64,000 nucleotides of DNA, taken from Octopus vulgaris. Taxonomy: Eukaryota. Under the pieces are notes generated by a model. It did not search any database. It saw nothing but the letters and a program-made list of their open reading frames with translations, and was not told where the DNA came from. How positions within the stretch are numbered: the stretch's first letter is position 1; every line of letters begins with the position of its first letter. The position numbers were made by a program, and so were the translations under genes. The stretch spans positions 43,276,001 to 43,340,000 of the forward strand of contig OX597826.1 of NCBI GenBank assembly GCA_951406725.2, in the 5' to 3' direction. Positions 1 through 64,000 of this stretch are shown here, in pieces.

Positions 1-48
1 ATTATCATCATTATCATTATCATCATTATTATTATTATTATTATCATC

Positions 49-92
<44 letters not shown>

Positions 93-111
93 CATTATCA
101 TCATTATTATT

Positions 112-166
<55 letters not shown>
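1..166. repeat. (ATT/ATC)n trinucleotide microsatellite
   Basis: Direct reading of the sequence. Confidence 0.97.
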
Positions 167-439
167 TGTTGTTGTTTAAGTGATATTATGAGAGAATGAG
201 TAGATCTGTTGAGTCGGTAGATTGACAAAGCGGATAGAATAACTGTGTTCACAGCGTAGTAAAGTCGGCGAAATACCTGACAAAATAACTTTAAGAATTT
301 AAATTTCTTATTTCCAGGTTTCGAATTCGACAGGCGCTTACTTTGCCTTTCAGCATTCTCGCATCAATAAAATAAGTACTCTGGTTAGGGATCGCCGATT
401 TCGACTAATCCTGGAAATGATGTGTGCTTCTGCTTGACT

Positions 440-950
440 TAGCTATCTCTCGAAATTCTGTGACTGATGATGCACAGGTAGGCACCAGAGACTTAGGCAT
501 GTACCGAATTTCTTGGACGAAATACAGTTCGAAAGTTAACCACAACTTCACCAAGAACAACCTTTTCCAGATTTACTAGCTGGAAGAAAATAACAGACAT
601 GAGTCTGGAAAACGAAAGTGTATGAACGAGAATTCTCGTAAAAGAGCTACATTTTACCTGAGGACCTTATGCAACAGTGGGCTAAAAGATGGGCGAATTT
701 CCATATGCCTTTCAAGTAGGAGTTTGAGTGAAGCTTCACTGTTGTATACCAGACTGTACTTTTCCTCGTTGGGCTCACATCGTAGGAAAGAATTGGTTTC
801 AGTTTTAAGGCTGTGCACGAGAAAGCAGGCAGAGATCGTGTGCACAAAGGTTGGTGCTGCAACGCATGGATAACAGAAATTCGAAGCTTGTGGTCTGGGT
901 TATAGATGCAGATATAAAACTTTAGCACGTTGTCTACTCTGCGGCACAAT
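440..950 (+). mobile_element. Possible highly decayed RTE-clade LINE 3' fragment
   Basis: Broken-frame peptides (ISRNSVTDDAQV, WKKITDMSLE, RWANFHM, LYFSSLG) loosely follow the order of RTE post-RT motifs. Many frameshifts; weak. Confidence 0.3.
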
Positions 951-980
951 ATGTGCATGGCGAGCGCTGCTGCTGCTGCT

Positions 981-1182
981 GTTGTGGTTGTTAAGCAACA
1001 AGATGGGTAAGGGTGATTAGGTGATGGTCTAGGGCTTAGGGGCGGGAGACCCCAGACCTTGGAAAAAAAACTTTGGTCGTCTTGTTGTAGTCGAGGGCTC
1101 TTCGTTGACGCCCGACACCACTGGGAGGTGACCCTCGAAGTCGCTGGATATGGAGATCTCCAGGTTCAAATTCTCGGACGGC
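981..1182 (-). mobile_element. Short non-tRNA retroposon with candidate 5' HDV-like ribozyme (copy 1)
   Basis: Reverse complement aligns with 34318-34500. Short AAC-type tail at 981-992. Flanked on both sides by (GCT)n, consistent with a TSD inside a CAG/CTG repeat. Confidence 0.85.
1091..1180 (-). ncRNA. Candidate HDV-like self-cleaving ribozyme
   Basis: Hand fold: P1 GTCCGAG/GTCGGGC (6 of 7 pair), J1/2 hairpin CTGGA/TCCAG, P2 TCGAGGGTC/GA(G)CCCTCGA, P3 ACC/GGT, L3 TCCCAGT, J4/2 CGAA, essentially no P4. Confidence 0.55.
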
Positions 1183-1291
1183 TGCTGCTGCTGCTGCTGC
1201 TACTACTACTTTGTGACATCGCTGATTATATACTGAACTCTGATTTTATGTTAGGACTAATTGTGGTTATAGGGCTAAGTGTGATGATTAT

Positions 1292-1920
1292 AGGCTCAGG
1301 TGTGGCTGAGTGGCAAGAAGCTTGTTTCCCAACTACGTGGTTCCGAGTTCAGTTCCACTACGCGACACCGTGGGCAAGTGTCTTCTACTATAGCTCCGAA
1401 CCGACTAAATCCTTGTCAGTGCATGTGGGGGAGACGGATACAGAAAGAAGCCTGTCTTGTGTGTGTGTGTGTGTGTGTGTGTATCTACACCGCTTGACTG
1501 CCAGTATTAGTCTCTTCTAAGACGGCGAGCTGACAGAAATGTTAGCACGCTGGGTGAAATGCTTAGCAGTATTTCATCTGCCGCTACGTTCTGAGTTCAA
1601 ATTCCGCCGAGGTCGACTTTGCCTTTCATCCTTTCGGGGTCGATTAAATAAGTAGTAGTTACGCACTGGGGTTGATATAATCGACTTAATATGTTTGTCT
1701 GTCCTTGTTTGTCCTCTCTGTGTTTAGCCCCTTGTGGGTAGTAAAGAAATAAGTATTGGACTCTTCTCAGCAAAAAGAGATCCGATAGAGATTCGATATA
1801 CTAAGCATAGACAAAAGAAAGTAAATACTTCGGGTCGATTTGTTCAACCAATCCCTTCAACGCGGTGCTCCAGTGTGGTCGCAGTCTAATGACTGAAACA
1901 AGTAAAGATAAACTATAAAA
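1292..1920 (+). mobile_element. tRNA-derived SINE family B (CORE-like), interrupted by a family A SINE
   Basis: A-box TGGCTGAGTGG, B-box GAGTTCAGTTCC, CORE-like CACCGTGGGCAAGTG, internal (TG)n, 3' end ...AATGACTGAAACAAGTAAA. Matches copies at 20911, 28119 and 46820. Confidence 0.9.
1520..1752 (+). mobile_element. tRNA-derived SINE family A (Meta/MESC-like central domain)
   Basis: GGCGAGCTG(A/G)CAGAA head, GAGTTCAAATTCC B-box, GCCTTTCATCCTTTCGGGGTCGAT domain, imperfect TSD AGTATT..CTCTTCT. Confidence 0.92.
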
Positions 1921-2433
1921 GACATGGTTCATCGATTTGCATATTTGTTTTATTTATTGAGCGACAAAAAAAAAAAGATTATAAAGTCAACCCTGATGTA
2001 ATTTGATCTCAGAAACAATAGGTAACGAAATATCAGCTGAAAGTTTAGACTACTGTCTGCGCTACTTCAACCAGAATTAAAACAATCTTGCGGCAAGTCA
2101 AGTCAAGCGGACGATGTAATCTTGATTTTTTTCGGTTGAAGCTATTTCATCTCATTTACTCCGCCAATACTCATGAGAAAGCTGTAAAAGTCATACAGCG
2201 TTATCACTTGTACTGTAAATAAACTGGGGCCTAGCCCGAGTCGTTAAAAAAATTTCGGTTTTGATTCTGTTGTGTGACATCTTAAGCGACTGTCGTTTTT
2301 TTTCCGTTTTGTTTTTCTATAGTCTTGAGTCGATCTATATTTTGTGCTGACGGAAAATGATCAATTCTCTGGATGAATTGAAGGACGGTTAGATTGTACC
2401 AGCAATTCAAAAGGTACAGCCTTGACACACTGT

Positions 2434-2847
2434 GCGGCGAGCTGGCTGAAACGTTAGCTCGCTGGGTGGAATGCTTTGCGGTATCTCGTCTGCCGCTACG
2501 TTCTGAGTTCAAATTCCGCCGAGGTCGACTTTACCTTTCATCCTTTCGGGGTCGATTAAATAAGTACCAGTTACGCACTGGGGTCGATATAATCAACTTA
2601 ATCCCTCTGTCTGTCCTTGTTTGTCCCCTCTGTGTTTAGCCCCTTGTGGGTAGTAAAGAAATAGGAATTTCGTATGCCGTTACGTTCTGAGTTCAAATTC
2701 CGCCGAGGTCGACTTTGCCGTTCATCCTTTCGGGGTCGATAAATTAAGTACCATTTACGCACTGGTGTCGATGTAATCGACTTAATCCGTTTGTCTGTCC
2801 TTGTTTGTCCCCTCTATGTTTAGCCCCTTGTGGGCAATAAAGAAATA
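2434..2847 (+). mobile_element. SINE family A, tandem (1.5-mer) copy
   Basis: Body repeated twice (2434-2663 and 2664-2847); TSD ACACACTGTG / ACATACTGTG. Confidence 0.92.
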
Positions 2848-3265
2848 ACATACTGTGTCAGTTTGATTTTTCCTGAATTATATTAACCTTTTAGCATTCA
2901 GAATACTTTGTCAAATATTATGCTCATTTATTTACATTGTTTTGAATTAATCAAGTATTATCTCGTAGCATTAGAATTTTGACGATGCGATTACATATTT
3001 TTAGAATGACATTGTAGTGTAGGTGTGAGAGATAGGATCTGGCTGACCTGCGCATAAAACAGATAGAATATTTAGGCCGGATACGGTTGGGGGTTAAATG
3101 CTTATGGACTAAGGGTGCACATGTCTTTGAAATACTCAGTCATTTAACAGGGTATGTCTATGGAACTGGTAGATTAGTTATTCAAACAACTGAGTCTTGT
3201 GATCGGAAATTCCGACCGACATCTAGAAACTAGTCTTACACACACACACACACACACAAAGCAGT

Positions 3266-3597
3266 GGGCGCAGACATTGCTGTGTGGTAAAAAAAAGCTC
3301 GTTTTGCAACCATGTGGTTTCAGGTTCAGTCCCGCTGCGCAACACCTTGGGTAAGTGTCTTCTGCTATAACCTCGGGCCAACCAACGCCTTATGAGTGAA
3401 TTTACTAGCCGGAAACTGTGTTGAAGCTCGTCGTATACACGCTTGTGTTTGTCTTTGTGTTTGTGTTTTTCCTCCACCACCGCTTGACAACAAAGTGTTG
3501 CTTCTTTTTTCGACGTTCCCGTAACTTAACACTTCGACAAAATGTGGTGCACATGCAATGGCCGCCGTCCAATGACTGAAACAAGTAAAAGATAAAC
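3266..3597 (+). mobile_element. SINE family B
   Basis: GGTTCAGTCCC B-box, CACCTTGGGTAAGTG, 3' AATGACTGAAACAAGTAAAAG; internally deleted. Confidence 0.88.
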
Positions 3598-4443
3598 AAA
3601 TATTATTTCAGTTTTTCTTAGTGTTGATCCTGATATAGGAACCGTTTCTCAAAAATCGCTAGTTTTTCATGAGAATTGCACGAAAGTTCTATCTATATTT
3701 TCACTTCCATTTTCGCAGTAAATTTTGGGCTTTTCGCCTAAATAGAAAGACGAAACAATATTAGTTTTTGTTCGTTTCCATTCGCTTCCCAGCATTGCCG
3801 TTTATTAATACAGAGCCCACCCTTGTCTTACATCTAGTAATTACCCATATTTACATTCTACTGTCTTGTGTTTACACTATCTTTATGAAACACGAGCTAG
3901 CATTTCCACCCTTATCCCTTATCCCTTTCTCTCTCTGTCTCTATTGAATGTCTTTCTTATCATACTTAATACACATGCACTTAACGTACTGATTGCTATC
4001 ATCGCATATGCTACTTCTATTCTTGCCGCTTGCAATTTGTTTCAATATATCTATCTAGTTTCTATTTTATATTTTCACATTAATGAACGAGCGATAGAAA
4101 TGCTTTTAGCTTCAACGTTATAAAATCCGCTCACTTATGAGTTTATTTAGTACTGACCAAAGCTAGAATTTTGGTGCAGAAAATTCTAAGTTCCCAGCTA
4201 CCAGTGAAATATCTTCAATTTTTTTTTTATTAGCATAATATAAATAAAGTAGAAGTAAAGTACAGTGGTTGGTGGTATCGACTTACCCCTCGTTTAAGAT
4301 TGCTGTTTCTTTCTTTTTTTTTTTTAACCAAGATTAAAGCTAGTTATTATCCGAATGCAATGATTTATTGAAACACTCTTTTTTCCATATTAGTTTGAAG
4401 TCGAGTATCTCCATAATATCGTAGGCAGGTGTTCCGAATCTGA

Positions 4444-4662
4444 AGGCGGCGAGGTGGCAGAGACATTAGCGTGACGGGCGAAATGCGTAGCCGTATTTCA
4501 TCCGCCGTTACGTTCTGAGTTCAAATTCCGCCGAGGTCGACTTTGCCTTTCATCCTTTCGGAGTCAATAAATTAATTACCAGTTACGCACTGGGGGTCGA
4601 TGTAATCGACTTAATCCGTTTGTCTGTCCTTGTTTGTCCACTCTTGTGGGTAGTAAAGAAAT
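4444..4662 (+). mobile_element. SINE family A
   Basis: Near-consensus copy; TSD AGGTGTTCCGAAT at 4427 and 4663. Confidence 0.92.
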
Positions 4663-4677
4663 AGGTGTTCCGAATGT

Positions 4678-5045
4678 GGAGGCACGTGACTTAGTGACCA
4701 GCGGTTGGGGGTTGGACTGATGATCGTAAGATTGTGGTTTCGATTCCTGGATCGGGCGAGACATTATGTTCTTGAGCAAAACACTTCATTTCACGTTGCT
4801 TTACTTCACTCAGCTGGTAAAAACAAATGAGTAATCTCGCTGCAGATCGGCGTTCTGTCGTGTGGCTTAGTGATTGGGAATGTGATGGGGGTGGACTCAT
4901 GATCATAATATTGTAGTTTCAACTCCTGGACCGGGCGATGTGTTATGTTCCTGAGCAAAATACTTCATTTCACGTTGTTCCAGTTCACTCAGCTGGTGAA
5001 AATGAGTAATCTTATCGCAGACCAGCGTTCCATCCAAGGGACAAT
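4678..5045 (+). mobile_element. Two tandem 5' halves of tRNA-derived SINE family C
   Basis: Two units with TGGCTTAGTG-like A-box, GGTTTCGATTCC-like B-box and TGAGCAAAACACTTCATTTCACGTTG. Similar unit at 62381-62560. Confidence 0.8.
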
Positions 5046-5322
5046 ATATACTCCACAGATTAGAGTTCGCCGGTTCAATATACTAAAACACGGAGTAAAA
5101 GCAACCGTTCTGATCATTTTGGCCGGCATGGGTTTTGCAGTGAATCACTAAATCATCCATAACTTTTGTATTATCCTCTCAAATTACACCAGAATCTCAG
5201 ACAATAACAAAACATATCGTATTTATTGTCTGTGAAAATTATAGAATATAAAACAACTTTGATAAAAAATTGTACCTACTTTTCTAACGAAAACAATGCC
5301 GTTCTGAACATTTTGGCCGCCA

Positions 5323-5366
<44 letters not shown>

Positions 5367-5370
<4 letters not shown>

Positions 5371-5505
5371 TTGTTCCTTCTCGTTCTATCCCTGTCTCAT
5401 TAGGGCCGGTTTCCTGGTTTCCTTGGCGTATAGGTTCCCCACCTGGACGGGTCGCCAGTCCGTCGTAGGTGAGTTTCCAGATGCAGGAGGAAAGAGTGAG
5501 AGACA
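5367..5505 (-). mobile_element. 3' part of a family C-related SINE
   Basis: Homologous to 18715-18955 (+) and 63130-63360 (+): ...CGTCCAGGTGGGGAACC...GAAACCGGCCC. Confidence 0.75.
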
Positions 5506-5522
5506 TATATATATATATATAT

Positions 5523-6173
5523 GTCTTGTTTCAGTCATTAGACTGCATGTTGGGATTCAGCCTTGAAGAATTTTAGTCGAACAAATCAATCCCAGTACAT
5601 ATTTTTTAAAAGTCGTTAAGTTACGGGACATAAACCCACCAACACCGATTGGAAAAAATAACAGAAAAAAAACAACAAAAGTCAATTGGATAACATATTG
5701 AATATATTGATGATCAGTGAAAGTTTTTGATGGAAAAATAGAAGCAGATATGACGTTTCGAGCATGGGTCTTCATCAGATAGAGAAAAGTGTCCAGAGAA
5801 GAGGAAAAGGAGGTGGGGCAGATAATCTGGGGAAAAGGAGAAAAGCACTCGTGTCGTAACAGCCAAACTATAACCGATCGGGTGTTAGAGAAATAGAGAA
5901 TATGGTTTTTGAAGGCAGGAAACAGCAAAAATGATCATTGTATGTATGTATGTGTGTATGTATAGTGTATATATGTTTTTTATAGATATGTACATAATAT
6001 ATATGACGGGGTTTTTCAGTTTTCGTCTACTGAATCGACTCACAAAGCTTTGCTCAGCTATAGTAGAAGATACTCGCCCAAGGTGCCGCGTAGTGGGGCT
6101 GAACCTGGAACCATGTGGTTGGGAAGCAGACTTTTTACCACACAGCCATGACATCTATCTCCCTCTCTCTCTT

Positions 6174-6226
<53 letters not shown>

Positions 6227-6420
6227 ACTTTATCTATCTACCTATCTAAATCAGCACTCCAAATAGTTTTCGTATACCAAATTCCCTCACGGAGCATTAG
6301 TCGGCCCGAGGCATTGGTAGAAGACACTTGCCAAAGGTGCCACGCAATGAGACTGAAGTCGAAACCGAATAGTAGTAGCAAAGTGAACGTCTTAACCACG
6401 CAACCATGTCTGCATCTATA
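5523..6420 (-). mobile_element. Cluster of family B SINE fragments flanking a Penelope-like remnant
   Basis: Reverse-complement family B pieces at 5523-5650, 6003-6150 and 6262-6420. The purine-rich segment 5740-5930 carries a hammerhead-like motif. Confidence 0.75.
5748..5781 (-). ncRNA. Decayed minimal (Penelope-type) hammerhead motif
   Basis: Minus strand TAT-CTGATGA-AGACCCATGCTC-GAAA-CG-TC-ATA. Core intact, palindromic ACGT stem III, weak stems I and II. Confidence 0.55.
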
Positions 6421-6859
6421 TCTGAACAGCATTCATAAAGATTTTATCATTCGATTGAGTAACTACTATATAAGGTATATAACATCATCACACAGGGTGA
6501 AGCGTTGCATCGTAATAATATAAGCCTGAACTAATTAGTGTCTATGTTCATTTATTCTGAGTTGCTTATTTAAGCTTGACTTCAAGTAATTAACCTCGGT
6601 GATTGGTGAGAATCATGAGGTCACTGTTAGTTAGTTAGTTAGTCTTATTTCAGAATCCAATCACGATTACAGATCGCTGCGCTGTAAGGATATCGATGAA
6701 ATACATACAGAGAGAGTGAAGAGTCCGTGGATTACACCACGCAAAGAAGCGGATTAAGTGACGAGAGTTTGTATCCAAATCTATTGACGTTAAAATATTT
6801 TTCCATATAAAACTATAAAATAAAAACAATTAATTCCCCCCAATTTTTTCTTCTAATTT

Positions 6860-7797
6860 TGGCACAAAGTCAGCAGTTTTGATGAGGGAGAGAGAGAGAG
6901 AAGTGGATTACATTGACTCTAGAGCCAAACTGGTATTTATTTTAAGGCGGCGAGCTGGCAGAAACGTTAGCATGCCGGGCGAAATGCGTAGTATTTCGTC
7001 TGTCGTTACGTTCTGAGTTCAAATTCCGCCGAGGTCGACTTTGCCTTTCATCCTTTCGGGGTCGATAAATTAAGTACCAGTTACGCACTGGGGTCGATGT
7101 AATCGACTTAATCCGTTTGTCTGTCCTTGTTTGTCCCCTCTATGTTTAGCCCCTTGTGGGTAGTAAAGAAATAGGTATTTATTTTAACGACCACGAAAGG
7201 GATGAAAGTAGGATAGAACTCAGTGGCGTTTGAACTCAGAACGTAAAGATCTAGAATAAATATCATTAAGAATTTTGTCCGTCGCGCTAACGATCTTGAC
7301 TGCTCGCTGCCTTACAATAATCCTTTCTACTATAGGCAGAAGGCCTGAAGTTTGGGGGAAGGGGCTAGTCTGGTACTTATTTCATCGACCCCGAAAGGAC
7401 GAACGGCAAAGATGACCACGGCGGAATTTGAATTCAGAATGTAAAGACGGGTGAAATGTCCCTGAGCCAAAACTCGGTGGAATTTGAACTTTGAACGTAA
7501 ACACGGGCTAAATGTCACTAAGCATTTTGTCCGGCATGCTAACGGTTCTATCAGTTCGTCGCCTTATAATAATGATAATAATCCTTTGTGCTGCAGGCAC
7601 AACGCCTGAAATTTTGGGGGAGGGGTCCAGCCGATTACATCTACCCCAGTTTTTCACTGGTACTTAATTTATCGACCCCGAAAGGATGAAAGGCAGAGTC
7701 GACCTCGGCAGAATTTGAACCTAGTATGTAGCGACGGGCGAAATACTGCTAAACATTTTGCTCAGCGTGCTAACAATTCTACCAGCTCGCCGCCTTC
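6860..7797. mobile_element. Nested and inverted cluster of family A SINEs
   Basis: Plus copy 6945-7173 with TSD GGTATTTATTTTAA, inserted into a minus copy (about 6860-7315); further minus copies at about 7325-7565 and 7585-7797. Confidence 0.9.
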
Positions 7798-7798
7798 A

Positions 7799-7860
<62 letters not shown>

Positions 7861-8056
7861 TTCATAGGGATGTTGAAGATGAGACAGACAGAGAAAAAAA
7901 GATGGCTGTGGATGACTAAAAGTGATTTAAAACCGGAAACGAAGGCTCTTATCTGTGCTGCCCAGGAGCAAACGCTAAGAATGAATTACATCAAATACAG
8001 AATAGACAGCTGGCACCGTAGTACATCTCCAGCGACAGAAGCCGTGCAAAGACAAT
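7861..8056 (+). mobile_element. R4/Dong-clade LINE fragment embedded in (AAT)n
   Basis: Peptide WLWMTKSDLKPETKALICAAQEQTLRMNYIKYRID matches the linker preceding the CCHC/RLE domain of R4-type elements; (AAT)n on both sides (7804-7860 and 8057-8204). Confidence 0.75.
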
Positions 8057-8144
8057 AAATGATGATGATGATGATAGTAGTAATAATAATAATGATAATA
8101 ATGATAATAATAACAACAACAACAATAATAAAAATAAAAATAAA

Positions 8145-8193
<49 letters not shown>

Positions 8194-8811
8194 GTAATAA
8201 TAATATTTGAAGTTTGCTAAACGATAGGGTTCTCAATTTAGTTTCGAGAAGCGAGCGATCTAATAGAAACAAATTCAAAATTTGTCCTCGGTTGCAAAAT
8301 CAAAACTAGGTATCAAAATATATTTCCGAAACGACATATCAATAAATTAATATTAAATAAATAATCTAGAATTGCCAGCAATTACAGATGTATATTAAAT
8401 ATAAATAAACTTAATTTTAACTCCCAGCTCATCTTACGAGTTACTGTTTCATCAAATGATTTATAAATCGACTGGAATCCAATACTGGCAAATTCTGAAT
8501 TAGAATATATTTCTAAATAAATAACATTTTCCCATTAACTTTACCTCCGTTTGATTTATTACAAGAACATCTGAATATTTCTAATATATAACCGGGATTA
8601 AATGCAGTATTAAATATAATTTCCTTATACTTTATGTATGTATATTCGACACATTTTTCTTAAATCACAGCAAACTCAGCTGCTGGTTAGGGTAATCAGG
8701 AAAAGTTTTCAGTAAATGACATATCAATGAGCGTTAACGCCTTGCCCGTCCAAAGTATTTTCATAAATTTGTTTTAAACGTTCATGCTTGTTTTCAGAAT
8801 TTTAGTTAACG

Positions 8812-9500
8812 CAGGGGTTCGCAGCCATTTTTATCTATAAACTTTCGATTACTAATTTATTCTGGTGTATCTCCATAGCTATTTGATGTTTACAAATCAA
8901 GTTTTAAAGATACTTCTTCCAAAATTCCCCATTTTGTTTTTCACACATTAACTTGTGTAAGGTGAACTATGTATAACGTTAGAGAAAAAAACTTAACCGT
9001 TTCTTGCAATACATACCAATACATACAACTAAAGCAGAATGTTTTCAGGGGCCCTTAAAATACTATTGTGGATCCCTAATTTACTACTTCCAAAATTCCC
9101 ATTTTGTTTTTCACACATTAACTTGTATAAGTTGAACTATGTATAACGTTAGAGAAAGAAACTTAACCGTTTCTTGCAATACATACCAATACATACATCT
9201 AAAGCAGAATGTTTTCAGGGGCCCTTAAAATACCATTATGGATCCCTAATTTACTACTTCCAAAATTCCCATTTTGTTTTTCACACATTAACTTGTGTAA
9301 GTTGAACTATGCATAACGTTAGGGAAAAAAAACCTAGATGTTTCTTGCAATACATACCAATATATACATCTAAAGCAGAATGTTTTCAGGGGCCCTTAAA
9401 ATACCATTGTGGATCCCTAATTTATTATCTTATTGTGTGGACCCCACAAAATCTTAAATGGACCCTCAGGGGCGAAAAGGGCCCCGGTTGAGGACCACTG
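8812..9500. mobile_element. hAT (Charlie/MER5-like) MITE with internal 3x ~170 bp tandem repeat
   Basis: TIRs CAGGGGTTCGCAGCC / GGTTGAGGACCACTG; 8-bp TSD AGTTAACG / AGTTAACC; repeat units start at 8916, 9087 and 9257. Confidence 0.88.
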
Positions 9501-9819
9501 AGTTAACCCTTGTTTCATACTTTCATTTCGTAAGTCTCAAGTTACTCTGGTGGTTGGAAGCAACTGGGAATGTGTATCATATGTGATGCATGGCCACCAG
9601 AAAAATATGTCATACGTGACATGTGGTGATATACAAGATAGGTGAAGGATTAAGTTGGTCTTCATGGAACACAAACCCTGGCTTTTCATGCAGATTCAAA
9701 ATATCTGAAGGTGTAAGCACAAAGAATCGAATATGAGTTTTATTTCTTTTAATTAATCTCTATTTTTGTTGCTCAGTGCGGGTTAGGCTTTGCTGGTCAC
9801 TGCTATCATGCTTGACACC

Positions 9820-10408
9820 AGGCCACATCGGATGTTACATTCTGAAAATTTCTACAACGAAGACCACTCAAGTACATTGATGTTATTGGCAGACACACCA
9901 CACACTCATACATTGGTAGATGTACACACAACATGGAAACTGAGGACCTTCCAAAGCTAATGGTTAACGAAGATTCTTGGAGCAGCTGCTTGAAGCAGAA
10001 TATCAACAATTCTCGTCTTGATCATGATAGTGGAAGTTAAATACATCTATGACCCAAAGAGTTATACTGGGAGTTTTTTGCCTTACAGGTCAAAATAGAC
10101 TGGGGAGGTCTGAAGTGAGGGACTTGACTAAATGAAAATTACTATGAGAAGTCTTGGGAAGCAGTATGGTGTAGAGGTGCACAGTTTCGGCGGAGAAATC
10201 GATTAACTAATGATTACGGCAACAATCGAAAGATATTGAAAGATGGAATCGCATCGATGACATTGATCTGGGTCACCTAGTTCTGAAAGTGAACGGCTGC
10301 TAACATCTATAGAAATGGCGATCAGAGATGTCATTCTGCGAGCGAAGCATTTCATTAAATCCGAGCAAAGTCACCCACGATGATGATGATGATGATGATG
10401 ATGATGAC
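9820..10408 (+). mobile_element. Decayed RTE-like LINE 3' ends
   Basis: Peptides RRPLKYIDVIG..METEDLPKLMVNEDSW and RWNRIDDIDL..KWRS resemble RTE C-termini; ends in a (GAT)n tail at 10379-10408. Confidence 0.45.
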
Positions 10409-10465
10409 TACATGTATGCACCTTTGAACATAAGAATATGAAGAAAGACAGGCAGTTTACTCTAT

Positions 10466-10523
<58 letters not shown>

Positions 10524-10546
10524 TACATACATACATAAATACATAC

Positions 10547-10611
<65 letters not shown>

Positions 10612-11409
10612 ATTCCAGTGGAATGAAGTGATCATCCGGATCGATAACAGAAGAGTGAGGTATCATGTTCAATATCAGAGGGTTAATATTATCGGATCAC
10701 TTACATATCAACTTTAGGGCTTAATACCCATTAGCTTTATTAGTATATTCCAATTCGGTTAACTCTATTTTATGTACTGCACTGAGGTAAAAACTCGGGG
10801 CGATTGAGGCTGATTAACTACGAATTCAATAAACTATTAATATCACGATAATAAACCGCGAAAGGTCTGAAAACGTAGTTTTGTAACAGCTTCTAATTAG
10901 AGATTTACTAAATAAATTTCGTCTAAAAAAATAAAAACGCAAAATTTAATGATATTAAAAGTCTATGATTAATAACACATTTCAGTCTTTTATTTTTCAG
11001 ATACAAAATGGAAAATTTTCGTCTGGTATCCTACGATGAACAGCATGAAAAAATTAGGAACTGAAATATTTGTTCTTTTTCAATTTTGGTTGTTTGTTCT
11101 TTTCCTTTGGTAAATTGAAAATAGAATTCGCATTATTTTCAATTTCTTTTTGTGAAATACGAAAAATGAACTTGATGATCCTGCATTTGCTCTGTTGGTA
11201 GAAGTAATAAAGACTTTTTCATTATTCAGTATTGTTTAGGTTCCTTTATGATAAACACGCTATCTGTTTGTGCAAACATAGCTGAAAAGGATTTTCCGTC
11301 CCCAATAGTGTAAACATCATAAAACACGGCATAGCGAGAGATTAAAATAAAAGAACAAAGAACAGGAAAAGCAATTACTAATGCTAGCTACTCACAAAGT
11401 AAATCTCCA

Positions 11410-11496
11410 TCTATCTATATATAGATGTACATCATATATACATACATACATACAGACGCATATATGTGTGTGTATCTTATACATACATACATACAT

Positions 11497-11554
<58 letters not shown>

Positions 11555-11814
11555 GTATTAGATGCACACACACACATTCATATATATACATATGTATGTA
11601 TATATATATGCATATGTATGTATCTATATATATGTGTATATATATATATATTTTTGTATATATTTGTATTCATATGTGTATATATATATGTATTTATATG
11701 TGTATATATATATTTGTATATATACATATATATATATATTTGTACTTATATGTATATATATACATATTTGTATTTATATGGATATATATATTTGCATTAA
11801 TATGTATATATTTG

Positions 11815-11892
<78 letters not shown>

Positions 11893-11897
11893 TATCT
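11410..11897. repeat. Compound (TA)/(TACA)/(CA) low-complexity tract
   Basis: Direct reading; source of the YI-repeat pseudo-ORFs. Confidence 0.95.
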
Positions 11898-13749
11898 AAT
11901 GTATTTATGAGATGGCATTTAACAGAGAGCGATCGAATCGTGCACTTATTGCTATTGACACAGTATGACAATCTGTATTGTCTCTTTATAACTTTGTATA
12001 TTATTTCCATTGTTATATTAATGTAGGCAAGTTAGTTATTACATGCTGACACGAGGATAATGGTATGTTGTTCTGTAGTAGCTCCAAGTCGATTATTGTT
12101 AAAACTGGCTCTTTTAACCTAACAATTTCACACATTTAAATATATATCTATATCATTGGCGATGTGTCAGGGCAGAGAATCTCATCATTTTTCTTTCTCG
12201 CCATTTTCTCTTAATGTGTTACAACTTTACCCATGTGACATATTACCACAATTTACTTACTCATTCAGAATGATTTATCTGTACCTGCCATCATATAACT
12301 ACTATCGACTTCCTGAGTATCAGCTTTATAATTATTAGACCCACAGCTCTTACTAGTTAATCTTTAGCTCACACCGTTCTAGTCGCTTAGTCTTTGATTA
12401 ATGATATTTAATTTTGCGTAATTTATTAGTGTCACACGAGCGTATTTAGTTTCTTTCTTTATTTTCTTTTCAAAACAAACATAAATCCATTGGAATTAAG
12501 ATATTCTGACAGTTTCCTTCCCATCTTAATGCTTGCCTCCCGTTTCTAAATCTTTGATTGGACATTATCTTTGTTCCAATGACAAAGTTACTGTTTCGAG
12601 ACTCACTATGTCTACATTCTTACTATGTTGCCTATAACCATACCAAACAATGATATTTTCTGAAATTCTACGTATATAATGATAGAATTCCACTTAGTAG
12701 CACCTAAACAGACTTGATATAAGTTATTCTTATTAATAATTTATTATGAAAATTCATTGATAAGACTCAATTATCCTTCAACTCAGTTCACCAATCATAT
12801 TTCCATATTTATTCTTCCTGCTTGTTCAGGACGTGGGCTAAAGTCTTTAGATACAAGCTCTAAGTTAGCAATTATTCGATTTCAATGCTCATCATTAAAT
12901 CTCTTGATGAAAGTATTAACATCAAAACATCTCATCTAGTCTTCAATCTCTATCAACTTTGTTGTTTTGTAAATCACGAATCGTAAACAATATTTTAACA
13001 CGTGACTTGGTTATAAAGAATGAATTGTATTTACTTGTGTATAAACTGCAAGATGTTATACTTGATTTTTTAACTATCCCCACCCACCAAAGAAAAAAAA
13101 AAACACACGGGGTGCGACTTATTACACAAGGCAAAAAAGCTGATTATTAAGTTTAAATGTGAAAGGTGACAAATTTTATACCAAAATTTGATACTAAATT
13201 TTACTAGATTTTACTGCAGAAAATAATAGAAGTTAATAGATCACTGATAAAAAAACAGTAGATAAAGAAAAATAACATAGAGAGAACGAGAGAAGTGTGG
13301 GGGTGGGGAGAGATAAAGAGAGAGACGATAACAAAAAAGGTAGACAGTATACAGAAGAGATGAAGCTGCCTAAAAGCAAATACTGTTTGTCTTTGAACAG
13401 TTGTATAATGATACCTTTGATAGAAAGGAGGCCATCCATGAGAAAAAAGTAGTGCTTATGACCTTTTGCAGGGTCTCTGAAAATGGTGCGGGGGAAGGAG
13501 GGAGGAATGTATCCTCAAACAGGAGATGTGGCCCGAATCCTTGTACCAGAGAGAACTCTACTAAAGGCACCCAAGGTACAAGTAAGTGGTGTTGAACGGG
13601 TCGATGGTTTTAGTCTGCATCGAATTGGATGACTGCTAGATTAGAACTCAGAACGCACTACGTGTGAGACAAAGTCTATTAAAAAGCTTACTGACGTGAT
13701 CTGTAATATAGATACTTAAGGCAGGTTCTATATTATAGATCCTGTAATA

Positions 13750-14170
13750 GGGCGTCGAGTTGCCAAAATCGGGAAAATTATTTAGCGACATTCGTTTCTG
13801 CACTTTACGTTTAGAGATCAAATCCCACTGAAGTCAGCTTTGCCTTTCATCCATCTTCAGTCAATAAGTATCAGAGAATTGCTGAGATTGATGGTATCGA
13901 CAAATCCCAATCCTTCAAAATTGCTGGCCTTATTCCTAAATTATAAAAACGGTGTTCTAGTTGATCCAATCAATGGAGGGAGATTCAGCGTGACACAGAA
14001 TGTGACAAAGCTGGCCCTCTGAAATTCAGGTACTACTCATATTCGCCAGCTGACTGTATCGGAGCAATGTTAGATAAAGTATCTTGCTCAAGGACAAAAC
14101 AAGTGGCTGGGAATTGAACTCGCTACCTTACAATCGTGAGCTGAATACTCAAACCACCAAGCTATGTGCT
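13750..14170. mobile_element. Decayed family A (+) and family C-related (-) SINE fragments
   Basis: GCCTTTCATCC...AATTGCTGGCCTT, plus GATTCAGCGTGACACAGAATGTGACAAAGCTGGCCC shared with 39641-39680. Confidence 0.7.
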
Positions 14171-16653
14171 TTCAGTAATATGATTTAACGAAGTATTTAA
14201 TGATTTTATTAAATCATCTCTTTCCCACAGCAATTTGAAGTGAGTGTCTTTGTTATCCTGGGTAATTGTTCTCAAGTGTGTGTGTGTGTGTGTGGGTATG
14301 TATAGGTGTAATCTTTTGATGAGAGGTAAGGTAGTGTTCATAGCGCTTCACAGAACCTTCGAGACTAGTGGAAGAGAGGTAAATTTTAACCGGAGATCTG
14401 TCCCGAGTGCCTGCTGTACAGGGGACTCCACTAAAAGTATTCAAGGTGTCAAGTGCGGGCGGGGTGTTAAAACGGGCGGCGGGTTAAGCCAGGTATCAAA
14501 GCAGGTTGTGTCGGTATTTAAACTCAAAATGCAAATAACCTAAACAAATATCGCAAGAAACCCGGCCCCACGTTTTTTACAGTTCCGTCTATCCATCGTC
14601 TCAAATTGATATTTTATTTTATCGACGCCCCTAAAAATTGAAAAGTAATGTTGACCTCGGCCGGATTTGAACTCAGATCGTAGACAGTCGGCATAAATAT
14701 ATCGAGACATTATTTTCCACGCCTCAATGATGTGGCGGCCAATTCGTCGACTATATGTGTCTTTGAATAAGTTGCATGTACACTAAAATGGCATGATATG
14801 AACTATTTTGAAATACTTCGCCATAATCTGTGACACGTCCAAGAGAAAAACGCATTTTAGCGTAACAAAACATTCGGATTCTTGAATTCGTCTGTATAAC
14901 AGTTTCTTTTGTATAAATCTCTAAAATATTAGGAAGTAGCACATCTAAGTAAGTATATTGAGTTTGTTGTTGTTCCGTCTACAGATAAATATTTGGGTAT
15001 ATGTTAATCTTATTTTCATACGATATGATAAGAAATCTTAAAACAAGTGTTTGTTGATACAGAAAACATTATATAACTGTTGGCTCATTCCTACCATGCA
15101 AACCTTATTTTCTAAGAACCGTAAATTGTGTTACACCCAATAAGCAATGCATGTTTTATTGCCGAAATTCTTCGGATAGTCTATATAAAGAAGTGGTATT
15201 TACCAGAGTGAGAAGACGAAACGAGGTTTATATATTTTCCTTTGCGTCTGAATGTGTTTATGGATGACAGACGACTTGTTTTCAGATAATTGGCAGTAGA
15301 CAATGAATTTGAAGTCGTAGAATTTTATCGAGACGTATAAAATGGTACGTGTATAAGTTCCAAAGTCGCATAACTATTCAATTTTTGTTAGTGAAAATTT
15401 CAGAACGTTGCTAAACCATAAAGCTTACCAGCAACATTACATAAAGCTTATGGCCATAACTTGGAAAGACATGTCATTCTGCTATGAAAAATTCCGAATG
15501 TATCAAGGAAAATGGTAGAGTCGTGTTAATGTTTTACAACCATATATAAATTCCTTATCGAGAAGTATACAGACTTAGTAACTAGTGATTTGGTATCATT
15601 TAGTCTCTTTTTTGGTTATATTTGGAATATACTTTTCAGAATTATAAAGATCACATAGCAACCGACGTATGCCCAATAAGTAAAATTCAATTTTTTCCAT
15701 CGTAATATTCAATATAGTGTTCTTTCGACTATTCATATTACATATGACTTAACAATGGATTAGGGTTGACTGAATCGATATGAGGTCGGATGAAGCCCTG
15801 CTAAGTAGGTACCTTTTATTCAAAATTAGATTTGGTCCTTTTATTCACAATTTTTATTTGCTAATGTCGTTGCAAACCAGTGAAATTTGGTATCATTCAT
15901 GGAAAGAATTTATTCTCTTCTCTCTTCATTGCTTTCATATTTCTGGTGAATTGCTGAATTAGTGTTTGCAGCAAACTTCAAAGTTGTTAAGGATTGAATA
16001 TTTAAAACTCGAGGCTGTTTGATTATTGTGGCACTGTACACTGAGACTTTTCCCATATGCTGTTTTACTTCTTCCTAAATAACATTCGTGCAGTGAAATA
16101 TATTTATCATTTGGATATTTTCTGGCTTTTCTTGTGAGTAAATGTCAACTATTCATTCTTACGCTATATTCGAAATCCCTAAGACAAGAAAGACTGGTTA
16201 CTGTGACTTGCCTTTCTATATGAGTTTTATTTATGAGACCAGACAACCCATAACCTTTACAACTAAGATGTTTTGTATTATTTGTTATTGTACAACTTTT
16301 ATATCGATTTTTGGAGCTCTTATTTTCTAGCTTTGAAACACTTACACATATGATAGGAAGCTGACTAACTAACTTGGCACTACACTATTCTGAGTTCATT
16401 TAACGTCTAGATTAATTCTATCTTTCTATTTTCTGATATTGCTAAAATAAATACCATTATGTCACCGAAACTAACTGAATTGACTTCCCTACACTGTATG
16501 TCTTCTGTCTTTGTAAAAGAAATACTTAACAGAGCACGAACACACATTTTGTCAAAAATCTGTTGAGTTTCACTCATACACAACAATCAGATGATATCGA
16601 ACTAATACGTGATTAAGAAGTACCAGATCGATTATACTTTACTTTTGAACTTT

Positions 16654-16842
16654 ATGTATGTGCGTATGTATGTATGTATGTATGTATGTATGTATGTATG
16701 TATGTATGTATGTATGTATGTATGTATGTATGTATGTATATACATAGGTACATACGTACATACATGCGTACATACATACATACATACATACATACATACA
16801 TACATACATACATACATACATACATACATACATACATACATA
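16654..16842. repeat. (ATGT)n immediately followed by (ACAT)n, an inverted microsatellite pair
   Basis: Direct reading; the arms are reverse complements. Confidence 0.95.
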
Positions 16843-17690
16843 CTCTCAGCAATTCTTTAATGTTTTCACCAAAGTTCTGTTACTGATAAATAGATAACAG
16901 AATCACTTTTATATTTACCAAACAGTGAAACAATAGAAATGGAACTGAAATAAAGCCAATATTTTCGTGCCAACGTTTTGCTGTTTATTATTCACTATAA
17001 TAAAACCGTGTTTACTTCGTACATTTTATATCAGTTTTAGAACTTACTCGAATCTAACAGCGACAACTATCATTAGTCAAAATCATTTATTGGTATAATT
17101 GCACTTCCCTATATGATACCCTTGAGGCAAAGAGCATATAGTTCTTTGGCATCTTCTTTTCATGGAATGCCTGTTATCATTCGTTCTTGATTTAATAATT
17201 ACCGTTTCTCTGGGTATTAATAAATGAATCAATTTAAATAAACAGCATGATTTTTCTGACATTGCCAAGATGTTATGAATCACTCCTACTGTTCTATCAG
17301 TCGGCTACAGAATTTATTATTGTCGTTCGAACAATTGGAAATCATTGTTGAAACGCACCAAGAAGAAAAAAAAAAGGAGGAACAAAAACAAACAAACAAG
17401 CCCCTACGAAACAACGTTTTGAAGTTATAATGTTATATGAAAAGATGAAAGTTGACGTTGCTTCGATTATGAGTATTTTTTAACACACTAAATATTAAGT
17501 CAACCCCCACCTATTTTTAAGATAACATAAACCAAAGTATGTTATTTGTTTATATATATTATATATGTATGTATATGTATTACATATACATATGTTTATA
17601 AATATATATATATGTATGTATATATATATATATATGGAGATATTTATATGTACACACATATATATCTGTTCTTATATATATATTCATATG

Positions 17691-17748
<58 letters not shown>

Positions 17749-18670
17749 TATCCAAATATATCTGCATTCATACGTACATGCACACACTCACGCACGCGCG
17801 TGCATATATGAGAAATTATGGTAAACACAAGTTTATATCATTTGTTCCTATATACGCTTCAGCGTTATGGTTGTTTGGAACTCTGCATTGAATTGAATGA
17901 TTCTGAATGCTTAACCATAACAGATCATTGGGGGAAAAAAATTTTATTGCGTTTTGCTACGGAGAACTAGCAAGTTCCAAACAACCACGATGGTGCGACG
18001 TGCGTAGGAACAAACGAGACATAAACTTGTGTTTATGGTAATTTTTCCTATATTTGCTCTGTATATGATGATGATGATCTACGTGGAGCTCTAAACTCAA
18101 CAGTAGCAGTCGTACATCTAACTGTATATACAAGATACACTATAAATAAGGCAAGGAATTCTGTCTTCTCTGTAATTCTGAACTATTTTTTTTTCTAAAA
18201 ATCCCCTTGTAAACACGGTTATAGAGCGTGCATACCGATGTAAACATTGGCAAAAACAGACCTTTAGTTCATATAAGTGATTTCTATCATTATAATATAA
18301 TCTAAACATCAATTTTCTTTTTACATTTCACATTCACTAGATATATAATTTTCCTAGTCTAAAAGGTTTTATTTAATATACATATAGTCATAGTTTTTCT
18401 TTACTTTACACCTCCTCTTTCTATAGGCTACCTCCGACGTTATATCCTATAATGGTTTTTTGAAACAATATTAATAGCGTTCAATTAATCACTATACATA
18501 TCCATCATTTTCTGTTAAAATGTCTTACTGACGAGTTTCATTTCTTCACTTTCCTGAACAGAAGATTACATTGTTTTACACCATTTTATTTCTTTGGAAT
18601 AATATCAGTGATATCTTCGAAATATGTGTCAGAAGTAAAAGAATTTGAATAACACTTGCATTAAACTCCA

Positions 18671-18714
<44 letters not shown>

Positions 18715-18719
<5 letters not shown>

Positions 18720-18952
18720 CCGGTTGACGTGTGTGTTTATGAGCGAAGCACCTAAGCTCCACGCGGCTCCGGCAGAAGGTAATGGCGAACTTCTGCTGAC
18801 TCTTTCGCCACAACTTTCACTCACTTTTTCCCCCTGCATCTCGCAGCTCACATGCGACGGGCCGGCGCCCCGTCCAGGTGGGAAACCTAAACGCCAAGGA
18901 AACTGGGAAACCGGCCCTTATGAGCCAAGCGTGGCTCAAGAAGGAAGGAACA

Positions 18953-18955
<3 letters not shown>
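18715..18955 (+). mobile_element. Family C-related SINE body
   Basis: GAGCGAAGCACCTAAGCTCCACGCGGCTCCGGCAG shared with 39493-39892 (-) and 63130-63360. Confidence 0.8.
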
Positions 18956-18989
<34 letters not shown>

Positions 18990-18994
<5 letters not shown>

Positions 18995-19164
18995 AAAAGG
19001 TCCAAATTACACAGATTAGAAGTGATATAGAAAATTAAAGGGGCGGGGAAAAGTATCGCAAATCCAATAGCGATTTCTGGGAACTCGGTGGTCCATAATA
19101 ATCGTTGTAGATATTTTAATTCTCTATGTCATTTCTAATCTGTGTAAGTTAGACATTTCTATAT
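18990..19164. repeat. Small foldback/MITE-like element with ~50-bp inverted arms
   Basis: 18990-19039 versus 19115-19164 reverse complement, about 7 mismatches; sits in TA repeats. Confidence 0.8.
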
Positions 19165-19646
19165 GTATACATATATACATTTTTTTGCATTTCATGTATT
19201 TAATGCACTTTATATATTGAGCTATCTATCCCTACATTTACTCTCTCTCCCCCTCTCTCTCTCTCGCTCCCCCTCTCCCCCTCTCTCTCTCTATATATAT
19301 ATATGCATGTATTCTCACCCCTTTCCACCTTAATCCTTCTTCATTTTTTTCTCTTCCCGTCGTTTGTTATCTCCAGAGTCCATTTTGAAGACATAAATTG
19401 GTTGTAATAGAGTTCTTTATTGTGCCTGACCTCTGCCTCATGTGGATACATTGAAGCCCATAAAATTTCAACTGTTCTTCATATCTCTCGCTTGTGCGTT
19501 GCCAAACAAAGCGGGTCGCCAGAAATCTTCTACCTAAATTTAAACTCACCTTAGAAACCCGGATTATTTTCATGATCAATAAAGAAATGCTGCTGAAACA
19601 GGTGTTGTGAACTTTAAAATCCATTTGTGATCTTATTATATATATA

Positions 19647-20892
19647 TCAGGTTAAGAACGAAATGTCTGATTTTCTTACACACCAAGTTTGACAATCGTT
19701 AACTGATGTTTTATTCTGACAATTTTTTGTGTTACAACATCGAAGAATTACATCATGTCTTTTCGAATTACGATTCATTGTGTCTGATTATATTGTGTTT
19801 TCTTGTAAATCAATTTTTGTGAACCCATGGAAAAATAAAAAAACAAACTCTTGTTTATGAAATTGAGTTCTGTCGTGAAACCAAATGCACCCCAGACAGC
19901 TCGAACCATCAATGAGGTGTTTGGTAAAGATGTGATAAATGAGTTGATGGTTTGAGAAACTCTGGTTTGGTGACTTTACTCTTGAAGATCAACCCTGTGG
20001 TAGACCTGAGATTAAGGTGGATAATGATGAGCTGGAAACTGTAGTGGAAGCGGATACATCTCAAACTACGCGTTAGCAGCAAGGTTTGATGTTTCTATTC
20101 CAACTGTATTGGACAATCTGAAACAAACCGGCAAGGTAAAGAAGCTGAACAAGTCGGTACCACACGAACTGAACGAGTATCAATTAACACGTCGTCTTGA
20201 ACCTTGCTGTTCTTTGCTGTCACGGCATTAAAGCGACCATTTTTGCATCGTATTGTTACGTGTGATGAAAAATGAATTCTTTTCAACAATAGCAACCGTT
20301 CTACACGGTGGTTGGATAGAGACGAAGTGCCAAAACACAATCCAAAATATATTATTCACCAAGAAAAAAAGCAAATGGTGTCTCTTTGGTGGTCCAGTGC
20401 TCCATGAGACATGATAAGTCAATTACAGTGGATGCATACATCAACAAATTGGATGAAATGATGAGTGAACTTGCAATTAAACAACCGAGATTGGTCAATA
20501 CAGACAGTACAATTCTCTTGCACGACAATACTCGACCATACGTTGCACGAAGAACGCTACTCAAGTTAAAGGAGCTGAACTTGGAAGTACTCTGTCATCC
20601 ACCATATTCACCAGGCCTTGCACCAACTGTCACATTTTCCAGGCATTAGAGAACTTTTTGCAATGAAAAAAAATTCATATCTGAAGAAGATACAAAAACA
20701 GCATTTCGTGATTTCATCACTGCTTGCTCTCTAGAATTCTGCGCTGCCGGCATAAATAAACTACCGATAAAATTGCAAAATTGTATTGATAATTTAGGTG
20801 CACACTTTAATTAAATGGCATTGCTTTTTGTTGAGATAAAGTAAAATAAAGTTTCCTTTCAAAGTCGGACATTTGATTAATAATAACTTTAA
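19647..20892 (+). mobile_element. Mariner transposon (cecropia/Hsmar1-like), near full length, defective
   Basis: Degenerate TIRs (AAATGTCTGATTTT / AAAGTCGGACATTT) in a TA context, enclosing a transposase pseudogene. Confidence 0.93.
19828..20814 (+). pseudogene. Mariner DD34D transposase pseudogene
   Basis: TARTINEVFG, GKVKKLNKSVPHEL (WVPHEL), RIVTCDEK, LLHDNTRP, HPPYSPGLAPT, GINKLP..GAHFN*; several stops and frameshifts. Confidence 0.93.
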
Positions 20893-20910
20893 ATATATAT
20901 ATATATATAT

Positions 20911-21304
20911 AGGCGCAGGAGTGGCTGTGTGGTAAGCAGCTTGCTGGCCAACCACATGGCATCTTGGGCAAGTGTCTTCTGCTATAGCCCCGGGCCGACC
21001 AATGCCTTGTGAGTGGATTTGGTAGACAGCAACTGAAAGAAGCCTGTCGTATATATGTATATATATATGGATGTGTGTGTGTGTGTCTGTGTGTCTGTGT
21101 TTGTCCCCCTAGCATTGCTTGACAACCGATGCTGGTGTGTTTACGTCCCCGTCACTTAGCGGTTCGGCAAAAAGAGACCGATAGAATAAGTACTGGCCTT
21201 ACAAAGAATAAGTCCCGGGGTCGATTTGCTCGTGGTGCTCCAGCATGGCCGCAGTCAAATGACTGAAACAAGTAAAAGAGTAAAAGAGTAAAAGAGTAAA
21301 AGAG

Positions 21305-21305
<1 letters not shown>
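20911..21305 (+). mobile_element. SINE family B with (GTAAAAGA)n tail
   Basis: AGGCGCAGGAGTGGCTGTGTGG head, CORE-like CATCTTGGGCAAGTG, tail repeated about 4 times; B-box deleted. Confidence 0.92.
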
Positions 21306-21338
<33 letters not shown>

Positions 21339-21432
21339 TCTTAGTTGAAACTTACAGAAAAACAAAAGACAAAGGCAGGTGTATAAACAACGAACAGGTG
21401 TATTAGTTTGACGCTCCGGAAAGTGAGAAAGT

Positions 21433-21468
21433 CTTTAACGTTTCGTTAGTACGCTCTTCAACAGAAAG
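21433..21468 (-). ncRNA. Variant/decayed minimal hammerhead motif
   Basis: Minus strand CTTT-CTGTTGA-AGAGCGTACTAAC-GAAA-CG-TT-AAAG. Stem I CTTT/AAAG and palindromic AACGTT are present; core is CUGUUGA and stem II is broken. Confidence 0.45.
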
Positions 21469-21509
21469 GAACGCGAGGAAATAAACAGAGAGAGAACTAT
21501 ATATATATA

Positions 21510-21975
21510 TATGCATATATACATACATATATGGGTACAGGACATAAAAAACCCCAGACAGAATGAGAAACGAGAACGTAAAAAAACATAGAAAACAAAC
21601 TTTTTTTCGAACAACGAAAAAAAACAGAGAAACGAGACATGAAGCATAAAGAACATTCCCTTCATCAGCTGTCCCTTGTTTTACCTACTCTGCGTTTCGA
21701 AGGTAAGAGCAAGACGCGACTTCGTTTAAACAGTCCTTCCCGCAACGCAAATTAAATAATATTTGAGATTTTTTGCGGAGGGTGAAAGTGGTAACAAAAA
21801 CAGAAAATAGGAGAATGTTCTTTATGTTGCATGTCTCGTTTCTGTGTTTGTTTTTTTTTTCGTTTTTTCGAAAAAAAAGTTCGTTTTCTATGTTTTTGTT
21901 TTTTCATGTTCTCGTTTCTCATTGTCCAAGTTTTTTTGATGTCCCGTACCCACATATGCATGTATATATACATAT
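21510..21975. repeat. Foldback element with ~150-bp inverted arms and ~150-bp spacer
   Basis: 21510-21660 is the reverse complement of 21811-21975; the ORF track shows MFFMLHVSFLC on both strands. Confidence 0.88.
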
Positions 21976-22308
21976 ATGTAGGTATGTACATATATATATA
22001 TATATATGCATATATGCATATACTTATATATTATTTATATTATTATATGATCGAACGCCACGCAACCTTTTCCAAGTAAGTTTTATCTTAATAATTACTC
22101 TTATTCTATCTCTTAATAATTACTCTTATTCTATCTCTTAATAATTACTCTAATTCTATCTCTTTTCTATCTCTCTCACTTGTTCTTCTTCCTTTCCGTT
22201 TTTCTCTCTCACCCTTCCCCTATTCTTCTCCCCTCCCCTTCACCCATCCCTCTCTCCTCTCTCACTCTTCCTCCTTCACTCTCTTGTTGCTCACACGTGA
22301 CCAACGGT

Positions 22309-22425
22309 CATTCTCTCTTCCACTTCCTTCCTAAAGACAAGACGTGCTTTTATCTGTCTCTTCTCAAAGCTCGTTTTTCCAAGCGTTTACCACTTTACAT
22401 TGTCTTGGTTTAACAGCCCCCCACC
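22309..22425 (+). repeat. Dispersed repeat, copy 1 (copy 2 at 24769-24885)
   Basis: TTCTCTCTTCCACTTCCTTCCTAAAGACAAGACGTGCTTTTATCTGTC...GCTCGTTTTTCCAAG is nearly identical in both places. Confidence 0.85.
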
Positions 22426-22657
22426 GTTTGCTTTTACTGTTTTGTTCTCACTGTCCTGTTTTTGTTACCACCTCTTAGTGATCAGGTCCCGGCCTCAAAG
22501 CGACGAAAATATTTTGGCAAATAAAATTTAAATGTTGAAGTGAATGTAACTGTTTTTCTGTGTTTTGAAATGGCCTATAAACACTTTCCATGCTGCAATT
22601 GTTTTTGTTTCAGCACACGATCTCATATCACTCATTTGCTACGCAAGTACATCTCTG

Positions 22658-22715
<58 letters not shown>

Positions 22716-22747
22716 TATACATATATATACATATATATATATATATC

Positions 22748-22985
22748 TTTTAATTGTTTCAGTGATTTGACTGCGGCCATGATGGGTCACCGTCTTGAAG
22801 GGCTTGTAGTCGATCAAATGGACCTCAGGACTTTCTTGCTTTTAAAGCTTGGTACTTATTCTATCGGTTCTGTTTAGCCGAACCGCTAAGTTACAGGAAC
22901 GTAAATACATCAACGCCGGTTGTCAAAAGCTTAAAAAATGGGTGGGTGGGGGACGAACACAGGCAAAGACACATACGCATAAGTC
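22748..22985 (-). mobile_element. SINE family B 3' half
   Basis: TGTTTCAGTGATTTGACTGCGGCCATG...CCGAACCGCTAAGTTAC. Confidence 0.85.
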
Positions 22986-22995
22986 TATCTATCTA

Positions 22996-23100
<105 letters not shown>

Positions 23101-23164
23101 ATACATATATATATATATATATGTGTATGTATGCATATATATTTTTATATATATGTATGTATGC

Positions 23165-23230
<66 letters not shown>

Positions 23231-23884
23231 GTATTACTTCCACTGCTACGACCATGACCACTAACAACAACAACAATACTAAAGGTGATCAAGATGAAGA
23301 TAGCAGGAAAATTATCTTATTTAGGGTTAAAAGTTCTATTGCCACCACCATCACCACTAGCAACAATAATTAAGGTGCTGACAATGATGATGATGACAAT
23401 TGAAATATAAAAATATAAAAATCTCTGACAAAGGATATTTACGACATTTCTAAAAATAACTCAACAATTGCTGCTTCGGCCAGGGTCAAGATACAGGACT
23501 CTTGACATGTCCAACAAAGCGTGATGCCTAAACCAATCAGCTCAACGAACCAATCAGCTTAAGTAATTGAGTGATACTACACACTGATTGGTCAGAATAC
23601 AGTTTGCAAAACCTAGCACTCTGGAGCCTCTCCCAGCTGTATTTATAGCACAGAATCAATCATCTTGCTACAGTCAAAAATTGTGAAGCATGACTGTCAA
23701 CACTACTACATGAACCCGAAGATTGCAGAATTCAATGCATGAAAGTACTAGTTCAATCAGAATGAATATTTAACATTCTACTATTTCATTTTATTTTATT
23801 CAATTATAATATATTATCTTATAATATATCATTATAAGATTGTAAATAAAACGTGAAAATCAGACAAGGTTGGAATTCTTTTTA

Positions 23885-23950
<66 letters not shown>

Positions 23951-24217
23951 TATGTATGTATATATATATATATATGGACACGACATGCCTCTTTCAGTTT
24001 CCGTCTATCAAATCCACTTACATCTAACTGAACTCGGAATCATTTGGTTGGGAAGCAAATTTCTTATCACACAGCCACACTGGCGCCTATACATACCTTT
24101 ATTTATTATTCCCAAAGTGTATGTACATAGGCGTACGAACACACACACACGCACACACACGCCCTGGTGTAAGAAAGCACCATAAATATTGATAGCTCCC
24201 ACCAAAGTATTAGCAGA

Positions 24218-24292
<75 letters not shown>

Positions 24293-24652
24293 CATTGAGT
24301 TTGGATAAAAATTTCTAAGTCCTACAACGTCTTTTTCTGTGACAAACGATGACGTTTCATTAAACAGATGAATAGCTCTGAGTAGTCAGAGTGAAGTTTC
24401 CGGTGACGTGGCTTTGATTCTAGTTTGAAGACGATTCATCCCTCTTTCTGTTTATCTTTAGGAAATAATATAGGAATAGTCAGATCTTGAATTCCCTTTC
24501 AACCTCCCCCCCACCCCCCCAAAAAACTCGGCGTTTTTTTTTTGCTATTTTAGAAGAAAAAATTGTATTTCCTTTATTTCTAGAAACAAGTTCATCAATA
24601 ATCTATAAGCGTCATTACGTTTAATCAGACATATCTATTGATATCTACATAC

Positions 24653-24683
<31 letters not shown>

Positions 24684-25001
24684 CATACACACACTCACAA
24701 ACTCATTTATATACGTATACATGTGTGTATGTGTGTATGTGTGTGTGCGCGCGCACACACACACACCACATTCTCTCTTCCACTTCCTTCCTAAAGACAA
24801 GACGTGCTTTTATCTGTCCCTTCTCAAAGCTCGTTTTTCCAAGAGTTCACCACTTCACATCATCTTGGCGTAACAGCCCTCACCACATTGGTTCGGTCTT
24901 GCAAACAGCTAAAATAAAACTCAAAATATGCGTATACATATATTTCACGACCCATGAGTCTCTCTGTTACTTCTGCTAAATATTTATAAAAAGATATCAA
25001 A

Positions 25002-25332
<331 letters not shown>

Positions 25333-26969
25333 GTTATATATTATTAGCATGAGAGCGTTTACAGTTTCGTTTCTATTTCACTGGTTTTTAATTAATATTC
25401 GGTTTTTCCAAATCACAACAGTTCCTCATATTTGTTATGCCCAGAATATTCTTCTTATGCTTATTTCACATTTTGCAGTTTCCTGTAACAATGCAATAGA
25501 AAGAATTTTTGCTTAAATGTCATTATTTATGTTCAACCTGTCAGCTTGTTTCGTATCACACTAATCTTATTCCATCTTTGAGACATGGTTAGGCGAATAT
25601 CGGAAGACATTTTGGAATACAAACGTGGCACGCTTTTGATTATAATATTAGTAACAAAGCTATTTCTCATAAACAAGAATTTACAAAATGCACAATAAAT
25701 GCCAAGACTAAAAATAGGCCTTAGCACTCAATTTAAGAGTCCATAGATGCAAATCTAAGCTGATATATAAAATCATTATTGTTATAAATACGTTATAACT
25801 GAAAATTTTCGTGTTCGACAAAGCTTTTGCGAACTATTGAATAGCGAAAACTGAATGTATCGACATTTATATTTTCTTTGCTGTAGCTGAAAAGATATCC
25901 AGCTTCTGTGAAAGCTATTTTCCTATCGATAAATATTAGTATGAAAATATATCATGTTTAAAGCGCAAAGAAATATCGCAAACGATATTCAAGATATTAT
26001 TTGGGCATAAAAGTAAATAAAGCACATATGGAAGGGGCACAATGAGTAATATTTACTGCATTCTTGACTTTGAGAAAAAGAATATATTTTACAAATGTCC
26101 ACTACTTTACGAAAACTATATCAGCTAAGCATATGATCTTCCATAAATCCATTAAATCCCCTGAAACTTATTCAGAACACTATTTCAGAAAATATTCTCC
26201 ATTCACTTTGAGTGTACAAAAGACAAATTTAGGTGGACCAAAATGAGTAAGGCAGAATAAGGTAAATTTTGCTTCTTCAACTCTTCAGAATAACATTTGT
26301 AAAAAGGCTCATACGTATTAATAGACATCAGGAAGCTCAGAAATGTAGCAAATATTAAAAATATCTAGGTCAAATGAACGAGGATCAGGGAAAAATGACA
26401 CATGATATGAAATTAACGAAACTCGACTGAATCTAAAAACTCAACATAAAATATTCCCTATAACTTCTTTATGATATGCTGAAGTGGCTCTCTTCCTGAT
26501 ATATTTACGCACAATCTCGTTAAAGAGAAGATATAATTTAAATTAGTCATTATTCATTTTGCCCCACTTTAGACATCATCTTTTGAAAACTGAAAATGAT
26601 CAAATTAGAGACAAGTGTGGGAAAAATTGACCTGGTATCCAGCAGAGAAAAGAATATTGATTGTTAAACGCCAAAAATTATCTAGAAATATTATTAGCAA
26701 TCTCAATTATAATCGGACCAAAGTTGAGATGAAATTTCTTGAGAAAAGGGTGTAATTTGATAAGCTTTCTCAATTTGATCAGCGACAACTATGCTGTCCA
26801 GTTTTTATTCTCAAAGATGATGCAACGGAACAAAAAGGGTGATGCAACACTTGCAATACAATGGTTTCAAACAAACAAAAACAAAAAGAGCCCCCAAATT
26901 ACCACAAAACACAAATTACCCATTTTATCCCACTTACTATTTTGCTTCCCTTTCCTTAAAGAATTTCTC

Positions 26970-27627
26970 GAAAAAGGGCATATATACTCATTACCCATTT
27001 TTGTGTTCGATTTCATTGTTTAAATTTGACGTCTCGATACGAAAGGCTGTAGCAAAAAAAAATCAGTGCTAGCTATAGTTTCTGTTGAAATAATCTAACG
27101 CAGTAGAACGTGGTTTTGGCTTATAATAACATTGAATATACTTTGTAGTGTATTATGGCTGCATAACGAAATGCCACTTGCCTACAAGTCATTAATGTTT
27201 ACATACCAGCACCAGGAATGCATTTGATATGTAAATTGGTATATCCAATAACTTAGCACCACTGTATGCGGTGGCTGTATAAGCAATGTGTTCGGAGGCG
27301 AAAATATGTTATATGGGTGCTGATGAAGGAGTAAACATCCCTGAAATATGGCATATACACTCATTACCCATTTCGTCTCCGATTTCATTGTTTGTGTACA
27401 TCTAACGTCTAGATACGAAACGTTGCAGCAAAAAAAAACAACAACAAAAAAACAAAAAAAAAAAAAAGTGCTGGCTATATTTTTTTGTAAAAATAATCTT
27501 AACAAAATAAATGTAAAGAGCACTGCTAACACAGTAGAACGTGCTGTTGACTTAAAAACACACTCAATATACTTTATAGTATATTATGGTTGCATAACGA
27601 AATATCACTTGCCTACAAGTCATTAAT
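26970..27627 (+). repeat. Diverged tandem repeat (~370-430 bp unit) containing a hammerhead; retrozyme or Penelope pLTR-like
   Basis: 26977-27196 aligns with 27350-27627 (GGCATATAYACTCATTACCCAT ... CACTTGCCTACAAGTCATTAAT). Confidence 0.85.
27313..27364 (+). ncRNA. Type I hammerhead ribozyme (intact core)
   Basis: Stem I ATGGGTG/CACTCAT (7 bp), CTGATGA 27320-27326, stem II AGG..CCT, GAAA 27343-27346, stem III ATAT-GGC-ATAT, triplet AUA with predicted cleavage after A27357. Confidence 0.8.
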
Positions 27628-28118
27628 AAAATTTAACGTTCCACAATGCTTTTTTTTAAAGGAAATAAATGTGTTTGTTCGAAGACAAGTAACTTTTCTT
27701 ATATAGGATTTGCATTTGACAATCTAAAAGAACGAATCGTTTATTCTGGAAAGCTGGGTTTGCCTATAGTAAGAAATTATACTAATTAGAGCTTGGTGAA
27801 TTCGATTATTGATAATTGCGTGTCATAGCCACTGGCACTGTGCAGTTTCGATGATGAAATACTTACTGCAGACCTAACAGCTGCTTGTTCTTACGTAAAT
27901 TCTGATATCTCTATCTTAGTTAGAATACACGGTAAAGTTTCTCACTTGTAATTTCTAAAATGACGCAGAAGCCCTCAAGAATCAACAGCTTCTCCAAGAC
28001 GCTGTACATATGTAGAAACATTCCTTACACTGAAGGGATTGTTAGAGATCATGGCCTGTGGATTAGTTATTTTAGTTCTCTTTGGGATGCGTTCAGGTTT
28101 ATAGATAAATCATAAACT

Positions 28119-28376
28119 AGGCGCAAGAGTGGCTGTGTGGTAAGTAGCTTGCTTACCACCCACCTGATTCCGGGTTCATTCCCACTGCGTGGTAACTTGG
28201 GCAAGTGTCTTCTACTATAGCCTCGGACCGAGCAAAGTCTTGTGAGTGGATTTGGTAGATGGAAACTGAAAGAAGCCCGTCGTATGTATGTACATATATA
28301 TATATATGGGGAGAGTTCACGAAAAAAACAACAAAAGACGAAGACAGTATACAAAACAAAGAGATGTATTAGTATA

Positions 28377-28447
<71 letters not shown>

Positions 28448-28670
28448 TGTATATGTTTGTGTGTCTTTGTTTGTGCCCCCAACTTCACTTGACAACCGAT
28501 GCTGGTATATTTACGTTCCCGTAACTTAGCGGTTCGGCAAAAGAGAACGATAGAATAAGTACTAGGCTTGCAAAGAATAAGTCCTGGGGCCGATTTGCTT
28601 GACCAAAGGTGGTGCTCCAGCATGGCTGCAGTCAAATGCCTGAAACAAATAAAAGATTAAAAAAAGAAAG
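28119..28670 (+). mobile_element. SINE family B, full length with short internal insert
   Basis: A-box, GGGTTCATTCCC B-box, CORE-like motif and 3' end. The insert at 28307-28378 resembles 21340-21408. Confidence 0.92.
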
Positions 28671-29046
28671 AGATAGTAACTGCTATCGTGTTTCTAAACT
28701 TACGTTCACCCGTTAATGAGAACGACACAAGCGCTGGGAAAATGTGTGGCATACATTTTGTTCATCATTTGGATGGTATTTTATAGTTTTCTCGTTACTC
28801 GTATGGCTTTTATTGCGTATTGGTCACTTGTATGGCTCTTTATGGGGGTGCTATGAGCCATGCTTGTACTAACACAATGTAATATGCTTATAAAATTTGT
28901 AACAGATATAACCACCCCACCAAAAAAAAAAAAAAAAAACTCGCTAAAACTAGTCACGTTTTTATTACGATTTTTTCATAGTTTTTCAGTAACAAACATG
29001 CTCTAACTGCTGGTCCACAAACTTACAGCTAATCTCTCTGCTTTTT

Positions 29047-29109
<63 letters not shown>

Positions 29110-29274
29110 ATGGCGTTAACTCCTTGGAACTTGTTGGTTACGTGATAGCTCCACCCAGGCTATCCCGATTCTCTCGTCATCTATATTGTGTCCCCTTCAC
29201 TTACCTTGCACTAATCTCTAAGTCCAATCTTTTCTCCCCAGAGCAACACCGTTATAGAATTTTTTCCTTGCATC

Positions 29275-29678
29275 TTTTATCTTTTACTTGTTTCAGTCAT
29301 TGCACTGTGACCATGTTGGGGCATCGCCTTGAAGGGCTTTTAGTCGAACAGATTGACTCCGGTGCTAATTTTTAAAACCTGGTACATATTCTTGGAAACT
29401 CTTCTGGCGAACCTTTGAGTTATGGGGACATGAACAAACTAACACCGGTTGTCAAGTTGTGGAGCGGAAAATAAGCTCAGAAACAAAAACACATGCGCAT
29501 GTATTTATATACGGCGGGCTTCGACACAGTTTCTGGCAACCAAATTCACTCACAGATCAATGGTCGGCCCGGGGCTATAATAACAGAAACTTGCCGAAGG
29601 TGCTATGAAGTGGGACTGAAACCAAAATCGTGTGGTTCCAAAGCAAGCTTCTTAGCTACACAGCTGTACCTGCGCCTA
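29275..29678 (-). mobile_element. SINE family B, diverged full-length copy
   Basis: Reverse complement runs from the TAGGCGCAGG head to the GTAAAAGA tail. Confidence 0.88.
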
Positions 29679-29816
29679 AATGTCTTCTTTGTAATTCTTC
29701 AAGAAGAATGTTAAACACGCCAATGTCATCGGTCATGAAGAACCTTCAGAAGTTATAGAAACAGACTCCTCCTTTCAGATCAAACTAAAAATAAAAGCAA
29801 ATGAAATAACCTGTTA

Positions 29817-30329
29817 CCGTAAATCCTCGAGTATAGTCCGCCCTTGAGTATGATACGCAGGGGATTTTTAGGGGGCTGTACCTCTGAAAAACCTAAACCT
29901 TGTGTATAATACGCACCCCTTCTCTAACTTGAATCAAGGAGGTCTATATAACGTCCTTGGTTTGTAAAAATGTATACGGTAACGTCCTTTATTATTATTG
30001 TATATATAACATAATGCAAACGTGTAGCTTTTTTGTGCATTTTGTTTGCAGAAAATAAAGAAATAACAGTAATAACGTTTAATAAATGTTGCTTAATGCA
30101 AGTTATGGATGATTCTTTTATGACTTCATTGCTTTCAGGCTTAGCGTAAGGTATTTTCGCGCCCGACATCACAAAATGCGTCTGAATAAACATTGCCGGA
30201 CAGCAAATAGAGACTCGGACATTGCTTAGAAAATATTTTTCATTTTTTAACCTCGTATATAGTACGCACTAGGGATTTTGACCTTTAAATTTTGCGAAAA
30301 ATATGCGGATTATACTCGAAGATTTACGG
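29817..30329. mobile_element. pogo/Tc2-type non-autonomous DNA transposon (MITE)
   Basis: TIR CCGTAAATCCTCGAGTATAGTCCGC / GCGGATTATACTCGAAGATTTACGG, TA on both sides, subterminal GTATAATACGC-like repeats. Confidence 0.9.
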
Positions 30330-30449
30330 TAAATATCGTATAAAATTCTGGTTATTTCATTTCCTGATAAGAACAAATATTCCAGTAAACGTAAATACAT
30401 GTGTTATGTTTCTTTTACAGAAGTTCTTCCTTCATATCATTTAGAGTTA

Positions 30450-30670
30450 ATGAAGTGGTGAGCTAGCAGAATCGTTACCACGCCGGGCAAAATAGCGGAA
30501 TTTCTTCTGTCTCTTTATGTTCTGAGTCCAAGAACCGTTTGGGCCAACTTTGCCTTTCATGCTTTCGGGATCGATACAATAAGTAAGCCAAATACTATAG
30601 TCGATGTAAAAACTGTAGCCGACTAGCCATCTCCTTCAACTCGCTAGCCTTGTGCCAAAATTTGAAACTT
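30450..30670 (+). mobile_element. Diverged family A SINE
   Basis: GTGAGCTAGCAGAATCGTTA...GCCTTTCATGCTTTCGGG...GCCTTGTGCCAAAATTTGAAA. Confidence 0.8.
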
Positions 30671-31556
30671 CTTTCTACAGTAAATGAAGAACATTACATA
30701 TATTACGACATAATTTCAAGTTCTTGCGAAGAGAATGTCTACAACATAAGCACAGCAGTATAGTAGCTACAATTACAGGATATTCATACGAAAGGTGACT
30801 AAAAACTGCTCCAATCTACAATGTCTTTCGCTGAACACCTAAATCCTCGATCGCAGAAAATAATTTTATATGGTTTCCTCTCTATCTAATGAACGCATGA
30901 TCTAGGCGATTGGTGTCTAAAACCATTACGAAGTTTTCTAAGATATACAATGCTTTGTTTTCTTACAGCTACGTAATTTACTGGAAAACTATATCAAATA
31001 TATTATTGGTCTTTTCTTCACTATATTTTCACTGCTTCAAAAGAAGCTTATCATTGCAGCATTATCATGTAATACTTGCTAAAAGCAACTAATATTACAT
31101 AAGGAGTTACCTTTGTTTTGGGATAGCATGTTTTCCTAATATATATATATATATATATATATCTGTATGTATAGTTATGCAAAAAATGTTCATAAGTTAA
31201 AAAAAGTAGACACTCGTGTATTATGTAATACTGTGGGTATTTCATTTACACAGTATTATAAAAGCCGAATCTTATTACTAAATAGTTTCATGTTAAAAAA
31301 AAAACCTTTCAAGTTTGTAATGGCCCTTTAGCACGAAACTGTTCCTTAACATGAATCGGCTGTTATGGTACAAAATTTACAATGCTCCATAAATAATATA
31401 TTTATGTGAGTGTGTGTGTGTGGAATATCTAATTTATAATACAATGTAAAATACTATTATGTAATGTAATGTAATGTAATACAATATAATAAGATATATT
31501 ATAATATAATATGATATAATATAATTTAGTATACTAAACTATAATATGATATTAGT

Positions 31557-31589
<33 letters not shown>

Positions 31590-31627
31590 CATATGTATGT
31601 ATATATATATACATACATATATGTATG

Positions 31628-31675
<48 letters not shown>

Positions 31676-32150
31676 AGATACATATATGCATCCTTTTCAC
31701 AAAGTAAGAAATTTAGCATAGAAGAAAATCTTTGTAAACGATGTAGAAGGAACTCACCAATAGATATGCAAATCTTTATACGTTTGCGTCTGAGCATAGG
31801 CGAATGTGTCTGTATATGAATATGTTATACGTGTTTGCCATTGTGTTTATCAACAGTTGTTGTCTCGCGGTGCAAAGATTAGCAGATATAATTTTTAAAG
31901 ACAAGACGCAAACGACGTTTAGTCACAATAATCACATCTCAAAAATGGTAATTCGGAAATCATATTAAAGACTTACATTGAAAATGACAGGACTAATCTT
32001 TCCAATAATAATTCATTTCCAAACATCTGTGGATAACATTGCAATTGACAAAGATGAAAATAATGTTTAAACCATCATGAACCAGTATTCACAATATTTT
32101 ACTTTATAAATAACTTTTCGAGGAGTGTTTAACTAATTCTCTTGTAATAG

Positions 32151-32186
<36 letters not shown>

Positions 32187-32193
<7 letters not shown>

Positions 32194-32306
32194 CACCGAC
32201 ACATATATCTAAACATAGACATACCTATTTATATATTATAGAAGAATATATCCACACGCACACATAATATATATGGGTATGTCTATGTATAGATATATGT
32301 GTCAGT

Positions 32307-32349
<43 letters not shown>

Positions 32350-32415
32350 CACTGACACATATATCTAAACATAGACATACCCATATATATTATAGAAGAA
32401 TATATCCACTCACAC
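32187..32415 (+). repeat. Local tandem duplication (~155 bp period)
   Basis: GACACATATATCTAAACATAGACATACC..TATATTATAGAAGAATATATCCAC occurs twice. Confidence 0.85.
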
Positions 32416-32459
32416 ACACACACACACACGCACGCTCGCTCGCTCGCGCGCATCATGTA

Positions 32460-33785
32460 GAAAAGAAACTCTGGTCGAATTTCAAGATGAGAAATAAATA
32501 AATGCTTCTTTTGGTCATGATTGATGTATTTAATCAAGATAATATTTCGCTTAGTAATTGATAACTTAATATCCCATTTATTTAGTAAATTGTCGATTCC
32601 TCGGGCGTAAAATTCTTCAGGTTTCGAAAGAAAGCAGCACTCAATATCATTTTTAACCTCTTCACAATTTACAAACTGTTTTCCCTCGAAATATTGTTGC
32701 AATTATCTGCAAAAAATGATAGTCAGATAAAGTAAGGTTAGGATAGAAAGGCGAATGAAGCAAAACTCTCATATTTAGGGATATAATCTTTTCCTGAATG
32801 ACTTGGGCAATATGCGATCTTGCATTATCCTGTAAGAGCAACAGCTCTTTATGAGTGAGCAATGAAAGGCGCGTTTTCTGAAAAGTTTTTTTCTACAATA
32901 CTTCTAACCGACGACAATACTTCGCATTATTTACATTTGTTTTAATACTTCATGATGGCGGTCACCTTTTATATCCCACTAAACAGTGAGTATATCTTTT
33001 TCTGGGTGTAGTCCTTGTTTAGGGAAGGATTCTCCGGTTTCATTGTATGCTCTTTGTATGTTCTAATAATATAGAGCCTAATTTTCATCAGTTGTGATCA
33101 ATACCAGATTTAGGACAAATGAGGCCCTGTACTAGTTAAGTTATGAGGCCCCTTACGTGGACAGGGCCTCGTTGACCAGGGGCCCCTTACACCTAAGCAC
33201 AATGGCAAATCCGTCACTGCTTATGATGATCCTACGCAGGAAAGGCTCTGTAGCAAGTCTCTTCTTTAATGACGAGTAGAGGCCAACACTTTTATAAAGC
33301 CGAGAAGCAGCCAGAGGATGAGGGACCCACTGACAAGGTTTTACACCTTTCCTAGTTCATGAAGGTATTTTGATTCAAATGTGACTCGCATTGAACTGGT
33401 TTACTATGTCTCGAGCAGTATGCTTTGGAATTTCTTCAACTCTGGTTTTCAGAAACTGAATATTGGCAGAACTTGGTATGTCCGGACACTTAAAACTTCA
33501 TTTACTTAGACAGAACAATTATTTCTTGTAGTTTCCGTTGCTGAAGAACAACTTTTGAATATATATGGCATGCAGTGTTTGATACGGGTCTAATATAAAC
33601 TCATTTTAAAAGGGGAGAATCGATACAAAATTAACCATTATAGTATAAAGCAATCCACAAAGAAAGAAAAAGAAATCCCATTAAAATGGAAAAAATTAAA
33701 GTTCATTTTATTGTAATTATCAAAAAATAAAGTACCCCAAAGTGATCATATAAGAAATGCAACAAGATTTTCGCCCAACCTAATA
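32460..33785 (-). mobile_element. Decayed mariner transposon
   Basis: TIR TATTAGGTTGGGCGAAAATC at 33785; EPFLRRII..ITTDEN, LLQDNARSH, LLHSPFYPNLTLSDYHF, FYARGIDNL..KW. Confidence 0.9.
33099..33219. mobile_element. Small hAT-type MITE nested in the mariner
   Basis: Ends CAATACCAGATTT / AAATCCGTCACTG, GGCCC subterminal motifs, 8-bp TSD GTTGTGAT / CTTATGAT. Confidence 0.7.
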
Positions 33786-34317
33786 CATACACGCACATTC
33801 ACATACTCGTGCGCGTGCGCATGGACAAACATACACACACACACACATATATATAGTCAATTCAAATAAACAAGCAATTCAAATAAAAAACGCAAACTAC
33901 GAACGTGAGGGCGTGTACAGGAAATATATTAGCTTAATGCTCGGTGAAAGGAGAGAGTTTGACCTTTTGTGTATTGCGCTTCGTCAGAAAGGAGAAAGGG
34001 AAAAGTCGAAAGATGGAGAAGAAGTCGCTAACGGCACACGTGTAGTTTACAACCATCAAATAATTACACACCCATTAAAACCTCATAGTAGAAAGCGTAC
34101 TGACAGAGGTCGTTAGAATATCGGAGAGAATGCTGCTCGAAATTTGTTCAAACTCTATGTGTTCTGAGTTCAAATCGGAATAGATTGACATAAAAAATAA
34201 AATGTATCAATTCAAAAAGGCAAATAGACGAAACTTTGCAATAATTGTTTCGGTTGTATGTGTTCTGAGTTCAAAGCCTGCCTTGACCTACATGAGTAGA
34301 AGACACCATCTGCTGCC

Positions 34318-34545
34318 GCCGTTCAAGAATTTGGACCTGGAGATCTCCATTTCCAGCGACTTTGAGGGCCACCTCCCAGTGGTGTCGGGCGTCAACGAAG
34401 AGCCCTCGACTACAACAAGACGACTACAACAAGTTTTTTTTTCCAAGGTCTGGGGTCTCCCGCCCTTAAGCCCTAGACCATCACCTAATCTTGTTGCTTA
34501 ACAACAACAATAACAACAAGAACAACAACAAGAACAACAACAACG

Positions 34546-34581
<36 letters not shown>

Positions 34582-34582
34582 C
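34318..34582 (+). mobile_element. Short non-tRNA retroposon with candidate 5' HDV-like ribozyme (copy 2)
   Basis: Exact 12-bp TSD CCATCTGCTGCC (34306-34317 and 34583-34594), (AAC)n tail, homology to 981-1182. Confidence 0.9.
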
Positions 34583-34904
34583 CCATCTGCTGCCTAGTTT
34601 AACAATATCAAGTGGTACCCTGTGTGATTTCACTGGAGCATCTTCTGTTACAAACATCGAAGTTTCGGATTTAAGGATACCTATCTCTGATCTTACCACC
34701 CCTCTCGGATACCCTAGAAAAGGCTATCCCTCCCGACTAAAAGATTAAGAGTAAGCAAAAGCGAAATTTTGGTTAATTAATTAGTTGGACCTTCACCAAT
34801 TCTGTGCTGCCTTCCTATATATTTCATTTCCAGCTCATCTCAGATTGTGAAATGATCCATAGTGACGTTCTTCTCCATTCTGCACCAACTCACCTCATCG
34901 TCGA

Positions 34905-35392
34905 CATTACCAACACCACCATCACCATTCCCACCACCACCATTCCCACCACTAGCCCCAGCAGCAGCACTACTACTACCACCACCACCACCACCACCAC
35001 CACCACCACCACCACAACCAACCAATAACACCATCAGTGCCACGGCGACCAACAACAACAACAACAACATTACCAGCATCACCAGCTTCACCGGCACTTG
35101 CACCACCACCACCACCACCGTCATAACCACCACCACCACCACCATCATCACCTCCACCACCAACACCACCACAACTACCACCACCACCACCACCACCACC
35201 ACCACCACCACAACCACCACCACCACCACCACCACTACCACCACCACCACCACCACTACTACCACCACCACCACCACCATTACTACCTACACCTGCACTA
35301 CCACCACCACCACTACTACCACCACCACCACCACCATTACTACCTACACCTGCACTACCACCACCACCACCACCACTACCACCACCACCACC

Positions 35393-35423
<31 letters not shown>

Positions 35424-35630
35424 GTGGCACCGACAGAAGCTGCTGTAGTAACACTACCACCAACAAATTCACCAGCTCCAGCAGCATCGCCAGTACCACT
35501 ACAACCACCACCACCACCACCAGTCACTACCACCATCTTCACCAGCTCCCACCACTACCACTACTACCACTACCCATCTCCACCACTATCACTACTATCA
35601 CTACCACCACCACCACCACCACCACCTACT
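34905..35630. repeat. (ACC/ACT/AAC)n compound microsatellite
   Basis: Direct reading; produces poly-T/H/P/G/V pseudo-ORFs. Confidence 0.95.
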
Positions 35631-36101
35631 CCCTCCCCCCACCAACCAAAAGCTGTAATCTAGAAACTCTTCAAATAGTGTAAAAGAGGTCGCGTTCCAA
35701 CTTACACTTCAGTGTCTATTCAGCCTCTCAGCCTCTAAAACTGTTGAACGGAATCACTCATTATTACCATCTGAAAAGCGTTCGTCTGCAAAGGAAATTC
35801 TTGCAAGACGTCATCAAGAGAGCAAAGAATAGTTTTCTGCTATGCACAACCCCTCACTAAACACAACCAGTGTTTTTTCTGGTTCCCTGATCAAGGAATT
35901 TTTTGTTTCTTTTTCGCCTGAACTTTTATGAGTTCTCCTATATATGCTGCTTCTCATATCCATGTCTAAGTGCAGTAGCTTTAGACTAAGCACAGATCAC
36001 AGATCACCATGACTTTTATTTCTTCAGAAGCAGCATGAAATAAATATTCTTATATTATCAGGTGAATGCTTATACTTTTCGAATTTTCAATATGCATATG
36101 C

Positions 36102-36190
<89 letters not shown>

Positions 36191-36230
36191 TACACATATA
36201 TATATACGTATATAATATTATAAATAAAAC

Positions 36231-36275
<45 letters not shown>

Positions 36276-36654
36276 AATATATATATATTATATAATATAT
36301 ATATTGTATATATGATATTATATTATATATATTGTATAATATATTTTTATTATATGATATATATATTATATATATATAATATATGTATATATAATATATT
36401 TTACGCTCGAGTACTTTTTATGCATTTACGAATGTATAACCACTTATTTTAACACGCACGCGCTTGCACGCGCACACATTCGCTTGCACACGCATCGCAG
36501 ATTGAATTTATGGAAAAAAAGCCAAAAGAGACACTGTTCACATTGTTACTCTCAGTATTATAGATCTACATCCTCTGTCGAAACCATTGTTACCACTACT
36601 CTCGCTCGCCATCATATCATCAGCCTCGTCGTCATGCTCATCATAGTTGTCCTC

Positions 36655-36722
36655 ACCCCTCCTCCTCTTCCTCTTCCTCCTCCTCTTCCTCTTCCTCCTC
36701 CTCTTCCTATTCCTCCTCCTCT

Positions 36723-36754
<32 letters not shown>

Positions 36755-36815
36755 CTCCTCCTCCCCTCCTGTTCTTCCTCCTCCTCGTCGACGTCGTCCT
36801 CGAAGTCATCATCAT
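36655..36815. repeat. (CCT/CTT)n polypyrimidine microsatellite
   Basis: Direct reading. Confidence 0.93.
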
Positions 36816-37502
36816 CCACTTATCTCACTGTCTACCTGTCCGTCCATCAATCAATCAATCCATCAAAATTCCATTTGACCCTCCGCAATCTTTCCTTTCC
36901 ACTTTGCCCGGCTTTGCTTTTACGATATTATGTATTTCTCAAATAACCCTGCTCACGAATCTCAGTGCAGCTCAAATCAGACATCATTCACTAATCAACC
37001 ATTGTCAATTAAACTTATTAGACATGAGTCATGAATCAATCATAGCCATTTACCATTATTTTTAGCTTTAGTCGTCGGTCCAAACAGCTGACCTTCCCCA
37101 GAAAATGGTTTTAATACGCCAAACCACTCCACTAAAGATTCGTCTGTCGTTTTAAATTATTGAATCTTTTTGAATGTATTAAGTTGTCAGATAAATTCGT
37201 TCTTTGGTTTTCCATTTATTCTTATCCTTATTTTTCGTCAACAGTTTTAATGAATGAATCAATAATATATTCTCCTTCATTGTTCACGACATCATGTCAG
37301 CGTTCCACTAAGTTGTTAACCGTTGACGGTAGAAATCACCAGGTCTTCCCACGAAGAATTCATCGAGTCATGTTTACAGCGTCAAGCCGTTTTGAACGAA
37401 ACACCTTGCAGGTTGTTGGAGAGCGACCGAAAAGTCGATAATCTGAAGGCAATATGAAAGGGGAATTCGGTAGGTTGTGGTAGAAATTCTCAACCAAATA
37501 CC

Positions 37503-37700
37503 TCTTTTACTCTTTTACTTGTTTCAGTCAATTGACTGCGGCACTACCTTTAGTCGAGAAAATCGACTCCAGGACTTATTCTTTGGAAGCTTAGTAGTTA
37601 TTCGATCGGACTATTTTGACGAACCGCGAAGTTACGGGGATGTAAACACACCACTATTGGTTGATAAGCAATGTTGGGGGGACAAACACAGACACACAAA
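37503..37700 (-). mobile_element. SINE family B 3' half
   Basis: CTTTTACTCTTTTACTTGTTTCAGTCA...GAACCGCGAAGTTACGGG. Confidence 0.85.
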
Positions 37701-37706
37701 CACACA

Positions 37707-37806
<100 letters not shown>

Positions 37807-37807
37807 C

Positions 37808-38260
37808 ACCTGAATATCGTTTTTAGTTACATTAGCGACGTGGTAGTGGGGAGCGTTGTCGTATCGAAGGAGCACGGCGTGACGCGGTGTCGTGGTTTTG
37901 GACCATCGAATGGAGGTAACAGGTGACGGTGTCATGAGAACATCACATCTTCTGGATCAATTCTCTATGGGACTGGAGCGGATTCTCGTGGATCAGTTCG
38001 CTCAATCGACTGTCATTGAACTGAACAGGTCGGCCGGAACGTAGAGATTCTGTGAGGTCGAATTTCCCTTCCTTGAAGAGTGAAAACCATTTCTGTACAG
38101 TTCTTTCGGTAATAGCGCCTTCTTTGCATTCAACACAAATGTCTCGAGTTGTTGTGACAGCTCTGGAACCTGTGCTGAAACCAAAGTAATGTAGGTGTTG
38201 AAAAGGATAATTTTTTTTCTAGTTGTCACTCCATCTTTATATGTCTAAAAAGAAGTAAAA
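37808..38260 (-). mobile_element. Internally deleted mariner remnant
   Basis: Minus-strand peptides ITERTVQKWFSLFKEGKFDL..RSGRP..LIHENP and VLLRYDNAPHYHVA (HDNA motif). Confidence 0.8.
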
Positions 38261-38724
38261 TTTATTCAAATTTCCAAAACGGTAAACAAAAGCTGTAAAA
38301 GAAAAAAAATCGAAAAAAAAATCGATAAAATTAGTTTTCGTGTTAATTAAATAACATTGGATATTAACGAGCGAATTTATCTGAAAACGCAATATTCTTA
38401 CCTCAAAAAGAAGAGATATACCAAATTATATTTTTCTGCTTAGTTTTCATAGTAACAATTTTTAACTGACATTTAAAGCAAACAAACTTGAAGTGATGGT
38501 ATTAGTCTATACCATAAACCCCAGTTTATGGTACTCTACAGTTTATGGTACTCTGGTACTCTTTTATCGATCTTAGCTGGATGAAATGCAAAGAGCGGGA
38601 TTTGCTCTCAGAATGTACAGAGCCAAAACAAGTACTGTGAAGCAATTCTTTTTTCAATGCTCTAAAATTTCTGCCAACCACTCGTCCATATACATCCTCG
38701 TAATAATCCCGCATATTCTCACCA

Positions 38725-39103
38725 CAAGGCTTGGAATTTTGGAGGAGGGGTCTAATCGACTACAACGATCCCAGTGTCAACTGGTACTTCATTTTACCGA
38801 CCCCAAAAAGGTTGAAAGGAAGGGAGGGAAACGACGGAATTTGAACTCAGAACATAAAACCCGAAGATATACCTATTTCTTTACTACCCAAAAGGGGCTA
38901 AACACAGAGAGGACAAACAAGGACAGACAAACGGATTAAGTCGATTATATCGACCCCAGTGCGTAACTGGTACTTATTTAGTCGACTCCGAAAGGATGAA
39001 AAAAGGCAAAGTCGACCTTGGCGGATTTTGAACTCAGAGGCAGACGAAATACAGTTAAGCATTTTTGCCCGGCGTGCTAACGTTTCTGCCAGCTCACCGT
39101 TTT
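38725..39103 (-). mobile_element. Nested family A SINEs
   Basis: Near-consensus minus copy 38873-39103 adjacent to an older minus copy 38725-38870. Confidence 0.88.
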
Positions 39104-39492
39104 TCCTTTACGTACCAATAAACCTAAAGTTTATATTAATATTCCGCACCCAAGAAATGAATATATCTACAATGTAAACTGTTTAAAAATCTTCATAACG
39201 TAGAATACTGATATGGCACCCACATAAACAAAAAAAAAATGGCAGTCGTTCTTTAAGACAATAAATTCTTTAAAAAGAAATACGTTGCGCAGAATGAAAT
39301 ATTATCCGCGTAACTTTTGATCTCTAGACACAGACGTTTGTACAGGTTTATTGGGAATCATATTCCTTTTTCATTTACATCAAGTTCTCCTCCTGCCCAT
39401 CTTCCTCACGGTGTTTCTGTCATTTCAATAAACATAGAATATAAACAACACAAGTGTTATTCGTCGTATGACCGGTTGCTTTGATAAAGTAT

Positions 39493-39892
39493 CTCTTCTT
39501 CTCTCTTAAGGAGCACTCCGTCGGTTACGACGATGAGGGTCCCAGCTGATACGATCAACGGAACAGCTTGCTCGTGGAATTAACGTGCAAGTGGCTGAGC
39601 ACTCCACAAGCACGTGTACCCTTAATGTAGTTCTCGAGGTGATTCAGCGTGACACAGAGTGTGACAAGGCTGGCCCTTTGAAAATACAGGTACAACAGAA
39701 ACAGGAAGAAAGAGTGAGAGAAAGTTGTGGGGTAAGAGTACAGCAGGGTTCACCACCATCCCCTGCCGGAGCCTCGTGAAGCTTTAGGTGTTTTTGCTCA
39801 ATAAACTTTCACAATGCCCAGTCTGGGAATCGAAACCGCGATCCTACGACCGCGAGTCCGCTGCCCTAACCACTGGGCCATTGCGCCTCCAC
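39493..39892 (-). mobile_element. Full-length tRNA(Arg-like)-derived SINE, family C
   Basis: Head GTGGAGGCGCAATGGCCCAGTGGTTAGGGC..GGTTTCGATTCCC; exact 11-bp TSD TGATAAAGTAT (39482-39492 and 39893-39903). Confidence 0.93.
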
Positions 39893-40678
39893 TGATAAAG
39901 TATACTTCTGTCTGCAAGGGTAGTATCAGGAAATATGGCATATATACGATAATTATAATTTAACTTTTATTGAATTTCTATCGTAGAAGGCGTTTGCCCA
40001 AGGCGATGCGTAGTAAGACTGAACCCGAGGCTATACAGCTGGAAAATACGCTTCTAAACCACACACCCACGTCTGTATCTATCATTTAACTTTTATCAAA
40101 TTTTTTGGTGCATATCTATTTGTGTGTGTCTTTGTTTCTGTGTTTATTCCCCATCCCACCTCTTGACAACCGGTGTTGGTGTTTTTACGTCCCAGTAAGT
40201 TAGCCGCTCGACAAAAGCGAGCAATAGAATAAATATTAGGCTTTAAAAAATTACTGGAGTCGATACATTTAACTAAAAATTCTTCAAGGCGATGTTCCAG
40301 CATGGCCGTAGTCAAATGACTGTAACAAGTCAAAGATAGAAAATATACAAAATGATGAAATGAATTCTAATTTTCAAAAAAAAAAATTTTTTATCTTAAA
40401 ATAAAATTAAATAAAACAAACTCTCCAAATTCCTTCCAGGAGTCCTCTATCATTTACTCCTCTTCCGGGTCCTCTTCTTGCCACCGAGTCTAGTGTGTGC
40501 ACTCATCCTGTCTTTCATGTCAATTCTCTCCGCATTTCTCTTCATCTCTTTCGTTACCATATAAAACGTGACTGAAGAAGTTAACCACCCAATCAATCAA
40601 AGTTTATATTATTTGTACTTACGGCAGCATTCACCCGGGGTGGATTGAGCCAGTTCCGACCAAAGAGTTCACTTTGAG

Positions 40679-40994
40679 GAGTGGTTCTCAACTATTTTTT
40701 GCCTATGGCCCCCTTTGGTTTCTGTTTTACTCCACTGAACCTCCATAGTCATTTGATGCATATCAAGAAAACCCTATTTTATTTTTATATTCTTTTTTTT
40801 TTAACTTGTTTCAGTCATTAGACTGAGGTCATGTTGGAGCACTCCCCTGGATTAAATATCATTAGGAATTGCATAAAAAGTAAAAATATTTTTGTGTATT
40901 GTAAAACTATAACCAGTTTATTGCACATAAATTTGAACAACAAAATCTTATATGGACTCTCAAGGGCCATATGGATCCCAGCTGAGAACCACTG
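40679..40994. mobile_element. hAT (MER5-like) MITE
   Basis: TIR AGTGGTTCTCAAC / GCTGAGAACCACTG, near-TSD CTTTGAG / CTTTAGAG; related to 8812-9500 and 55282-55536. Confidence 0.8.
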
Positions 40995-41768
40995 CTTTAG
41001 AGAAAGTACAAAATGGCCCGAGAGAAAAGTTAAGTCCTTTAAACTATTGCGCATGTACGTAAAAGTAGTAAAACATTCTACCGAGCAGCTAGATCGAAGT
41101 AAACGAAAGAAAAAGCTTAGATGATACATTTTTTTTTATAGTAAAAAAATGGAAAACAGAAAAAAGGAAACATTGCCAGTTGGAAAAAAATCACCGAACC
41201 CGACAGATTGTGTGGAAAAATAAACCAAAAAACAAATAAGATTTTAAAAATATAATATAAAAGTGGTTTTGGTAGTGTTACTGCTGAACATTGCTGTTGA
41301 TGGTATGTTGTTTCCTTTCAGGGAAAACTATAACGAGGGGAAGAGAGATCTTACGTCATTTTAGTACATGGAATTCAACGCCTTTCTCTGTCTCTCTTTG
41401 CCTTTCTCTGTTTTTGTTTGTCTGTCTATCTGTTTGTCTGTCTGCCTTTGTGTCTGTTTGTCTGTCTTTCTCTGTTTCTTTCTCTTCCTTTATTCTGTTC
41501 CACTCAATATGCTGTCATTTAAAGTGAATATATTAACACTTCTGTCATTTCTGTGTGAACGGTGAGAATAAAATGATAAAAACAAAAATGGCGACGACCA
41601 AAACACCTCTTCAGACGATCAGAAAAAGAATGGCTGAAGCGAGTGAAGGCGTGGATCAGAAAATTGTTGGTACATGAAAAATGTCTATCAGATTCGAGGA
41701 GAGAGCGAAGGAGAGAAGAAGAGGTCGAGAGAGGAAGAGAGAGAGGTGGTTGAATAGTGGAATGATTG

Positions 41769-41842
<74 letters not shown>

Positions 41843-42010
41843 TGAATGGGAAACTGAGGGAGAGAAAGAGATATTGAGAGAGAGAGAGAGAGTAGGAGAG
41901 ATGGAGTGAGAGAGAGACAGATAGATGCTACATACATACATACACAATAGAAAAATAGAGAGAGAGTGAGAGGTACATAAATACTTTGACAGAACAAGCG
42001 AGCGAGCGCG

Positions 42011-42078
<68 letters not shown>

Positions 42079-42799
42079 TACGGGAGAGGGAGAGATAGAG
42101 AACATGAGAGAGAGAAAGAGAGTATGGGAGTACGGACATGATGTTTCAATTATGAGATGCAATGAAATGAAAGAATCGAGTAAGTCATATTTTCGCACCA
42201 AACATTAACTATATTCACTATTTTCAGTCTTTTGCAGATTTTATTTCAATTCTTCACGTCCATATTTTGGAAATTTTAATAGTTTCTACACAATTTATAG
42301 TTGCTGTACATAAGTGCATATGGTAAAGTATTTTAAAGCTAAATATTTTCAAATCTGAATACATACACACAGGCACCAATGTATATATTCGTGCCTGTGT
42401 GTGTGTATGTGTGAGTGTGCGTGTGTGTTTGTCTGTGTGTGTGTGTGTGTGTGTGCGCCTGTGTGTGTGTGCGTGTATATTTCAGTGAGTCCAGAAGAAA
42501 TTTTATGTTATTGGTAATCATACAAATCAGTACTAGACGCTTCATTTTCTGAGACTGAATCAGTGAAACCACTCTAGGGGCACATGCACGGTACGAAAAG
42601 AACAAAGCAAAACAAAACAAACAAGGTGCAGGAGTAATGGATGATTGGTGATGCTTTTCTTGTCGCATTGTAGGAAACGACAGAAGCGTTTCATTCATTT
42701 ATTCACACATACACTCGTACCCCCCCCCACATACACAAAAGCACACGCAAGCCTGGATTTTGAAGTAACTAAACTTTTCCCCGTGGAAATAAAAAATAT

Positions 42800-43076
42800 A
42801 ATCATTATTTACATTATTTATATTATTTACATTTGACGGATATTTGTCCTCATCTTGTTTGTTGTTAACAGAACGTTTCGGCTGATATACTCTATACTCT
42901 CTAGCCTTCATCAGGTGTCCTGGGGAAATTTCGAACCTGGGTTTCATTCCTAAGGTATTATTATTATTATTATTAATATTATTATTATTATTATTATTAA
43001 TCAGGTCACTGCCTGGAATCGAACTCGGAATCTTGGGGTTAGTAGCCTGCGCTCTTAACCATTACGCCATATGCCC
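42800..43076 (-). mobile_element. tRNA-headed SINE-like element carrying a hammerhead
   Basis: tRNA-like head 43076-43004 (A-box TGGCGTAATGG, B-box GAGTTCGATTCC), (AAT)n spacer, hammerhead, (GTAAATAAT)-type repeated tail. Confidence 0.75.
42867..42919 (-). ncRNA. Minimal type I hammerhead ribozyme motif
   Basis: GACAC-CTGATGA-A-GGCT..AGCC-GAAA-CG-TT-CTGTT; 4-bp stem II, palindromic AACGTT stem III, one C-C mismatch closing stem I. Confidence 0.7.
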
Positions 43077-43149
43077 ACAGGCATATGTGTGTGTGTATTT
43101 GTGTGTGTGTGTGTGTATTTGTGTGTGTGTGTGTGTATGTGTGTGTGTA

Positions 43150-43352
43150 TGTGTGTCTGGAACTGTCTCTGTTTTCGTCCACCACTTTGCTTGACAATCG
43201 ACATTGGTGTGTTTACGTACTTGTAACATAGCGGTTCGGCAAAACAGAACAATAAAATAAACATCCGGCTTAGCAAAAAAAAAAAAAAAAAGAAATTCTT
43301 CAAGGCCGCAGTCAAAATGACTGAACTAGGTAAAAGAAGAAAAAGTAAAAGA
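43150..43352 (+). mobile_element. SINE family B 3' half
   Basis: GCTTGACAATCG..AGCGGTTCGGCAAAA..GGCCGCAGTCAAAATGACTGAA. Confidence 0.82.
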
Positions 43353-43377
43353 ATACACATACACACACACACACGCG

Positions 43378-43436
<59 letters not shown>

Positions 43437-43568
43437 TTAGAAACACGCATATACATTGCTATCTACATACGTACTCAAAACGATTTTTGAAGTCTATGCA
43501 TACGCTGACGTGTATACATGAACGTTTTAAAATTTACATGGTATTAGAAGTTGTATATTCCAGAATTG

Positions 43569-43640
<72 letters not shown>

Positions 43641-44327
43641 CATACCACTTCTGAATGTTGCTTAGTATGAAAGAACTACTGTTGAATTAAGTCCTGTCGA
43701 TTTATACCGGTTTCTCAATATTGTTTATACAGTATAAATAAATATATTAAATATAAATTCTCTTGGGTGTGTACATAGGAGTCTGATGTAATTTGAATGT
43801 TAATCTATGAATCAGCGATATAAGTAAAATGAGGATTGCTTCAAAAGTAATTCGATAATCAGAGTATTTCCTCCCTTACGTCTCTCAATGCATACAGAGA
43901 CATATGGACATATAAACATTTCCTTCTAGCAGCTGACACTCGCAAGTGAGCGAATATGGCTTGGCAACTTGTACCATGCTTTCCTTAATAGTTTTAGGGT
44001 CGATGTAGTTACCAGCAGGCATGTATACATACCTACCTTCTCGACCTCCTTGTCCTTGATCTCGGAGCACATCAAGAATGTAGATAGAAATAGAGCTGCA
44101 TCAACTCCTAGTTCTTTCTGATTAGCAGCTGAACGAATCATGTGCATGTATACGTGCATGTATACGAAAGAGTCAGTTAATTATGATTTAACTCGACATA
44201 TTCCCCTCTCAGATTTACACACTTAATGCAGTGGTCCTTCAGCCCTGTAAAAGAACTGAGCAAGCTGGGCCTCCAACCACGCCTTTCGCGATACTCTTAC
44301 AATCAGGAACTTTTCAGCAACCCCTCC

Positions 44328-44402
<75 letters not shown>

Positions 44403-45310
44403 CATATATATATATATATATATATGTCGTGAAGTATATTTGCCACTTAAATGTGGCTAACCCTTATGGAGTGATGCTACTGTAGCTTGTAGCCCCAGGA
44501 AGACATCTCCTCCAGTCCTCCAGCTGGCTATTGACGCACTTTCTGAGCCCTATCAGTATTTGCAAAGGGAAGCCATCCTTCCCATCTCCAGCCTGACGTG
44601 ATACTCACGGACCCGGGTCTCTGGATATCGACCCGTCATCTGCGTGTGACAACCACCAGTTGGCGATGTGATATATATATATATATATATGGCTTATATA
44701 TATATATATATATAAATATATATCCGTAACAGGCGGCGTTAAACGAAGTGCCTTGCTCGAAGGCCCGCTCTAAGAATCACAGGACCTTATGATATGCCGA
44801 AACACTAATCATTTAGGAACGCACTTTCGTTGTAGACATCCATGTTAGTACTTGTCAATCGTTACACGCAAGCCAGTGAGTATAACTTGGTAATATGTAT
44901 TCCGGTTTCGCTATATTGTTTTAGATTCCTATGTAATCGCAAGCAGATATCGAACCTCGGTCGTCTCCACATCCTTGATTTCGCAGCACATCAAGGGTAC
45001 TGAAAGATAAAGAGCTACACTAACACCTGTTTGGTATTCATTCGCAAGTGAATAAATTAAGAGCAATATAATATAAAGTACATTGATGAAGGACACAACG
45101 CGCCGATCAGCCCAGGATTAGAACCCGCAACCTTATGATCGATATCTGAAACACTATAGCCTTTTGACAACACACTGAATATGTATGTTAATACAAATAA
45201 TTACTTTCCATTTGCGTTGGTATTTTCTGGTTACGTTAGGGAATTCTATTATAAATTTCAGTTTCTCGACTACACATCATATTAATCTCTTACTACACCT
45301 CCGAAATCCT

Positions 45311-45361
45311 TTATTATTACTATTATTATTTTTATTATTATCATCATCATCATCATCATCC

Positions 45362-45418
<57 letters not shown>

Positions 45419-45430
45419 TCCTCATCATCC

Positions 45431-45488
<58 letters not shown>

Positions 45489-45498
45489 CATTATTATT

Positions 45499-45529
<31 letters not shown>

Positions 45530-45530
45530 C
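45311..45530. repeat. (ATT/ATC/GTT)n microsatellite
   Basis: Direct reading. Confidence 0.95.
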
Positions 45531-46559
45531 TCCATATTTTGCTTTCACTGGAAACTATCTCATTATGAATATTTCAAAAGTATTATTATTTTTTTTAAAG
45601 AAATGTTGGGGAGATCATTACCTGGTCGTAAAATGGCAGAAAAGAAATAAATCGTTCATCGTAGATTTTAATATTTCCTCGTAGCTTAATGAGCCTACCA
45701 GCTGGCACATACATGTTCTTTCCATATTCAGCACATTTGCACTGCTTCCTGCTAATTTGCAAGTGAGAAGTATACTATACGACATATGCAGATCATCATT
45801 TCTGATTGAATGTCTTCCTACTGTGCTCTCACGAGCATTGTAACGCAATCAGTAAACTCATAAATACTTACACACCAGAACGAAATACACAAATATAAAT
45901 ACATATATCTGATACGTAAGCATATTTTGCGTTGTAAATTAAGCTTCACATGTAACTTCTCAGGCTAATTAAGCAAGGTAGGATGGTGTTTAATTTAATA
46001 TTTTTATTTTTTAGATTTGTTTGGAAGTAGAAACTAATGGCAGATTTTCTGAATCTTTTCATGAAGCATGACATGTCAGCTTCGTGGGAAATTGTGTATT
46101 AGATATATGATTAGCAGAACTGGAAAATAGCACAGTTTAGTGATCAAAACTGTACGATCAACTAATGATCTAATGAGGTAAATAGTTATCATGTCTTAAG
46201 AAAAATATTTTGTTAATAATGCATTGTTGATTTCTGCAGAAAATAATTAATAATAAGTGGTTAGTTGTTATTGCAGCAAAACTAAACGATAACAAAAACA
46301 AAAAAGAAAATTATAAACCATGGTTATCAAAATAATAATAAAAAAAAAAAAGAATTTTCTGTTTATCTAATTCTGAACTAGAAACATCATCAGTTTTAAT
46401 TTTGGTAAAGATAAACAAATAAAAAAATAAAGGAAGATTTTAAACGAATATTTAGAATAAAATTAAGAAGCATACCATTTTCAAAGACTATCCAATTATA
46501 AATGTTAAAACTCACGCTTAGAAAGTTATTCTGCGTTATTATTATTATCTTTATTAAGT

Positions 46560-47828
<1,269 letters not shown>

Positions 47829-47833
47829 AGTAG

Positions 47834-47892
<59 letters not shown>

Positions 47893-47929
47893 CATTATTA
47901 TTATTGTTGTTGTTGTTGTTGTTATAAAG

Positions 47930-48065
47930 ATGCTATTACATGCTATTCTATTTAACAGGGTTGGTACCTTGAGGTTTGGTGACACGAAGTTTCTTCAAAT
48001 CTGAAGAATCTTTCTTAGAATACTTGCAGAATACAGAATGGCATTTTTCTACATTGACTAACACC
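47930..48065 (-). mobile_element. RLE-type (R4-like) LINE extreme 3' fragment
   Basis: Peptide M*KNAILYSASILRKILQI* resembles the QK...TARILR terminal motif; abuts (AAT/AAC)n at 47835-47923. Confidence 0.5.
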
Positions 48066-49018
48066 ACTCTGTAAAACTGCCGGTTTTGTAATGAAATTTG
48101 AAACAATTACAATCTCTTAGATGTTGCCATGCCGTATTGTGCATACGTGGATAGAAACGGTAATAATCAGATGCTGGAGATTCCTGGCTTAGAAATTGGT
48201 TACAGCTGAATATCTGGTCAATATTTTGTATAATTAACTATGTACAATTATGGTAATTTTTTGACGCTACGGAACCAGTGAATTATTTATTTAGCGATTC
48301 TGAATTTATATTAAAGAGATCCTGTAATTGTTTAAAACAGCAATTATTGCAGTTAAAACATGTTGAAATCTAGATATTTTATTAATGCTAGATTTAGTGA
48401 GATGGTGTAGGTGTAAGCGATAGGAAGCAGGCTTCAGTATCTCAGAGGTTAATTTTCAATTACAATTGGGGTCAACAAAATAAATGGTTCCGGTGGATTT
48501 CCGTCGTTCAACAATGAGGATTCACTTATCGGTCAACTGAATTATCTGCTCCTGAATTAATGTGAAAGTAGCCGAGCAGTCTACAGACGCGTGTAACCTT
48601 AGGGTGATACCTCTCGTTCTACGCCACATCACTAGTGGAAGTCAACTCCTAGTCAAGAGTACAGTATGTTATTCATTGCAGTTTTCGTGGCTACTGTCTG
48701 GGTCCAGCCGTATAGTTTGCCAAACTATACGTGCAGGATGTTTTTACGAGACACCACTCGTGTGGACGGTCATTGACTCACAATGAGCTCATCCGTTCTT
48801 TGACAGGCCTTGCTTTTAGTCCTGCAGAGTGTCCACAATACCCTTCACACCTGGCAAGTCACGTGGAGAACCCGAATTAGTCACCGACCAGCCCATCATT
48901 GTGAAGCGAAATTTTCAACCATTCTGTCATTACTATGCTAACACGAAACAAATACTTGTATAATACTGCGGTTGATACAGTGGAGAAGTGACACACAGAC
49001 ACACACATACATATGCAG

Positions 49019-49098
<80 letters not shown>

Positions 49099-49159
49099 GC
49101 CTGCCCGTCTGTCTGTCTGTCTATAATATATATATATATATATATACACACAAACACCT

Positions 49160-49325
49160 CGGGCTTCTACACAGTTTCCATCTACCAAATTCACTCGCAA
49201 AGCATCCGTTGGCCCGGGACTGTAGTAGAAAAGAGAATGCCGACGGTGCCGTGCAGTTGAACCGAACCCCAAACCATATGGTTCTGAATCGATCTTCTTA
49301 ACTCCACACCCATGCCTGCGTCTAT
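49160..49325 (-). mobile_element. SINE family B 5' half, diverged
   Basis: CAGTTTCCATCTACCAAATTCACTC...CCACACCCATGCCTGCGTCTA. Confidence 0.8.
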
Positions 49326-50609
49326 TGCTTTTTCTTTTCCATAAACCGAAATTGGAAAGGTGAAAAATACAATAGAATCCATTCCAAAGAATCTTTCGCA
49401 TCCAATGATAGGAATTAACCTAGCTTAACTAAAGCTAGTTGAGGAGAATGGACTCCCTGTAAAGAATACATATTAGAATTTGATTAAACCTTGCTCTAAT
49501 CCAAGAACAGGTGGAGTTTTCTTAATGAACAATAAATAAGAATGGCGATTATATGAAACCTGTTTAATAAATCCAACTTCAAGAAAAACAGAGGATGGTA
49601 AGGGTTTGGGAATTTTAGCGTGTGTATTTTAAGAATGAAATTCTTTTATTTTATGCCAAAATGCAGTTGGATCACTTTTGTGAATTTAAATTATTTCACA
49701 TGTTTTTCATATTAGTAATTGTAGTAATCAGAACGGAAGGCTGAGATTGGAAATAAGCAGTGATAATAATTTTGAAATAAAATTTATAAAACGAAAACCT
49801 CCCAAGAAAAACGGGAAATGAGAAAACGAAAATGAAGAAATGAATAAATAAATTTCAAGGAAAATGTAAATGATTGCCATAAGTCCTTCAAAGTTACAGA
49901 GTAATTTGATGCTGTATAAAGTCAGTGAGATAACATCGTCCGAAATGGGTTTTATAGAATATGTTATGTCACGTGACAGTATTCTCTAATGCCCATGAAT
50001 CGTTGGTAATTATATCCTTTGCTGAGCCGCTGTAAAAACAAAAACAAACAACAACAACAAAAGACGAAGAAGAAAATGGGAAGAAATAAGGAAAGAGAAA
50101 ACGCAACTGTTCTCCAGGTCTATATTATGTCCTAATGACTTGCTTTAAATTCATTTCATTTTGCTTTGCATACACGAGAGATGATACACTCATTATCTCA
50201 CGGAAGGACAGGAAATAATAATAAAAAAAAAACCCATCATTCCATAAAATAAATAAATAGATAATATAGAAAAGCAACAACAACAAAACGAACAAACAAA
50301 AACTACATATAAATAACCCTTAGCGAAATAATGTCGAAGAAATATAGCGAGAAATAAATCAAAGATTTGTCATTATATTCTAAATTTGAAAAGAGAAAGA
50401 ACAGTCATTGTTTTTCGTATGCTTTTGTTGCGAAGAAGACATCAGTTTTGAAATAAACCCAATAATTCTTTTATTTCTAAACACAAAGAATTGCAAGAAA
50501 TTGTGAAAATGAATGTTTTATATGAATATTTGCTGTCATTTCTCACTTGAACTTCCACCCCTCTCCCCTTCTCTCCCCCCTCTCTTCCCGATTACCTATT
50601 TCTGTTTAC

Positions 50610-50640
<31 letters not shown>

Positions 50641-50842
50641 CCTACCTACCTACCTACCTACCTACCTATCTATCTATCTATCTATCTATCTATCCGACAT
50701 ATATTTCCATTCAATCTCCCACCTATCCACATATCCACTCATACATATATACATACATAAACATACACACACATATATATATTAATACATACATACACAT
50801 GCACGCACGCGCGTGTGCACAAAGAAACATACGCATACACAC

Positions 50843-50895
<53 letters not shown>

Positions 50896-52144
50896 ATGTA
50901 CATACATATATACGTACACACACAGATGCGCCCACACAGACGCACGCACACTCACACATACTTATATATACATATATACACACACATTTGACATTAATAG
51001 AAAACACCATATATAATATATATGTGTGAATATATACACACAAAAACACACACACATACACACACTATATATAGTCTTTTCTCTTAATGTCAATCTCTCT
51101 AGATATAATTTACTGACATTTATTATATTCATATATTTTCTTCACAATTTAAATATCTCCTTCGACAACATCCGTTTACATACACACATACACACACACA
51201 CATACATACATACATACATACATACATACATACATACATACATACACACACATATACATACCTACATACATACATACCTACATACATACATAAATGCATA
51301 CATACACACATACATATATTTTTACATATTTATATATTTATATCTGTGTAAGCTTTCATGTATTTGTATATTCACCTTATTAATTTTCTTCCATATCTGT
51401 TAAATATTGTCAGGCGTTGTTTTCATGTTTATCCTAACATTTACAACTGGCTTTTTCTCTTTATAGGCATGGACATCACAGCATCCTATCTTCCTTTCGT
51501 TTTTATGTAAATGTCGCAAATTGATAGTCATTCAATTATAATTTGCGCTAAATCATTATATTTTCACTTATGTCCATCAGAACTGGAGGCAAATTGTTGG
51601 CTGATGTGCAAGAGGGTAGGTCAAAATGCCTAGATTTCGTCCTGAATTCAATTCCTTCTGAAGACAACTTTGTCTTTCGCCCTTTCGGGCCGATAAATAA
51701 CATACACCTTTAAAGTGGTGGACTAGCAGAATCATTAAAACCGTATTTATTCCAGCTCTTTACGATCTGAGTTCAGATCTCAACATGGCCTGTGTAAGTT
51801 GCGGATTTAATCCACCACCAAGTTTAATACCACCATGAGGCCCTTGGGTGTCTTCAGCAGGGTTTTTCTATGCTATAAGCATTCAGTCCACTTCAAGTAT
51901 ACCTTCCTTCTTTCCTTCTGTCAGTCTAGGAAGCCCTGAAAAGAGTCAAGAGCAAAACCCTTCCTATTGGTTAAGCATGAAAAAATTCCTGTTAGAGTAC
52001 ACTTTTTCTGATGTAGGCAAAAACATCACAGTTGCTCGTTAACTATCACTCTACTTCCTTTCTCGTCAGTTAAACAACCAATCAGTAATTTTGAGATCAG
52101 GCCCGATGCACAAAACTGAAAATAAGGAACAGAATATCACTATA

Positions 52145-52730
52145 TACCAGGTGTTAGGGGTATTTGGTAACATTTAATTATCAGTATATATATCTCTCCC
52201 CAAACCAATTAAATGATTTCTGTTTCTATCATAGCCCCTATGGCAGATAAAATGCTAACACAAGAAATGAAAAGACAAGCACTCGTTGTGCGGAAGAAAG
52301 AGTTTTAGAAATTGCCAGCCTTCTAAATGTTACAAGATCTTTTGTACATAAAGCCCACAACCTTCTCAAAATGCTTAGGTTGCTCAAGAATGAATGTCAG
52401 ACAGTCTTTACCATTATATAACATCAAACTTTATATCACCAGATTTCAGTCCCATGGACTCCTATGGTTGGAGCAGTGTTGAAAAGGAGACCAGTTGACA
52501 TCCTCACGATACCATAACTTCATTCAAGGCCACCAATCTTCAGGTGATCTCCGAAATGAATAAAAGCCATTTAGTGCAAGCATGTCAACGGTCACGGTCG
52601 TGCATTGAGGCAGTGATCAAAGCTGAAGGCGGATTCTTTATATGAAAGCTTATCGTGAACACGTGCACATTTTTTTTCATTGAAATACATATGGTTTCAT
52701 TAAATTAACAAGTACCTATTGCACCCTGTA
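52145..52730 (+). mobile_element. Internally deleted Tc1/mariner (maT/DD37D-like) transposon
   Basis: TIRs TACCAGGTG..GGTATTTGGTAA / TTAACAAGTACC..CACCCTGTA; N-terminal LEIASLLNVTRSFVHK; C-terminal SPDFSPMDSYGWSSVEKE..HPHDT..IEAVIKAEGGFFI*. Confidence 0.85.
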
Positions 52731-53811
52731 GTTACATAGTCACAAAAAGAAATAAAAATATGAAATAGTGTATGAGTAGAATATGAAGACAATACGGTAA
52801 AGAGTCTGTAAGACTGGGACATCTAGTGCAAGGGAATATATTCACTGTTTTGGACTATCATGAATCGTTCTGAAGATTACTCTGTTAGTTTACTCCCCAA
52901 CACAATTGTATATGTGAATCTACACACACTCATATATTCATATGTATTTATTTTATATACTTGCAAATGTTGATACAGTATCTATTATATATATGTAACT
53001 AACAAGATTTTGAATTATTTTTAAATGAATGGCATAAACACCTATTCTCTCACCACATTTCTGATATCTGTTCTATTCAAAAACACACACACACACACAC
53101 ACACACATATATGTTGTATGTATGTATGTATGTTATGTATATATATATATAGATATGTTGTTCAGAGTGTATCCATCTGTGTTTTTGGAGATCGGTGACC
53201 CATCACCTCTTAAGATATCTAAGACATAATCCCCCTAAGATCGTTTCAACTTGGCATTTTCGCTTAGCTTAGTTTTTGGCTTCCTCACAATTTCTGTTGC
53301 TATTTTTTCTTTTTTTCCTCACAACTGTCAACCAGGTTAGTCTCACTTTAGTGTTTGTTAGCTTCATTGAAATTAGGAAAAAGTATTTGTTTTATCTGCG
53401 TTTCGTAGCTAATTATATTACTTTCCTATTGTTATTTGAACAAACCTACCGGAGACTAGCATCCTCTCTCTCCTCACTTTTCACTCCAAGTAGAACTCGC
53501 AAATCTTCAGTGTTTAACCGAAGAACCGAAGAAGAAACAACCAGTCTCTAGTCCTTTTTGCTACATTCAACACAACCTCTTCTACCATAGACAACAGACG
53601 AGGACGGTCTTTCCGATAGAGTTTTATAGAGGATATTTTATCATCATTCTCTTGTATGAGGCCCCCAACCTTCTGTATCGGTGGCAAATATAATTTTTTC
53701 TACGTCAAATTTTGGCTAAACTGTTCCAAACGCAGTTATTCTTCTTCTTGCTTTCTGAGTTAGCTTACCAGTTCATTTACAACTTATTACTAGGATTAAT
53801 GGAGTATTCAT

Positions 53812-54045
53812 TTTCTTTTACCTTTTACTTTTTTTCAGTCATTGGACGGCGACCATCCAGGGGGCATACTTCGAAAGTTTAGCAGAACAAATCGACCCCA
53901 GCATTTATTTTCTAAGGCTATCGGTGATACAAACCAACACAAACTGCCAAGCGGTGTGGAGGGGCACAAAGGCAGAGAAACACATACGCACATACATACA
54001 TGACGGATTTCCACACAGTTTCCGCCTACCAAACTCACTTATGTG
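53812..54045 (-). mobile_element. SINE family B, decayed
   Basis: CTTTTACCTTTTAC tail; CAGTTTCCGCCTACCAAACTCAC. Confidence 0.75.
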
Positions 54046-54384
54046 CCTGAACCTGAAATCATGTAACTGCAAAGAGAGTTTTTTTAAAAATCACATTGCT
54101 GTGTCTGTGCATATTACTTCACAGCTATTTCAGAATTTATATCTGTTTTAAAAAGTATGCTAATGAAGCTATAATATATTTTTCATATGCTTATTTTACC
54201 CTCTTAGTTCACTCACACCCAAGTTTTTGTAAAGTTTACTTTTATTTTAATCCTCTTATCTTTGATTTTTATCTTGCAGTTATTAATATACTTATTTACT
54301 TAAGCCCTTTTGCTCTCTATGGAGTACACACCTTCGAATTTTCTCTACTGTTCTCGGTTCCCAGCTGCGATTTCTACTTATCCC

Positions 54385-54590
54385 CTGTTGGATCCCTACC
54401 TTTTCAGCTGTGACCCAGTATTCTGCTTCCAGTAATTTTTAGGGCGTTCCCTCATCCGTCTTTTTTGTGAGTTCCATCTTAGGCCCTGACGTGTGGTATG
54501 TTTCCCCGAGGGTGGGCCTTCCTCTCCCAGGTCTTGCTGGTTTTTAGTTGCTATGGTTCCTTCTGTAACTCTGCCATCACACCACAACAA
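54385..54590 (-). mobile_element. RTE-clade LINE 3' fragment
   Basis: TRQGLRWNSQKRRMRERPKNYWK..QLK matches the RTE C-terminal W-P-G-R-RGRPK-TW motif. Confidence 0.7.
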
Positions 54591-54736
54591 AAACTGGACC
54601 TTGTGATTGAAGATATTAATGTTTCTTTAATTTGTCAGATGTCGATGAGCCTAATGATACCGAGGGCTCAGCCCGAAATTGAGAAGTACTGGGCTCAACC
54701 CTCTGTAGCGGCTTTCAAGCTCCTTTTTTTTTAAAA

Positions 54737-54940
54737 AGGCGCTGAGCTGGCAGAATCGTTAGCTCGCCGGGCTTAGTGGCAGTTTGCCGGTCTTTATGTT
54801 CTGAGTTCAAATTCAGTCGAGGTCGACTTAGCCTTTCATTCTTCCGGAGTCGATAAAATAAGTACCAGTTGATCACTGGGGCTGATGTAATCGACTTACT
54901 CCCACCCCGAAATTGTTGGCCTTGTGCCAAAATTTGAAAA
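54737..54940 (+). mobile_element. SINE family A
   Basis: AGGCGCTGAGCTGGCAGAATCG...GCCTTGTGCCAAAATTTGAAA. Confidence 0.88.
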
Positions 54941-55281
54941 TAATATGTTTTTTTTAATTTCTTTCTCTTCAAAGTTCCCTTGGTGCATTCTTTCCAATCT
55001 GAATCTCGTACCTAGACGCCTATTGAATGAATTTTGCTATCAGCAGACTTGATAGAGAAAATCATCCCATTTGGGCGCCTAGAGAGAAAGTGGTTATCCG
55101 TTGGATACAGCAGTAAGGGACAAAGAACTGGGGAAGACTACATTCCTCCTCGACCAAAACTTTTCAAGATCGACTTGGGGAGGAAAGTGAGGGTATAAAG
55201 ACGGTGCCACTCTCCATAAAATATGTCTCAATGTGGTCAAGGAATGGCGAGTATGCCTACACTTATCCTGACCATGTTGAC

Positions 55282-55536
55282 TAGTGCTTCTCAACCACTT
55301 TTTCTTATGAACCCTTTTGATTCCTAGTTTACTCAACCGGACCCCATAACCATACGGTGTTTAAAAAATTCCTGTTATTTGTTTTAAATTACATATTATA
55401 AGGGATTTTATAAAAAAAAGTTGTGAAAATATTTTGTGCATTACAGAAGTCTAACCAATTTGATTACACGTAAATTTGAACAACAACATCTTTTATGGAC
55501 ACAAAAGGTCATATGGAACCTGTTTCAGAACAACTC
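55282..55536. mobile_element. Decayed hAT MITE
   Basis: TAGTGCTTCTCAACC..; internal similarity to 40679-40994. Confidence 0.65.
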
Positions 55537-55708
55537 GTGTAGACCGAAAAATAAACTGGGGTAGGGAGTTTACAGGTTTACAGGTTTACAGGTTTTCTGT
55601 TTGTTCTGCTTTGTTTTCTTCATACAGTTTTTTGTGGAAATCTCGGAACTTTTTGTAATCTGTTCTTGTAACATTTTACCTCATCCATCTTCCTGCTAGG
55701 TATAAAAG

Positions 55709-55799
<91 letters not shown>

Positions 55800-55883
55800 A
55801 TACTTTGTCTTTCTATGAAATACTGCTTGGAGTCTGTAAGGATGTTATTATTCTGGGGTAACGAAATCCAGATTCAGCATACG

Positions 55884-55956
<73 letters not shown>

Positions 55957-56114
55957 TTATATATACATATATATATTTGTATATACATATATATATATAC
56001 ATATATATATATTTATATATACATATATATACGTACATTTATATACATATATATCTATATACATATACATATTTATATATATATATATTTATATATACAT
56101 ATATATACGTACAT

Positions 56115-56165
<51 letters not shown>

Positions 56166-56212
56166 CACATATATACATATATACACACACACACATATAC
56201 ATACATACAAAC
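55709..56212. repeat. (ACT)n and (TA)/(TACA) tracts
   Basis: Direct reading. Confidence 0.95.
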
Positions 56213-57451
56213 GCACGCATACTAACAAACACCTCCGCCCCCACACAACTTTATTTTGGAACGAAAGAAACATAAACTAAGAACAAACAGCTTTAAATGT
56301 TGTTTCCTTACGAAACGTCTAAGAAAGAGAAGAAGCTTCATGTCGGAAAGATGGCGGCGAAAACTTTCTGATCTGATATGATAAGCAACCGATTTGCTTG
56401 GTTAAGCTTTTCTCAGGAGGTATATTTTTCGCTTAAATTTATAATGTGATTTTTGTGCTAATAAGATCGAAAGAAATTAGTTTGTTATTTTATAAGATAT
56501 GTGAAAGGAGAAAGTCACTAACAATCAAATCTTCTTTATGTAATGCTCTTGTTCTGGTCGGTGAATATATTTGATAAATACAAACCAAGTTTAAAACTAC
56601 TTTGATTGTTCTAAGCTAATACGTTTCTCTGATTCCTCCAACCCATTGCCGATATGCTGGAAGTGTTTCACATGAATTTAGAATGTTGGTAAATTTCATA
56701 AAGAATTCTAAGTTAAAATGATAAACAGTGCAAACATGAATAATTTCATGCTTTGTTACCTCTTGTGTTCTGTCTGTCGCTATTATTGTATTTATTTAAG
56801 ACATTCACCAGAACAAATTAATGATTTGTGGAGTTTAAATTATGTGCTAATCAATCATATTAACCTTTCTTTTGATCGGTCGGACATGAGATCGATTTTG
56901 TATGAACATGTTAGCGAGATCAACGAAAGCAGTTTACCTTGAGAAGATCTAACGATATTACCAGCAATGATTAATCGAAGTTGGCTTACATGCTCCTGTC
57001 AGTTTGTTGGTGCTCGCAAAAGATTATTAGAAAGGTGAAGTAATTCCTGTATAGAATCCAAAACACTCCTAGGGATTTCGGCTGACAGTTAAAGTCAGCA
57101 AAATGTCAAGGGATAAAGATAAACAGAATTAAGATAATACTTTCGTATTATTCCATGAAAGATAACATCAGAATTAAGCCGAGATTCATGTTATTCTCTT
57201 GCCGTTGCATATTTTAGTCTACTGACGCGAAGAAACAAATATCATTTTAATATTTTTCTTTCATCCATATCACTATATTAAAACAAGTTATTGAAAAACA
57301 AATATTGGCAGATAAACGTTGCTATTAATGGTAAATATGGATAATTAAGTGCCAGTACATCAATTGCAAGGAAAGCGCTTTATTTTCTTTGATTTCCAAA
57401 GCTTATCTGAGTGTGCCGATTCCTTTCTGCTAGATATTATTTGATGAATAT

Positions 57452-57990
57452 TAAGGTGGCGAGGTGGCATTTCGTCCGTTTTCATATTCTTAGTTAAAAT
57501 TCCGTCGAGGTCAACTTTGCATTTCATCATTTCAAGGTTGATAAAATAAGTACCAGTTGAGTACCGAGGTCGATGTAATCGATTTACCCCTCTCCTGAAA
57601 TTGCTGGCCTTGTGCCAGAATTTAAAATCATTATTTGTTGAATATTAAGGTGGCGAGCTGGCAGAAACGTTAGCACGTCGGGCCAAATGCTTAGCGGTAT
57701 TTCGTCTGCCGTTACGTTCTGAGTTCAAATTACGCCGAGGTCGACTTTGCCTTTCATCCTTTCTGGGGTTGATTAAATAAGTACAAGTTACGCACTGGGA
57801 TCGATATAATTGACTTAATCCCTTTGTCTGTACTTGTTTGTCCCCTCTATGTTTAGCCCCCTTGTGGGCAATAAAGAAATAAGAAACTTTAACATGCTGG
57901 ACAAATTCTCGGTGGCATTTCTTCTTGCTCTACGTTCTGAGGTCAAATGTCACTTGGCTCGACTTTGCTTTCTGTCGACAAGAATAAAGT
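57452..57990 (+). mobile_element. Tandem family A SINEs
   Basis: Copies at 57452-57630 and 57647-57882 plus a remnant; ATTATTTGWTGAATATT is duplicated before each head. Confidence 0.9.
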
Positions 57991-58989
57991 ATTAGAATAA
58001 ATCGCCCGTATTTGTAACAAACAATTATTTTCCGAATATTATTCTACAGAGGGGAAGAATTCTGAGAATGATACAATTACCATAATATACTAATGTCTAT
58101 GGTTTTAATATCAAGAAGTTAGTGACAATATTCGAAAGAAAATTCTAACGATGATTACAAAAATATCTTTCTCCGATACTTCCGTGTTCCGGGTTCGAAT
58201 TCTTCAAATATACTGAATCGATCAGTATATTTAAGTAGTAACGGCTTCTGCGCTTGATTAAATCATTATTTTCTATATCTATGCAAATTCCATTGTATCC
58301 GTTATGAAATTTATTCTTCAAAGATTAACAACGCACCCACTTATCTACTTTCTACCCATCAAAAACGAATACTACATACTGTAATATCCTAGGGTTCTAA
58401 GCTCACCTCTTTTCAGTATCTTGTCAAAGAAATTGAAAATTCAACATGGAATTCATGTAGATATATTGAATAAGAGCGTCGAGCTACTTCACTATCATGA
58501 TTTCTAGAGGAGCCAAAGTATCGCAGCAAGAAATGTAGTTGAAGGCTATGGCATCAAACTCCATCACCACACCACCAAAACAAGGTACTATAGAAATAGT
58601 ACAAATTGTATAGGTCTGCTAAAAGGTTTTCCTTGGTAACATAGCTTTTTGCTTATGAAATAAATCATTTATTATTAATCAGAGGGGTCATATAAGTAAG
58701 GATTAAGATATTAAGTTTTATGATCATAGTAGGGAAAAACTTATCTTTTCTTAGTCATCTAATTACTTTTCCTTCTAGCAAATCACCAACATCGCAAATT
58801 TGATATTCAGATAACGGTATATATTTGTAAATCACATGACACAACATTAATCTAATTTATCAAATTTCATATGATTAAATTATAGCAGCACAAACCACCA
58901 ACAATTTCAGAATGTTCAATGTTGTGGTGGATATTTTTATGTATGTAAGCGAAAACAAGAAAGCATTTTTCATAATGGAACAAGCACAA

Positions 58990-59290
58990 AGATTTTCAAA
59001 GCGTTTGGAATTTAAATAGAGAGAGGATGGAAATGTCTTAATGGACTCCGCATTGGATTTGGTCAAGTCAGAAATACCAATGTAAAATGAGGACCTAATG
59101 TGGAATTCCCTTTCTGTAACTGTGGAACAGTTCAAACTAAGTGTCGTCTGGTGGTCTGCTCATTAATGGATTCCTCTTGCTGATTGGATGATTTGAGAAA
59201 TAATATAAAGAATATGCAAGATAGCATAAGACTGTGGAAAGATTTGAAACAACAACAACAAAAACTACAGCAACAGCAACAATAATGATG
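58990..59290 (+). mobile_element. Ingi/Vingi-like LINE 3' terminal fragment
   Basis: One frame from 59028: WKCLNGLRIGFGQ..K*G..FCNCGTVQTKCRLVVC..LDDL..W, matching the LNRLRTG..KWG..CxCG..QT..H..C zinc-knuckle terminus, followed by an AAC-rich tail. Confidence 0.65.
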
Positions 59291-59291
59291 A

Positions 59292-59630
59292 TTTCAAATT
59301 TTGGCACAAGGCCAGCTACTTTGAGGGAATGGGTAGTCGATTACATCGACCCCAGTGCTCAACTGGTACTTATTTTATCGATTCTGAATGGATGAAAGAC
59401 CAAGTCGATCTCGGCAGAATTCGAACTCAGAACGTAACGACGAGCGAATTTTGAGGGGATGAAGGATTAGTCAATGCCGTGAACACCAGTACTCGATTGG
59501 TACTTTGTTACATTGGCCCAAGAACGATGAAAGACAAAATTGATCTCGGTCGGATTTGAACTTAGAAAGTAAAAGGACCATAACAAATGCCGCAAAACAT
59601 TTCAACCAACGACCTAACGATTCTGCCAAA
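59292..59630 (-). mobile_element. Two family A SINE copies
   Basis: TTTCAAATTTTGGCACAAGGCC...GAACTCAGAACGTAA, repeated. Confidence 0.85.
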
Positions 59631-60174
59631 AACTAAACGTCTTAACATTAAAATAAAATTAGAAAATATGCAATTATTAGAAACGGTAAATTTACGGAAT
59701 AATCCCAACGTATCTCGTCACCTTTAAATATGTGAAATGTGAAAAATTTTGACCCAAGAATTATAAGTAACACATCTATAATACTCATATATACAAATAT
59801 TGTTGCTTTTGGAAGAACACATAAGCCAGGCATGAATTTGGAAAAAATCATAAGAGAAAATGAAAATATTTACTTTAGTTTGTCGAAGTTCTGTAATAAT
59901 TTACTGAAAGACATCAATCTCATATCGACTGTGCTGAAGGAACTAATGGAAAACATTGGATTTCAACTGGGTTGTTTTCGGTGATTACATTTCGAGCCAT
60001 GATTGACCCATAATTCCACTTAAAATCAGTGAATTATCGGTTAAGTTGAGTCAACAATTAAGAAACTGCTCCAGTACAGGAAAAAACTTCGGTATGCATG
60101 AACATGCGTTCGTGTTTAAATATACATACATGCATACGTGTTTGTATATCTGTTATATGAACAGCCATATTTGC

Positions 60175-60358
<184 letters not shown>

Positions 60359-62380
60359 GATGAACATAAATGGATATAAATTGTTCAATTATTTTACGTA
60401 CATTTCCATTGAATGGTTCTTTATTTGCTATATATATTTATATATATATATCTATTATTACATAAATGCATTCTTACACACACAGAGGCACACACTCTCA
60501 TATACATGCTTTTATGTCAGCATTGTGAATAAACAGATAAAGTTATTGGAACATGGAAAACGTTATTTGAATATTCCATTTTTGCTCCATTCTCTTTTCT
60601 CCCTCCACCAAATAATTATCTGATGCTTGTTAATCCATGTATTTCAATTTTGTTTTAATCTTACGTTGATCTTATGGATTACTCCATCGCTTACCATAAC
60701 AATGAAGCGTATGAAAGAATCTAATAATTTTACTCCAAGGTAGTTTCATTTTGCCAGAATTTTCCGATTTTTCTTCTTCCTTCCAAATTTGAATAAGAAT
60801 AGGGAACAATTATGCTTGTAAAAACCAAATTTGTCATTCGAAATTATCACTAAAACCAAGCATTCTCCTATTTCTATAGATTACAAAGAATTTATAACGA
60901 ATTCGCAATAAATTTCCTTCTATTATAAAAAAAAGTCACAGGAAAAAGAACGAAATTGAAGTTCAATAGTTGTAATGAAACATCGAATAACGCAAAATAA
61001 AAACATAACGTCTGTAAAATCTTGACGTTTTGTTTGTTATCAAAAGTAAATTACTATTGGTTGAAAATTCGCGAACGGAAATGAATTTTTCCCTGACATT
61101 ACATTGGGAATAGTTTTCACATATGGGTCATTAAAATTATTGAAAGAACTCATATAAATTCTGACACATGGTTTTCTTTGGGGGATTGTGTTTTGCGGTT
61201 TGTTTTCATTTTGGTTTTCGTTTAAATTAAATAAAATTTTGTACAGATTTAATTTGAAATATATGTAAATGGTAGCGAAATTTAGTCTCAGATTTATAAC
61301 AACCATCATCATAATGTATAACTATGTTTCGAGAATTCTTTTTCCAATTTCTAGCGTCTGAAATAGAAGATAACAGAGACAAATAAATCGTACAAGTTCT
61401 TGATTTTATGAACATTTAACCATAAAGTTGGTTTCGATATCGGAGCAACTTCTCATATATCTCAGCACTTTATACATTTCTTAAGTATTAGAGAAGTGCT
61501 TCTCACGCGGTGCGCCACAAAGGGTATCTACAATGTGAGCATGTATACGTGTGTGTGTTGTTAGTTATGTGTGTGCGTGCGTGAGTTGTGTATGTGATTA
61601 TTATGTGTGTGTTTGTTTGTTTGTTTGTTTGTTTGTTTGTGTGTGTGTATGTGTGTGTGTGCTTACTTACTCTTGGCCGTATATTTACTAAAAGAGAAGC
61701 AACATTTTAAAAGTTTTAGAAAATCTATATAAATTCTTCAGTATTTTGGAAAACGCGTTTTATGTAGCTTTGTTATACACAAGTATGATTGATAAAACAT
61801 GGTAAGCACTAGTTTGTATACATATATTCATAGATACATAATACACATACACACACACATGTATGTTCATAAAAACCATACAAAACAGGAGATTTCGATT
61901 GTAAAATATTTACTCGAATAATCTTACGCACATCCCATTAACAAAGAACGATTATCAGTTGCATAATGCAAATTACATAATGCAAATTACATAATCCAAT
62001 TGGATTGTCAAATCTTCAGAGATGAGTAGCTTTTATTAGTAATATTACTGGATTTCTGATAGAGTTCTCATCACTGATCTTGCAACAACAACAACACACA
62101 CACACATACACACGAAGAGTTTCCTTTAAGTTACAAATAGCCTTAACTTTGTACCAATAATTCGTTTATATCAAGTGTAGTATGAGTTCAAATGCTTGTA
62201 AATCAATAATTTACAGAAGATATTTAAAACTTAATGTGAAAATAAAAAAATAATTCACGACATTGGAATGTGTCTGACGTCTTGTTGCAGATTTTCTTGA
62301 ATGGCTCCAAATCTTTCATCGTGGGTCCTAATGTACACTGATAAGCCCATAAAGGGGTCTGTTCACTTGTCACAGTTCAA

Positions 62381-63360
62381 AGGCGCGTGGCCTAACTTTT
62401 AGCGTATTGTATTCACGATCGTAAAATCGGGGTTTCGACTTCTGGACCGGGTGATGAGTTGGGTGCTCGAGTAAAACACGTCATTTCACGTTTCCACAGT
62501 CCACTCGACTGTAAATGAGTAAACCTGCGATGGATGGGTATCCAGTTCAGAGGGAATATATTAATTTCCGTCAATTATACAACATGGAAACCAGGACTCG
62601 TGGCAGTCATATCTAGGGGACAGATGATGAGGATGATGATGATGATGATGTAATAATTCGATACATGGTTTTCAAGTAATTTTCTGATTTTCATTTCGGT
62701 TTTAAGTCTCAAAGCTCTCCCCATTTCTCTAGATTTTGGTACAGGTAATATCTATATTGTTATGAAGATGAAAGGAAACATGAAAAATTCACATCCTAAA
62801 TGAAAAGACAGCAAGTCGAATAAAGATGATGCAATGCCAAAAGGCATCTGAACATATACTTGTTTATAGGTGTAGACAAGGCTAGGTCGAGAAGCTAGAT
62901 TTGCGACCATGTGGTTTCGGGTTCAATCGCACTGCGCAGCACTTGGAGCAAGTGTTTTCGACTATAATCCCAAGCTGATCAAAGTCTTGTGAGATGATAT
63001 GGTTGATGAAAATTGTGCTGAACCCCGTCGAATGTATGTATGTATGTAGTTATGTTACTCTTTTACTTGTTTCAGTGATGTGACTGTGGTCATGCTGGAC
63101 CATCGCATTTTAGTCGAGCAAATCGACCGGACGTTGTGTGTTTATTGATCGAAAACACCTAAAAAGCTCCACGAGTCTCTGGCAGGGGGTGGTGGCCCTC
63201 CCTGTTGTACTCTTTTGCTCTAACTTTCTCTCACTCTTTCTTCCTGTTTCTTTAGTAACGCTGCGATGGACTGGCGTCCCGTCCAGCTGCGGGGGAACAC
63301 ATACGCCACAGAAACCGGGAAACCGGGCCCATAAACCTAGCTAGGTTTGAAAAGGGCGCA
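62381..63360. mobile_element. SINE fragments (family C head 62381-62560, family B 62868-63125, family C-related body 63130-63360)
   Basis: Shared motifs with the copies listed above. Confidence 0.8.
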
Positions 63361-63559
63361 TAGAAAATAGACAAGCAACCATACAACACGTTTGTTCATC
63401 ATCTCTAATATGCTGTGTGCTCCCCTTACCCGTGCCCTGTGACTACATAGCTGTTGACTCCACGACGGGTTCATGGTGAGATTTATTATTAATGTATTAA
63501 ACATATTATATATAATATTTATTATTAATGTCTTAAACATATTGTATATGATATCCGTT

Positions 63560-63621
<62 letters not shown>

Positions 63622-63737
63622 TAATCAAGCTGTGCTGACGCTTTAATTACAATGTGAGAATGTATACGCGTGAGTTGTGTATGTGTATGTTATGTGTTTG
63701 TTTGCTTGTTTGTGTGTGTGTGTGTGTGTGAGTGTGC

Positions 63738-63780
<43 letters not shown>

Positions 63781-64000
63781 CTTACTCTTGGCCATATATT
63801 TAATAAAAGAGAAGCTACATTAGACATAACTGGATCTTGCTGAACATGCCAAAGTAAATGAGACGTGATCTATGTATTGTGTGTGTGCATGTGTTTATAT
63901 GTACGTACAAATATGAATATACCTATATATACATACATTTATACATATATACATACGCACACAAACACACAAATTATAATATATTATGTATTATATCAAA

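What the first reader, a model, noticed from the sequence alone, without database searches (positions are those of the whole stretch)
981..1182. Candidate HDV-like ribozyme heading a short non-tRNA retroposon (best-preserved fold, minus strand)
Seen: the minus strand reads C-GTCCGAG-aatttgaac-CTGGAgatctccataTCCAG-cgact-TCGAGGGTC-ACC-TCCCAGT-GGT-GTCGGGC-GT-CAA-CGAA-GAGCCCTCGA. This gives the HDV order P1, J1/2 hairpin, P2, P3, 7-nt L3 starting UCC, P3', P1', a G for P1.1, a CGAA J4/2 (C75 equivalent) and P2', with no real P4. A T-run, a 9-bp hairpin GGTCTGGGG/CCCTAGACC and an AAC tail follow. The G-U wobbles work only on this strand. Knowledge, recalled rather than aligned: the core GG(T/C)CACCTC...GTGGTG...GTC resembles the trypanosomatid L1Tc/ingi 77-nt signature (GGCCACCTCAACGTGGTGCCAGGGTC), an HDV-like ribozyme and internal promoter also carried by the short non-autonomous NARTc/RIME/SIDER elements. 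Inference: this may be an animal analogue, a SINE that defines its own 5' end by self-cleavage instead of a Pol III tRNA head. Homology to copy 2 ends within about 3 nt of the predicted cleavage site. Caveats: a G-G mismatch at the end of P1, a bulge in P2, and no P4.
Basis: partly seen in the sequence, partly recalled or inferred. Interest (0 to 1): 0.85.

Follow-up and report, generated by a model that had tools for sequence, protein, structure and literature searches.

The report
Jumping gene with split-stem ribozyme head
This is one copy of an abundant, roughly 195-base jumping element cut down from a longer Ingi-type retrotransposon, and its first 92 bases are predicted to fold into an HDV-like self-cutting RNA, with an unusual four-way junction inside its first stem, that likely trims the element's own front end.

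Summary
The element has at least 1,629 genomic copies; 58 of 60 sampled start at window G1182. It is a bipartite non-autonomous derivative (SIDE) of an RNase H-bearing LINE with which it shares its last 29 nt and (AAC)n tail. A sister family has a full-length 2A-PHD-APE-RT-RNase H element (Ingi architecture) with the same core and four compensatory base-pair changes. Family-wide, P1 is a perfect 7 bp made of bases 1-3 plus 40-43, split by two hairpins into a four-way junction; the sister family has a 1-nt bulge there. Inverted (twin-priming-like) heads end at G1; a derivative lacking the catalytic C drags upstream flank along. Self-cleavage is untested, and an internal promoter could also set the end. 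Ribozyme-headed SIDEs are known (NARTc/RIME, Drosophila R2 SIDEs), so the class is not new; the split P1 in a P4-less core seems to be. New variant of a known kind; interest 0.5.

The parts
981..1182 (-). Whole element (family A, ~195 nt with tail): bipartite non-autonomous derivative of an RNase H-bearing LINE; element position n = window 1183-n
1180..1182 (-). P1 5' strand, distal part (GCC, element 1-3); G1182 is the family 5' end and predicted cleavage product end
   Evidence: pairs with 1112-1110 in 97 of 116 copies; TSDs and inverted heads end here
1164..1179 (-).
   Evidence: all 6 pairs in 85 of 116 copies; fold z -3.0 for 1-43 of L109
1144..1163 (-). Inserted hairpin H2 (7 bp, element 20-39)
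   Evidence: all 7 pairs in 91 of 116
1140..1143 (-). P1 5' strand, proximal part (element 40-43)
   Evidence: pairs with 1116-1113 in 90 of 116; pair 41:69 is G-C in family A and A-U in family B
1130..1139 (-). J1/2 (1 nt) and P2 5' strand (8 bp plus one top pair)
   Evidence: three compensatory changes between families, one distal pair broken in family B
1117..1129 (-). P3 (3 bp) and 7-nt L3 with U..G reverse-wobble positions and the C of P1.1
   Evidence: identical in families A and B
1109..1116 (-). Continuous P1 3' strand (7 nt) and the G of the 1-bp P1.1
1101..1108 (-). 4-nt linker in place of P4, then J4/2 CGAA; predicted catalytic C = plus-strand G1104
   Evidence: family B has a 3-bp P4 hairpin inserted here and the same CGAA; family B short derivative has A at this C
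1091..1100 (-). P2 3' strand with conserved bulged A (1099)
1063..1070 (-). T-run (8-9 T in the family); would terminate Pol III; near the usual start of inverted heads
1026..1058 (-). 10-bp stem-loop, role unknown
   Evidence: z -1.8
990..1018 (-). 3' terminal 29 nt shared with the partner LINE; likely reverse-transcriptase recognition end
   Evidence: 86-97% identity in LINE 3' fragments
981..992 (-). (AAC)n tail
966..980 (-). (CAG)n target, 3' side; matches the 5' side at 1201-1183 (duplication length ambiguous in the repeat)
1183..1201 (-). (CAG)n target, 5' side
34318..34580 (+). Second copy, starting at G+1, with exact 12-bp target-site duplication at 34306-34317 and 34583-34594 and a small deletion near its 3' end

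Best explanation
The element is a short non-autonomous retroposon made of the 5' end and the last 29 bases of a likely Ingi-clade LINE, and its first 92 bases are predicted to fold into a P4-less HDV-like ribozyme that likely cuts the RNA just before G1182. Shown: family size, exact 5' boundary, target-site duplications, shared 3' end and tail with an RNase H-bearing LINE, conservation of the core in a sister family. Inferred: a copy is transcribed inside a longer host or self-promoted Pol II transcript; the ribozyme folds with P1 built from bases 1-3 and 40-43 stacked on one continuous 3' strand, the two inserted hairpins forming a perfect four-way junction; the J4/2 C cleaves 5' of G1, leaving a 5'-OH end that the compact fold likely protects; the LINE protein, in trans, binds the 3' end, the (AAC)n tail anneals at nicked CA-rich microsatellites, and reverse transcription runs to G1, so nearly every copy is full length.
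For: 5' end: 56 of 60 sampled central copies match at G1 and 2 more start there with an internal deletion; 29 of 30 in the set chosen by the 3' end alone. TSD ends directly before G1 in 12 of 32 non-microsatellite flanks by script, the commonest offset; window copy 2 likewise. Family B, found by protein search and not by RNA motif, keeps P3, L3, P1.1 and CGAA and shows four double changes (41:69, 50:87, 51:86, 53:83); its P1 has a 1-nt bulge at the same point; its short derivative has an unbroken P1 with a fifth change at 1:73. 93% of cells paired vs 32-47% for slid partners. Partner: LINE 3' fragments with RNase H share the last 29 nt; L105 and L149 join the head to the ORF end. 7 of 27 LINE-fragment matches carry the head inverted, ending at position 1 in 4, 3 in 2, 27 in 1; 2 such cases in family B. 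Of 7 family-B short copies, which have A in place of the catalytic C where that region is present, 4 share upstream flank in two pairs, 2 are truncated, 1 is unclear.
Against: No cleavage assay and no RNA-end data. Covariation rests on three lineages, five events; within family A copies only decay, and H1/H2 have almost no compensatory support (6:17 is U-G 79, C-G 29, U-A 5, C-A 3 of 116). J1/2 is 1 nt (2 if the end pair frays); in another HDV-like ribozyme a 1-nt spacer gave little activity (PMC4908430), and P1 mismatches are reported as uncommon and harmful (PMC3774820). Pair 46:91 is broken in family B. In L1Tc the promoter start and cleavage site coincide (PMC3185411), so an exact end does not prove cleavage. 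No full-length family A LINE was found. Only 39 of 116 copies keep an intact core; this window copy may misfold. TSD offsets by script were noisy (17 of 32 off zero, 3 with none).
Confidence: 0.75

Rival explanations
1. The head is an inherited ribozyme fold that no longer cuts in family A; an internal Pol II promoter of the Pr77 type starts transcription at G1 and so sets the exact 5' end.
For: L1Tc's 77-nt head is both promoter and ribozyme with the same +1 (PMC3185411, passages); some well-folded SIDER heads were inactive (PMC4035085, passages); the 36-nt insertion and 1-nt J1/2 could hinder folding.
Against: Core and catalytic C are kept between families A and B; the B derivative without that C extends upstream in 4 of 7 loci; the extra base between TSD and G1 in the five -1 cases is T (4) or A (1), never the G a cap would tend to leave (read by eye; cap-G rule recalled).
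Confidence: 0.15
2. One reading: P1 is element 4-10, H2 lies in J1/2, and cleavage is before G4 (window 1179).
For: In this single copy it is marginally the preferred fold (-12.6 vs -12.0 kcal/mol; pair probabilities about 0.9-1.0 when P2 is blocked).
Against: Fully paired in 1 of 116 copies; copies begin at G1, not G4; family B has no such sequence.
Confidence: 0.03
3. P1 is only the 4-bp helix 40-43/67-70 and the first 39 nt are a separate leader, with cleavage (if any) near position 40.
For: A 4-nt P1 has been described in a wasp R2 ribozyme (PMC3774820, passage).
Against: No pile-up of copies starting at 40; bases 1-3 complete a perfect 7-bp P1 that is nearly or fully contiguous in family B and covaries at 1:73.
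Confidence: 0.03
4. An ordinary Pol III SINE whose resemblance to HDV ribozymes is chance.
For: Short, abundant, simple-repeat tail; no Rfam ribozyme model matches.
Against: No tRNA, internal T8-9 run, head found on LINE-derived insertions and a full-length sister LINE, compensatory changes.
Confidence: 0.02

Closest known systems
L1Tc/NARTc and ingi/RIME/SIDER Pr77 ribozyme (trypanosomatids)
   Same: HDV-like fold at the extreme 5' end, 3-bp P3, 1-bp P1.1, cleavage at element +1, short non-autonomous derivatives, parent LINE with 2A, APE, RT, RNase H (PMC3185411, PMC4035085, PMC3708506 passages).
   Different: Animal host; G rather than C at +1; no P4; P1 interrupted by two hairpins; (AAC)n rather than poly(A) tail; promoter activity untested. 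No direct alignment to L1Tc was possible.
Drosophila R2 SIDEs and R2/R1 hybrid SIDEs
   Same: Animal non-autonomous elements of ribozyme plus LINE 3' end, not Pol III transcribed (PMC3414825 passages).
   Different: Those are rDNA-site-specific, low copy, about 500 nt; this one is dispersed, thousands of copies, 195 nt, APE-type parent.
Bipartite non-autonomous Ingi/Vingi/RTE derivatives of animals (Repbase; Kojima)
   Same: Internal deletion joining LINE 5' and 3' ends; Ingi listed among clades with 5' ribozymes (PMC5786205 passages).
   Different: Whether this family is already named in Repbase/Dfam could not be checked; parent has RNase H, so Ingi rather than Vingi type.
Minimal (P4-less) HDV-like ribozymes: theta ribozymes, drz-Mtgn-1, silkmoth R2 and abalone examples
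   Same: P4 replaced by a few nucleotides (PMC10879173, PMC3774820 passages).
   Different: Those are described with contiguous P1; theta ribozymes are phage tRNA-linked.
drz-Agam-2-1 with a peripheral J1/2 domain
   Same: Extra helical domain at the distal end of P1/P2 (PMC4908430, first quarter read).
   Different: There the domain sits between P1 and P2; here it sits inside the P1 5' strand.

Membership tests
HDV-like ribozyme | Nested double-pseudoknot order P1-P2-P3-L3-P3'-P1'-P1.1-(P4)-J4/2-P2' | tested here: met
   P4 absent in family A, present in family B
HDV-like ribozyme | Catalytic C first in J4/2, U and G of L3, 1-2 bp P1.1 | tested here: met
   C79 in 104 of 116 copies (losses are CpG decay), U57, G62, C58-G74 kept in family B
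HDV-like ribozyme | Contiguous 6-7 bp P1 starting at the cleavage site | tested here: inconclusive
   7 bp and starting at the element's first base, but its 5' strand is split by 36 nt; not contiguous as in standard descriptors
HDV-like ribozyme | Compensatory base changes in the helices | tested here: met
   five events across three lineages; too few lineages for an R-scape-type test
HDV-like ribozyme | Mg2+-dependent self-cleavage leaving 5'-OH, lost on C-to-U | not testable with these tools
   only contigs available
Rfam HDV-type models | Score above gathering threshold | tested here: not met
SIDE / bipartite non-autonomous LINE | 5' end and 3' end both from a LINE, no ORF | tested here: met
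   3' end shared with RNase H LINE fragments; head joined to those fragments in L105, L149 and inverted in 7 loci; full-length parent of family A not found
SIDE / bipartite non-autonomous LINE | TPRT marks: target-site duplications, simple-repeat tail | tested here: met
Ingi clade LINE (parent) | Single ORF with N-terminal 2A, APE, RT, RNase H | tested here: met
   sister family B: 2A motif, PHD, APE, RT, RNase H (APE and RNase H below Pfam cut-off in the broken copy); family A: RNase H above cut-off, its RT and 2A not seen
Ingi clade LINE (parent) | RT phylogeny with named Ingi/L1Tc elements | not testable with these tools
   no named reference among homologues
Vingi clade (parent) | Lacks RNase H | tested here: not met
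   definition from PMC13708176 passage
Pol III SINE | tRNA/5S/7SL head with internal Pol III promoter, no internal T-run | tested here: not met
   T8-9 at element 113-121
Pr77-type dual promoter/ribozyme | Internal promoter activity | not testable with these tools
   needs reporter or CAGE data

The most novel reading that the evidence does not exclude
An active natural HDV-like ribozyme whose substrate helix P1 is split by a perfect four-way junction while P4 is gone, heading the smallest kind of ribozyme-defined animal retroposon at thousands of copies, with genomic fossils (inverted heads stopping at G1, flank capture after loss of the catalytic C) recording the cut in vivo. Contiguous-P1 searches would miss this whole class, and sense copies in introns would cut host pre-mRNAs.
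Probability: 0.55. Interest if true: 0.65.

Novelty: new variant of a known kind. Interest (0 to 1): 0.5.

Why it matters
If it cleaves, it extends the HDV fold's tolerated architecture to an insertion inside P1, a site generally regarded as intolerant, and gives a natural three-step series (no bulge, 1-nt bulge, two-hairpin junction) in one genome for testing. It explains how a retroposon with no Pol III head reaches about 95% full-length copies, which bears on 5'-module design for RNA-templated gene insertion (PMC11331408 passages). It also implies that descriptor searches undercount ribozymes in animal repeats, and that hundreds of intact copies (39 of 116 sampled) could cut host transcripts.

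Tried and rejected
Rfam scans: no relevant hit. Pattern for a third ribozyme family with another L3: 3 hits, two mutated family A copies and one without element context. Other RNase H loci L133-L139 and metagenome loci L218-L297 (27-45% protein identity): no head found by descriptor or pattern (one uninspected 11-mer hit in L261); first metagenome scan empty. A recurrent pattern hit in L184-L196 is antisense in an unrelated young LINE and was dropped. Search for a full-length family A parent: 17 pattern hits were 14 short elements, L105, one inverted head and one chance hit. Sequencing runs: no RNA holder listed on record; contigs only, so nothing on expression or RNA ends. Cluster look-up gave no informative names. 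A stricter TSD count and a 2A count over homologues were not obtained because the script machine was lost. Earlier scan findings: none. Ruminski 2011, Kojima 2011 and Webb and Luptak 2011 were not held; their figures or supplements may already show Ingi ribozymes with a bulged or split P1.

Full report
Observation. A second copy lies at 34318 (+), with an exact 12-bp target-site duplication (TSD) ending just before its first G. Rfam gave no hit at gathering level in the window and only an unrelated weak one near the locus; ARAGORN found no tRNA. The genome is 2.8 Gb and unnamed; its repeats look like those of a cephalopod (recalled impression, not tested).

Family. A core 16-mer occurs 1,629 times against 1 for the reversed control, so 1,629 is a floor. 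From 131 loci I took 134 distinct matches, of which 116 were full length and aligned; they differ from their majority by 3.7% on average, 4.5% in the 24 core-selected ones. Contigs of runs labelled as three organisms hold hundreds to thousands of matching pieces, a fourth only 5. Of 60 central copies (30 chosen by the last 73 nt, 30 by the core), 56 match the 5' motif at G1; L088 and L107 also start there but have internal deletions, and L084 and L123 are truncated. In 32 non-microsatellite flanks the script put the TSD end directly before G1 in 12, one base earlier in 5, 1-4 bases later in 10 (often ambiguous or extended through a mismatch), 5 earlier in 2, and found none in 3; 24 of 56 flanks are microsatellites.

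Structure. In the family, bases 4-19 and 20-39 form two hairpins (fully paired in 85 and 91 of 116), and bases 1-3 plus 40-43 complement the seven-base P1 3' strand exactly (97 and 90 of 116). The four helices meet with no unpaired base. P2 (8 bp, a bulged A, one top pair), P3, L3, a 1-bp P1.1, a 4-nt linker instead of P4 and CGAA follow. 39 of 116 copies keep all core pairs and key bases.

Parent. A search for RNase H found a 5'-truncated LINE that ends in the element's last 29 nt and AAC tail. Of 27 matches to that LINE (25 places), 7 carry the element's head inverted at their 5' junction, running from about the T-run back to position 1 (4 cases), 3 (2) or 27 (1); L149, like L105, joins the head forward to the ORF end. 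I read the inversions as twin priming (mechanism recalled; one search gave listings only): a second cDNA ran to the RNA's 5' end and stopped at G1. No full-length family A parent turned up. An unnamed homologue (P0003) led to a sister family B with a full-length, broken 4.7-kb copy (L197) whose TSD also ends just before G+1. It has a 2A motif, PHD fingers, APE, RT and RNase H, the architecture of L1Tc/Ingi elements (PMC3708506 passages; Vingi lacks RNase H, PMC13708176 passage). No named reference was available for a tree.

Covariation. Family B was found by protein, not RNA motif, yet has identical P3, L3, P1.1 and J4/2, a 3-bp P4, and a single bulged base exactly where family A has the two hairpins. 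With six B rows re-registered by hand, pairs 41:69, 50:87, 51:86 and 53:83 change on both sides; 46:91 is broken in B; a short derivative of B has an unbroken P1 with 1:73 reversed. On the unedited 30-row alignment 93% of cells pair against 32-47% for slid partners. These are five events in three lineages, and P3/L3 invariance among 22 of the A rows is by selection. The hairpins rest on thermodynamics (z -3.0) and geometry, hardly on covariation. The B short derivative has A at the catalytic C; of its 7 loci, 4 share upstream flank in two pairs, 2 are truncated within the head, 1 is unclear, as expected if an uncut head carries its flank along. The sample is small.

Mechanism. Most likely the head cuts the element out of longer transcripts at G1, the LINE protein binds the 3' end, and the AAC tail primes at CA-rich targets. 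Cleavage, 5'-OH ends and transcription source are inferred. The main rival is an internal promoter starting at G1, as L1Tc's start and cut coincide (PMC3185411 passages); both could hold. Against activity: a 1-nt J1/2 was poor in drz-Agam-2-1 (PMC4908430, first quarter read) and P1 defects are described as uncommon (PMC3774820 passages). No RNA-end data were available.

Known versus new. Ribozyme-headed non-autonomous elements are described in trypanosomatids (PMC4035085, part 1 and passages) and Drosophila (PMC3414825 passages); bipartite Ingi/Vingi/RTE derivatives and Ingi ribozymes are cited in PMC5786205 (passages); P4-less cores are known (PMC10879173, PMC3774820 passages). I found no report of this family or of a P1 split by a junction in searches (listings; PMC11331408 and a 2026 preprint checked by passages), but three key papers and Repbase were out of reach.

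Noticed in passing
L197:1808-6480 (G000:C10, about 3419807-3424480): Full-length but broken Ingi-type LINE (family B) with ribozyme head, 2A motif, PHD fingers, APE, RT, RNase H, AAC tail and TSD.
   Followed up: yes
L205-L210, L213-L217: Rare short derivative of family B (head plus last ~65 nt) with unbroken P1, A in place of the catalytic C, and captured upstream flank or truncated 5' ends.
   Followed up: partly
L142, L143, L148, L151, L154, L156, L166, L199, L200: Inverted ribozyme heads at LINE 5' junctions; unlike the usual L1 picture (recalled), the inverted piece is the far 5' end, and priming clusters near the T-run. L140 and L147 keep only 8-9 inverted bases.
   Followed up: partly
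L062, L005, L043, L093: Head-to-tail arrays of the element (at least 8, 3, 2 copies; partial units in L093); in L043 the tail joins G1 directly, as a template jump would give.
   Followed up: no
L061-L131 flanks: Strong preference for (CAG)n/(CAA)n/(CAT)n targets (24 of 56 full copies); TSDs often begin with bases matching the AAC tail.
   Followed up: partly
L088, L107, L303: Single copies that start at G1 but have internal deletions between short repeats in the hairpin region.
   Followed up: no
L041:1050: The element's last ~40 nt sit behind a piece of another SINE family; chimera or truncated insertion.
   Followed up: no
window 1291-1456, 1515-1757, 2434-2850: Two other abundant short repeat families, one with a tRNA B-box-like motif, with many copies across the window.
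   Followed up: no
L176-L196: Young LINE families with open frames of about 950-1040 aa, only 24-29% like the Ingi-type protein; one has an AAC/CAG-rich 5' region and 98% identical copies.
   Followed up: partly
L133-L138: A third RNase H-bearing LINE family (30-35% to the Ingi-type proteins); no ribozyme head seen in the stretches fetched.
   Followed up: partly

Follow-up and report, generated by a model that had tools for sequence, protein, structure and literature searches.

A short retroposon family of Octopus vulgaris, probably derived from an Ingi-like LINE, with a predicted split-P1 HDV-like ribozyme and complementary ends

Ribozyme-headed two-part derivatives of Ingi LINEs are known in trypanosomes. 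NARTc and RIME, from L1Tc and ingi, are non-autonomous and carry the 5' end of their LINE. The ribozyme of that head, Pr77/L1TcRz, is cut at +1 and has a 3-bp P3, a single-pair P1.1 and a P1 with three basal G-C pairs, and the LINEs themselves have 2A, APE, RT and RNase H (PMC3185411); Ingi elements in general have the 2A and no ORF1 (PMC3708506). Non-autonomous bipartite derivatives, made of parental 5' and 3' ends and with no small-RNA head, have also been described for RTE, Vingi, Ingi and R2 LINEs, and few clades make them, 'for unknown reasons' (Kojima 2018, PMC5786205). Regarding the HDV-like ribozymes, whose cleavage falls directly 5' of P1 (PMC4908430), drz-Agam-2-1 and those of R2 keep the core order and tolerate extra helices, placed in J1/2 or in P4/L4 (PMC4908430, PMC3774820).

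Here we describe an octopus element that is an animal member of this group with a new, predicted ribozyme topology. It is like NARTc and RIME in being two-part, non-autonomous and provided with the 5' end of a LINE, and like the bipartite derivatives of the other clades in lacking a small-RNA head. It differs from NARTc and RIME in its animal host, in a P1 split by two hairpins (partner LINE family A) or by one base (sister family B), in the absence of P4 in family A, in its (AAC)n tail instead of poly(A), and in its preference for CAG/CAA runs. Taken as a whole, it is quite probable that we are dealing with a derivative of an Ingi-like LINE, with a predicted split-P1 HDV ribozyme and an end pairing that steers the capture of the head.

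The window, that is the whole stretch of 64,000 nucleotides analysed, contains this short element at 34318..34582 of the plus strand, 265 bp that comprise the head, a LINE 3' end and the tail. It is flanked by an exact 12-bp TSD, CCATCTGCTGCC, at 34306..34317 (left) and 34583..34594 (right, both +). The (AAC)n tail (34500..34582, +) is unusually long for the family, with 27.3 units at 34500-34581 according to TRF; coordinates and TRF therefore agree with an earlier sequence-only reading, which had described an exact 12-bp TSD around a 265-bp unit ending in about 27 AAC repeats. A further copy (copy 1), inserted in a CAG run, occupies 981..1182 of the minus strand, running from 1182 downwards at 33.1 kb from the copy at 34306..34594, and is 92% identical to it across 173 nt. 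The identity of both copies from P3 to P2' (34371-34409) was confirmed, and the two P2 substitutions are indeed G-U wobbles. Near 34425 the window copy furthermore carries 5 inserted nt, and 13 nt of its LINE-derived 3' end are missing. The window was also searched for tRNA genes, for Rfam matches at the gathering score and for long ORFs other than those in simple repeats, and none was found; two candidates for further copies, at 45450-45530 and 59248-59327, were examined and are not copies.

The sequence-only reading had suspected a high-copy family, and the genome has at least 1,325 copies by exact matches to a 26-mer near the 3' end, while a core 36-mer has 498 exact matches; the reversed controls gave 0 in both cases. 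From the overlap of both probes in the first 174 Mb of C1, where 13 of 33 core matches also carry the 26-mer, we estimate 3,400-3,800 copies, a figure that is probably low. The mean divergence from the column majorities is 3.5% (82 copies). The 5' end is fixed: of 30 copies retrieved with the core, 28 begin at positions 1-3, as do 23 of the 26 retrieved with the 3' 26-mer after four duplicates were dropped from that set. Moreover, when contigs of four DNA-like sequencing runs from four organisms were placed on the window, their loose ends piled up at 34318 in all four (121, 99, 120 and 108 contigs), so the clustering of 5' ends, which the sequence-only reading had put forward as a check, is borne out. 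No contig in the four runs joined across the empty insertion site. Contigs from three organisms (X3, X5 and X7) cover the flank at 34200-34344 and extend over the first 25-27 letters of the element, which weakly suggests that the window insertion is older than the split of these three. The neighbouring stretch 34130-34300 holds two fragments of another abundant short repeat, with high contig depth at 34236-34275.

An exact TSD of at least 11 nt was found in 26 of 79 full-length copies and in 7 of 395 mismatched flank pairs; when one mismatch was allowed, 40 of the 79 had a TSD of 11-15 nt, compared with 19 of the 395 control pairs. These 79 copies had passed a non-microsatellite filter that is leaky. 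The tabulated lengths, around 11-15 bp, can be set beside the TSDs of about 12 bp that are typical of ingi/L1Tc. For L1Tc, the available text of one report gives a TSD of 9 nt, with about half of the copies having none (PMC5814959). Regarding the target, a run of CAG/CAA type in the element's orientation lies upstream of 68 of 126 copies and one of CTG/TTG type upstream of 3 of 126, so that the CTG orientation at the window copy's site is atypical for the family. The target usually ends in CA, with GCA or ACA terminating 69 of the 126. Interspersed copies, TSDs, a simple-repeat tail and the lack of an ORF make the family a non-autonomous retroposon mobilised by target-primed reverse transcription, as had been proposed from two copies, and the retroposition at over a thousand sites was likely carried out by the enzyme of the partner LINE.

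Four loci (L003, L010, L106 and L348) are head-to-tail arrays of two or three short-element copies each, which would fit insertion either into tails of the family itself or into target runs; a ribozyme would resolve the co-transcripts of such arrays. In six independent short-element copies (L338, L343, L347, L350, L352 and L361) an element of about 200 bp sits at one and the same site, after CCCTAGAC. This insert resembles a hAT-type MITE with a preferred target.

A genome search with RNase H gave eight loci, and at L168 the ORF is directly followed by the 3' sequence of the short element; its RNase H has a Pfam E of 1e-11. Protein searches extended this family A to many 5'-truncated copies of around 90% DNA identity. 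Over their terminal 35 nt, short copy L060 does not differ from LINE copy L304 (35/35). At the other end, positions 7-165 of the short element match a LINE-linked head in L356, which runs past position 165 into LINE-only sequence common to L355, and four direct fusions (L382, L387, L395 and L399) join the head to a longer LINE 3' piece. Thus the inverted and direct joins of head and LINE, the LINE-only continuation and the alleles described below indicate that the 5' end of this bipartite derivative is the LINE's own, and by sequence the short element almost certainly consists of the family A head (1-165) plus the last 35 nt. A LINE with both ends, for which a search had been advised, was therefore found, an Ingi-like one, from truncated and fused copies in family A; full-length sequence is known for family B. 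RNase H and a C-terminal finger are the only protein domains found for family A: a full-length copy was not found, the 5'-most 326 nt gave at least 2 matches, at least 2 heads spanning the junction were seen among 30 of 32 loci, and neither a 2A, among at least 3 matches, nor the RT was found.

The sister family B has 45-50% protein identity to family A. Its L370 (L370:2808-7455; G000:C10 ~3419807-3424480), the only complete element seen, has 4,648 nt, is frame-broken and is bounded by a 12-bp TSD that abuts G1. From 5' to 3' it reads ribozyme, 2A-like motif, PHD, APE, RT, RNase H, C-terminal finger and tail, which is the 2A-APE-RT-RNase H layout of the L1Tc/ingi partners (PMC3185411) with a PHD added after the 2A. 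Assignment of the partner LINE to the Vingi clade was rejected, because it has an RNase H whereas Vingi has none (PMC13708176).

Several other elements turned up in these searches. At L365:1300-1760 a family B 5' end, from the ribozyme to 2A-PHD, stops after about 270 nt and directly follows the apparent ORF end of another LINE, presumably R4/Dong-like. A third RNase H LINE, family C, is represented by L169, L170, L171, L173, L174, L374 and L376, and its 5' end was not found among these seven loci; in L374 a 2A-PHD piece lies inverted, far away from the truncation point, and L376 shows an ordinary adjacent inversion. A search with RT families gave 30 loci and 10 extensions that, by eye, were CR1, RTE, Penelope and one LTR element, and none of them shares the ends of the short element. 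The RT matches are dominated by a young CR1-like family (L135-L157) with open frames of 949 aa and (ATT)n tails, and L160 contains an LTR retrotransposon whose gag and pol frames are long and open. A pattern that excludes the T-run gave 10 matches and no full LINE; one of them, L120, is an inverted head.

Both ends of the family A RNA are complementary. The 10 bases behind the ribozyme (5' arm, 34413..34422, +) are the reverse complement of the 10 bases before the tail, which belong to the LINE 3'-end remnant (34487..34499, +), shortened in the window copy by the 13-nt deletion. In family B a different 14-mer forms the equivalent end-to-end complementarity, so the duplex covaries: the pairing is 10 bp at -15.8 kcal/mol in A and 14 bp at -29.2 kcal/mol in B, and the cross-family combinations give -5.3 and -8.8 kcal/mol. 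Speaking against the pairing, the 3' end of L370 ranks only 4th of 301 windows for pairing with its arm. The 3' half of the short element has the end-to-end helix as its closing stem (z -4.0 for L060; 0 of 200 shuffles as low), a fold that also contains a 9-bp hairpin from the LINE 5' UTR (34447..34479, +), at whose place family B, read by eye, has a different hairpin. Behind the 5' arm lies a T-run (34434..34442, +) present in both LINE families.

The captured heads point to the same place. We collected 50 truncated family A loci, 49 from protein searches and L356 from a head pattern, and in 22 of them the head is joined to the 3' part, inverted in 18 and direct in 4. The inverted heads at the truncation point are 13 long and 5 short ones (7-18 nt); our script had flagged six short ones, and L387 was reassigned as a direct fusion. 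They end at positions 106-112 in 14 of 18 cases, at 119 in two, at 146 in one and near 185 in one, and thus mostly terminate just behind the 5' arm (34413..34422 in the window copy); positions 1-3 are reached by 9 of the 13 long ones. Inverted heads were also seen in 2 of 11 family B loci. A single ordinary local inversion (L392) was found in the last 1.16 kb of family A, the known part. For 14 composites the script could place the 3' end, and 11 of these have flanking TSD-like repeats of at least 10 nt; most of them sit within CAG/CAA runs, L401 being the one clear case. Inversions of L1 usually start near the truncation point. The composites resemble the products of L1 twin priming (PMC2837659): between TSDs, a 5' part in inverted and a 3' part in direct orientation meet at a joint with short microhomology. 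They differ from those products in that what is inverted is almost always the outermost 5' end, the head, with one priming site. As family B is 4.6 kb long, this site likely lies kilobases from the truncation point.

Among 12 captured heads, 7 carry a loop allele of LINE type, compared with 3 among 82 short copies (p 8e-6, alleles scored by eye). Therefore most of the captured heads came from LINE-type RNA. The remaining 5 of the 12 carry the short element's allele and could have come in trans.

The head capture is likely a twin priming plus template jumping that is steered to the head by the end pairing. The arm behind the ribozyme would pair with the 3' end of the RNA and hold the head beside the reverse transcriptase; the second DNA strand would then prime at the held head and give the inverted heads, whereas a template jump would give the direct head-tail fusions, one of which would have founded the short-element family. 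As to whether the pairing itself causes the capture, we lean only slightly towards it.

The main competitor, which we hold to be a real but smaller possibility, is a capture hot spot that works by annealing without any end pairing: the CA ends of targets are able to anneal to the hot-spot UG/U-run, and the priming could occur in cis or in trans. Most flanks of the hot-spot junctions do end in CA, as most insertions of the family generally do; the 5 of 12 heads with the short-element allele would be explained in trans by abundant short-element RNA, and dual priming has been proposed for L1 (PMC2837659). However, 7 of the 12 heads have the LINE-type allele that is rare in short copies, and the complementarity of the arms is preserved by different sequence in the two families. 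Furthermore, in the family B locus L312 the junction lies exactly at the arm's end and the next RNA bases, AAA, do not match the primer, and the direct fusions join in the hot-spot region too. These points argue for the end pairing as the preferred reading. An end-to-end arm with head capture was not found described for NARTc or RIME in the sources available to us, and unlike the bipartite cases already reported (PMC5786205, as far as its text goes), the octopus LINEs have visible intermediates, namely 4 direct fusions and 18 inverted heads, and a candidate cause.

The head has the elements of an HDV-like core, all on the plus strand. The P1a 5' strand (GCC, 34318..34320) would pair with 34388-34390, and the predicted cleavage site is 34318, the 5' end of the family, where 5' ends cluster. 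Two inserted hairpins follow: A (6 bp, 34321..34336, in the predicted minimum-energy fold), which includes the 'P1' of the sequence-only reading and whose T/C variant at position 6 preserves the pair, and B (7-8 bp, 34337..34356), both absent in family B. The P1b 5' strand (CGAC, 34357..34360) pairs with 34384-34387. After it come the P2 5' strand (34362..34370), the 3-bp P3 with a 7-nt L3 (34371..34383), the 7-nt P1 3' strand together with the G of P1.1 (34384..34391), a 4-nt linker that replaces P4 followed by CGAA (34392..34399, with the predicted catalytic C at 34396), and the P2 3' strand with one bulged base, 34401 (34400..34409). P1.1 is the single pair of C34376 with G34391. The 7-nt strand after P3 therefore pairs fully with GCC (positions 1-3) plus CGAC (40-43), which in family A are separated by the two hairpins with no loose base between. 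All 7 pairs are present in 4 of 4 family A copies tested, whereas the P1 proposed earlier has 5-6 of 7; P1b was counted by coordinates, as the automatic alignment A2 sets it one column off.

Family B has at the split one unpaired U, a one-base bulge, instead of the two hairpins, and a short P4 hairpin instead of the 4-nt linker. Between the two families, from which all of the covariation is drawn, there are four compensatory double changes, one in P1 (G-C to A-U in P1b) and three in P2, while P3, L3 and P1.1 are identical. CGAA is kept in L365 and L312 of family B and is CAAA in L370, in which the folding program recovers the bulged P1 unaided. Hence the order P2, 3-bp P3, 7-nt L3, P1.1 and a C-R-A-A J4/2 in a nested double pseudoknot is there, and what is lacking is a continuous P1 of 6-7 bp, split 3+4 by two hairpins in A or by one base in B. 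On pairing and covariation we consider the double pseudoknot with split P1 very probable, with a predicted four-way junction inside P1 of family A; the family A head is likely an HDV-like variant that works like one. Pr77/L1TcRz has the same cut at +1, 3-bp P3, single-pair P1.1 and three G-C pairs at the P1 base, and the primers printed in that report imply a P2 order shared with the short element: C-N-A-A, G, a bulged base and GCC (PMC3185411). The core order and the tolerance for extra helices are those of drz-Agam-2-1 and R2, although the inserts described for them lie in J1/2 or P4/L4 and those of the short element inside the P1 strand (PMC4908430, PMC3774820); P4 is missing likewise in the B. 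mori R2 and abalone ribozymes (PMC3774820).

With the cleavage of HDV-type ribozymes falling directly 5' of P1, which here begins at +1, the predicted cut coincides with the 5' end of the family. A host or read-through transcript would be cut at G1, and this would fix the 5' end. That the source RNA cleaves itself is predicted, and we hold it to be probable. The alternative with the same origin, in which the family A ribozyme is a dead relic whose P1 was broken by the two hairpins and an internal promoter at +1 fixes the 5' end, appears unlikely, and several observations have to be weighed on its side or against the fold itself. P1 mismatches are uncommon and can abolish cleavage, and P1 defects usually impair it (PMC3774820). 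The J1/2 of the short element is short, 1-3 nt, and Agam-2-1 constructs with a 0-1 nt spacer showed little or no cleavage (PMC4908430). The folding energy of the 5' domain does not stand out from that of shuffled sequences (z -1.08), and a nested alternative at -31.3 is more stable than either half of the pseudoknot. In family B one distal P2 pair is C-A, with two more pairs broken in L370. Besides, Pr77 is both promoter and ribozyme, as in L1Tc (PMC5814959). Nevertheless, the 7/7 P1 pairs, P1.1, L3 and CGAA are kept, the hairpins abut without a loose base, and P1 and P2 covary with a family just 45-50% identical in protein, all of which favours a predicted ribozyme that is active in the source RNA.

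The P1 of the sequence-only reading (positions 4-10), said to be decayed in the window copy, is very improbable. In copy 1 it has 6 of 7 pairs and about the same energy as the split P1 (-12.6 versus -12.0). However, its word in the window copy, GTTCAAG, is the majority word, in 55 of 82 copies, with GTCCAAG in 14, and the better-pairing GTCCGAG is private to copy 1 (1/82); thus the P1 has not decayed. Moreover, positions 4-10 predict 5' ends at +4 where the actual ones are at +1, and the segment is absent in family B. The intact P1 begins three bases upstream of this word.

A classical Pol III SINE or mere 5'-truncated LINE 3' UTRs can practically be dismissed: the element is short, tailed and TSD-flanked and its word GTTCAA resembles a B-box core, but a tRNA, 7SL or 5S head, an A box and a full B box are absent from both strands, as the sequence-only reading had noted for one, and the LINE 3' end is only 35 nt, the 5' ends are fixed and the head is the LINE's own 5' end.

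Searches for related ribozymes gave little. Rfam has no HDV-type match for A or B, and at E up to 10 there were four weak non-ribozyme matches for A and none for B. A pattern with a changed L3 base gave 27 matches, 26 mutant short copies and 1 chance match. With the core pattern, metagenomes (at least 118 stretches) and viral contigs (9) gave at least 129 matches, of which 5 passed the P2 filter; among those listed, none was convincing by eye.

In the openly accessible texts that were searched we found no octopus Ingi-derived short element, no split P1 and no fixed-site head capture, and none of the indexed main texts contains the core 20-mers. The 2026 repeat annotation of O. vulgaris reports 1,279 unclassified SINE families and 26 I-group families; in the portions available, the main text does not use the word 'ingi', and neither 'ingi' nor 'ribozyme' appears in the supplement (PMC13282606). 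The short element may be in that library unlabelled.

An interruption of P1 by two hairpins, in an RNA of 92 nt, would widen the tolerance of the HDV fold at the cleavage helix. As a consequence, genome searches that demand a continuous P1 would miss whole families, and a four-way-junction P1, if true, would evade descriptor and covariance searches alike. The covarying end complementarity, together with 22 natural capture intermediates, makes testable the question why few clades form two-part elements. The same observations are relevant to whether insertions come out full-length or truncated when LINE-based gene-writing tools use both UTRs. The full combination, namely a looped LINE RNA, head capture in about 40% of the truncated insertions, this loop as the reason why ribozyme-bearing LINE clades give rise to two-part short elements and an active ribozyme with a four-way junction in P1, is put forward tentatively, with the odds somewhat against all of it holding at once.

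Other repeats of the window are a 700-bp (ACC)n-rich array at 34909-35626, a 184-bp dimer of another short repeat at 2486-2847 and a 170-bp tandem repeat in three units at 8911-9424.
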